Shown here: positions 1-64,000 of the stretch, one piece after another
How the letters are laid out: every line of letters begins with the position of its first letter
Position numbering within the stretch: position 1 is the first letter of the stretch
Source: Eledone cirrhosa
Lineage: Eukaryota
DNA: 64,000 nt
Reading direction: 5' to 3'
Assembly: GCA_964016885.1 (NCBI GenBank)
Contig: OZ024742.1
Coordinates: 158,534,001 to 158,598,000, forward strand
Notes under the pieces: model-generated
Database searches by the model: none
What the model was told of the DNA's origin: nothing
Seen by the model: the letters and a program-made list of their open reading frames with translations, nothing else
Translations under genes and position numbers: made by a program

Positions 1-2
1 GC

Positions 3-200
3 AACAGGCCATATATTGTTTTAATTGATAAGGAAATAAAATGTACCCTCATAGATGTAGCGTGTTCCATTGACAGCAGAATTGGACGAAAGGAGGAGAA
101 AGTAGAGGCTTATACTGATTTAGAATATAGGCTCTTGAAATGCTGGAGTAATGAAGTGAAGGCAGTCACCATTGTCTCCCTAGTGATTGGTGCTCTTGGC
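3..200 (+). mobile_element. Restriction-like endonuclease (RLE) domain remnant of an R4/Dong/NeSL-type non-LTR retrotransposon
   Basis: Manual translation from nt 3: NRPYIVLIDKEIKCTLIDVACSIDSRIGRKEEKVEAYTDLEYRLLKCWSNEVKAVTIVSLVIGALG. This matches the RPD..IDV..K..KY..W..VIGALG RLE signature. Confidence 0.8.
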
Positions 201-411
201 AATCACCACCGAAGAATGCGAGAAAGTTCGCCAGGAAAGTAAATCCGGAATCTTTAAAAATCTTCCCACCGAAGTTAACAAAGAACTTACTAGATCTACC
301 ATCTCATAATATTATAAAATTAAATCAAATTATTTAGAACTACAAGTGAAGTCATTCTTTTCTTTTTTGTAAATATAATATACCTAACTGTAACAAGGAT
401 TTCCCACATTT

Positions 412-468
<57 letters not shown>

Positions 469-639
469 AAGAGGGGGGGGGGTATGAAGAGAGGGAGCGA
501 GAGTGAAATTCGCACATACATACAATTATATATGTATATATAAATGTGAGCCTATATATATGTGGGGGGGGGGGGGTGCATGAGTATATCACCGTTTGTC
601 TATTTAATCGGTGACATGCAGCAAGGAAGAGCTGGTACC

Positions 640-1250
640 ATGTTTGTGCAATATGTTATACTGATGATCTCAGAGATATCTCTATGCCCCCAATGCAGGG
701 TGTTCCAAAGCTGACAGCCCTCGTAGCAAAATCTAGGTGACCTTCGAATAAAGTAACTCCGTGTTCACAAAACAAAACACGAACAATGAAACGTCAGTCA
801 AGGATGGAGTACTATATACTGTCTACAAGAAGTGTTGGACTATGACCAACCGATTATTTCACATTCTTAGAACAGCCTAGAAAGTGCAAGTGAATGTAAA
901 TCACTGAGTAACAGTGGAAGGCAACTTTCTTTCCATGAAGCAGATCACGTCAACATTTGACCAATTCATGTCAATGTCCCTACTGAATGCAGACGAAAAG
1001 ATATTCTTTGCGATTATTGCTAGATATGTATGACACTTATGATGTGACTACATCGATGGTACAGTGCAGAGATATGATATTTCAGGTGTGTCGGGATGCA
1101 TATGATATGTGAACAATATCTGAGATGCAGTACACGCAGTTAAGAAGGATAAATGTAACCGGGCAAATGATTTCGCGTCGGTTCTACACAAACTGCTTGA
1201 GATTACTATGGACCTCTTCTAGATAGGAAGAAAGCACATGTAGCCTGAAC
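640..1250 (+). mobile_element. Degenerate HERO-like (RLE-clade) reverse transcriptase fragment
   Basis: Manual translation gives KDGVLYTVYKKC and FDQFMSMSLLNADEKIFFAIIARYV*HL*CDYIDGTVQRYDISGVSGCI*...ANDFASVLHKLLEITMDLF. This parallels HERO RT motifs (FRPISLLNVEGKIFF, YIDTSVQKGGIPG.SGC, NAYGSVPH). Several stops. Confidence 0.7.
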
Positions 1251-2166
1251 TGATCTAATCTTTGGGAATAATTTAAAACACTGCAGTGTGGTTTAAACCT
1301 CGACTTGGTGAGCTGGCAGAGTAGTAAAATATCGGTGTCTTCAAATTGTCCAAGTGCCTGACGACTAGGTCACATATTTGATCGCTCTTACAATCCGAGA
1401 AGATGATCAATATTGGACCTTAAAACCTTAGGGAGTGATTTTGTTCCGTGCATGAACATAAATAAATATATATGTGTGTGTGCGTGTATGTTTGTGCGTT
1501 TGTTTCAGTGCTTTGTGTGTGTTTGTATGTGTGCGTGTATATATATATAAATATCTTGATAAATACCTGAGAGAATGGTTTGTGAATAAGTAATTATTAG
1601 TGCCTGTGTGTGTGTGCTTCCTTCAAAGCATGTATATGCATATATGTGTGTATTTATTATGTATGTGTGTATTTATTATGTATATTTATTATGTATGCGT
1701 ATGCATGTACGTACGTATTCATGTATGTATACATATGTATTGGCATTCATATCTTTTTACTCATTGAAAAAATATTTCCCATAAAATGTTAACGTTGCAT
1801 TTTCGCGCCTTATATACTGATTACAATATTCTCTCCTTCAATCGCTGAAAACCTAAAATAAGGAACCAATCCTTTATGCTTGATGAATAAATTCCCAATC
1901 TGCGGAAAGAGAAAAGGCCAACCAAATTGTATTTTACGAAAGTAAATCATTAGTCCTCTCAATCAAATATAGGAAAATGCTGTGATCGAGGCAGAAGAGA
2001 GAGTTGGCGATAAAGAGGAGAAGGCAGTAGGGCGGTAATGAGATATCCAGACTTGTAAATAACGATAAAATAAGTCCAGAGATGTGGAGGACCGTGATAG
2101 AAAGGAAGTGATAAAGATGAAACATTTGCCCTAGTACTGGATTGGTTCTTTACATATCGGGTTCAA

Positions 2167-2440
2167 ATAATTGTTTCTACTTTTGGCACAAGGCCAGCAA
2201 TTGCCCAGTACATTACTGGTACTTTATTTTATCGACCCCGTAAGGCTGAAAGGCAAAGTTGACCTCGGCGGGATTTGAACTCAGAATGGCAAGTGCCGTA
2301 ACTCTATGCGTCAAAGCACGGTGCAAATAATGAAAGGCAAAGTTGATGTCGGCTGATTTTGAATTCAAAGCGCGGAGGATTGGAATGGATACGGCAAAAG
2401 CATGTTATCTGAGGTTTTAATGCCTTGCCAAATCATCGTC
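2167..2440 (-). mobile_element. Two tRNA-derived SINE copies (one near-complete, one partial)
   Basis: On the minus strand: B-box GAGTTCAAATCCC, core GCCTTTCAGCCTTACGGGGTCGATAAAATAAAGTACC and tail GGCCTTGTGCCAAAAGTAGAAACA, all shared with about 20 copies in the window. Confidence 0.85.
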
Positions 2441-3116
2441 AATAGAGCATTGTTGGGAAATTGAATGTTAAAGAACGCAAGTAAATACCTCTTTGCAAAT
2501 TCTGCCATTTCTTCGTCATTTTTTAATATACATAATTAATAATGATTACGATGGTTGGCCAACTTCCCTCTTTCCCTCCATATATACTCTCGTACATAAT
2601 ATGAAGTAATATTTCACATAATATTAACTAAAATGGAAACCAATGTACACTAAACGACGCTGTTTGCAATATATTGAATACGTTTTTCAATTTATTTTCC
2701 ATTTCTATCGCATAAAATCATCGTTATCTGATAGAAATTATGTTGTTACATATCTACATGTATATAAATAAATGCATTGTATTTCGTTTTATGGGTTACC
2801 AGTTTCATTTTGGGAATGACGGATAATTAACTCAGCACAAGACATGTGAATAGAGATGGGGCAAAATTACTGGACTGATTATTTAATATTCAAATATTAA
2901 ATTCTAAAAAAACAAGCAAAGAGTTTAATAAACAAAGAAATATTTTGATGTGCGATCATTGATACAAAACATTGGACTTCCTAGCTTCAGTAATTCCTCA
3001 GGCGAATTCAAGAAATCAATCAAGCCAACAAACATGATGAAAAAAAGAGGCAGCAAAAAGTTTTGGCGGTTGGATGTGAAGAACAGATATACACATTAAC
3101 TCACATACACTCACAT

Positions 3117-3164
<48 letters not shown>

Positions 3165-3218
3165 GTGGACACTTACAACTTACACACACACACACACATA
3201 CACACACATATATATATG

Positions 3219-3296
<78 letters not shown>

Positions 3297-3436
3297 AATA
3301 TAGGTACGTATGTATGTATAGGTAGGTAACATTTTATTATATCTTTTATTATATAAAATATTCTATGCTTACTTTCCTTTCCTCTATTAAAAGAGTTATT
3401 AGCGAACATCTTAGTAAACTTCAGAATCGCTGAAAA

Positions 3437-3508
3437 GTATTATTATTATTATCATTATTTTTGTTGTTGTTATTGTTATTATTATTACCATTAAAGAAAG
3501 AATTATTA

Positions 3509-3575
<67 letters not shown>

Positions 3576-3580
3576 TACTA
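3437..3580. repeat. (ATT)n microsatellite, one of dozens of (TA)n, (CA)n, (GA)n and (TACA)n tracts in the window
   Basis: Directly visible; it generates the poly-Ile ORF 3411-3692. Confidence 0.95.
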
Positions 3581-3907
3581 TATCATATATTTTTTCTTTT
3601 TTTCGTTTCGTATCAAATGAAATTGCATTAGAAATAAAATTAAAGCAGTGAAATACAAAATTGTTTGATGATTCCCATTCATGTAAGTACAATTCAGAGT
3701 CAACATTTGAGAAGATTTTCGAGGTAGGTCATTCGTCCATTTGCCGTGGAACATTTTAGATATTGATTTAGATTGAGTTGAATGACAGATCAGCAGAGAT
3801 CATCATATATCACAAGTACATTGAAACGAAGCAGTTTCCCTTGCGGTCTCACTGTCTGACACCACTTCAATGGTATAATCAAATTAGCAAACACTTTGTT
3901 CACATGC

Positions 3908-3942
<35 letters not shown>

Positions 3943-3943
3943 A

Positions 3944-4057
<114 letters not shown>

Positions 4058-4176
4058 GTATGTATTTATATATATATATATGTATGTATGTGTATGTATA
4101 TATATATATATATGTCCCAAGGCTCTGATACAATCAACACCATAAACACAGAGCTGGCATATCTAAAAACTGACTA

Positions 4177-4232
4177 ACTGCCTGATGAGGTCATAGCCAC
4201 TCAATGGCTATCATCGAAATATATATAGCAGT
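4177..4232 (+). ncRNA. Type I hammerhead ribozyme (family A)
   Basis: ACTGC-CTGATGA-ggtcATAGCCactcaatGGCTATcatc-GAAA-TATATA-TA-GCAGT. Stem I is ACTGC/GCAGT, the core is intact, stem III is palindromic, and AATAAA follows immediately. The segment 4111-4280 recurs at 22547-22715. Confidence 0.85.
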
Positions 4233-4295
4233 AAATAAAGGATTATGAGTTCATGCAATTGACTTATGTTTCGTCACTCTATATATGTATGTATG

Positions 4296-4350
<55 letters not shown>

Positions 4351-4957
4351 TTGGGGAGGGTCATATTTGCGTAATATTGCCAGAATTAATAACAGAACAC
4401 ACTCACTGTTTGGTTGGTTTTCGCTTCTCGCTGTCTTTTATTATATCTGCGATCTAACTTACTCGGTCCTCAATGTTGCCATTGACTGACCGGCGGTCAA
4501 AAATAATACAGATACAATATAGACACAAACGCATATATATATATATAGTTTACATAATTTACATAAATCTTTCGTTGCACATCTGCAACATCGTCAGTGG
4601 TGTTATATTCATTGTTCCTCCTGTTGTGTTGTATGTCTACGCCATTTTTTATTCAGTCTGTCTATATATTTATTTATTTATTTGCTTGTTTGTTTATCTT
4701 ATTTTATTTTGTCTTCTTTGCGCATGCGTTTGCGTGTGTGTATAGTGTTATGTGTGATGTGTGACTAGTGTGTATAGTGTTGTGTCTGCTGGGTGACTAG
4801 TGTGTGTTTATGTGCTTGTTGTTATTGTGCTTGTGTATGTATTTATTTATCTTATTTTATTTTATTTTATTTACTTATTTATACTTCTCTTAGGTCAGTG
4901 TTGTTTGTTTGGGTGTTGTTGTTGTTCCACTCATTCTTTCTGTTTAGCTAAAGTAAC

Positions 4958-4998
4958 TATCAAGTAACCACACAGCCCCTTGTTCCTGCTAGCTCTGT

Positions 4999-5086
<88 letters not shown>

Positions 5087-5333
5087 CCCTGGTCGAGATA
5101 ACATTTTGGTCGTTTAACTGCTGCTATTACTGGTGGTAGTAGATTGACCTTTCCGCCTCTGCCTTCTATCTATGCACACGGCACTAGACAGAATTGCTTC
5201 TTTATCATACACTCTCATCTCGGGAAAAATGTCGAATAGCGCCAGTTCGTGATTTGAACTCGGGAATTTTGTATTCTCCAAGGGAAAAGAACCCTCTGAT
5301 GAGAATCTTCCTTTTCAATGGATCTCCGCATGG
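4958..5333 (+). repeat. Local direct duplication of 6654-7047 (includes a (CT)n(AT)n tract and the 5' half of HHR family B)
   Basis: Near-identical sequence in both places; only the microsatellite lengths and a few bases differ. Confidence 0.9.
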
Positions 5334-5416
5334 CCTCAGCCGGATGGCTGAAACAGGTAAAAGAGTAAAAGAGTATACACATTAATGAATGTGCTCTGTG
5401 CCTGAGTGTATATGTC

Positions 5417-5460
<44 letters not shown>

Positions 5461-5786
5461 TAAAATTTCAACAATGAAAAACTGTGGAAATATATAAGAT
5501 GGGGGATAATTTCAAAAAGTATAATTAGGTTCACGCTTACATGAAATGGAAAAAATAGTGCCTTCGGCGTAATGGATGTTAGTCTTTGATGATGAAAGAA
5601 AAGAGGAGCGGTAGAAGTTTCATTCTAGAGAAGAGGGTAGGGGGATATAAATCCAGAGGAATGAAATAGACAAGGGTGTAAATGATGAATAGAGGAGGTC
5701 AAAAACCGTTCGAAAAATCCAGTAAGTTTTAGAAAATCCTATAGGTGATTCGGTAGAGTTCCAGATTCGTGCATATATATATTTTA

Positions 5787-5817
<31 letters not shown>

Positions 5818-5962
5818 TGAGTATATGTTGGTTGTATACCAACACCTCATTATGCAGATTGGAGCACTCGACGAAGTGCGCAGTTTGGCTTGGTTACTCT
5901 GGAGTAATGTAAAATAAAATAAAATAAATAAGTCAAATGTTTAAATTTTAGCTTCGTTTATT

Positions 5963-6017
5963 ACTGCTATATATATTTCGGTGACAGCCATCTTTGGCTG
6001 TGACCTCTTCAGGCAGT
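5963..6017 (-). ncRNA. Type I hammerhead ribozyme (family A variant)
   Basis: Minus strand: ACTGC-CTGAAGA-ggtcACAGCCaaagatGGCTGTcacc-GAAA-TATATA-TA-GCAGT, followed by AATAAA. Stem II shows a compensatory change relative to the 4177 copy. Confidence 0.85.
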
Positions 6018-6145
6018 CCGAATTAGTTTGGTATAGACAAGTACATATGTTGTTGAGGTGTATAACTTTGTCAATACTCTGATATGCCCAGTTCCTGGTT
6101 GGGTTGTTATCTCACTGAGGAACTGGAATCTTATGAATTTAAACA

Positions 6146-6369
6146 AATGAAAAATTCATGAAAAAGTAATGAAAATGAATATGGAGAAGTGAAAAATAAA
6201 ATGAAGATTCAAATAAAGTTTGGTCCTCATACCAATCTATCCAACAAATTTCTGATCTTGAGATTGGTTATAGCACACATACACACATTATCTTACTTTA
6301 TTTGAATCTTCATTTTATTTTTCACTTCTCCATATTCATTTTCATTACTCTATCATTAATTTTTCATTT
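6146..6369. repeat. Inverted repeat with about 75-bp arms (6146-6220 / 6295-6369) at the 5' end of the HHR element
   Basis: GAAAATGAATATGGAGAAGTGAAAAATAAAATGAAGATTCAAATAAAGT and its reverse complement are both present. Confidence 0.85.
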
Positions 6370-6696
6370 ATTCTTTATTCTCTATTTATTATTTATTTTC
6401 TGTTTTCTTCATTTTATTGCCTATATTTCTTCTTATACATGGAAGAACACCCCCACCCCCCACCCACCCCCGCCACCACCACCACGGGAGATGGTGGCAG
6501 GAGGGATGAAAAACACACACACAGATACTTCTAAATTGTCAGCAGCAGCAAGATATAAGCTGACCACAACACCTGTCCGAGACCCCCAGCAGAGACAACT
6601 GAAGAGGGGACCTGTCCCTTGTTTCTGATTTCCTTTTATTTTTAAATACACCTTATCAAGTAACCACACAGCCCCTTGTTCCTGCTAGCTCTGTCC

Positions 6697-6800
<104 letters not shown>

Positions 6801-7004
6801 CCCTGGTCGAGATAACATTTTGGTCGTTTAACTGCTGCTATTACTGGTGGTAGTAGATTGACCTTTCCGCCTCTGCCTTCTATCTATGCACACGGCACTA
6901 GACAGAATTGCTTCTTTATCATACACGCTCATCTCGGGAAAAATGTCGAATAGCGCCAGTTCGTGATTTGAACTCGGGGATTTTGTATTCTCCAAGGGAA
7001 AAGA

Positions 7005-7089
7005 ACCCTCTGATGAGAATCTTCCTTTTCAATGGATCTCCGCATGGATTATCCAGTTATTTTGAGACTTGAAACCGTACGATAAGGGT
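7005..7089 (+). ncRNA. Type I hammerhead ribozyme (family B, long stem II)
   Basis: ACCCT-CTGATGA-gaatctt...gagactt-GAAA-CCGTACGA-TA-AGGGT. Stem I is ACCCT/AGGGT; stem III is one change away from the palindrome ACCGTACGGT. Confidence 0.7.
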
Positions 7090-7214
7090 AATTACAGCAG
7101 ATACAGTGAACTTTAAAAAATTTATTTTTAAACTTTATCTTATTTGCTAAGCCTTGAAAGAAAAAAAAATATATATATATATGTATGTATGTATGTATAT
7201 ATATATATATATAT

Positions 7215-7246
<32 letters not shown>

Positions 7247-7293
7247 AACTATATATATACATATATACATACATACATACATACATACATACA

Positions 7294-7326
<33 letters not shown>

Positions 7327-7469
7327 TAATATATGAATGTATATATAGTGTATTTTGCAATACACTTTATGCTTAATTAAAAGCATTTTAAAGACCGTAT
7401 GCTATTGTTTTAGAGTAGTGACTCACTTACTTTAATTTCAGCAAACAGGGGGAGATTTCAGAGCACCAA

Positions 7470-7557
<88 letters not shown>

Positions 7558-7984
7558 ATATATATATATATATATACAAAATTAAGATAAAATAAATTAA
7601 ATGAATTTAATCTAAATCGATCGAAATTGTGGGTGTCATGCCATAATGGCACGCGCCATATCACCTGGAAATTAAGCTCTAAGATAAATCTGAGCATTTT
7701 ATAATAACTAGAAATTACGGGTGGTTAATTAATTGGGCAGCCTGTTTAACAGCAATTAGTCTGCCTTTTTACGTCTTGCGTTGAAATCATGCCGAAATAA
7801 AGTTTAAACTTTTCTTTTCTATATCGACAAAATAATGTAGAAATCAAGTAATGGGGTTGATCCAAATAGAATGCTGATCTGTGTTAAGGTACAATTAGTT
7901 TCCAGTGTGTTACAGTGGGTTCCAACTGTCTACCCAACAAAGTATTTCAAACGACACGAAGACTAATATACATGTAAATCCCCA

Positions 7985-8070
<86 letters not shown>

Positions 8071-8090
8071 GTATATATATATATATATAT

Positions 8091-8140
<50 letters not shown>

Positions 8141-8236
8141 ATATATACACATTACCCTCCAAATCTCTCTCTCTTTTCTTTTTTCCCCATCAATCTCTTT
8201 TTCTCTATTAAAGAGCGGAAACAAAGGGAAGAGTAA

Positions 8237-8424
8237 ATAATTGTTCCTACTTTTGGTACAAGGCCAGCAATTATCCCAGTGCATTACTGGTACTTTATTT
8301 TATCGACCCCGTAAGGATGAAAGACAAAGTTAACCTCGGCGGGATTTGAACTCAGATCATAAAGTGAGGAAACTCTATACTTCAAAGCATAGCGCCCGAC
8401 CTTCTACCGATACTGCCAATCCAC
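8237..8424 (-). mobile_element. tRNA-derived SINE
   Basis: A-box TGGCAGTATCGG, B-box GTTCAAATCC, and the shared core and tail. Confidence 0.85.
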
Positions 8425-8436
8425 AGTAAATAATGA

Positions 8437-10662
8437 TTTCATTTATTGGCTACAAGGGCCGACATATAGGGGACAATACAAAAGACTGGAACAGTGGGGT
8501 TTTACAGAAAAATCGAGTAAACAATATGAATAACAATAACAAAGTAACAATAACAAATTAACAATAAAGTAACAATAAAATTACAAAAAGAAAAAATTCC
8601 CCAATCGGGGGGATGACCACCTAGGGTTCGCTCAGGTCCCCCACCAGTCCTGAACGACACGACGCTTCGAGAGCAACCTGGAAGGGCACCCCTCTCCTCT
8701 TCAAATTTAGCTACCTACAGCCGCATGACCAGAGTAGGCCCACTCACACGGGCCACTCTCGCCACATTCACCCACCTTTCAGCAAATGTACTGGGGGGGG
8801 GGGGGCAGCACTTCTCTCTCCACCCTCACCTTCCTTTCCAAGTGAAACTTGAAAAAGTTGATGAGGGATTGGCCGAAGAGAAAAGTGTCTGTCTTCAGTC
8901 CTTTCAACCTCATCCACCATACAACCTCTTTCTCTACTGCCACCAGACAGGGGAAAATTGCCTGCCCTTCCTGGCCAAAAGAAGGCGGCGGGTCGATCTT
9001 TACTATGGACTCGGCCAATAGCCGGATCCGTTCTACACGCGACAACAGCTGTTCAACATAACTCCACAAGTCAGTAATGCACGGACACTGGACGAGTGCG
9101 TGCAGAACGGTTTCGTCGCTCTGCGCGCATCTCGGGCAGGTCCGTCTGACAGCACTTCCGTGCCTGTAGAGTTTATCTCGAACCGGCAGTGCCCCCCTGT
9201 AGCACTGCCATGCGAGGGATTTTTGGAAATTATCCATCGTCCCCGGCTCGAAAGTCTTCGGGTACAGACTGGTTAGTTCGACTTCGTCGACTCCCAGAGC
9301 CTCTCCGAGTGCGTCGTCGCACTTGCCCACCACTAATCCTCTATAGAACTCGAGAGTGGAAGTTCCACTGACTGCATTGCCCGCCTGGTAAAGGGCAGTG
9401 AGTGCCTGGCAACATTCCAGATGCCAGTCACCCAGTCTCGGTCTCTTCTTGACCCAGGACTGCAACTCAGTCAAAGAAACGAGCTGCGGAAAGGCCTGTC
9501 TGACAAACGGCGACCACACCTGTTCACCGTATAGGCAGATTATCTGGAGATGCCGCGTCGTCAGCGTGTGCCTGCGCATCATTAGCCACGGCATGCCCAG
9601 CCCTCCACGTAGAGGGTGCTGGCAGCAGATGGACCGCCTCACCAGCGGAACCTGACCCCTCCACAAGAATTTGAAGAGGAGCCACTCCAAGATGGCGAGG
9701 CGCGAACGGGGGCAAGGGACGACAGTCAGACGGTAGTAGATGACGGACGCGATGTACGCGTTCGCCACCTCCGCCCGACCTTTCAGTGATAGCTTCATCC
9801 CAGCCCATTTCTGGGTGAGACTGACTACCCTGCCCGTCACCTCGTCCCAATTCTTATCCACCTGGAGGTCTGGCCCGAACCAAACCCCTAGCAACTTTAC
9901 CGGTCCGTCCGTCCAGCGCCTAACGACGCTGTTGGACGGCATGGACTTGCCTCTCCAGGTGCCGAATTGCAAGCCCACTGACTTTTCCGGGTTAAGTTTT
10001 GCTCCCGTCAACCTTTCATATTCCTCTAATAAGTTGCCGACCACCTCGATTTCTGAGGTGTCCGACACCATGACGGTGATGTCGTCCGTATAAGCCGACA
10101 CAGCCTTTCCGCGTCCCGGTTCGAGCGCGATGCCCTGCAACAGCTCCAGCTTCCGCAGTAAAGGCTCGAGAGTCAATTCGTACAGAAGGGAGGAGAGACG
10201 GCACCCTTGACGGACCGACCGGGAGACCTGAAACGGTTCCGAGAGGTGGCCATTAATTTTGACCATCGAGCAGGTGCCGCTGTGCATTGCAGCGATCCAG
10301 CTTCTGAAGACGGGGCCGAGGCCAGCCGCCTTAAGGACAGCCTCCAGGTATCGATGGTCGACCCTATCGAATACTTTCGATTGCTCTAAATTGATCAGAG
10401 CCCCACCGAAGCCAGGTTTACACCCTACCCTCTCTATGATGTATCGCACTAGGTGGAGGTTGTCGTGTATGGACCTGGTTGGGATTGCGCAAGTTTGCGC
10501 CTCCCCAACCAAATCCCCAACGACAAGCGCCAACCTCTTCGCTAACACCCTAGCCAAAATCTTAAACTCTGTTATTGAGCAGAGTTATGAGCCTGAAATT
10601 GTCTAATGTGTCCCTCTTGTTCTCGTCTTTCCTTATCAGCGTCACTACGCCCCGGAATCCAC
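8437..10662 (-). mobile_element. 5'-truncated Tx1/L1-clade LINE with 18-bp target-site duplication
   Basis: TSD ATCCACAGTAAATAATGA at 8419-8436 and 10663-10680. AATAAA at the 3' end. RT begins at GVVTLIRKD..NFRLITLLN. Confidence 0.9.
8779..10557 (-). pseudogene. Tx1-type ORF2 (RT plus zf-RVT zinc finger), slightly degraded
   Basis: 592-aa ORF with QSKVFDRVDH, VRQGCRLS, AYTDD, LSLKGRA, GGLGMP and CPRC..ETVLHALVQC. A frameshift in the G-run near 8793-8805 cuts off the C-terminus TFAERWVNVARV...L*. Confidence 0.9.
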
Positions 10663-11600
10663 ATCCACAGTAAATAATGAAGGACAATATATGTAGATAT
10701 ATCGGACAGCGTATATAGATACACTAGCAGATTAAATAAAGTAAACGAAGGAATAAAAAGACGAAATAAACACAGGAAAAGAAAGCAAGAAACAAACAAA
10801 CAAACAAACAAACAAAGGAGAAAATGAAGAAATATCTGAAGTGTGAGATGGTTTATTATCTGTCTAGATTGAGATGATATATTTCCCCATTAGTATTGTG
10901 GGATATCATTTGAAGCAAATAAAACCATTAATTGAAACAAGATTAGTTTCACGGAAAAAGTAACACTAGAAAATAAATATACGCATAACAAGTTCACTTT
11001 CAACATGAAATTTAACTATGTTTTTCAAGTAAAACTTCAATATGCCAAACGATGGATCCTCTCCGATGTGTTTATTGTGGTTCTGATTTTCAAAAATGGA
11101 AAGAAATTATGTGTGCGTGTGTGTGTGTGTGTGGAATGTCTACTGTACGAAAACTGGTAAACCACAAATCATTGTGGTACTCGATGATTGATAAAATCCC
11201 GAGTAGGTATACTGAAGTGATAGAATCACAATGACGTGCCTAGTGCAAGAGATAAAAGACAGACTAGAAAAAATAATTACACACCCAGACAGATACACAC
11301 GCACACAAACACACTCACATATACATATATATATATATATACAGACACATACATATATCATCATCATAGTCATGGTGTGTATTCCTCAGACAACGTTGGG
11401 GTTATACTTCACTTGTCCCCATCTAGCATGGCTTCCGCAAGTTCAATCTTTCTAAGATTCGAGCCGTTACAAACCCGCTCCAGAAACATAGCATGAAGCT
11501 GTAAATAGTAAGGCAATAAAGTCTGGGGAAGAAACAGACAGGTAAGTTTGAGTAAAAGAGAGGAAGGAAAAAAGAAAAAAACCTGATATATATATATACA

Positions 11601-11641
11601 TACACATTAGTGAATGTGCTCTGTGCCTGAGTGTATATGTC

Positions 11642-11683
<42 letters not shown>

Positions 11684-11741
11684 TAAAATTTCAACAATGA
11701 AAAACTGTGGAAATATATAAGATGGGGGATAATTTCAAAAA
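11601..11741 (+). repeat. Direct repeat of 5376-5518
   Basis: TACACATTAnTGAATGTGCTCTGTGCCTGAG...(TA)n...GGGGGATAATTTCAAAAA occurs at both sites. Confidence 0.9.
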
Positions 11742-12171
11742 TAATGTTAACTTGGAAATATTTATTAGTTCCTATATTTCGGATGTACCATCCGTTAAAG
11801 TTGTCAAAGTAAACCTTGGAGAAAGTCGTAAGTGAACTTTCTGTGCGTCTGTGTGGCTCGTGAAGGAGATCTACGATTGATTCCACTTGTGTTTTTGCCT
11901 CTATGTATGCGTACGTATGCATACATAGATGAACTGCACGCACATGTGTTCGTATGAATATACACATGTACACATATGTAGATTTATACACCTATATACG
12001 CGGCCAACCGTTGTCACGCTCTGCGTCGTTCAGTACACGCGGACGAGAACATTCACACCTATATACTTCTTAGAGCAACATCTTACCTTCATACCCTCAC
12101 AGCTTTGCAGGAACAAACACACACACGCATACACCTGCGCATACACTCGAGTACACACACACACATACATG

Positions 12172-12497
12172 CATGGGCCTCGTTTGCCTTTAAAATGTGA
12201 AGGGGACAAACCAACATTTGTTGATTCTTAAAGGAGGATGTTAGTATTGCTTATGGACCCTATCACATAAGTAAAATTTTACGCTGATTAAATTTTATAT
12301 ATTCAAATGAAGTTCAGATATATAGAAATAAACTTAAAGAGAATTTATTATATCAAATAAAGATGTTAGTGGGATTTTCTGTTTTTTTTAATCGGGAAGA
12401 AGCAGGGGGGACAAAAGATGGTTTGTCCCTCATTCCTGAAAAAGTGTGTGGGGGGGGGGGACTTGTCCTCTGGTACCTCCCTGAAACAAGGTCCTTG
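12172..12497. mobile_element. hAT-type MITE
   Basis: Imperfect 14-bp TIRs CATGGGCCTCGTTT / AAACAAGGTCCTTG, and an 8-bp TSD CATACATG at 12164-12171 and 12498-12505. An 8-bp TSD is characteristic of hAT. Confidence 0.65.
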
Positions 12498-12629
12498 CAT
12501 ACATGCATTCATACACACAACATACACATACATGTTAACTCAAAACTTACAATCACTATCTCAATTTTAAAATTTCTTTTATATCTAAAATATACGCTTC
12601 CATTCCACTTAAAAATTGATTTTGTGTCC

Positions 12630-13400
12630 ATCCGACTTTAATGACGAGCAAATGTGTGAGCTGTTGGGGTCAGACTACGCCTGACATCATGTCAACTCTC
12701 CAAATTGCTTGGGGCATCAAAGACAACCATCCTCAATCACTTGCATGCAACAGAGAAGGTTTCCGAGCTGGATCAAAAGGTGTCCCACAATATGACTTAC
12801 CGTAATCGTGATGCTTTTGTTTCCTACCATCACACAAACAACTGGTTATGCTCCACTGTGACTGGTGATGCAAAATGGTGTCTCTAGATTAATGTCCAAC
12901 TCAAGAGATTCTGGGCTAATAAAGAAAGTGCACCACAACGGCAAGAAAAGGCTGGCCTCCACCCTTGCAAAGCTATACTGATTGTATAGTGGGACAGGAA
13001 AGGTGTCATCCTCCTACGAGCTGCTCCCAGCGAACACCAGCATAACCCCTTACGTCTAGTGCCAACAGCTTGACAGTTTAGTGGCAAAAATCACACATCT
13101 GTACCCGCACTTCATGATAACGCTCGGTTGAATTCATCAAGGATGACCTGTGAGAAGCTGCTGGTGCTAGGTTGGGAGGCTCTGCCCCCACGTGCCATAT
13201 TCACCCGATCTCACACCTACAGACTATCACCTTTTCCTCTCAATGAGCAATGCAATGCAGTCAAAACTTTCGCCTATGAAAACCAGTTAAATCAGTGATT
13301 GACGGAATAATTTGCATCGAAGGCAGAAGAATTCTACAAGGATGGAATCATGTGCCATCCTAAACGATGGCAGACGGTAATCGTAAACAATGATTACTAG
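12630..13400 (+). mobile_element. Mariner (DD34D) transposase pseudogene
   Basis: Motifs across frameshifts: KTTILNHLH, VTGDAKWCL (IVTGDEKW), LHP..*WDRKGVI, LHDNAR, PYSPDLTPTDYHLF, FYKDGI..RWQTVI. Confidence 0.9.
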
Positions 13401-13402
13401 TA

Positions 13403-13737
13403 TAGGCACAAGGCCAGTAATTTAAGGGTGCTTTATTTTGTCGACCCCGTAAGGATGAAAGGCAAAGTTAATATCGGCGGGATTTGAACTGACACCGTAA
13501 AGGGCCGTAACTCTATGCTGCAAAGCATGGTGTCCGACTCTCTACCGATACTGCCAAAATAATTGTTTCTACTTTTGGCACAAGGCCAGTGCATTACTGG
13601 TACTTTATTTTATCGACCCTGTAAAGATGAAAGGCAAAGTTAACCTCGACGGGATTTGAACTCAGACCGTAAAGGGACGTAACTATGATGGAAAGCATGG
13701 CGTCCGACCCTCTCCCGATACTGCCAATTCACCGCCC
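13403..13737 (-). mobile_element. Two tandem tRNA-derived SINE copies
   Basis: The same A-box, B-box and core occur twice (13403-13557 and 13558-13737). Confidence 0.85.
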
Positions 13738-14247
13738 TTATTATTATTTTGAATTGTAATTTCTCTCCAATGTTAAAAACACAATAAAAATAAAGACAAT
13801 AAAAATGTTTAAACGGCGAGGACTTTCTGTTCAACCTAATGTCATTTCCAGCCTATTTGCAGTCTATTTGTTTCTATTTTGACTGTAAGAACGTGTTTTC
13901 AAATCCCGCACTCGGCTCAATTCAATCGATTTTCCTCTCCCCAAAATCTGTTCGCATTCTGCCTAAATCAGGAACCATTATTACTGTAACAGCATATTTC
14001 TGTAAATTAATTTATAATTCCATTTTCAGTATTTATTTCCGTAACTTGAGCACCCATGTAGAATATTTTGCAATGCAAATTAATTATATTTGTGGTGATC
14101 ATATTTAGTGTTTCCATATATATATTACAAAATTGCCAAGTTATGTGATTCATTAGATTCTAAGTCACAATATCACAAATGTAGTCTAATTATACTTCAT
14201 GGATATCTTAGAGATTTTTGTAGAGTCCATAATCTTAAAGTAATAAC

Positions 14248-14431
14248 TGTTTCTACTTTAGGCACAAGGCCAGCAATTACCCAGTGCATTACTGGTACTT
14301 TATTTTATCGACCCCGTAAGGATGAAAGGCAAAGTCAACCTCGGCGGGATTTGAACTCAGATCGTAAAGGGACGTAACTATGCTGGAAAGCATGGCGTCC
14401 GACCCTCTACCGATACTGCCAATCCACCGCC
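14248..14431 (-). mobile_element. Young full-length tRNA-derived SINE with 17-bp TSD; an older copy follows at about 14445-14655
   Basis: TSD AATCTTAAAGTAATAAC at 14231-14247 and 14432-14448. Head GGCGGTGGATTGGCAGTATCGG. Confidence 0.9.
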
Positions 14432-15625
14432 AATCTTAAAGTAATAACAGTTTCTGATTTTGATGCAAGGCCAGCAGTCTGCGGGTTGTATAACGTTGAT
14501 TATATTGATTCCCGCACTTACCCAGTACTTTAATTATCGACCCTGAAAAAATGAAAGGCAAAGTTGACCTCGGTGGAATTTTAACTCATTACGTAGAATG
14601 TCGTAACTAAATTCCTCAAGGCATTTTAGTCCGACGTTCTACCGATACTCCCATTTCTACACCTAGAAATAGTAATTGAGGTCCTGTCTAATGGAACAAA
14701 TATCTAGAGGGGTAGGGTGAAGAGGTCACTTTATTAATGAGGAGTGGGAAAGAAGGGAAGAAAATGAAGAGGAGGTGGGGTAAGAAGTGAGCTAGTGGTA
14801 TGTGAGAGGGGAGGACGGAAGCGATTCCCACCGAACACTAGAATAACTTCTGCTGTCTGTTGCCAACAACTTGACAGTTTTGTCACACGACCAGACAAGA
14901 AATTAGAGCAAAAGGTGAACATCGATCATATTGACTTCAGTATTTGAATGGTACTTTATTATATCGACCATAGAAAGATGAAAGGCAAAGTTGACCTCGG
15001 CTGGATTTGAAACCAGAACATAGATATTTTAGTGCCAATGTCTCATCCGTTGCACTAACTATTCTCCTAATCCGTAGCCCATAAAATTAATCAGAGATTG
15101 AAATCTCTACGTAAATATTCCAGTATATTTACCACTCCACACAAGAACAGAGACACCACTTATTCTGGAAATAATAATAGACCAGCGTGTAAATTTCTAC
15201 AGAAAGAATGTAGAACTGGATATATAAAACATTTAAGATATAGAGGCCGACAACGTTGCTGATTTTCCCTACTTTCTTCGATCCCATGCTTACATCAAAG
15301 GTTATATTGACGGGCTCCTTTATCGAGATAGCCGTATCATAAATTATTATAGATTTTCTTGCGTGTAGGATTACATGTGCATCATCATTTTCTATGGGTG
15401 TAGTTAGTTATAGAAACATTAAGTGCAACATAAGTATAGTTTCGCTAATGAAAGGGTAGTTGTCTTTGATATTAAGTAATGTGGTGGAGTGGAAGGGCAG
15501 TACTTAACTTATATTTCTAGTCATCTATAGTGTTTCTGTTATTTAATATATATGTAAAAGCTATAGACGAACGAAAAGGAATAACGTGAATATAAATATA
15601 AATCTATACATATACATATGTATAT

Positions 15626-15659
<34 letters not shown>

Positions 15660-16100
15660 GCTTATGTATATATATATATATATATATATATTCCAGTGTT
15701 GTGTCGGGAGGTAACCACAGTTAAAAATGATAATCAATACATTGGTAAACATAGATATAATTTATATATATATAGAAATGACTTCTACAGGACTAGAACT
15801 GTTTCATTCATTTGAAATAATCAGGAATTTCAAATAAGTTGGTCAGTTCTGGTTATTTATAGGTGTCTCAGTTGGTAGTTCAGGGTGGTGGGGGCGTTCC
15901 TATTTAATGGAGCAAGTATCTAGTGGGGGATGGCGAGGAGGAAAGGAGAAGTGACCTGATTAATGAAGAATGGGAGAGAGTGAAGGAGGTGGGGAAAACA
16001 AAGAAGAAGAAGAAGAAGAAGGAAGAGCGCTAGTGGTATGTGAGAGGGGAGGAGGGAAGTCATGTTTCTTTGAGTATATATATATAATTAATATAGAACT

Positions 16101-16151
16101 GGTTTCTACAGTACTAGAACTGTTTCATTCGAAGGAAATCATCAGGAAACC
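16101..16151 (-). ncRNA. Type I hammerhead ribozyme (family C); decayed relatives at about 15781-15830 (-) and 22975-23070
   Basis: Minus strand: GGTTTC-CTGATGA-tTTCcttcGAAt-GAAA-CAGTTCTAGTACTG-TA-GAAACC. 6-bp stem I, GUA cleavage triplet, near-palindromic stem III. Confidence 0.8.
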
Positions 16152-16533
16152 CGACTGTCAATGTGACATGGTGGAATGTATACATTTTTCTGGTGGTAGG
16201 GGAAGCTGGTGATAGGGATGGGTGGAGGTCATCGGCTGATAGGATTTAAGGAATGGGAGTTCTTTGAAAAAACTATACTTAGAGAAAAATACATAGAGAT
16301 ACAGAATGATATAAATGCAGGCACTCCTAATGTTCAAGATTCATTTAATCTAAGCAAACAAAGGGTTTTCATTAAGTAGCTGTATTAACATGCTGTGTTA
16401 AGGGGTGGTATAACCTGATACTAAAGCTCCCCTGATAGGTGACAAAAATAACATCCTCTATCACTTGTCTTCAGTTCAGTACCTTTGAGTCAGTCATTTA
16501 TCTATTATAACGTCACCATCTGTCTGTTTAAGC

Positions 16534-16620
16534 CAGGAATGAGCAACCTATTTCGTGAAGCGGGCCGCTTGAGATATGGCTCATCATCAAGCGGGCCGCA
16601 AGCGCTAATTTACATTCGTG
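16534..16620 (+). mobile_element. Possible 5' end of a hAT/Charlie-type non-autonomous element
   Basis: CAGGAATGAGCAACCT followed by two GCGGGCCGC motifs, typical of such termini. The partner end was not found. Confidence 0.4.
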
Positions 16621-17190
16621 CACACATTAAAAAAAAAAACGGGGTTAACTCAGGTTGTTTTGATTTGTTTCTTCACAATTCGTACACGTTGTTTTCCTCG
16701 ATCGTAAAAATATTAGAAATATAAATCAGAAATATTTCACTTAGGTGACTTAGGCGAGCCATTCAGAAAGCTCAGCAAGTTTCCCATGACTGCTTTAAGC
16801 CTTTGTTTGTATTTTTCATGAGTAATCTTTTCGCGTTTTGTGTTTCTCTTATTTGTTAGTGGCTTACTTTGTTCCTCTCGTTTTATTTTACATCCAAATG
16901 CTGCTCTTGCCGCGTTTTAATTTTGTATTAATTCAGGAATATTGAATATTTCCGAGAATTCTCTCGACTTTCACCCCTTTATTCGCGTTGTTTGACATCT
17001 TGCGATGTTGAAAGTAAAGTGTTTAAACCAATGCTGGTGGTTTTTCAAGTTAGATCGTGTTGTACTAGAAATCTATTTGCCTTTAGATGGCACGTCTTTG
17101 TTGTTTTCAGCACTTCCCTCACTTTAATATCTAGCTATTTATATTACAGGTTCAGAGGTAATCACGAAGGCTGAAATATTGATATTTCGT

Positions 17191-17242
<52 letters not shown>

Positions 17243-17244
17243 AA

Positions 17245-17385
17245 TGTGGGTGTGTGTGTGTGTGTACATATATAACCGTTTACATACGTATATAGATATT
17301 TAAATTAACCCCAAAATCCATATTAATATGGATTTTGGGGTTAATTTAAATATCTATATACGTATGTATACGGTTATATATGTAC

Positions 17386-17404
<19 letters not shown>
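17245..17404. repeat. Spacerless palindrome centred at 17324/17325
   Basis: ...TAGATATTTAAATTAACCCCAAAATCCATATT|AATATGGATTTTGGGGTTAATTTAAATATCTA... extends through the flanking (TG)n/(CA)n tracts with one mismatch in the unique part. Confidence 0.95.
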
Positions 17405-17416
<12 letters not shown>

Positions 17417-17418
<2 letters not shown>

Positions 17419-19141
17419 GCTCCTCTGCCTCCTTCACTGTGTTTGTCACTAGAACTATGTCGTCAGCAATTTCAGTATCTGATATATTGTTAGCCTTAAC
17501 TCTCCTGTTCTGAGCCGGTGCTACAGTAAAGCCAGAGTCTTGGTGTTTCTCCAGTACAAGGCGCAAACAATAGTCTACTGTGATGATAAAAAGCTAGGGA
17601 GCCAATGTATCTCTCTGGGGCACTCCAGCCAGTATTTCAAAGAACTCCGTCATCCCGTCAGGTGTAATGACTTTGGCTCGGCTGTTGGTGTAGAGCAGTA
17701 ATATCCGGTCCACTATTTTCTTGGGGATTCCATAAGCCTGTAAGATATTCATCGGGCAATGATGGTCCACAGAATTAAAGACCTTCCTAAACTCAATGAA
17801 AACCATGACAACAGGAAGGCTCTTCCCTCTATTATCCTTCTCAGCATCAGGATATGACTGGTGGTTGATCTTCCCTATCTGAAGCCGTTCTGGTTGTCTC
17901 TTGGCTTCTTCTCCATCCAGGGCTGGATCCTGTCTTTGCCACAAGTGACATCAGTGAGATCTCTCTTCTTTGGCATTGGGACGATGTTACTGGTCCCCAA
18001 CTGATTCGGGGCAATTCCTTTCACCAGTGCCTGGTTACAGAACTCCAGGGTGATATCATCAAAATCGCACCTCTTCATCACCTCTGATGCCACTCCATCT
18101 TCTCCATGCGCCTTGCCCTACTTGAACTTCTTCTTGGCTCTCTGAAGCTTCTCTCTGGCGAAGGGTCCTGTCTTAATATCCAGTCCCTCAAACAGCTGCC
18201 TGATCTCCCCAGCGTTCTGGGCTGTGGAAGGTGGCTCTCCTAGTAGGGCCCTAAAATCGTCCAGCCATTTCCTCTTCCTACCCACGGACCCTGCTCTCTG
18301 GATCTGATTCGAACTCCCCCTCTTCCTCCCTGTGATCTCTTTGATGATCGTCCAGCTCTCTTTATACCTAAACCTGTCAACCGCTCTCCCCACACTTCTG
18401 ATCTTCTCTATCAGTGCCTCCTCTCTGGCCTCAGTGTAAGCGGTACAGAGTTCTTCCTTCATCACCTCCATATTCTCCCCTTTCCCCTCCATAGGATCGG
18501 TATGGAATTGGTCCTTGGCAGCTTTCAGTTGTTCTCTGGATGTACACACTTTTGGGTCTGCAGAGCTGACGTTATTCCTCTTCTTCTCTCTCCTTGGCAC
18601 CAACGCCTCACTTCCTTCTGCCACTGCAGTAGTGAAGTATCCGTACCACGTCACACTCTCTTCAGTCCCTCTAATCTATCTCTCTTCTGTCGCTCCACAC
18701 AGAGCACTGAACCTGTTCCTCACTTCTATTGTGTACTTCTTCTGTAGCTTATCATCTCCAGTCATAGATTGCTCTCCGGGGCTGAGCCTTACTATTTCTT
18801 AAGCTCACCCGGACCTCATTCATAACCAGCCGGTGGTCACTGCCCAGTGTACTGAAATAATTGTATGGTTCTGTGTTCAGAACATTATTCCTCCACTTCT
18901 TCCTCACCAGAATGAAATCAATCTGGGACTTGGACAGGTGCATATCTGATATGTAGGTCCACATCTTACCCGGAGTCTTCCTAAACCTTAGGTTGGTTGC
19001 CATCAAGTTTGCCTCCATCAGGATGTCTCTCAGTAGTCTTCCATTTCGGTTGGTGTTGTTATGAAAATGCCAGCAAGGATCTTGACTACTCTCCTTACTC
19101 ACATGTGCATTGAAGTCACTCAGAACAAGCAGGGATGTCAT
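17417..19141 (-). mobile_element. RTE-clade LINE fragment (APE endonuclease C-half to RT YADD), truncated at both ends
   Basis: ORF pieces: SDFNAHV, SQIDFIL, LGSDHRLV (APE); QNGFR, FIEFRKVFNSVDH, GVPQRDTLAP, EIADDIVL (RT). Confidence 0.9.
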
Positions 19142-19289
19142 TAGCTGTTGTCATAACGACCAGACTGCTCCTTGACAGTGTAGTTAGAGGCTCTAACCCT
19201 AGTGCAGTTAAATACGCTCCCCATGGTTATTTTTAATGGCTGATAATACCTTACCAGCGCCACTCGAGTAAGGTAACTATTTATCCCAT

Positions 19290-19515
19290 AAATGGAGCCC
19301 TAACAGGTACTACTACTCCGAGCCAGAGCAAACCTGGGAGTAATAACAACTAAGGGGTAACTCCACATTCCCCACAGCTCCTGAACTCCCGAACTGGAGC
19401 CTTGCCACTGGGTGCAGTTTAATGTCATACCTACGACATATATAAATAGACAAGGGCAGAGCCCTAGCATGGCCTCAGTCGGATGGCTGGAACAGGTAAA
19501 AGAGTAAAAGAGTAA
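19290..19515. repeat. Fragments of short interspersed repeats, including the GCATGGCCTCAGnCGGATGGCTGnAACAGGTAAAAGAGTAAAAGAGTA end also seen at 5328-5375
   Basis: The terminal piece is repeated within the window. The family identity rests on recollection of octopus repeats only. Confidence 0.55.
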
Positions 19516-19600
19516 TATATATATATATATATATAACCAGCCGGTGGTCACTGCCCAGTGTACTGAAATAATTGTATGGTTCTGTGTTCAGAACATTATT

Positions 19601-21690
19601 ACCTGACAAACATAGGACTAGCTTCATACAACTAGACATCAACAATTACTACTCCTCTATCTCGCCCATAGTCCTGAACAAGGCACTCATATTCGCGATG
19701 AATAGGACAAACCTAACACGCGACGAGATCCGAATCATACACGCCGCCAGAAAGACCCTCATCCGATTCGGTGGGGACATATGGACCCGGAGCGACTGGC
19801 CAAATAATTTTGACATTACAATGGGCTCCAGTGACTCCGCGCAGCTAACGGACTTGGTTGGGATATACATACTCTACGAGATCAGGAGAGTAATACCCAA
19901 CCTGGGTGGCGGGCTGTACCGAGACGACGCACTTTTCACCGTACGGGACCACACCACCACAATGGTCGAAAATATGAAGAGGAGAATTAGGCACTTCTTT
20001 AGCAAGGTAGGTCTTAAGGTAGAGATGGAACCCAATAGAAAAGTAGTTAATTTCCTAGACACCACCCTCAACCTCAACACCAAGCTACACCACCCATATC
20101 ATAAACCCAATCAGAAGCTGGTGTATATCAACGCTAGGTCTAATCACCCTAGATCTATAGTTAAGGCCGTAGTTAAGAGTGTCTCTGACAGGATCTCTAA
20201 CTTGTCGGCCAATAAAGAGATCTTCAATAGTAACGCTGATTACTATAACTCAGCGCTAGCTAAGGCGTCCCACAGAGATAGGATCAGCTATAACCCTAAG
20301 GGACATGATCGAGATGACCCAAGGGTATCCCGGATCAATACCCTCAGGGGCATGAGTCGCCCACCTAATACCTCGGTGACCAGTAGTAACACTCCCAGAC
20401 CCCTATCCCTCACCACCCCCGGTAGAAGGTCCCGCATACCCCACCGGTCTAATACCTACAACGCTGAAGACCACTGTGCTGCGGAGCATAGGCACCCCTG
20501 CCCCGGCCCCACCACCCGCCGAACCCTAATTGAGCAGGGAGGCCGCACCTCGCAGGTTTTTAGCCCCACGGTGGGCCCATATAACCCTCATGATAGTGAC
20601 CGCTCCGTACACCCGAGTGACACCAACCGACTCGACCTGAGCTGTGCACAACCACGCGATGGCCCACGGCGGACACCCAACAACCCCGCAAGAATAGGAC
20701 CAGGAAGGTCACATGGTATAACCTTCCGTACTCGGTGGGTCTACGTACCAGCCTGGGTAGAACATTCTTTAGAGTACTGGATAAATGTTTCCCTAGGGCC
20801 CACAAGTACCATAAAATATTCAACATGCACACAGTGAAACTTTCCTACTCAACCACACGCTCCGTAGCCCAACACATAGCTGGCATAAATAGGAATAGGC
20901 TCACTGCTTCATATACCACCGTAAACCCCGGAGCCACCCAACAGAACCAGCACGCGGGACGCAACGGAACCCGGATAGGCCCAACTAGCACACCGGAACC
21001 CAACGACCCTGTGCTGATTGCGGAGGCTACCCAGCCAACCGCGAGTGATGGTAACCACGCGGTACATGTGGTGGGGCTTAAGAAGTCATGTAATTGCAGA
21101 GACGCATCACTATGCCCCCTTAGTAATGAAGCATGACGAAAAACGTGGTCTACAGGTGCAAGGTCACAACCCCTAACTCGGAGCACCACTACATAGGATC
21201 CAGAGCGACGAGCTTTAAAGATCGGTGGTATAACCATCGCCAATCCTTTAACAGAATAGATAAGAGGAAATGTACGGCCCTTTCTGAATTGATCTGGAAG
21301 CTCAAACTTGAAAAGGCCCCGCACTCTCTGGTCTGGTCCGTGGTTAGAAAGGTTCCCCCAGACAGAGGCGGTTCTGGTATTTACAACCTCTGTCTTAGTG
21401 AGACACTCGAGATTCTTCATGGCGGAACCAAGCTATTAAACAGAAGGGCCGACTTATTCGGTGCCTGCAGACACCTAAGGACGGGAACTTTCCTCAAGCT
21501 ATATGGATAAACCCCGTTAACGGCCAACCACAACGCCCCCCCCCCCCCCCTGTAGGTCCCCTACAGCCGTACCAATGACCAATGGACAACAACAACCACC
21601 CATAGTTTGTGGTCCCTATGGTGGATGATCCACCGGATCCTCTACTAGTTAGGAGTCATCTAAACCACGTTTTATTGAACCTGATTTTAT
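19601..21690 (+). mobile_element. Naiad-type Penelope-like element 1 (RT + zinc-finger linker + GIY-YIG), frameshifted and 5'-truncated
   Basis: FIQLDINNYYSSI, ITMGSSDSAQLTDLVG, GLYRDDAL, YINARSNHP, RKVTWYNLPYS, CNCR..CPL, VVY..YIG, NLCLSE, LLNRR..CRH, spread over ORFs 19572-20837, 20735-21136 and 21133-21510. Confidence 0.9.
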
Positions 21691-22612
21691 ATATATATGT
21701 ATATGTATATCATGTGTATATATACATATTTTTTATATGTGTATATATGTGTATTTTATATATATGTGTGTATATAAATATATGTATATATTTTATATAT
21801 ATATGTATGTGTATTTTATATATATATGTGTATGTATGTTTTATGTGTGTATATATTTTATGTATGTGTGTATTTTATGTATATATATATATTTTTTTAT
21901 ATTTTTATATGTATATATTTTATATATATGTATGTTCTGTGTATATGTATATATTTTATATATATATATACTTGTGCGTGCATACATGCATATATATATA
22001 TATACACCTGTATGGATTTGTGTGTGTAGATGTGTGAGTGTCTGAGGGGGTAGGTGTGAGTGTATGTACAAGTCAACCAGCATAAGCCTTTTATTTCTAA
22101 ATTTTCTAAACTATCTAAGTACTGGACTCTAACCAATATTTTAAGTATTACCACCCCACATTTTGTATGTGTGGATGTGTGTGTGTGTGTCTGTGGAGGT
22201 GGGTGTGAGTGTAGTGTAAGCCAACCTACATAAGTCTTTTTATTTGTAAATTTTCTACTCCAACCATAAATTTCAGTAGCACCACTCCACATAAATTCCT
22301 CAATTCAAGAATGACCTGTAGTATCTATTTCATACTATTAACCTTAATTGAATATATATCTGACCAGGAATGCTTTTTGTGAAAATCAGTCATATGGAAC
22401 TATTGTCATCTTGCCTGACGGTTTGAACTTTACAACACCACCTGCCTCTTTGAGGTCAAATACCAACCCTACTACCATCTACAAGCTGACCAATGAGAAT
22501 CAAGACTATTCCTGCTGACAACATTAAATTATTCCTAACAAGCTCATATGTCCCAAGGCTCTGATACCATCAACACTATAAACACAGAGCTGGCATATCT
22601 AAGAACTGACTA

Positions 22613-22668
22613 ACTGCCTGATGAGGTCATAGCCATTCAATGGCTATCATCGAAATATATATAGCAGT
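22613..22668 (+). ncRNA. Type I hammerhead ribozyme (family A) at the 3' end of a pLTR-like segment (about 22010-22715)
   Basis: Same structure as 4177-4232, with one loop substitution. It is followed by AATAAA and (TA)n. Confidence 0.85.
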
Positions 22669-22844
22669 AAATAAAGGATTATGAGTTCATGCAATTGACT
22701 TATGTTTCGTCACTATATATATATATATATATATAGATAGATAGATATAGATATGTTTCTTTATTAACCACAGAGGCACAAAAGAATGAGACAGTTACAA
22801 AGGGGGGAGTTTACATACAATAAAAACGTGTAATATATATATAT

Positions 22845-22897
<53 letters not shown>

Positions 22898-23559
22898 GAG
22901 AGAGAGAGAAAGGGATTCACCCTCTTTACTGATTCTTGAACCACATTGAACTTGAAAATGGATGACATAATATGATTCTACAGACCAAGATTTGTTTCAT
23001 TCCTTTGGAGTCATCTGAATATTGATGATAGTTTCAAACGAATGAAACATCTCTAGTCCTGTAAAAGTCATTTCTATTTAAAATAAATATATATACGTAC
23101 AGAAATAGAGGAAGCTAAAAATCTGACTACGACGCCAAACGGTTTCAGCTTATATTCGGCAAACAATTTCAAGTACACCCTTCAAAATGTTTGCTGAATA
23201 CAAGTCAGAACCACTAGGCATCGCAGTTGAGTTTGTATCGTCCTTTCCATGCATGGAGTAACCCCTGATTTGTGATTTCTCCGGTTTCGGCACCGGTTTC
23301 CTTAAGAGCTTTTGCTTATTGCATAACCTTCTGATAATTAAAATGACCACCCATTAGTTAAACCATCTAACATAAATGAAATTTAGCTCCTGTTACAGTT
23401 GAGACCCTTATTATGTAATGATGAATTAGGGCTCTTACCCCACTACGCTTAAATCGTATCCGGGTGTAAACACCTAGCCCTAACTCATAATAAAGGATGG
23501 AGGCATGGTATCAGAGGAAAAGTGATCCACTAGCATTTATGAAAACTGAATGCTTTACC

Positions 23560-24065
23560 CACTCTTTGCATAAGCCAGAGTCAGTGATAGAAAAAGATCA
23601 GATGAAGATTTTGTGGGATTTCAGAATACAAACAAATAAAAATTCAGAAAATTATAGCCTTACTTTGTAGTTTTTGACAAGGAAAAAGGATCTTGCTTGA
23701 TCATAGAAGTCAACAAAAGAAGAGTGCAACAAAAGAAGAAAAATATTAACCGACACTAGGATCTAAAGTGTGAACTGAAAAGCATTTGGGACTGCCATGA
23801 AATGAAGGTCGTCCCCATCGTCATATGAGCACTAGGTTCCTTCTTGAAGAGTTGCAAATGCTGGCTAAACCCATTATACCAGCCCCCTTCTTGTGGAACA
23901 TTTCATAAGGTATGCCTACTAGGAACAGCAAAGAGCCTCTCACACACGCGGCTGCGGGTATCAGCTTGAAGTTCATTTGGGCAATTGCTGCGTTTATGTA
24001 ATATCAATGACTGAGATATCAAATTCATAACAATACTAAAAATAATAATATTAATAATAATAACA
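23560..24065 (+). mobile_element. R4/Dong-like RLE non-LTR retrotransposon 3' remnant ending in TAA repeats
   Basis: Translation: HKPESVIEKDQMKILWDFRIQT...FVVFDKEKGSCLIIEV...DLKCELKSIWDCHEMKVVPIVI*ALG...KVCLLGTAK, followed by AATAATAATATTAATAATAATAA. Confidence 0.8.
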
Positions 24066-24640
24066 CAACAACTATTACTTCTACTACTATTGGCTCAGGT
24101 GTTTTTCTTTTTTTTTTGCATCTACTATTTTTTGCCTATCTCCTAAGCATCCTCATTCATCTCTATCGTCTTTCTTTTACATCCTTTTTTTTTATCAATA
24201 TTATTAATACTAATTCTTCACTTCAATTTCCTTCAATCTCTTACATTTTCCAAACTCATTCATTTTCTTCGTTTTCTCTGCTAAAGTGATTGTTTTCTAC
24301 AAATTTTCTTCATCTTCTTCTCTTATATTTTACTTTCTTCTTTTTTACGTTTCAATTCAATTCAATTTATTATCATTTATTTTTACAAATTCCACAAACA
24401 GTTGTCGCCTTTTTAAGTCTTCGACATTTTTAAAGCATTCGTTCGTTTTGTGTATTTGTGTTGTTTATATGTTTTGGTTTTGTTTTCATGTGTTTTTGGT
24501 TTGTTATTTTCAATTTTTCATCATCTATCTTATATTCAAAGTGTTCTTTTACGTAACTATGTTCTATATGCATCCATATATCTTTATACATACACATACA
24601 CACACTCATACACACACACATATATATATATAAATATATA

Positions 24641-24715
<75 letters not shown>

Positions 24716-25150
24716 ATATGCAATAATATAAATACATACATATATATATATATGTATATATATGTATATATGTATATATCACCTCTTTCACACTTTTCAT
24801 CAATCATGTCACTCTTTCTCCCTCCTTGAGTTCTTTCTCCCTCTCATAGATCCTCTCTCAACCATCCTCTCTCGAATCATCCTCCCACTCGATGCAGATA
24901 TATACCTCCATTTGTCACGTCTGTCAAATTCTATAGAGTCGTTTTTGTTCAATATATTTCGAAACATACTTCAATCTTCTATTTTTCAATTTTGCTCCAC
25001 CTCTCTTCAATCATTACGTCCCTCTCCACTATTCTGATGATTCTACCTTCTGCAGTCTCTCTTAAACTCTCTAATATTACTTTATCTTTCTTATATATAT
25101 ATATATATTATATATATGTGTGTGTGTGGGGGGGGGGGGGGGGTATAAAC

Positions 25151-25182
<32 letters not shown>

Positions 25183-26077
25183 ATGTTTGTGTGCGTACAC
25201 ACACACATATGTATATATGTATGTGTGTGTGTGTACAGATATACATTTGCAAACATATATGTTTATATATATATATATACTATATAAGCGCATGTATATA
25301 TCTGTGTGCGTGGAAATATGTACATTTTTAAGCACACTCATACATGTATGTATACACACACACTCTCTCTCTCTCTCTCGCTCTTTCTCTATTTCTCTCT
25401 GTGTGTATATATATGCATATACACACACACATACGCATGCACACACATACACACACACATACACACACACATACACACACACACACACATCTATATATAT
25501 ATATATATATATATGCATACATACAAACTTGCACAGATTCTTTCATAGACAAATACATGCATGCACACATACATACATGCATATGTACAATAAGACATAC
25601 ATACATACATACATACATACATACATACATACATACATACATACATACATACATACATACATACATACATACACACATGAATACATAAATATGTTCATCC
25701 ACACATACATATATACATATACGGGATTTGCATTACTGCAAGTAGATATTTTCTGTCATTAATGTTGATTGTGTAAGTATTAATGTTGTTGTATTCTTTT
25801 ATTCTTTTTTATAGTTTTAATATATTTTTGTTAAGATATATTATTGTTGTCATTGCCATAGCTTCAGCCGTTGTCATCGTCGTTTCGAATGCTATCTTGT
25901 GTTCACTCTGAAAGATAATTCTAGAAGCGAATCACGTTGTTAAGTATTAGTATGTTACGTTGCTGTTTGTCTCATAGTGTTGTGCTTCCGCGGAGCTTCT
26001 AGAAAATGAAGTGAAATTGATGGAGAATCAATATAATGTATTTCTACAGGAAGCTGTTTTTCCTGTGTATATACACA

Positions 26078-26171
<94 letters not shown>

Positions 26172-26265
26172 TGTGTGTATGTGTGTGTGTGTGTGTATAC
26201 AGTGAATTTCAAACCGATAAGGTATGATTTTCATGGGTACGTCTCTATTTATAAAACAAACTTGG

Positions 26266-26330
26266 TATTTTATCTGATGAAAGCGCACCAATGGTGTCTT
26301 GGTTGCCCTTGAAATATATATAATAAAATA
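26266..26330 (+). ncRNA. Type I hammerhead ribozyme (family D)
   Basis: TATTTTAT-CTGATGA-AAGcGCACCAatggtgtctTGGtTGCcCTT-GAAA-TATATA-TA-ATAAAATA. The downstream flank is homologous to 41560-41650 (-). Confidence 0.8.
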
Positions 26331-29300
26331 AATATGGTTTTATAAATACGTTTTCATTTATTTAATATTATAGAATATTTACTCCAGTAACTTGTTGAGT
26401 GCTCTAAATCAGTTATAAACATTTATGTTTGTCGGACTTCCAACAAATTAAATACAACTTCTATATATATATATAGATATATATATAACCAAAGATTAAT
26501 ATGGTTCATTGATTACTCAATGAATATAGTCTTACAATAGATAGATTAAAAGCACTCTACAAAGAAATTTTCTGGAGTTATTAATATTATTCAGAATATT
26601 AATAACTAAAGACATTCACATAATCAAAATATATGTTTTATTATATATATTTTGATTATGTGAATGTCTTCATTTATTAATATTCTGAATAATATTAATA
26701 ACATCTATATATATACATATATGATAACTTTGAGTAACGTTAACGTTTACATCACACATCTTTAGTGGGAAAATAGTCTCTAATATATAGAGGATATAAA
26801 GCCATGCCGACTGAAGTATGTGGACAGCTCCAGGCGTGGTACTCAAACTTGTATATTCCATAAACCTTGTGTATATTCTTCAAAGTAGCGACTGACCATT
26901 TCCTTTTCGTTTTCTTTAAGTCAGAAGTTTAAATGTAAACACACGATGTATGTTTAGAAGTGTTGGGTGAGATACGGTTTTGAAAATTAATGTAATTTAA
27001 ATTAGTTAAGGGGTCGTTTATAGAAGGTGTGAGTTCAAATCCCACGAGTAGCGCTGTCCCTTTTTTCCGTCATATCATCCAGATCATGTCTCGTGGTCCC
27101 TTCTGCTGACTTTTAGCCTTTCGGATACCAGGGAATTGTGTCTCACAGAACGCTAAACCCATGAGCTGTGTGTAAACATTTTATCCGCATGATGGACAGT
27201 ATACTCAAACATATTTCATCAGACATTCTCTCTTGACAATTAATTTAAAAAGGGGTGTATCTGAATTATGTAATTATTTCTGCATATTGACGTAAAGAGG
27301 ATTCTCCTCATGAAACACTTGACTATAACACCACATGAGTGAAAGGATTAGTATGCATCTATTTACCACTAACGCAAATATTGATTCCTCCTCCTCTTCC
27401 CAGTTCCCTCTTAAAACCACATTCTTAAACTTTATCCCCATTGGACTATCAGTGTTTGCTTCCAGCTTGAGATAACATCAACTTTCTTGTCCATTATCAA
27501 AGTGTAGCATTTATTATCTCAAAAACAGATATGTATTAATAAAAAAATTAGTCAGATTATCAGAGATATTCACCCCAAACTACTCATAAACAATAGCTAT
27601 TGTTCGCAATAGACCATGTATATATTCAGCTTCCTATTCTACTTTCAAAGTGAGACATTATCTCAGGATTTCACATTAATATTTACATATTTATGAGGGT
27701 GTTGAAGTTTGATTGAAGCATTGTCAAAGGTGTAGAAAGCAATGTTTTAAGAAGGTTTAAGCAATGCAAATAGGACATTAGAGGTTACAAATAACGTTAA
27801 CAAATTCTTTTGAATATTTCCTTGATATTTCGAGATAAAATATCTCTTTGCCAAAGGAAGGGTTTAGGAAACTAAGTCGGAGCAGGATACCCTCTGTTGT
27901 TCTTATGCGGATATTTCTGAAACGGAGATTTCTTATGCGGATATTTCTGAAATTTTTTATTTCTTCAACTCTGGAAGTAGTGAAGAGATCACATGGTATA
28001 TGTTCACGTGCGGACCACGTAGTATGAAAGTTTATTCCATTTGTTTATGTATTACTTCCTGTTATTTCCACTAGTATTAGTGTTGTGGGCGAAGTTTTAT
28101 TTCTCTTTCATTGTGATAGTAAAAATGATTTGGTAGGTTGTAGTATTAGTTTACATGTCTGTAAGGGAGAGAGAGATGAAAGACAGGGATAAGGATTTAT
28201 TAGAGGCTTGTAATGGTGGTTTGCAATTTATCATTCAGTGATAAGGACAGAGTGGGAATTTTATCCCGAAATATCAAGGTGGCATTACAATTTAGTTATT
28301 GTTATTTAATGACTTATTTGCGTTGCTGTAGCACGATGTTTTCTTTATTCAAACATTTCTTGCATTCTTAGGCAACACAAGGAAAATAACTCAATTAAAA
28401 CTATAATTAAAGTTAATGAATTGTGTCACTCACCAAATTTTAACCCAGCCTTTGGTCATCATTCTTTTTTATAATTATTTGTGATAAGAGAATAACAGCA
28501 AAGACTCACGGTATGTTACAAAAGTAAAAAGCAACGCAGATTATTTAGTAATTTCCTACATGAACCATGTGTGAAAGATGTCTTTATCGCCACAATTAAG
28601 GCGCCTTTCGTTATACATGTTTGTTATAAATTGAAGCTGATCTCATGCTTAATAACAACTGCCAAAACAGACAAACAGATATCTTTTTTAAAGAATGAAA
28701 AAAGCCTTTGTGAAAAAAGTATTGTCATAATTTAATTACTACGGACATATGATATGGATTTTGCAATTTGAAAAACGTGTTGTGTTTCTCTTTTTATTCC
28801 CTATTTTGTTTCAGTTCGTTATTTAAAATCTGTCTGAAAACTTTGTTTCGCTAATATTTGTTATTTGTTGTTATGTTTATTGTTTAGAAAGTGTAAGGTT
28901 TTTCTATTTTAGATTTGTTTTAACATTCAAGAGAAAGAAACCATTTGTCCCCTTCTAATAATAGAGCATTCATTTAATTATGTATATTTTCAAATCATGG
29001 TGGTGGCTATGGGTTCAGAATCATTCAATAGAAGTTTCGAGAACAAAGAATATGAGACATTTGATATTGACTACATTAATCAAAATTCCTCTTCTTGCCA
29101 TGGGTGCAACATAGAAGCCGAAGATCACTAAATTGAAAATCCATAGGCAATTGTGTAAAAGTAACAAGAAAAATTGAAGATTTTGTCGCAATTATATGAT
29201 GTTTTTTATCAATGAATTCGGGTCCGTTTATATGTTGTGAAGCCATAGTTCAATACCTAGAAGGTTCGTCCACCACATGCTGGCACATGTAACGGTGATT

Positions 29301-29887
29301 GTCGAAAATCAGCAGTCCCTCGTGCCTGCTCTCCAAAAGAAAGGAAAATACCGATATAGTTTGGTACTATTTATGTGGCATGCTAACTTAGAAGGCAAGT
29401 GACTGGAAGACAAGGTATAGCACAAGGTATCGCAATGCTCTTACAATTCTGCTAACCAATCGCTTTAAACTAATAAATTATTTATCAACATTGAAAAGAT
29501 GAAGGACAAAGATATTCTCGGTAGAATTTGAAATGGGGGTACGGAGAACACGAAGAGAATAGGCGAGGAATGAATCCGAAGTTGTAATGACCTCGTTTTC
29601 TTTTAAATTAATATATGAAAAAATTTACAAACATTTCAGAGAGGTTACAACGCTGAGGATAATTTCTTTCTTTCTTTTTTCTCGGAGACGCCGAAAGGGA
29701 AACAAGTTCTTAACATCCTCTTTTAATTCATTAAAAAATTAAAGACACTTTTTTTTTATTTTGCCTAATCAAACAAAGTTATTCGCTAAGTAGCATCATA
29801 AAATAAAGGATTACACTACTGAATGTAGACACATTCAGAGACCTAAACCAAAATGTAAATGTATGACAGTCTAAACTCTTATTATTG

Positions 29888-30060
29888 ATGGATTGGCAGT
29901 ATCGGTAGAGGGTCGGATGATATGCTTTGCTGCATAAGGCCCTTTATGATCTGAGTTCAAATCCCGCCGAGGTTAACTTTCATCCTTACGGGATCGATAA
30001 AATAAAGTACCTGTAATGCACTGGTTAATTGCTGGCTTTGTGCCAAAAGTATAAACAATT
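29888..30060 (+). mobile_element. tRNA-derived SINE, tail-to-tail with an RTE 3' end
   Basis: GGATTGGCAGTATCGGTAGAGGGTCGG...GAGTTCAAATCCCGCCGAGG...GCCAAAAGTATAAACAA. Confidence 0.85.
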
Positions 30061-31475
30061 TTTTTTTCTTCTGTTGTTTCTTCTTCTACTTCTTCTTCGC
30101 CCACTTATTCCTGAGGGGGTCGTGGGGGAAGAGTTTTCAAACACTCCTTCCAGCGGGGCTTGTCAGAAGCAACCGTCTCCAACTGATCTGGTTGGATCCC
30201 CAAGCGAGACCAGCCAAGCTCATGGATGTTATCCAACCCTCTTGCTCGGCGTCTACACCTGAGCCTCCTGCCTGTTGGTGTTGCTCGTAAAATTTTTCCG
30301 GCGATTCTTTCCTGGGATATTCTAATCACATGCCCATAGTATGGGAGCTGTGATCCCTCAATTCAGAGATTCTTTCCTGAGATATTCTAATCACATGCCC
30401 ATAGTATCGGAGCTGTGATCCCTCAATTCAGAGATTCTTTCCTGAGATATTCTAATCACATGCCCATAGTATCGGAGCTGTGATCCCTCAATTCAGAGAT
30501 TCTTTCCTGAGATATTCTAATCACATGCCCATAGTATTGGAGCTGTGATCCCTCAATTCAGAGATTCTTTCCTGAGATATTCTAATCACATGCCCATAGT
30601 ATCGGAGCTGTGATCCCTCAATTCAGAGATTCTTTCCTGAGATATTCTAATCACATGCCCATAGTATCGGAGCTGTGATCCCTCAATTCAGAGATTCTTT
30701 CCTGAGATATTCTAATCACATGCCCATAGTATCGGAGCTGTGATCCCTCAATTCAGAGATTCTTTCCTGAGATATTCTAATCACATGCCCATAGTATCGG
30801 AGCTGTGATCCCTCAATTCAGAGATTCTTTCCTGAGATATTCTAATCACATGCCCATAGTATCGGAGCTGTGATCCCTCAATTCAGAGATTCTTTCCTGA
30901 GATATTCTAATCACATGCCCATAGTATCGGAGCTGTGATCCCTCAATTCAGAGATTCTTTCCTGAGATATTCTAATCACATGCCCATAGTATCGGAGCTG
31001 TGATCCCTCAATTCAGAGATTCTTTCCTGAGATATTCTAATCACATGCCCATAGTATCGGAGCTGTGATCCCTCAATTCAGAGATTATTTCCTGAGATAT
31101 TCTAATCACATGCCCATAGTATCGGAGCTGTGATCCCTCAATTCAGAGATTCTTTCCTGAGATATTCTAATCACATGCCCATAGTATCGGAGCTGTGATC
31201 CCTCAATTCAGAGATTCTTTCCTGAGATATTCTAATCACATGCCCATAGTATCGGAGCTGTGATCCCTCAATTCAGAGATTCTTTCCTGAGATATTCTAA
31301 TCACATGCCCATAGTATCGGAGCTGTGATCCCTCAATTCAGAGATTCTTTCCTGAGATATTCTAATCACATGCCCATAGTATCGGAGCTGTGATCCCTCA
31401 ATTCAGAGATTCTTTCCTGAGATATTCTAATCACATGCCCATAGTATCGGAGCTGTGATATCTCGATTCGCTCAA
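30061..31475 (-). mobile_element. Short 3' fragment of an RTE LINE whose 5' part has been amplified into a tandem array
   Basis: Minus strand encodes ERIEISQLRYYGHVIRISQERIAGKILRATPTGRR...RWKECLKTLPPRPPQE* (the RTE C-terminal QLRW.GHV.R motif), with an (AAG)n-like tail. Confidence 0.8.
30301..31459. repeat. 65-bp minisatellite, about 18 near-identical copies
   Basis: Unit GAGATTCTTTCCTGAGATATTCTAATCACATGCCCATAGTATCGGAGCTGTGATCCCTCAATTCA, starting at 30366, 30431, 30496 ... 31406. Confidence 0.97.
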
Positions 31476-31759
31476 TTTCTAAACTATGAAGGATGAATAG
31501 AATGATAGTGGTAAAAATATATTATTGAGAAATCCTGCGGAGAGTCAGAGAAAAACGGAGAAAATATTACTAGATATTTATGTCTTCGGAATTAATAATT
31601 ACATTCTAATCATGAGTAAAACATAATCTGTATTTGTGTTTAAACTCTGAATTCAATAAATTCCAGAAACATTTTTAATTAAACAATTAAGAATCTTGCA
31701 GGTGTTGGTTATTTGTGCTGATAGTAGCAGTGTTTGGTGTCAATGATACATAGCATATT

Positions 31760-31798
<39 letters not shown>

Positions 31799-33165
31799 CA
31801 CTTTGAATTATGATTAGAAATTAATGTTTCTATTATATAGGTACACGTTGTTATCAATGTTTCTACTGTATTGTAATTGAACGCATATCTGTGTGTATCA
31901 GTGAGCAGGTGAGTATATATGTATATATCGGAACAGGTATGTTGATGTACATTTATGTATCTATCTGTGTGCTTATATATGATTGTGTGCGTTGTTCAAT
32001 GTTAAGTTGCTTCTCTAGCAATGGATGTGTGCATAGTGAAGTGCTGCATTGCCAGTTTAGTTGTTTTTATACTAACTTCTGAATAAATTTATATTTTAAA
32101 AAATGTAGAATTTTAGAATGTTGTATGTATGTGATATTAATTTTCTAATTCTGGTTTTATATCTGGTACAACAGTGAAGAATTGTCGCTGGATAATGGCG
32201 ATTACATAATAGAAAGAATACAACCGATTTCCTCCAGAGAAGAAGTATGAATAGAAAGCGGAAGTGAGAAATAGATACAGAGGAAGAATGGACCCCAGTA
32301 CTGGACTGACATTTTTTATCAACTTTGAAAGAGTGACATGCAACGTACACTTTCGCGGGATTCGAACTTAGGCGACACGAATAACACAAAATAATCTATC
32401 TAACGTTTTAATGATTCTGCCAATTCCTCGCCTTACCGCATCTGTACTGAAGCCATATATTTAAACTTGTCTAAACACATCTGTTCAAAATATAATTCGA
32501 GGTTTTAAATTATCACTATTTTTTTTCTCTTGCACCCGTAACTCCTTGTGGGATTGTAGTAACGCCGTAATGACATACGGTCCTTTTTGGGGGCGTTTTT
32601 AAACCTGGTGGAGATTTGACCTCAGAGTGCAGAGACCCGCAATGAATACCGCTAAGCATTCTATTTGACGTTCTATTAATTCTGTTAATTTGCCACCTCA
32701 AATGATAGCTTTAAACAAATGTAAAAATATATGTGAAATACAATGTTTTAGCGCCATCTTTAGACGCCATGTTGATGATACGTTCTTTACTAAGCGGAGC
32801 TACAGAAATTTACAATAATCGAGCTATTATCACAAAAGAACAAACGTAAACAAAATCGTTATCGCTCTGATGTCAAAAGATTGCATAGATAAACTTACTT
32901 AATAGTGATATCAACCTCTAACATGTATTTTAGAATAAATATTTGTTAATGGTGTGGTGGACAACATCGATGATCTCTTATATAATCGGTTATCAGTTTC
33001 TAATTTATCATTTTTTTTTTCAGATAATCATAAATATATTCAACACTAACAGTGAAACCCGGTGTTGCCCGGATGCAGAGTTATTTATAGGTAGGCATAC
33101 ATGTGATATATATATAATTGGTGTTGGATGCTTAAAGCGTCCGTATGTGGTAGGCATACATGTGA

Positions 33166-33208
<43 letters not shown>

Positions 33209-33276
33209 TATTTTTCATTTGAATATGGCAAAGCCGACCATTAATCGCTCGTATACAGGAAACTTACTGGCCTGTC

Positions 33277-33372
33277 TGCTGATATGCAAATCTGGCTGAT
33301 CAGTGGATCTGCTAATATGCAAATCTGACTGACCAGCCAGTTTGCTAATATGCAAACCAGGCCGATCAGTCA
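33277..33372 (+). repeat. Three diverged 33-bp repeats, each with an octamer motif
   Basis: ATGCAAAT at 33284 and 33317, and ATGCAAAC at 33350. Confidence 0.75.
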
Positions 33373-33433
33373 CTGTATATATTAGAAAATATCATATATT
33401 TTCACTAGCTCTGACAGTTGGCAGGTGAACAGT

Positions 33434-33483
33434 GAACTGCACTGATGAAGAGTGATGCCCAGAAACATTAGTGTCTGCAGTTC
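33434..33483 (+). ncRNA. Type I hammerhead ribozyme (family E)
   Basis: GAACTGCA-CTGATGA-agagtgatgccca-GAAA-CATTAGTG-TC-TGCAGTTC. Perfect 8-bp stem I and GUC cleavage triplet; stem II is weak. Confidence 0.8.
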
Positions 33484-33610
33484 GGTTTGCATGCCAACAC
33501 AAGAGCAAGACCTTGGGGCTCATTCTACTTACATGGCTTTAAAAAAGAGGATTTTTGCATAATTGCAAGCGAATCGAAAAACTCAGGTTACATTTATATA
33601 TATATGTGTG

Positions 33611-33707
<97 letters not shown>

Positions 33708-33788
33708 GGTAAACAGAAATAACAACACAATCGGTACAGTATATGGAAGGTATATATTAGGTTAACGTTTGATATAGCAGGAAGAGGG

Positions 33789-33824
33789 TCTTAACGTTTC
33801 GGACGCTAGACCTTCATCAGAAGA
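33789..33824 (-). ncRNA. Minimal type I hammerhead ribozyme (family F) in a short element at about 33705-33927; relatives at 36235-36410 (core mutated) and 56746-56835 (3' tip only)
   Basis: Minus strand: TCTT-CTGATGA-aGGtctagcgtCC-GAAA-CG-TT-AAGA. This is the classic PLE minimal HHR with an ACGT palindrome. Confidence 0.8.
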
Positions 33825-33922
33825 AAGAATGAAAAATAAAATAGATTAAGGGGATAGGCTGGATTGAATTAGAAAAGATGTCTGTAGATAAAAATAATAG
33901 GTCCACGCATGTTGACATCTCT

Positions 33923-33979
<57 letters not shown>

Positions 33980-33982
<3 letters not shown>

Positions 33983-35237
33983 AAAATTGAACGGGAACAA
34001 AACAGAGAGGCAGTACGAACAAAGGTTTATTAATTTCACGCTCTTGAGAGTGGGGTGGTGGTGGGGAACGACGTTTCGGGCATAAGCCCTTCTTCAGGTG
34101 AAAAGTGTGTGGGAGGAGAGTTCAAAGGGTGTGTAGGGGAGTGGTGGAGAGACATATAGCAAAAAGGGGGTGAGAGGAAACGGTGCAAATGAAATTAAAA
34201 ATAAAGGCACGATCAAAATCAAATTAAAATGGGGTAAAACAGGTGGTGGAAGGGTGTGGGGCGTGTAGGGGTGGTGGCGGGTGGAGTGGGGAGAGGGAGA
34301 CGGGGTGTCCGAACGGGAAGGGCTGAAGGTGGTGTGTGTGTGTAGGTGTACGTGTATGTGTGTATGTGAAAGCAAGGGTTGGGGGAAGAACGGGGTTGCA
34401 TGTTCAGGAAGAGGTGTGTGTGGGGTGGGGTGTAGGTCGGAGTGTGTGTGCGTGTGTGGATAGAGGGGTGGGGGGAGAGGATTCCGGAGGCTGAATGTGT
34501 AAATATGTGGTGGTACGCACGTGTGTGTTTTGTATTTATGCGTGTTGGGGATGTAGGTGGTGTGTAGGAAAAACATTTTTTGGGGTTGTATGTCTGGGGT
34601 GAGTCGTAAAGGTAATTCCGTAAAAAGATGTGGTGGAATGCTGAGTAAAATCCTTGGGATGCGGTAGATTCTCGGGATCAAGGTTCACATATGTGCAATC
34701 CGTGAAGAGATTGGTCGGAAGAGGGGAGATGTGGGGACAGGTGTTGCAGCGGGGCCTAGAACAGGGAAAGGAACCGGGGGGGAAGATAGCGTGGGTTGGG
34801 GGATAGGGAGCTGTGGACGAGGAGGGTGCGGAGATTGCGTGCGCGTTTGAAGGAGGGGAGTGGTGGGGCTGGGAAGATGTGGAAGGTGGAGGGGTCGGAC
34901 TGGAGGCGGAGGAAGAGGCGGAGGATGGTGCGGTGGAGGGGTATGGCGGTGGGGTGGTAGGTGATGGGGAAGGGGAGACGGTGGGTGGGTGTGCGGTGGC
35001 GTGGGGTGAGGGTGGTGGAGCCGTGGACAGCACGGGCGCGGGTGAGAGCGGTATGGACGAGAGAGGGGGGTAACCTCTGCGGATGAAATGGCTGACTAGG
35101 GAAAGGGCCTGGGACTCAAAGTCAGCATCTCGGCTACAGAGGCGGCGGATCCTGAGGAGTTGGGAGTAGGGAATAGAGTGTTTAGTGTGTATGGGGTGGG
35201 AAGAGGTGAAGTCGAGGTAGGAGTGGGAGTCGATCAT
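33980..35237 (-). mobile_element. Neptune/Nematis-type Penelope-like element 3' fragment, with GIY-YIG internally deleted
   Basis: SYLDFTSSHPIHTKHSIPYSQLLRIRRLCS..RGYP (RT thumb); PITYHP and FKRARNLRTLLV after a frameshift; PGSFPCSRPRCNTC zinc finger; then a C-rich UTR and an HHR. Confidence 0.85.
34066..34100 (-). ncRNA. Minimal type I hammerhead ribozyme (family G) of the PLE pLTR
   Basis: Minus strand: cAC-CTGAAGA-aGGGCttatGCCC-GAAA-CG-TC-GT, with a GUC triplet. AATAAA lies about 40 nt downstream. Confidence 0.8.
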
Positions 35238-35319
35238 TTTCTATTACCCACTCTACTACCTTAATTATTGAGTACTTTGGTGCGTTATGGTCCATTAGGT
35301 TCCTTACCACATTTCCTTC

Positions 35320-35360
<41 letters not shown>

Positions 35361-35812
35361 TAACTGGACTAGCGTGGGTTTTTCACTGCTAGTACCGGTT
35401 GCATCTCAGCGTACTCAATATGTAATGTTAAGTAAACTCCCAGAGTATACACATAATTATTTGCTTCAATACAACACACGTAAATGGGTACCTTCAATCT
35501 ATACCCGTACTTGAGTTTCGGCCACACTTAATGCAGCAATAGAGTGCACAGCATCCACTGTCTATATTTATTATGCAACAGTGCAAAATCGGTGCATGTG
35601 GCTTAATCAGCGGGTTTCGCCTAATCAATAACCAATCGATCGACAGAATTGGACTCCAGTCCGTGTCGGCTATGACTGAAAATGTTGGTTATCACAGTCA
35701 AACATTTGTAACTGAAATCCCTACGTGTCATTACAATGTCATCAATCGATTGTCTACTGTTTCAGAAATTAACGTGACAGTAGGAGATGAAATTCCAATA
35801 GTTCCCTCCATA

Positions 35813-35864
35813 AGCCTTAATGGTTCCCGCCGTGAGCCTTAATGGTTCCCGCCGTGAGCCTTAA
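35813..35864. repeat. 22-bp tandem duplication
   Basis: AGCCTTAATGGTTCCCGCCGTG, about 2.3 copies. Confidence 0.9.
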
Positions 35865-36564
35865 ACCAACGTACCTCAAACACATATTAACAAACGAGTG
35901 AAAATCGGTTATTGGAGAAAATCAGTCTCTAATTGCTGTACAATAGAATGGTAGCATTCGGCTCCAGTCGCGAATTAGCATGGTGAGAAATAGTACGACA
36001 GTAACAATGGTAGTGCCTAAAACCTTTCCGGACATTAAATGCCAACAACCGATTAGACAGCGATATAGAGTGAGCGCGCTAGTTCGAATTGTAAATATTT
36101 CGACCAAACACGTGCGTTACCTTGTCAATTGCACAACTTGCACGGTTCAATAGGTGAGTGAGAGAGGAAGATATAACATGTATTAGATCGCATATTAAAC
36201 AAAACAATAAAAAATGTATATATATGTGTGTGTGTAAAAGGTAAACAGAAATAACATCTCAATCGGTTCAGGATATGGAAGGGATATATTAGGTTAACGC
36301 TTGATATAGCAGAAAGAGGGTCTTAATGTTTCGGGCGCTAGTCCTACATCAGAAGAAAAAATATCTTTAGATGAAAATAACAGGTCAATTCATGTTGACA
36401 TCTCTTGTAAAACTGTTGGTGCTGACGTTTTGTGTATGATTTATTTTTTAAGGATGATTTGTTATGTCTTCATTACGTTTATTGATTGGTGACGTGCGTT
36501 TCGCTATGGCCCAATGCTGTGGTAATAACAGAATAAACCACGTTACACTCATTAAATGTTTATG

Positions 36565-39500
36565 TATATATAAAGAAGGAGGTGTGGTAAGAAACCAGAT
36601 GGGCCATAACGCACCAGAGTACTCAATACTTAGCGTAGGAGAGTAGGTAATAGGAAAATGTTTGACCCCAACCGCAGAGGTCAAGCCGTTTCGGCGGCTA
36701 TTTCTGGACTGAATTAGAATTTTTAGTGTGGTAAATAAATAGCCGAACTTTCCAAGGAGTAATTCCTTATATGGGAAGATTGTAGTTGTCAAGAGGATTG
36801 GTCAAAATTTCTTGTAAACACAATTACATCTTTCATGGCAGTGTGTGTGGGGGGGGGGGTGAACTTGCCTGTAGAACAATGAGGGAGTGGGTGGAGCGGT
36901 CAAGCGTTGAAAGGGAATTCTATACAGCAAATTCTAACGATTGTATATGAAAATAGGCTAGATAGGAAGCAGACAAAAAGGGGTTCTGGAGAAAATCGAG
37001 AGGGGACGTCATAGAATAGGTTAATAAATTGAGATTAGAAGATAATAAATAAATAAATAAATAAATATATACAAATATAAAATTGGATAATAAGAAGTAA
37101 TAAAAAACATCTCTAGAGTCTAAAACAGCTGCTATATTTAGTTGGTATTGCATTTTCGGCCAATGCTATAGAATAGGTAAATAAATTGAGATTAGAAAAT
37201 ACTAAATAAATAAAAAATATATAAAATTATAGAATTGGATAGTAAAAAGTAATAAAAAAATCTCTAGGGTCTAAAACCTCTGCTATAATTAGTTGGTATT
37301 GCGTTTTCGGCCAATGCTGTATATAATTTACTGGGGTGGGGGTACTGAGGATACAAAAGCCAGATGGGCTGCCTCGGGGTAGGCGAAAGGGGAAAAGGGA
37401 GTGGAAGGAAGTGATAGGAAGAGATAAAGGGCAGAAGAAAATAAAAAGGAAAAGCAAAGAAGTACATCTACCTATATTAGCTGGGGTTTCCCGTATCGTG
37501 TTCGGCAAGTGGGGAAGAGGAGGATTTTGCAGCCATTGTCAACCCACCCGGGTCATGAGGGGGTTTGAGGTCGATGTAAATCCTACGCAATCGGTGTTTG
37601 CATGCAGTTACAAGTTCATCTTTTTTGTTTAGGAGTAGGCCCTTCTGAAACAGCATTTGTAATGTTTCCTCCGAGCTTAAGTAACACGGACGGCGTCCTC
37701 CCGTGTAGGAGTTAGCCCTGTACAGTAAGCTCCAAGTAAGATTGTATGTTATGTTATTATCTTGGAGGTCCCAGACGTGGCCGAAAGTGTAGTGGCATGT
37801 CGCCGGGCAGGGTTTCGGAACGTATCCCGGTGTTGGTAGAGCCGGCTCTTAAAGTCACAAGCAGTTAATCCTATATAGGCTTTGTTGGAGGTTACCGGCC
37901 TCACGTTGTACTGGTAGATCACGTTACGTTCTCGGTACCTGTTGTTGATGGGGGCACGTAGATCTATCAGGGCAGTTACACCTCCTGGTCGACTATCCAC
38001 TAATGTCTAGGTTGTTTCTGCCATAGGGGTTGAGTTTCTTGTTGTTTGAGGAGGCGATGTTTTGTGCGAAGTTGGGTGTGGTGCTGTAGGAGATTTTGCT
38101 AGTATTTTTGTTGATTATGTTGTGGTGGGAAGTGTTTTTCGAGGAGCATAAAGAAGATTTTCCCTATAGGTGTTGCCACCTCGGCATTGTGGGGAGGGTT
38201 GAACCACGTTACCTGGCGTGAGCGGCGGCGTCGCCTGCTGGTTCCGTTAAAGGAAGCTGGATAAGAGGAGATTTCCTCCCGAAAGCCGCTTCGATTGAGG
38301 GCTTGGTTATAATGAGGCGCATGTTCATCGAATATCTGCTCATTAGCGGACAAACTAGATATGCGGAGGGAGATGTTTTTAACCAGGTTATTGGTGATGT
38401 TTCTAGGATGGTTAGAGCGGTGGTGGATGTAGTGCAGGTTGTCGTTTGTTTTCTTGTATGGGTAGTACAGATCATTTTCGAGGTTGAGTGTAACGTCCAG
38501 GAAATCGACTAGGGTTAGGGACATTTGTAGGGTGATTTTAAATCCCCAGTCCCGGAAGAAGTTGATTAGGTGTTTACGTATCCGGTCTGTACTACTGTGG
38601 TTGTACCCTTTGGGGGTAAGGAGCCCATCGTCTCGGTACAATCCACCGCCGAATGCAGGAAACATTTCGGTGAGTTTATGTAGTAGGAATAATCCTATAA
38701 GATTGGTCACCTCGGCCGAGTCGGTCGCGTCCATACTGACGTAGAAGGGGGAGCGGGGGCTCTCTTTATCCTCTTGGAGTTGTCGAAAAGGAGGACTGTC
38801 TTCCTGGCGTGGAGAATGATGTTTCTTTCCTGGTCGGTGATGGGCGTGAGTGTTTTGGCAAAGTCTAAAGTGGCCGTAAGGAGCGGTAAGGTAATAGAGG
38901 CGTAGTAACTCTCTATGTCGAACTGGATGAATTTGGTGTCCTGTTTGTCCTCAATATTCCTGAACCATAAGATGACTTCCTGGGTGACTAAGTCTCCCAG
39001 TTTTGCTTAACTTTTGGTATAACGTGGTCTAGGATCTTTTTACTGATTCTCCCTATGTCCGACTTCGTCGGGTTTATATGCCTGATGGATGGTCTGCGGT
39101 CGAAGTCAGAATTTTGGTCCTTCAGGGTGAAGTAGGGAATCCGTGGTTCGAGAGGTTCAGTACGTTCGGTGACCCGAGGCTGGAGGTAATTTGTTGTCCA
39201 TCTAGATTTATGTCCTCGATTATTGAATGGTTAGCCTTTTTGTAGGTGGAGTTCAGGCTGCTCCTGATCAGTGTGGGGTGTCTGTCAAGGTTGACGAAAT
39301 AGAGGTTTACAGTTTTGTCCGAATGCACCAGGATATCGTTGGTGCTTTCATACTACATTATTTTGCTACGTAGATGTTGTAGGAATCGGTTGTGTCTGGG
39401 TTTGAATTGTATACCCTTGACCAAGTGAAAGAGGTCGTTTTCCCCACTTGCCGAACACGATAGGGGAAAACACAGCTAAAATAGGTAGATGTACTTCTTT

Positions 39501-40200
39501 GCTTTTCTTTTTTATTTTCTTCTTCCCTTTATCTATTCCTATCACTTCCTTCCACTCCCTATCCTCTTAGCCTCAGTACTCCCTCCCCAGTAAATTATAT
39601 ACAGTATTGGCCGAAAACGCAATACCAACTAATAATAGCAGAGGTTTTAGACCCTAGAGATTTTTTATTACTTTTTACTATCCATTTCTATAATTGTATA
39701 TATTTTTTATTTATTTAGTATCTTCTAATCTCAATTTATTTACCTATTCTATAGGATTGGCCGAAAATGCAATACCAACTAAATATAGCAACTGTTTTAG
39801 ACTCTAGAGATTGTTTATTACTTCTTACTATCCAATTTTATATTTTTGTATATTTTTAATTTATTTATTATCTTCTAATCTCAATTTATTAACCTATTCT
39901 ATGATGTCCCCTCTCTATTTTCTCCAGAACCCCTTTTCGCCTGCTTCCTATCTAGCCTATTTTCATACACAATCCTTAGAATTTGCTGTAGAATTCTCTT
40001 TCAACGCTTGACCGCTCTCCACCCACTCCCTCATTGTTCTACAGGCAAGTTCACCCACCCACTGCCATGAAAGATGTAAGGAATTACCTCTTGAAAAGTT
40101 CGGCTATTTATTTACTTACCGCACTAAAAATTCTAATTCAGTCCAGAAATAGCCGTCGAAACGGCTTGAGCTCTACCGTCGGGGTTAAACATTTTCCTAC
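36565..40200 (-). mobile_element. Naiad-type Penelope-like element 2 with a 3' pLTR (36565-37510) and an inverted 5' pLTR (39440-40200)
   Basis: Coding pieces HSDKT, MDATDSAEVTNLIG, GLYRDDGL, YIHHRSNHP, VTWFNPP, CNCPDRSTCP, VIY..YIGLT..FKSRLYQH. The flanks are diverged reverse complements, and both carry the same internal duplication of about 150 bp. Confidence 0.9.
40088..40170 (+). ncRNA. Variant hammerhead (U3-A8 core) in the inverted pLTR; a more decayed twin lies at about 36680-36760 (-)
   Basis: CTC-TTGAAAA-gttCGGCTATTT...AAATAGCCGtc-GAAA-cggc-TT-GAG. It has a 9-bp stem II and sits where a pLTR HHR is expected. Stem III is imperfect. Confidence 0.55.
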
Positions 40201-40366
<166 letters not shown>

Positions 40367-40407
40367 GTAGGAATGTAAGTGTAAGAGCCAAAGAAGAAGA
40401 AGAAGAC

Positions 40408-40532
40408 CTTTACGGTCTGAGTTCAAATCCTGCCAAGATTAACTTTGCCTTTCATCCTTACGGGGTCGATAAAATAAAATACCAGTAATGCACTGGGTTA
40501 ATTGCTGGCCTTGTGCCAAAAGTGGAAACAAT
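40408..40532 (+). mobile_element. 5'-truncated tRNA-derived SINE
   Basis: B-box, core and tail are present. Confidence 0.85.
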
Positions 40533-41470
40533 GATATACAGTATGAGGGCAACAGAGACTACGTAAAAGTGTATATAAATTTAGACATGTAAACATGCCG
40601 AATTTAAGAATTACCATTTAAATTGAAAAATGATAAATATATTGAATGTATCTTAAAAACTATTTGAGTTCTCATCAAAATATATTTTATTTAATCTTGC
40701 CTGTGGTCTCTCAAAAGTTACCTCCCTTCAACTTGAGGACTCTACGCCCATGATTCACCCAAGAAGAAGAAGAAAAAGAAGAAGAAGAAGAAGAAGATGG
40801 TTCATGATGATTTGAGATAGAACTTATGAAGATATGTGTACAGTTAAACATTTAAGCATACCAGACGCAGCACAATGAAATATAAGTCATTTTTTTTTTC
40901 TTTACATGTGTGCATGAAGATTGCGCTGTTTCGAGTATATTTATAAGTTTAAGTATAAAAATAAATCAATTCGCCCTCAGGATATAGAGCAACATCAGAA
41001 CCGTAATATCCAAGTATCACTAAAATATAGTATTGTATGTATTACAAGATTTAATGCAATATTTAGACCCTTCTTAAAGAAATAAAGGACTGTAATAATA
41101 TTAATACATTATATTTATTCTCTTAGATCTGTTCAATTTGTGCATATTTTACAATTATTTATTTATATTACAAGTATTTCTGATCATTCTGCTTGTTCTG
41201 ATGCGTTTCGTCTTTTTTTACGAGAAACACATTACACCGTTCTACTATGAATTAGATATGTTTTGCTCTACAACTTCGCTTTACTTTCATTCACGATTTT
41301 GAATCTAAAAGGCATGCGGCTTTGAGTTCTAAACTCGTAGTGAATTATACAGATATTGATTTCAATGTTTATCCATATAGATTATTTTCTTTCCAATATA
41401 CTTAAGTGTTTAACTGAACAGCTATTTTATATAAATACACACGCACGCACACACGCACACACGCACACAC

Positions 41471-41521
<51 letters not shown>

Positions 41522-41649
41522 AAGTTATATTTAAAATTGTTGGGTTACAACTAGTAAATATTTATAACTGATATAAAAGCACTCGACAAATACTTGGAGT
41601 ATATTTACAATATTAAATAAATGGAAAACTATATTTATAAAACCATATT

Positions 41650-41715
41650 TATTTCATTATATATATTTCGGGGATATCATATTAACAATATGCTATGCCT
41701 TCATCAGACAAAATA
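41650..41715 (-). ncRNA. Type I hammerhead ribozyme (family D), left arm
   Basis: Reverse complement of 42521-42586. Confidence 0.75.
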
Positions 41716-42121
41716 CAATATAAACAGTTTTATAGATAAATATATTCGACATACCGTAATAAACATCAACTTCATTTGAAGAGGTTCACTCTAGCAGTGA
41801 AAACACAGAGAGAAAGAAAGAGAGAGAGAAAAGAGGGAAATAAGAAAGAAAGAAAGACAAAACGAAGAAAAGGAAGAAAAAGAAGAAAAAGAAGAAATGC
41901 ATGGGACAAAATAGAGAGATGGAAAAATAGATAAAGCGAAGAGCTTCATGTAAAGAGACCGAAAGAGATATATATATATATAGAGAGAGAGAGGAAATAG
42001 AGATAGATACATATATAAATATAGATATAGAAAAATTAGGTAGTGGGAGGTCATTTTTAAATTTTTCTCTCTCTATATCTCTCTATATCTCTCTATATCT
42101 CCCTTACATTAATACTTGAGC

Positions 42122-42156
<35 letters not shown>

Positions 42157-42520
42157 ATGCATCATTGATACACTTACTCAAAATGACCTCCCACTACCTA
42201 ATTTTCTATATCTATATTTATATATGTATCTATCTCTATTTCCTCTCTCTCTCTATATATATATATATCTCTTTCGGTCTCTTTACATGAAGCTCTTCGC
42301 TTTATCTATTTTTCCATCTCTCTATTTTGTCCCATGCATTTCTTCTTTTTCTTCTTTTTCTTCCTTTTCTTCGTTTTGTCTTTCTTTCTTTCTTATTTCC
42401 CTCTTTTCTCTCTCTCTTTCTTTCTCTCTGTGTTTTCACTGCTAGAGTGAACCTCTTCAAATGAAGTTGATGTTTATTACGGTATGTCGAATATATTTAT
42501 CTATAAAACTGTTTATATTG

Positions 42521-42586
42521 TATTTTGTCTGATGAAGGCATAGCATATTGTTAATATGATATCCCCGAAATATATATAATGAAATA
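42521..42586 (+). ncRNA. Type I hammerhead ribozyme (family D), right arm
   Basis: TATTTTGT-CTGATGA-aGGcATAgCATATTgttAATATGaTATcCCc-GAAA-TATATA-TA-ATGAAATA. Stem I contains G.U pairs. Confidence 0.75.
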
Positions 42587-43309
42587 AATATGGTTTTATA
42601 AATATAGTTTTCCATTTATTTAATATTGTATATATATATATATATATATATGGGCTGCTCAGTTAGTGTGGGAGGGGGGTCTTTGCATTTGCGTATTTAT
42701 ATGTAATTAACCTCTTTTTTACTATTTTCTTTTTTTTTTAGAAAGTATATTGATAGTGTATTTCAGGATTTCAATCTCGGTCGAGATAATTTTTAGAATA
42801 CAGAAATTAATGATTATGTTGAGATAGAAATATTGAGGTAATACCTAACGAACTATAGTTAAGATAAAGTAAATTCCTTATATATTTCAGCTTTAATTGG
42901 TTGAAATTATGAACGGAACACTTTGATGTAAGAAATAAACTGGAAAAATACGCAAACTGCTTTGACATAATTGTAGTCACGCTGTGTTTCAATGACTAGT
43001 ATGTATGCTCAAGAAAAGATTGGCTGGCAAAATGCATGTATTTAACGGGGGATAAAATGGCCTTTGCCGGAATAAAATGGATTAGAGAGTTTGGGCTAAT
43101 GAGAGCGCATCTACATGATCACTTGAGGTATATGAAATAGAAACGAAATTTCACCAAAATTGCACAATTTCCGTCTTAAAAAAGAAATTACAATGAAACT
43201 GTTGTGAATAAAGTTGTGTTGGTCTGGTTGCAAGGCTTTTGATCTGAAATGAGTGTTGAACTGGGGTTAAATGATTACATCAGTGAGATGTTCTTATCAT
43301 TTATCTACG

Positions 43310-45255
43310 GCATTGAAGTACGACTCTTTACCTTCTAAGTGCAAATCCCGTCTAGGGCGACTTTCCGTCTTAGTTCAGTAAAATAAAGTACAAGTTCTGA
43401 GGGCGATATAATCTATTTTCCGCAACCAACAAAGTATTGGTCTTATGCTTAAATTAGAAACCATTTATCGTCAGATTAACTTTGTGTATGAGCATAGGCA
43501 TTGCCATCATGACCTGCACTTCTAGGGCTACATTATCTCATATGACCTTCCACTATTTAAAGACAGCGATGTGTGATTTGTTTGAAAATGATATGGCTGT
43601 TATATCTATGAAATTGAGCGTTCACGTGGAGTAGATGAATACGATAGACTAGTCTGTTAAATAAAAACATAGCTGCCAAAATACATATTTCATGGCTTCT
43701 ATAAAAGTGTGATAGAAACAGAATTTAACTATAACATATTGGAAACAGCGATATTCTGTAGAACGATACAACTGCTGAATAACTATCACAATGCGCATCA
43801 TGATAGTCAAGAGTTTATTGTCTGTTTTTATATATCGCAGCTCAAACATCCCGTCAGAACTGTGCGTCTCTCTGCAAGTCATAACATATTATAACATGTT
43901 TACTGTTGTTTAAGTGCCAGTGTAGTTTCAGATGTTGCGGTTCTGGAACAACGATTTGTAAAGCTGCAGCGTTAGACACATTTATTTTAGTCGATTCTGC
44001 AATGCGAAGCTATTTTATTACCATCCTATCTGTATACCGAAATGGAAAGACGTAAAGTAAACTGAACATTTATGTTTTTAAATTTTTATTATACTTTCAT
44101 ATTCAGACATAAACTATCCATTCTTGACATAGACGTTTAATAGATCAATTTCAGTCATATTACATCACGTATACAGAGTCCATGAATAATGATTTCTAAT
44201 TTAAGCACTATGCCAACAATTTGGAGAAAAGGGGTAATTCGATTACATTTTATTTTCTGGAATAAAGAAAGGCAAAGCTGAACTCAGCAGCATTTAAGCT
44301 CGGAGTGTATACAGACGTAACTAAAAGCCACAAAGCACTTTTCCGACGCTGCTTCACCAATAATGGCAGTCCATTGCCGTGTTGAGTCCAGTAATAATAT
44401 CAATTCTCTCTCCGATAACCCTGAAAATAAACAAATTGTTTTCCAATCTCACCTTATATAGACCTTCATGTTATTGTCCTTTACATTGAAATAATTAGAT
44501 CTCAACAATCTCTTTCTCCAAAGAAACTTGCTACTAATTTCATAGAAAACATATTACAATGTTCTGTGATGAACGGGAATGTCGCGGCTCTAGCTACCGC
44601 TATATCTTGATATAGCTAATAACATTAATTTAGAAATAACTTTGAAGGTAATTTTCGCAACTTTGGTTGTTAATACTCTTGAGAAATATATGAATATCAA
44701 GGTTTCTCTGTCCTCTTTTCTTACAATTGTGTGTTATTGTATATAGCTGGAAATCAAGATCGAGACAGGCTATAATAACATAGAAGACCGTATACATAGA
44801 AAAGATAAACATGACTTACGAAAAACCATTGTGTGAAATACATTAACTAAACAGAAACTAAATGTTTCAATAATTTGAAAAATTAGGTTTGCTTCGTAGC
44901 TTATATATTTTTCCCCCAACAAGACCTGAAATAAACAGCTTTCTAACTTAAATCACATCCTTCTAACTTTAAAAGGAATTGCATGTATGTATGGATACGT
45001 AACTCCCTATAGATTCGTAGGGGCACCGATGTGTCGTACGATGTGACTTCGGCAATTTAAATCTGGCAGAACCAATCAACTCTCCAGATCTGAATACAGC
45101 TGTTTTCTTCCAGAGAAGGATACAGAGGGTTAGACAGAGGAAGAGAAAAAATCGACTTGTACTTTTTTATCGACCCTCAAAGGATGAATGGCAACGTTGA
45201 AGGTCTATGGAACACATTCTATCCAACATTTTAATGATTTTACCAACACTTTACC
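43310..45255. mobile_element. Several old, diverged SINE copies (43310-43465 +, 44185-44378 -, 45155-45255 -)
   Basis: Recognisable core remnants such as GAAAGGCAAAG.TGA.CTC and TATCGACCC. Confidence 0.6.
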
Positions 45256-46393
45256 TTTGAATGGAATTACACACTCTATAATATAGTCCAAAATATATTA
45301 TGATTAAAATAAGACAGGCGGATGGCCTGGGGGCTAAACAATATCAACGGTATATATAAATGGATTGAAAATAACAACTTTTCATTTTTTTCTCTTATTG
45401 AAATACATTGAAATTATTTTTATATATTCTGCTTTCATGTTATTATATCTGCCCAACGTAATTTGTATGTCTTTGTTTTAGTATATTCTTTTTTGTACGT
45501 ATATGTTTTAAAGCTATACTTTAAAATGAAATAACTTCAACATTAAAACTAGTCTAATTTCGTTATCAATAATCTCAATTTCATATCAAAACCCACAAAA
45601 CATGCCTTTATTAGAATCGAAAAAAAAAATGTTATATGATTCGATTATTGCACTTTATTCATAAAGTTACATGTATACGTTCAACGGCGGTTTTATAGAT
45701 ACGAACAGCAAGTTTTAGCAACATTATTTTAGTATTTTTCTGGTCTCTGTTTATCTAAATTTGATTTTATATTCAAATTTTATTTTAAAAGTCTGTTCTA
45801 TTCTTTCTTGTTTTTGTCCTATTTTTGAAATTGTTTTTCCTTTACTTATTTTTATTTTACATTATGTTCTTTTTCTTCGCACTATAAAACCTATGCTCAG
45901 TTTTTAGATTTCATATCAGGAGCATAGTTGATTGAATCGATCTCAACATACAACAATATTACAAATATTTCATCAGCACCGAATGAAATAAATGGAATGT
46001 AAAGTAAAATTTTAACTTGAGGTGATTTCAAGTTCAGAATTCAAACTCTGATGTTATAGACTTTTCTTTTTTTATCTAGTAGATGAAGACAAAATTCAAC
46101 ATGGCAAGATTTAAATAGAAAAGAAGTAAAAACAATAAATGTAATATATTTAGTGTATTTAGTTCGTCACTCTCTTATGTTTTGGCTGTTTTTATCGTGA
46201 GGTAGATGCGTGACTTCCTGTAGATAGTGAGCGGGTGATGACAATATACATGTTTTAGTTCTTGGTTGACACAACTTCCCTTTTCATTTACTGAAGTTGT
46301 ATGAACCTTATATTATATTTCCCATTTCCTCAAATGCATACACGGCATATGTAACCAAAAGAAACAAACGTTCACAGTTTTCTTTGTTCTTTT

Positions 46394-46470
<77 letters not shown>

Positions 46471-46471
46471 A

Positions 46472-46564
<93 letters not shown>

Positions 46565-47089
46565 AGAGATATAGATATATAAATAAATATACACGGGTGT
46601 GTATTATTGTGTATAGAAGATTATATTAATAAAAGGAATTCCAACATATATATATGTCTATCTACCTACCTCTTTCTCTCACTCACACCCACCCACACAC
46701 ACACACACGCTCTCTCTCTCTCTCTTTCGTTCTCTCTACGTGATCATGTGTATGTATGCCCGTGTCTGTATGTGTGTGTGTGTGTGTGTGTGTGTATGTC
46801 GGTCCGTCTCTGTATGCGTCTATGTGTGCTTATTCAAACTTAATCATGTAATGTGTAGAAACAAAATTGATATTTGCCAACGGGTGCTACCAATACTACT
46901 ACTCCTACTATCAGCAGCAATTATTTTCTTTCTCTTTTATGATTTCAATCTAATAATATGTTGATACAGTATGTTTAAAAAGTATGAATTTAAATCATCC
47001 AAGACTTTTACCATTTATATAAACCCTTATAGATGAGGACGAATGAGGGTTGGGAATTGATAGTGGCGTAAGAGCATAGGAGAAATGTT

Positions 47090-47325
47090 TTCTTTTTTTG
47101 CTCACCCCCAAGCCTGGCAATAACACCACTAAAATGCAGATGCTTGCTGAGAAGGGAAATAGATAAGACGAAGAGAATATAATCCAAGGAGGGAGAAGAT
47201 TACGGTTGAATTTTTTCAAATTGCAGTAGTCAGGAAAGTAGGAATCTAGAAGCGAATTCCATAGACGAGATGTGCGAAGGAAGGAATAGAATTTGCGATT
47301 ATATTTAGGAATGAGATCTGGCCTC
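47090..47325 (-). mobile_element. CR1/Jockey-group LINE extreme 3' remnant
   Basis: FYSFLRTSRLWNSLLDSYFPDYCNLKKFNR resembles the SF.PRT..LWNSLP...FP..NL..FK..NR terminus. Confidence 0.65.
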
Positions 47326-48900
47326 CAATCTGATGGTCCGATTAAACTCCAGAAGTCGGGGCGACAAATAAGAAAGCTCATCAACACAAATATCATGAAA
47401 ATATGTATTAAAGGCAAAGAGAGGCAATATTTCGACGGTGTGATAGTGATTGAAACTGACATGATAGGCATTGACGATTCTTCTTTGTTTCTTATCTAGA
47501 CTCTCAAACTGCACGACAGAAGCTCCAGACCATATGTAGCAGTAGTACTCAATAGCAATATATGTTGTGAATATTTATGTTCTGACTTCAAATCCCGCCG
47601 AGGTCAACTCTTCCATTCATCATTCGGGATCGGTAATAATAAATAATCGACTTACACTTCCCCACAATTTTCTGGCTTTTTACCTAACTATATGGGTTTA
47701 TGTATGCATCTTTGTGTGCACATATCTGCGTGGTGCAAGCATATCTGTAGTGCGCCTTGTTAAAGCCGGACACCTTGCTTAACTGAACTCGCAACGCCAG
47801 CTCGACGACACGGGATGGCAACATGCCACTCTCATTGTTAGATACGGTTGACTTGGCCTTTATCTCTTCCCCTTACATTACCATTGAATGCATTTCTTTC
47901 CCCACAAGTTTCCTATCGATGCCTAATCAACAGGTTTCTCCACAACAGCGCAAAACTTACCACGATCAAGATATGCACCTAGACCCAACTTGGCATTCGT
48001 CCTGCAGACATTACATCTGTTTATACTAAATGAGACATCAGACAGTGCATCAAAGACTGGGACAACCATGTGCATCTGCTTGACCAACAAAGACTAGCCA
48101 GTACAGCTCGACCTTTCAGCTTTACGGCAGAGCTTGTCTGGTTGCCACATCTTTCTGGACGATGGTTGTCTTGATATTGACGTTTCATTAGTTTTGATCT
48201 CTCAATCTGAGAGCAGCTCAAATGCCGTTCCGTGTCTATGCTTTTGAACTGCACCCTCTGACATACCACCTCAGCGTCTGTCATTTCTCTTGACATACCG
48301 TTCGCGACGGGTTTATACGACGCTGGGATTACCATCAGTGGCATTTGATCAATGGGCGTGTATAAGGGATAGATACAACCTCCAACAGAACCTTCAATGA
48401 CAACGTGAAATAAGTGTTAAACCCAGGCTTCATACACTATCGGCAGCTGTCTCATATATTTATCGTTGAACTCGTTGTTTTGAAACCATCTGGACTATTG
48501 GGTTCCTAACCCTCCTTACTCACTTCTATCAATCCCCATGATTTGAATTGGCTCATTGTGCATCTCCCTCACAATCTTTTGCATTCATCATCATTAATCG
48601 ATCATTGGATTTCATTATAATTTGTTGATAGAGATAGAATATAATGACAGAGGTGGTTAATAAATCTGCTATATAAATGTAGAAATGGTAAAGTGTGTTG
48701 AACTGGGAACTATTTATTTCTGATAGAGGTATTAAATCACCCTAATATTATTAAGAAAGACATGGGTGCTACACATGTTCACTTCTCCAAAGATATAGCC
48801 TTGTTACAAAGTAGGAAGTATTAGAATATTGCATCTGTGCACCCTTATGGCAGAATCCACACACAGCACACGAAATATATGTAGGATGTGTTATCATAGT

Positions 48901-48970
<70 letters not shown>

Positions 48971-49115
48971 AATGGAAGTTTAGTAAAATCGAAGTTTTGG
49001 CTGTGTCCAAGCTAACGATATACAGGAATGTGCGGCAAAGCACTCGATAAGGTTGTGTCACCTTAGAGTAATAACATACGTTAGATAGCCTGACAAATTG
49101 AAAACTGCGGTAGGT

Positions 49116-49155
49116 AATATATACTAAACGGACGGTAGTCCGTTTAGTATATATT
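49116..49155. repeat. Perfect 18-bp stem hairpin with a 4-nt loop
   Basis: AATATATACTAAACGGAC-GGTA-GTCCGTTTAGTATATATT. Confidence 0.95.
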
Positions 49156-49305
49156 GTTGTGGTCGTGTTTTCGTTGGCATATATATATATTCGTCCTTCT
49201 ACTATTATGTTTACACTCTGTTTAGTTCTATACCCCGTTACAGACGGGAAACTATGTATCGAGTGCTCACTTGGGTGAACCTACAGTAACAGCACGTTAC
49301 ACTCC

Positions 49306-49412
<107 letters not shown>

Positions 49413-50084
49413 GTTCAGAGTTTATATCTTGTTATCTTGTTGTATCCGACTCAACCATCTATCCTATCAACTCTGAAAGAAGTTGAACATGTACCATGTG
49501 ATATATTCTAAAAACATTCAATTTGCCACAATTTACTGTTATAAAAGTCACTATTGTTACTAGATTTTCTTTAATTAGTTTAAAAGCGAGAAATGATGCC
49601 GTAAACTGGGTTGCTCTTTTTACAACAGTACAAGTGTGGGTTGCAGGGTTTTATTAAATAACGGAGGAAATTGGCTGGCATAGCAAATATTATTGTATCT
49701 GATTCTGTCCCCCTCCAAAAATCAATAAAATAAAACTATTAAACTATACCCTTTTACCTAGAAATAAACGAATGATCAATATGGTAGATTGTGTGAAGCT
49801 TCTAAGATATTCAATATTATAATAGACAGATATTAGTATGTAGTGTGAGGCATTTTTCAATGACGAGGATCATTCTAAGTGGCTTCAAGCAATAACCTGA
49901 TTGTAGTTCTACAGTAGTCGTTGTAGGAATACTTCACACGCAATTGTATACAATGATAAAGATAGCTCTGGTTTATTCCAAACATTCTGATTGAAAACAT
50001 CTTCGTGTCAGATAAGAAACTGGAGAAACTAATCTTTACATTTGGCAGAATTACAAAGTATACGGTCATTACTATTGTTGTTGC

Positions 50085-50085
<1 letters not shown>

Positions 50086-50133
<48 letters not shown>

Positions 50134-50173
50134 GGTGGTGGTAGAGGTGGTGGTGGTGGTGGTAGTGGTGGCT

Positions 50174-50215
<42 letters not shown>

Positions 50216-50345
50216 AGGGTGGTGGTGGTGGTGGTGGTGGTAGTGGTGGATGTGGTGGTAGTGGTAGTAGTAGTAGTAGTAGTAGTAGTAGTAATGATGG
50301 CGATTATAATTTTGATAGTGTTTCCGGTGGTGGTATTGGTGCTGG
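50086..50345. repeat. Compound (AGT)n/(GGT)n trinucleotide repeat
   Basis: Directly visible; it is the source of the poly-Ser/Gly and poly-Val ORFs. Confidence 0.95.
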
Positions 50346-50599
50346 TGGTAATGTTGGAACGGTACGCTTACTGTCCGTGGTGGTGCCGATGGTGGTTGTC
50401 TTCGATTTTAGAAATGCTCTAAATGTTATTAGATTCTTATCTCATCATAATCCTTTCTTTAAAAGAGAGAGAGAGGGAGGGGGACATTAAACAGTCTATC
50501 AAAGAGCACGATGTTCATCGACTCAATATTGGTTGGCATGGAATATATTTCACCCAGTTACAAGTCTAGCTTACTATGGAATTAACAAATGTTTCTTTC

Positions 50600-51352
50600 A
50601 ATATAATATAACATAATATAGTTATTAATATGTATGTAGCATTTAAGTGCGGTGGATTGTCAGATTTGCTACAGCGTCGGACACCATGCTTTGCAAGCAT
50701 ATATTTACGGTCCTTTACGTTCTGAGTTCAAATCCCGCCGAGGTTAACTTCGCGTTTCATCCTTACGGTGTCGATAAAATAGTACCAGTAATGCATGGGG
50801 TCGATTTAATTGATTCCTCCACCCCACCCCAAAAAATTGTTGGTTGGCCTAGTGCTTAAATCAAAAATCAATATATATAACAAAACATAATATAGTTATT
50901 AAAATGCATGTAGCATTGAGGGTGGTGGATTGGCAGTATCGGTTGAGGGCTTGTAGGGCTACGCCTTTTTACGATCTGAGTTCAAATCTTTGCCGAGGTT
51001 AACTTTGACTTTCATCCTTGTGGGGGTCAATAATATAAAGTACCAGCAATGCACTGGAGTCGATTTCATCAACTTTCCCCTCCCCCACAATTGTTGGCCT
51101 TGTGCCCAAATCAGAAACCAATGTGTATGGAGCATTTAGGGACAGTGGTTGTTTGCTAAAGCGTTGGACAACATGCTTTACGGCATATAATTACAACCCT
51201 TTACGTCCTGAGTTCAAATTCCGTCGATGTTAGCTTTGCCTTTCATCTATACAGGGTTGATGAAATAAAGTACTAGTCACGCACTGGGTTCGATTTAATC
51301 GACTTTCCCTTCACCCAAAATTGCTGGCCTTGTGCCTATATAAGAAACCATT
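50600..51352 (+). mobile_element. Three head-to-tail tRNA-derived SINE copies with a co-duplicated upstream flank
   Basis: SINE heads at about 50645, 50918 and 51138. Each is preceded by a variant of ATGTAGCATT, and the first two share ACATAATATAGTTATTAA. Confidence 0.85.
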
Positions 51353-52298
51353 ATCCCACATACAACCTCTCGTGAAATATGGGATGACTTTAGGTGAGAT
51401 TCATAAAAATGATGTAAACACTCTCGCCCGTAACACGGAGGAGTAAAGAGCCCAATACGTAGACTTGACCGACCGTCTCCTTTTCATGCTGGTCGCCGTC
51501 CAGACTTTTGGTTTCTTGATCACCGAACTACCGTTTTTCTCTGCAAAACTTTGGAGGAGGTCATCTTGCCTAAAGAATAAGCCCCATGAGACGGAGTGGC
51601 TGATGCTGTATGGGTCGTTCGCTGTCCCTCATGGCTCTGCATTTTCCATATTGTCCGAGGAACACAGTTGAGTTATGCCACCTAGCCTGAGGTATAGAGT
51701 CTGTCGATTCCTCCCCGTCCCCTTATTTCCGCTACTTAATTTATTTCGGAAGCAGGTTTAGAAAAGTCTATCCCTTGGAATTACAGGTTCAATTTATTTT
51801 TACAAGCTGGGTGAGCATAAAATCATATATATTATATGTATATGTTTTTGTACATGTTTAAGTGAACTGTATATGTGTGTGTGTCAATGAACATGTAATC
51901 ATATATTATATGCGTGCCCTATACGGTGTGTGCGTGCGCGTGAGCGTGTGTGTGAGAGAGAGAGATAGTTTGCGTGTGTGTGTGTGTCCATATATATATA
52001 TATATAAATATATATCTAAGAAATGGAAAACCGGGGTTTTTCGAACGAAGTCCTTTGCGAGGACGAAATCATTTCTGCAGAGTTACAGATGATCTCTTGT
52101 TAACAATGACCTTTTGTAAACCTGAAACATACAATAAATAAATCGATTAATTAATTAATTAATTAATAATCCCACTTTTTCATAGCTTTTATATGAAACT
52201 ACACATTTAAAATGGTGTTTTTAATGATACTGTATATAACTAGATTATGTATTCTGATTTGATTCCATGGTATACAAGGCGAAATCTCTCACTCAATG

Positions 52299-52385
<87 letters not shown>

Positions 52386-53369
52386 GGTGATATAATTATA
52401 TATATTCGCTTAGAACATTCTAAAGAAATGTGTTGTTTATTTACCATCTAAAGTTTCGACAATTAATTTTCACGTAAAATATATTTAATTTAAAATAAAT
52501 TTGATTAAAAAGGAATTTAATGTAATTAATTTAATTATCGAGGTTTTCAAAAGTATGCAGAAACCAAAGAAAGTGAGTTGGCAAAATCGTTAAATCGTCG
52601 AAAGAAATTGACTTGCAATATCTATTCTCTATCTTTGCGTTCTGAGTTCAAATTTCGCCGCGAGTAAGAATATCTTCCTCCCTACCTCGCACTAGTCACA
52701 AAGGCCCTGATAAGCGTCATTGGCATTGTCCTACCTCCGACCAAGAGTTTAAAATAGCGCATACAATTGAGAGGGGATTCCTGGCAAAAAAATTCCTATC
52801 TGTGACTTTTTTATCTTAGGAATCATGCTAGCTCTGTCAGTAAATGCGGTAGGATTTATAATTTTTACATCTAAGTCCTCATTACAACTCACTACCTTTC
52901 AAACTAAATAGGGGAAACATAATACTAGTTATATCTTCTTCAAATCCCAACCAAAATGACTTGAAAAAAAAAACGAATATTCATTATGTTAATGTATCCT
53001 CTGATTTACTATGGATGAAAAAAGACGATCTGATGTCGGTATTAATACAGTTGATGAGATAACTACTACAAAACTACAATTTGAGTTCCAGTTCTGTCAG
53101 TCTTCTTTTAAGACAGGTTATGACGTTCATTTCACAATTATTAGGTCCTAGATTTGATCTCACTGTGTGATATCTTGATCATATAACATTTACTATAGCT
53201 TCCCGTCGACTTTTGACTCTTGAGTGAAATTGGAAGACCGGTGCATGAACTATACCTATAATTCAAAGGCCAGAATTACAATTATATAATATGAAAGTGT
53301 GGAATATTCAGTCATTTACGCGTTAATTTCATGATTAGGCTGTTCTAATGATCAAACTGTACAGGCAAT

Positions 53370-53975
53370 AACATCAACGCAATCAACGGCAGTGATATCA
53401 AGCAAGTCAAGAATTTTAAGTCTCTTGGGTCCTAGATCATCGACTATGGGAAGGATTTTGCCCCCAGAAAAGCCCAAGAATGGTCAGCTTGCAACAAGAT
53501 GGATCGAGTTTGGCGCTCAGATCTTTCCAACCACACCAAAATCAGACTCTTCTAAGTAACAATTCAACCAATCATACGATATGGAAGAGAATAATGAACG
53601 CTTTCATCCAAACAGCAAAATTGCCTTGATGGCACCTACACTCGCCTACTTTGACACATTCAGAACATAAGCTGGCGGCATCTAACTTTGAAAGAAATAT
53701 ATGCTGACCTCCTACGCATATCTGTCGTTGTACGTAAAAGGAGAATAAGATTTGCTGGCCACTGCCATCGTGCTACCTTTGCGGCTGTGTCCTCATTAAT
53801 GCTTTGGAAACCACAAAAAGTCACTAATAACAGGGGGTGCAGGCTCTCCTATCCCGATGTCATCTCCAGAGATTCTGGTATTGAAATCCAGGACTTGGCA
53901 ACGGCAATGAACGACAGACCCACGTGGAGATCAATTGTTGAGTTGATTTCGGCTGAGGCCGCCGGATGATGAGAA
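53370..53975 (+). mobile_element. RTE-clade LINE 3' fragment
   Basis: INGSDIKQVKNFKSLGS..WSACNKMDRVWRS..LDGTYTRLL..QNISW, then RRIRFAGHCHR..LMLWKP..AMNDRPTWR, followed by a GATGATGA tail. Confidence 0.85.
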
Positions 53976-54494
53976 GTCTCGTTGTCAAAACCGATGGATG
54001 TCCATACTAGCCTGGACCAATGGATTTGTTGTCGGAAAGTTTCTCTTGGAGAACAAAGTTTGCATGAAACAACAACTTTTATGTATAAACCTAAGTATAG
54101 CTCATACCTCCGTTGTGTCCAAGAGAACGATAAGAATGATATATCTTGGCATAAGCAGCATCACAGACGTGGCCGTTAGAAAATAAAGAGCCACAACACA
54201 ACCTCCAGGACCACTAATAGTTCCGACAATCTCCCACTCTTGATTCGTACTTTCTCAACATCGAAAGTAGGTAAGGTAAATTTAACTTACTTCGGGACAA
54301 TTTGATTTCAAACCGAAAAAAGAAATAATGCAAGGTATTCTATCCAAAATTGTTACGGCTCTGACAATTCGGTGCATACTGTTTATGTAGTAAATGTAAC
54401 GGGTCCTTAAATCTTGATCGAGTCGAATCACCTCACCCAGAGAGAGAGAGTGAGAAAGAGAGGGAGATATATATATACAGAAAGAAAGAGAGAC

Positions 54495-54544
<50 letters not shown>

Positions 54545-55419
54545 GGGTGATCCGAGTATTGGACAGGTACAGTATTTATCAACATTGAAACGATGAACGT
54601 CAAAATTGACTTCGACGGCATTTGAACAAATAGCTGAAACATTTTTAAACCAACGACCTTACTACTCTGCTAATTTGCCGCATATACTATATATAAGAAA
54701 GCTTTATTCGATATATTATTCTACTTATACGACGCTACGTTTTCATTTCAATAAGATATAGCTGCTCTGTCTACTAACTCGAGCGATCAAGTAAAGGATA
54801 CACGTATCTGTGGAATACCCAGACATTTACACGTTAAGTTCATGAGCAGGATGGAATACTCATCATCGAAACCGACGGAGGACGATTCTGATACCACCTT
54901 TATGGCTTGTAAGAAAACGATTTACTGCCGGAAAGACTCCCTACTTGTTTTGTTACAATGTGTATGATATATGCGTATAAATGGTGATAAATTGTACGAT
55001 GTGATGATGTTACAGTCAAGTCAGTGCATTGTTTTTTTCAAATCACACGTTGTTTAGTAAGAAAATTAATTATGGTAGCAGTATATATTTTTTATTGTAT
55101 TCTATTGTTTTAGTCACCTTTATTACTTTTTTGGATTCGTTTTGTTTTACTTTGCTTAATGTTCCTCATTTTTCTCAGACTTGACATGGACGAGGGTCGG
55201 CGTCAGCGCAGTGTGAGAACTGCATGCTGACACTCACAAACACACACGCGCACACTTGCAAAGGTTGAATGCCAGTAATATATAGAGTTTCTACAAATAT
55301 TTCTTCATTACTATTTTATTCATTACTTTAATCTGTTTTCTCACGACGACATGCACCCATTCACTGCCACATTATATTCATATGTGAGTGTTAGTGTTAG
55401 TGTGTGTGTGTGTGTGTGT

Positions 55420-55485
<66 letters not shown>

Positions 55486-56115
55486 TGTAGTTAGTGTAAC
55501 AATTGGGTTTAAACACTCAAAAAGTTTGGATTCGCTGATATCATTGGATCTTTTATACTGATAGTTTTGAGATTTTAAACCTCGCTGAAAGGAGCTAAGT
55601 TAATCATAATTATTCAACATATACTTACATATCCTAGATTATACCACATATGCACATAGACATATTTAAATGTACAATACATATATATCCGCCTTCTTTT
55701 ATATTATAAGATATTCGAGTAGTGTTGTTTCCATAACATTACTGTTTAAGTGTTCGCTCAGATAAAGGACTTTTCGTACTTGTTTTCATTGAGTAGCTGC
55801 GGTGCAACGAGGTCAATATTATTGTATATATGGATGTAAATTCCTATTATATTTTACTCCCGATAATTTGATTTGTTAGGGGTTTAGAGCTTAATTTGAT
55901 ATATGAGATGTTCTGTTTTTAGCGTTTTTTTCGCTAATCCCCTATAACTATCCACTGACTGCCACAATTGTGTAGCAGCTACTATTTAACTACATGTGGG
56001 AACCAGTTCTAGGTTAGACTTCTCCGTGAATAGAGATTTTGGGTTGCTGTTGGAGGGCCTACTGCTGAGGTACCTTCGTCGTAACTTTGCTAATAAACTA
56101 GCGATTTATATTAAT

Positions 56116-56296
56116 TGTTTCTACTTTTGGAACAAGGCCAGCAATTACCCAGTGCATTACTGGTACTTTATTTTATCGACCCGTAAGGATGAAAGGCAAA
56201 GTTAACCTCGGCGGGATTTAAACTCAGAATGGTAAGGGCCATAACTCGTTGCGTCAAAGTTATGCGTCTGACCCTCTACCGATACTGCCAATCCAC
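56116..56296 (-). mobile_element. tRNA-derived SINE with 14-bp TSD
   Basis: TSD CGATTTATATTAAT at 56102-56115 and 56297-56310. Confidence 0.88.
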
Positions 56297-56596
56297 CGAT
56301 TTATATTAATGGCAATTAGTAGGCTTTTTCATGACTCGGAAGTGTGTAGTCGAGGTAATTTCCTGATGCGTGAAGATAACGTTTATCTGTTAAACTACTT
56401 GCTAACTCTGGTTTTCCACCTTTTTCATGGTATATAATATTCAGGATTGTGGTCTCCGTTCCGTAATATTATCATTTAAGAGTTTGTTCAGATAAAGTTT
56501 TGTAGCAGATGTTTACATTGAGCAGTTCCGCTGCAACGAGCTCGAAATTATTGTTCACCGACCTAATATGTATATATATATATATATGTATATATT

Positions 56597-56717
<121 letters not shown>

Positions 56718-57072
56718 GTGTGTGTGTGCGTGTGTGTGTGTGTGTAAATGGTAAACAAAAAAAACAAAAATAACAAAACAAACGGCACAGTACATGGAAG
56801 GAATATATAAATTCAACGCTTGAAATAGCAGGAAAGTTATATATATATTTATATATATATATATATGTAGATAAATCTACCAAAATATACGGTAGTGTCC
56901 AATCCGTATGAAAAACTCAATGTAATCCAAAAGAGATGATACATTCAAAAATTTTCGATGAAAATCATAGGAAAACAGAGTCACGATGAATTAATAAAAA
57001 CAATGAAATAAAAACAAAGAAGAAGTTCCTTATATTAATATATATATATATATATATATATATAGCAGGAAA

Positions 57073-57112
<40 letters not shown>

Positions 57113-57299
57113 TAATTTAATATATCAACTAACATAGACGCACAGATGTACGTCCATGCCAGCAAATACACAGGTTATGTCATAGTACCTAGGTGGTTCA
57201 ATGCAGGAGGGTGCAGAACAATAATATAAAAGACGTAAAATAAGAAAATATTTTTTAAAAAATTTTTTTAAAGTTTTTTACTTACTTACTTAAATTTTC

Positions 57300-57381
57300 A
57301 CTCCAACTAATTAGTTTCTGCAATGGGATAAAGACAGTTACATAATCCAACTGTCGAGAATTCATTGCGTCATCAGGGAGT
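57300..57381 (-). ncRNA. Type I hammerhead ribozyme (family H), unit 1; further copies at 57853-57934, 58406-58487 and 58959-59035 (last one lacks the 5' strand of stem I)
   Basis: Minus strand: ACTCC-CTGATGA-cGCAATG-aattctc-GACAGTTggattatgtAACTGTC-tttatcc-CATTGCa-GAAA-CTAATTAG-TT-GGAGT. Confidence 0.88.
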
Positions 57382-59285
57382 CTATTCTCAGCTGAGCCTC
57401 CAGGCAATGCGCGGACACTGGCGGCTCATATAAAAATAATACTTCGGTAGAAAGAACAGCTAGGCGAGGACTGGATTCTATGTACTGAAATTCTCACTGC
57501 TTCCAGTCAAATAACCGATTCTAAAGAATCAATCACGTGACATAGAGGCTAGTTAGAAGGAATGGGATGGTAAGATGACTGACGCCTACTAACACCCCAA
57601 AAAAAATTTTGAAGTGGTTTTGGCAGGTTTGCTCGACAAATCAGTGATTTGGAGATAAATATAGATAATTTAATATATCAACTAACATAGACGCACAGAT
57701 GTACGTCCATGCCAGCAAATACACAGGTTATGTCATAGTACCTAGGTGGTTCAATGCAGGAGGGTGCAGAACAATAATATAAAAGACGTAAAATAAGAAA
57801 ATATTTTTTAAAAAATTTTTTAAAAGTTTTTTACTTACTTACTTAAATTTTCACTCCAACTAATTAGTTTCTGCAATGGGATAAAGACAGTTACATAATC
57901 CAACTGTCGAGAATTCATTGCGTCATCAGGGAGTCTATTCTCAGCTGAGCCTCCAGGCAATGCGCGGACACTGGCGGCTCATATAAAAATAATACTTCGG
58001 TAGAAAGAACAGCTAGGCGAGGACTGGATTCTATGTACTGAAATTCTCACTGCTTCCAGTCAAATAACCGATTTTAAAGAATCAATCACGTGACATAGAG
58101 GCTAGTTAGAAGGAATGGGATGGTAAGATGACTGACGCCTACTAACACCCCAAAAAAAATTTTGAAGTGGTTTTGGCAGGTTTGCTCGACAAATCAGTGA
58201 TTTGGAGATAAATATAGATAATTTAATATATCAACTAACATAGACGCACAGATGTACGTCCATGCCAGCAAATACACAGGTTATGTCATAGTACCTAGGT
58301 GGTTCAATGCAGGAGGGTGCAGAACAATAATATAAAAGACGTAAAATAAGAAAATATTTTTTAAAAAATTTTTTAAAAATTTGTTACTTACTTACTTAAA
58401 TTTTCACTCCAACTAATTAGTTTCTGCAATGGGATAAAGACAGTTACATAATCCAACTGTCGAGAATTCATTGCGTCATCAGGGAGTCAATTCTCAGCTG
58501 AGCCTCCAGGCAATGCGCGGACACTGGCGGCTCATATAAAAATAATACTTCGGTAGAAAGAACAGCTAGGCGAGGACTGGATTCTATGTACTGAAATTCT
58601 CCCTGCTTCCAGTCAAATAACCGATTCTAAAGAATCAATCACGTGACATAGAGGCTAGTTAGAAAGAATGGGATGGTAAGATGACTGACGCCTACTAACA
58701 CCCCAAAAAAAATTTTGAAGTGGTTTTGGCAGGTTTGCTCGACAAATCAGTGATTTGGAGATAAATATAGATAATTTAATATATCAACTAACATAGACGC
58801 ACAGATGTACGTCCATGCCAGCAAATACACAGGTTATGTCATAGTACCTAGGTGGTTCAATGCAGGAGGGTGCAGAACAATAATATAAAAGACGTAAAAT
58901 AAGAAAATATTTTTTAAAAAATTTTTAAAAAATTTTTTACTTACTTACTTAAATTTTCACTCCAACTAATTAGTTTCTGCAATGGGATAAAGACAGTTAC
59001 ATAATCCAACTGTCGAGAATTCATTGCGTCATCAGCAAACCTGCCAAAACCACTTCAAAATTTTTTTTGGGGTGTTAGTAGGCGTCAGTCATCTTACCAT
59101 CCCATTCCTTCTAACTAGCCTCTATGTCACGTGATTGATTCTTTAGAATCGGTTATTTGACTGGAAGCAGTGAGAATTTCAGTACATAGAATCCAGTCCT
59201 CGCCTAGCTGTTCTTTCTACCGAAGTATTATTTTTATATGAGCCGCCAGTGTCCGCGCATTGCCTGGAGGCTCAGCTGAGAATAG

Positions 59286-59367
59286 ACTCCCTGATGACGC
59301 AATGAATTCTCGACAGTTGGATTATGTAACTGTCTTTATCCCATTGCAGAAACTAATTAGTTGGAGT
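59286..59367 (+). ncRNA. Type I hammerhead ribozyme (family H), inverted copy
   Basis: The same motif, read directly on the plus strand. Confidence 0.88.
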
Positions 59368-59464
59368 GAAAATTTAAGTAAGTAAGTAAAAAACTTTTTA
59401 AAAATTTTTTAAAAAATATTTTCTTATTTTACGTCTTTTATATATATCTATATATATATATATA

Positions 59465-62400
59465 TATAATATAAGATCAAAAGATGGGTAAAAGAGTTCC
59501 TTGTATTTTATTATGCGCATTTCAAAAACAAATATCATCATGCGATGACATTTGCCTTTTCCTCAGATAAAATAGGGAGACATGATATGAAGGCTAAAAA
59601 ACACTCGTGAATAGTGCAGTTTTAAATCAACATATGAAAAGTAGTTTAACATTGATGTGTGATATTGGGAAAAAATGAGGGGGGTTGGAAAGGATGAAAA
59701 AGAGGAGGAGATGAGAGTAAGGAATGGAGGGGGAGGAGTATAATAAGGAAGGATGAGATAGGAGGAGAGATGGGTGATAGAAAGAGAGCTTTTATAACTG
59801 AGAAAAATATATTGTTTTACAGGGAGAGGTTAAAAAACCGTTGGACGATAATATATAAATTAAAAGAATTTGAAAATTAACGAAGAGAAAGAATTAAGAA
59901 TAATGTTAAATTAAGGTTTATATATTGAAGGGTTTAATAATATGTGCGATGAAAAGAAATTGTTAATATGTATTAAGAATAATATTAAATTAAGGTTTGA
60001 ATATTGAAGGGTTTAATAATATGTGCGATGGAAAGAAATTGTTGATATGTATTATTAAAATAAAAATAGTAATGTTATTAAGGATATAATGTGAAAAGAA
60101 GTAGAAGAGTGGATGAATTATGAATTTAGAGGAATTAGTTAGTGTTTAAGTTTGTTTTTATGTAATGTAATATGTATGTGTAATATATGTAAATAGTTTG
60201 TTTACAAATGAGCGCAGAAAGCAAAGAAGGAGATAGTGTTTAAGGAGAAGACCTTAACATCAAAATATGTATGTTTATGAAGTATTTCCTAATGGTAATA
60301 ATATAATGTAATAAAGGAGATTAGTTAGGGTTTAAGTTTGTTTTTATGTATTGTGATGTGTAATATGTAAAAGTTAGACGAGCATGAAAGGGAGAAAAAA
60401 ATAATGAATTGAGGATGAATAAGCTAACGTAAAAAAAATGTTTATGTTTACGAAGGATTTTTAAAGGTGATACTATAAAGTATTTAAAAGGGTAATAGTA
60501 AGTTTTATGGCCAGTGATAGGATGGAAGAAGGAAGAGTGGATATATTGTGGTGAGTAATAATGAGAATTGAGAAGTATCTAGGAAGAAAAGGTACAGATT
60601 AGAGGTTAGGAATTAAACGAAAAAAGGAAAAAAGGAAGAAAGGGAAGTGATAAATAGGAATGATATAGAATGAGAAACTAGTATTATATAATTTAATTCT
60701 AGAAGAAATCCTCCTTCCAACAAAAATCTAGTGCAATTCGAGGCGGAGTTAACTAACATTATAAAAAAATCTTAAATTCAAGAGAAACCCTTACAGAGGA
60801 CAAGAGCACCTTGTAAATCTCAAGAATGCGATTTTAAACCTAAATTCCTCAAAATATATTTTAGTCCACTCCGACAAAACAAATAATTTATGTGGTATAT
60901 CTAATGATAACTATAACAACCTTATCCTTAAATAACTTAGGAAGAAATGTCGCAAAACCAACCATGATAATTTAGAATCCATAAACTTTGAAGCTTCTGA
61001 GATTATTTCAAAACTTGGCATCAAAAAAAAGACCGAACCACTCCTCCCAAGGACTCCGAGGATAAATCTCAAGCATCACAAAAACAACTTTCGTACTGAA
61101 CTACCTGTTAGACTAATCTCCCCTCTAAATCAGATCTGGGGGTTGTTAGCAAAGCCATCTTGGATAGAATTATCCCACAGGTTCGTTCTAATTGCTCTAC
61201 TTCTAACTTAAATTTATGGTTTGGTACTTCTGAAGTGATTGGCTGGTTCAACAAATTGAATAAGAAAAACAAACAAAAATTTATTCAATTTGATAATGCC
61301 AGCTACTATTCTTCTATTTCGCCCTCACTTCTCAACAATGCTCTATCTTTCGCTTACAAATATTCAGACATCACCACAGATGAATTTCACATCATTCTCA
61401 CCGCACGTAAAACCATCTTAGAGTTCAACAATGAATATTGGACCAGAGCTGATAACTCTAACAACTTTGACATTACAATGGGTGCATCCGATTCATCCCA
61501 ATTGACAGATTTAATTGGTGTCTTTATTTTGAACTCTTTGAATCGGAAAATTCCTCAACTTCGCGGTGGAATTTATCGGGACGATGGACTTTTTACTATC
61601 TTAAATTGCTAGATAGTTAGCCTTAATATTATTAAGAACAATATACGTGATCTCTTTAACCAACATAACTTAAAAATTGAATTTGATAACAACATCAAAA
61701 TAGCTAACTTCTTGGATATATCCCTTAATCTTGACATTGGCCTACATTACCCTTACCATAAAAACAATGAGAATCTAAATTATGTTAATATTAAATCTAA
61801 TCACCCCACTAACATTAAAAATGCGATAGTTAATAATATTGGAAAAAGAATATCCAACCTATCATCTAATAAAACATCTTTGATGCTAACCCCAATTACT
61901 ATAATAACGCGCTTTCTAAAGCCGGTTATCCTGATAAAATCAAATACAGTAAATAAACCAATCCTAGAAGATCTTACAGCAAAATAACTAATCATGATCA
62001 TTCCAATAACTTTAATAAAAACCTAGATACAAAATTATAATCTGGTATAATGCTCCTTTCTCCATCTCTATTAATAATAATATTCCTAAATTATTCTTTA
62101 GTGCCTTAAATAAATGCTTCCCTCCCTCGCATATCTATAGTAAAATATTTAACAAACACTATAAAATGTTCCTATTCGACCTCCTCTAACACCTCCAACA
62201 TTATCTCTAAACACAACAATAAAATACTAAATACTAAATCTCGTTCTTCCAACACTGAATATCATAATAATAGTAATAGTACTCCCGACGTCATTGTTAA
62301 CTCTAGGCTAATTTCTGCAAACCCAAATACGACTTCAAACGCAACTTCGTTAAATGTTCTTAATCCCAATCTAAATCAAGAAACTATTATTCCTATCGTA

Positions 62401-63990
62401 AATAACTTCTCCAATCCAGTTCCTTCTATAGATAACACTAGGTCACTTGTTAATAACTCTGTTAATTTCTCTAATCGCATTTGTAATTGCCCTGTTAAAA
62501 ATAAATGTCCTCTCAACAACCATTGTCTTGAAAAAAAAGTTAATCTATGAATGTAAAGTTATAACTGACACAAATACCTTTACCTATTTTGGCTCCACTT
62601 CCACCTCCTTTAAAGCTCGTCTTTATAATCATCATTCGTCTTTTAAATACCAACTTAAAAGAACCAACACGGCCCACTCAGAATTCATATGGTCCTTGAA
62701 AGACAAATGTATTAACTATAACATCTCTTGGAGGAAAGTTTGTTCTGCCCCTTCATACTTGAATGCCTCTCTATCCAAAACATGTAATCTCTGTTTATGT
62801 GAGAAATTTACCATTATATCTAATTTAGATTCTATAATAAATAGACGCACTGACTTATTTTCTCTCTATTTATCACTTCCTATTTATCACTTCCCTTTCT
62901 TCCTTTTTCCTTTTTTTCTTTTAATTTCTAACCTCTAATCTGTACCTTTCCTTCCTAGATACTTCTCAAGACACATTATTAATCACCACAATCTATCCAG
63001 GCTTCCTTCTTCCATCCTATTACTGGCCATAAAACTTACTATTACCCTTTTAAATACTTTATAGTTCACCTTTAAAAATCCTTCGTAAACATAAACATTT
63101 TTTTTTTACGTTAGATTATTCATCCTCAATTCATTATTTTTTTCTCCCTTTCATGCTCGTCTAACTTTTACATATTACACATCACAATACATAAAAACAA
63201 ACTTAAACCCTAACTAATCTCCTTTATTACATTATATTATTAGCATTAGGAAATACTTCATAAACATACATATTTTGATGTTAAGGTCTTCTCCTTAAAC
63301 ACTATCTCCTTCTTTGCTTTCCGCGCTCATTTGTAAACAAACTATTTACATATATTACACATACATATTACATTACATAAAAACAAACTTAAACACTAAC
63401 TAAATTCATAATTCATCCACTCTTCTACTTCTTTTCACATTATATCCTTAATAATATTACTATTTTTATTTTAAAAATACATATCAACAATTTCTTTCCA
63501 TCGCACATATTATTAAACCCTTCAATATTCAAACCTTAATTTAATATTATTCTTAATACATATTAACAATTTCTTTTCATCGCACATATTATTAAACCCT
63601 TCAATATATAAACCTTAATTTAACATTATTCTTAATTTTTTCTCTTCGTTAATTTTCAAATTCTTTTAATTTATATATTATCTTCCAACGGTTTTTTTAA
63701 CCTCTCTCTGTAAAACAATATATTTTTCTCAGTTATAAAAGCTATCTCTCTCTTTCTATCACCCATCTCCCCTCCTATCTCATCCTTCCTTATTATACTC
63801 CTTCCCCTCCATTCCTTACTCTCATCTCCTCCTCTTTTTCATCCTTTCCAACGCCCCTCATTTTTTCCCAATATCACACATCAATGTTAAACTACTTTTC
63901 ATATGTTGATTTAAAACTGCACTATTCACGAGTGTTTTTTAGCCTTCATATCATGTCTTTTGATCTTATATCTTTTGATCTTATATTATT
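59465..63990 (+). mobile_element. Naiad-type Penelope-like element 3 with an inverted 5' pLTR of about 1.2 kb (59465-60660) and a 3' pLTR (62878-63990)
   Basis: Coding region about 60690-62865: LVQFEAEL, HSDKTNN, FIQFDNASYYSSI, ITMGASDSSQLTDLIG, GIYRDDGL, SNHP, IWYNAPFS, CNCPVKNKCPL, IYECKV..YFGST..FKARLYNH, CNLCLCEK. It carries stops and frameshifts. The flanks are close reverse complements. Confidence 0.92.
59504..59574 (-). ncRNA. Type I hammerhead ribozyme (family I) in the inverted pLTR
   Basis: Minus strand: TATTTTAT-CTGAGGA-AAAGGCAAATGTCATC-gcat-GATGATATTTGTTTTT-GAAA-TGCGCA-TA-ATAAAATA. 8-bp stem I, long stem II, palindromic stem III. Confidence 0.88.
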
Positions 63991-64000
63991 TATACTCCAG

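Follow-up and report, generated by a model that had tools for sequence, protein, structure and literature searches.

Two-armed insertions of a hammerhead retrozyme with two fixed, paired ends in the genome of Eledone cirrhosa and their probable link to Penelope-like elements

The papers cited here leave two questions open: how animal retrozymes integrate, and why an inverted copy and a one-sided tail are found in insertions of Penelope-like elements (PLEs). Both are raised by a tandem array of hammerhead-bearing units in Eledone cirrhosa (assembly GCA_964016885.1, contig OZ024742.1, positions 158,534,001 to 158,598,000; this 64,000-nt stretch is referred to below as the window). The explanation that we prefer, with a probability of about 0.6, is that the two-armed retrozyme was made by the enzyme of a Hydra-clade PLE, which extended both cut ends of a (TA)n target along the retrozyme RNA, the latter probably in ligated, circular form.

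The array is composed of a direct arm of 1,930 nt and an inverted arm, placed head to head (Table 1). The initial annotation had described about 3.5 near-identical 553-bp units without an ORF and (TA)n on both flanks, and this description agrees with the measurements: compared with unit 1, the other units of the direct arm differ at 2, 6, and 3 positions, and the longest stop-free frame of the looped unit has 50 aa in sense and 37 aa in antisense. An RT-GIY-YIG ORF was absent inside the array, as judged by stop-free frames and PLE protein comparison, and the tblastn comparison with 10 PLE proteins gave no similarity in the units (best E 7.1). The GC content of the unit is 36.9%, and the monomer is strongly self-paired (folding z -6.2). 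The inverted arm is 99–100% complementary to the direct arm, with an overlap of 2 nt between them. The inverted partial unit of the initial annotation is thus present, but it is more than a short 5' appendage and constitutes a second arm, which has a fixed 3' end of its own. At the E-box-like element, exact CACGTG was found in five of the seven subfamily representatives. The window also contains an array of a 65-bp repeat at 30303-31459 (17.8 copies, 99% identical).

Table 1. Parts of the two-armed array and its flanks, in window positions
Feature	Position	Strand	Remark
Arm B, 3.49 tandem 553-nt units	57106..59035	-	RNA sense = minus strand
Arm B, outer 3' end	57106 side	-	fixed site B, 199 nt past predicted cleavage site
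Arm B, 5' end	59035	-	truncated at hammerhead C3
Arm A, 410-nt inverted arm	59034..59443	+	outer 3' end = fixed site A, 81 nt past predicted cleavage site
Head-to-head arm junction	59034..59035		2-nt microhomology; unit phases 482 and 225; no palindrome
118-nt "tail" spanning site A to site B	57106..57223	-	only at this end
Type I hammerhead, copy 1	57300..57381	-	predicted cut after U at 57305
Type I hammerhead, copy 2	57853..57934	-	predicted cut after 57858
Type I hammerhead, copy 3	58406..58487	-	predicted cut after 58411
5'-truncated hammerhead	58959..59035	-	begins at C3; 5' strand of stem I absent
Type I hammerhead of inverted arm	59286..59367	+	predicted cut after 59362
Motif directly 3' of site B (TTATCTCC...GTCGAGCAA)	57629..57658	-	in each unit; common to intact Hydra-clade PLE
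E-box-like GTCACGTGATTGA	57529..57541	-	candidate internal promoter element (putative function)
(TA)n target, left	57038..57105		
(TA)n target, right	59444..59473		

The hammerhead was claimed initially as complete and of type I in every minus-strand unit. This is correct for three copies, while the fourth direct copy lacks its 5' part and begins at C3 (59035). The C3 positions lie at 57376, 57929, and 58482 on the minus strand and at 59291 on the plus strand; N17 is U in each case (57305, 57858, 58411, and 59362). The stem II region is 57 nt long, and opposed C and A are placed between the core and the G10.1-C11.1 pair. The proposed Rfam/Infernal check gave no match in the array, either at the gathering threshold or at E<=10. 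Because Rfam misses this hammerhead, the fold was tested by covariation. In 11 distinct natural copies taken from sister subfamilies, 92.9% of cells of the predicted pairing are paired and 26 two-sided changes were counted; compensatory changes fall in 8 of the 21 pairs, within stems I and II and the inner hairpin. Shuffled alignments were as good in 0/500 cases on three measures, 4/500 on one, and 176/500 on the fifth, figures that are inflated by kinship of the copies. All 222 hammerheads of the fetched loci have the C that precedes G10.1 and the additional A that follows C11.1. The stem III palindrome is kept in 220 of these 222, a proportion that leans high since 100 copies were chosen by a motif that includes stem III. 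A 17-mer of the hammerhead has 12,359 exact matches in the 3.0 Gb genome and its reversed control has none. The count of this 17-mer, the covariation, and the monomer fold place the hammerhead motif beyond chance. In a cofolding model, two hammerhead copies would join via intermolecular stem III, and a bulged base between positions 9 and 10.1 together with a palindromic stem III was described for PLE hammerheads acting as dimers (PMC4209133). The predicted ribozyme could be slow, given U17, the length of stem II, and the C opposed to A at its base. The in vitro failure of eight out of nine Xenopus retrozyme dimers to cleave (bioRxiv 10.64898/2026.07.22.740005) also counts against the reading that we prefer. 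Further type I hammerhead-like motifs with a palindromic stem III were seen in the window at 4182, 6012, 16145, 22618, 26274, 33442, and 41657/42579; they are likely the ends of other PLE families.

The genome was sampled in two ways. Searching it with the unit yielded 209 matches from the 39 scored of 663 candidates, and the 39 best-matching loci, i.e., the window and 38 fetched loci, constitute the first set. The second set is unselected and contains the 60 loci on contig C1 that account for its first 100 matches to the motif. Among 22 full monomers, seven subfamilies of 522-571 nt were distinguished, which have 69–90% identity and can be aligned end to end. The search for dispersed arrays suggested by the initial annotation has therefore revealed a multi-locus family with thousands of motif matches and seven subfamilies, and its proposal of a young, ORF-less family of tandem hammerhead retrozymes is upheld. 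Units differ by 0.3-0.4% within a locus and by 0.9% between loci. The unit or its relatives are also present in contigs of four sequencing runs, the kind of contig being unspecified. Further hammerhead tandem families were encountered, with units of 310-311 nt (L038, L068, L093), 466-470 nt (L068, L094), 483 nt (L063), 648 nt (L046), and 423 nt (L127). The L093 and L094 families have two different fixed ends each, with tails of about 34 and 68 nt, and the 483-nt family is similar to the 553-nt retrozyme downstream of the cut.

The initial annotation had itself named what would speak against a retrozyme: a unit confined to a single locus or always attached to an autonomous PLE ORF, in which case the array might be only an amplified pLTR of an unseen autonomous PLE or an assembly artefact. 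Such an origin, or that of an ordinary satellite, could be suspected from a degraded Hydra-type PLE that lies 30 nt to the right of the array. The hammerhead and the ends (43 and 134) of this neighbour are different, though, and a retrozyme copy joined to a PLE ORF was seen at 0 of the 60 unselected loci. No autonomous element with the pLTR of the retrozyme was found among the loci fetched. The lack of PLE protein similarity in the unit, the 39 dispersed loci on many contigs, each with distinct junctions, and the seven ORF-less subfamilies that align along the whole unit argue in the same direction, and we consider this origin largely refuted and very improbable. Tandem type I hammerheads, no coding capacity, dispersal, low GC (<50%), and a self-paired monomer place the element among the non-LTR retrozymes, as judged from sequence. 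Published metazoan non-LTR retrozymes (Cervera and de la Pena, 2020, PMC7229834; Li et al., 2026, bioRxiv 10.64898/2026.07.22.740005) are likewise dispersed ORF-less tandems with one type I hammerhead per unit and a self-paired monomer, and the GC of 37%, the co-occurrence with PLEs, and the unit size are also in line with them, whereas the 57-nt stem II region missed by Rfam is a difference. For some of the published families, expression and cleavage were demonstrated; for the present one, cleavage is predicted. The size of 553 bp, regarded initially as unusually large, is not special. Vertebrate retrozyme families span 51-972 bp (bioRxiv 10.64898/2026.07.22.740005), and the cricket pDo500 satellite is a hammerhead tandem repeat of about 500 bp, for which compensatory changes and a double-hammerhead mode were reported or proposed (PMC2837043). 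In contrast to the retrozyme, pDo500 was described as a satellite, and no insertion anatomy was found in the available text of that paper.

The mode of insertion is recorded in the ends of the arms. When phases are numbered from the predicted cut, the outward 3' ends lie at site A (81) or at site B (199). Both sites end in TATAT and run into (TA)n, and the gap between them is 115-118 nt in all seven subfamilies. Of the 103 scored insertions, 67 are two-armed and head to head and 36 are one-armed, which bears out the Penelope-like insertion signature recognized in the initial annotation. Among the 67, 52 have one A and one B end, none has A+A or B+B, and 15 have another end. The first set comprises 28 two-armed insertions, 24 of them A+B and 4 with a different end, and 11 one-armed ones; in the unselected set, the corresponding numbers are 39, 28, 11, and 25, the last including three copies of one insertion. 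Exact junctions were counted genome-wide (1,129 for A and 787 for B, with patterns that differ in stringency), and controls gave 0. For C1 up to 222 Mb, where 100 A and 64 B ends were listed, 26 of 26 head-to-head pairs were A+B, against a random expectation of 48%; these pairs partly overlap the loci of the two fetched sets. The tail occurs at one end only in the 52 A+B insertions. PLE insertions are recognized by an inverted copy with a truncated 5' end and by a tail of 30-40 bp on one side (PMC8557442, PMC3846280), and the length of 115-118 nt is outside this quoted range. Folding of the tail region with RNAalifold gave 45 pairs, three of them with a two-sided change, so that a structure is weakly supported.

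Either arm can be the long one. Among A+B insertions, the A arm is longer in 11 of 24 (first set) and 10 of 28 (unselected set); in 10 of 28, each arm is more than 600 nt long. Pairs are as uneven as 0.6 vs 13.2 and 4.2 vs 0.6 units, and the inverted second arm reaches 9.7 units. These data bear on the older account of the PLE tail and inverted pLTR (PMC8557442, PMC3846280), according to which priming occurs at one end, the inverted arm is made by fold-back or self-priming, and an endonuclease resolves the intermediate at a second site. Formation of the tail by EN-mediated resolution (PMC8557442) and self-priming at palindromic junctions (PMC3846280) were proposed in print, and near-symmetric junctions were found at 9 of 28 best-matching loci, where 3.6 were expected. 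The unselected set, however, has no such excess (4 of 39, expected 5), and the 5' phases of the two arms are more than 35 nt apart at 54 of the 67 junctions (<=35 nt at 13). Since either arm can be far longer, neither is always the parent, and in the Anolis PLE both tail ends are RT start sites in vitro (PMC11167929). We regard the fold-back route as quite unlikely. In the first set, the arms meet with overlaps of at least 2 nt (10 junctions) or of 1 nt (3), bluntly (8), or with short inserts (7).

Several other features of the ends were observed. Truncations at the 5' end cluster in the first tenth and the last tenth of the unit (phases about 500-55), around stem III and an AT-rich hairpin, and not at the cut. 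A recurrent 5' end at phase 501 (L076, L077, L110) was considered as a partner and rejected, as it represents one insertion copied along with its flank. Runs of (CT)3-15 stand between site B and (TA)n at 9 of 59 B ends (L052, L080, L081, L084, L085, L098, L099, L102, and L112) and at 0 of 163 internal B sites; most of the opposite flanks that were checked start with plain (TA)n. The runs could result from telomerase-like slippage at initiation or from later growth of a microsatellite. Tail-to-tail A ends about 40 nt apart and hairpin-like duplications of flanks by one-armed insertions (G000:C1:139513354 and 142713859; L050 and L062) suggest fold-back at (TA)n.

The second debatable issue is the template. 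The cleavage site is crossed by the arm in 47 of 48 cases of the first set and 45 of 56 of the unselected set, 92 of 104 together, and a 5' end was found within 3 nt of the site just 4 times among 170, which makes a cut linear monomer an unusual template. The variants within loci are also informative. All 49 calls of lineage variants are fixed in every covering unit of a locus, the sole shared "subset" call being a site mutated again in a third unit. Three variants private to their locus, including one from this window, occur in every unit of both arms, and their fixation across the arms requires a monomer bottleneck. Array length does not rise with arm-to-arm divergence (rho 0.16, p 0.49, n 22), and arrays of 2.3-3.6 units occur at zero arm-to-arm substitution. 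This favours repeated copying of a monomer at insertion, as was proposed for PLEs and retrozymes (PMC4209133, PMC7229834), and gives indirect support to the rolling-circle origin put forward in the initial annotation; a uniform source array outside the sample is a possible origin of the uniform units.

An alternative is a two-ended PLE insertion without a circle, in which the template would be an uncleaved linear read-through multimer, or monomers joined by template jumping, and the arrays would lengthen afterwards by unequal exchange. In vitro, insertion by the Anolis PLE did not need hammerhead cleavage and its main substrate was unprocessed RNA (PMC11167929), a result that favours this alternative and counts against our explanation, and local amplification is the model of a recent preprint (bioRxiv 10.64898/2026.07.22.740005). 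Twelve private variants occur in only some units of a locus, mostly in one arm and periodically (L043, L047), so long arrays also grow after insertion or derive from multimers; in the long arrays L043, L047, L057, L037, and L032, private variants with a period of 2, 3, or 5 were seen within one arm. Periodic variants restricted to one arm point to later local expansion or multimeric templates. The alternative is disfavoured by the 49 fixed lineage calls, without clear segregation inside arrays, by the private variants fixed across both arms, by long arms at zero arm-to-arm divergence, and by the compensatory change that keeps the hammerhead across subfamilies down to 69% identity. It seems unlikely, although less so than the fold-back route.

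A young intact family of Hydra-clade PLEs (L066:6036-9780, L141-L210), with a unit of about 3.6 kb, was identified in the same genome. The L066 ORF encodes 782 aa with the Hydra motifs RWK, DKT, and CxCX5C, Pfam gave no real match on Hydra-type proteins, and about 70 of 150 scored matches to the L066 protein sit in a 785-codon open frame, by a hand count. The hammerhead of this family has an 88-nt stem II region; its ends lie 42 and 155 nt after the hammerhead, giving a tail of 113 nt, and of 10 two-armed insertions fetched, 9 could be scored and all 9 had one end of each kind, often with both arms of full length. Other hammerhead PLE families of the genome, including the degraded neighbour of the array, pair their ends likewise, with tails of about 90 nt. 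Hammerhead PLE tails in this genome thus measure about 88-113 nt, so a long tail is a trait of these elements here and not of the retrozyme alone. Hydra-clade PLEs were reported to carry hammerheads and target (TA)n (PMC8557442; Craig et al., 2021), and they resemble the retrozyme in this target, in a hammerhead close to the 3' end, in an inverted copy with a truncated 5' part, and in having the tail on one side only (PMC8557442); the intact family has, in addition, the same motif after site B. They differ in that the retrozyme has no ORF and a tail of 118 nt in place of the 30-40 bp quoted. The region around site B aligns to the end sites of the Hydra PLE in seven of seven subfamilies (four to the 155 site, three to the 42 site), and 0-10 of 300 shuffles were as good; the region around site A has no similarity to the Hydra element. 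The (TA)n target and the site-B motif thus likely tie the retrozyme to the Hydra clade, as judged from sequence.

The degraded Hydra-type PLE beside the array occupies the same (TA)n run (window 59474-64000 and L211:1000-1075), with its inverted arm on the left; one of its ends lies about 43 nt and the other about 134 nt past the hammerhead of this element. It was rejected as a partner, as its hammerhead and ends are different and it has no significant similarity to the retrozyme tail. The segment joined to the 5' side in L078 was rejected as a partner arm as well, since it is an unrelated solo-LTR-like repeat with no PLE ORF beside the 11 other copies fetched. An GCAGGAAACT island was noticed inside (TA)n at window 57060-57075 and at L211:1135-1152, with a similar one at window 56826; standing to the left of the retrozyme and to the right of the neighbouring PLE, it may represent a target-site duplication that spans both insertions.

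The preferred explanation, two-ended priming by the Hydra-clade enzyme, starts from what is read directly in the DNA: the target, two fixed ends and their one-to-one pairing, multi-unit arms on either side, a variant common to both arms, and the Hydra PLE footprint with its motif. The steps that we infer are as follows. Tandem transcripts would cleave themselves, likely as double hammerheads joined via the palindromic stem III, and the monomers would be ligated to circles. The PLE protein, likely a dimer, would bind near site B, and its GIY-YIG nuclease would cut both strands of (TA)n. One of the 3'-OH ends (...TATA) could then pair with UAUAU at site A and the other with UAUAU at site B. Each cDNA would continue across the cut/ligation site, with rounds that vary in number, and the two cDNA 3' ends would be joined via 0-7-nt microhomology or a short filler. 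The 36 one-armed insertions, the 15 two-armed ones with another end, the near-symmetric junctions of the first set, the partly shared private variants, the dissimilar region around site A, and the lack of an autonomous element with this pLTR among the loci fetched count against the scheme. Precedent for part of this scheme is found in Poseidon PAc of Anolis (Frangieh et al., 2024, PMC11167929), where two internal RT start sites bracket and define the tail, both strands are cut and extended, and a dimer is predicted. In PAc, the two sites adjoin each other. They have no homology to the target and show no strand specificity in vitro, two points that count against the proposal; those of the retrozyme are 118 nt apart, both end in target-matching TATAT, and are used one per end. 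The twin priming of L1 is a similar process. In it, two target ends prime on the RNA, resulting in a 5' inversion joined by microhomology, but the event is occasional and the internal site is variable. In the retrozyme, most insertions are two-armed and neither site varies; the arms also have sequence in common and may consist of several units. It could even be speculated that integration of Hydra-type PLEs is intrinsically two-ended and asymmetric, with a protein dimer holding a hammerhead-processed circular RNA (or two, paired by the palindrome of stem III), A and B starts on opposite target ends, independent rolling, and telomerase-like slippage at B that adds (CT)n of untemplated appearance; we hold this view tentatively, at somewhat less than even odds.

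The class of retrozymes is already known, and what is new is the footprint as direct genomic evidence for movement. The statement that PLEs have a "tail at one end only" already gives the pairing rule loosely. The word "inverted" is absent from the main text of PMC7229834, and "tail" and "junction" are absent from the text of bioRxiv 10.64898/2026.07.22.740005; the available parts of both sources were not found to describe a two-armed insertion in (TA)n whose two ends are fixed and paired. The literature search, outside which lay most subscription papers and supplements, returned no report of this family, of two-armed retrozyme insertions, or of a strict one-per-end use of two sites. This family or its tail lengths may already be recorded in Repbase/Dfam entries or in the supplementary lists of families that accompany PMC8557442 and PMC7229834.

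Thousands of young and simple insertions yield a strict rule: one A end, one B end, and either arm multimeric. The footprint and the common cis motif link a retrozyme to a named PLE clade beyond mere co-occurrence, and with an intact enzyme family and a 553-nt RNA, two-ended priming and rolling-circle copying become directly testable in vitro. If integration of Hydra-type PLEs is indeed intrinsically two-ended, then the tail of PLEs, their inverted pLTR, and the tandem retrozyme arrays would have a single mechanistic explanation, with the retrozyme as the minimal substrate.
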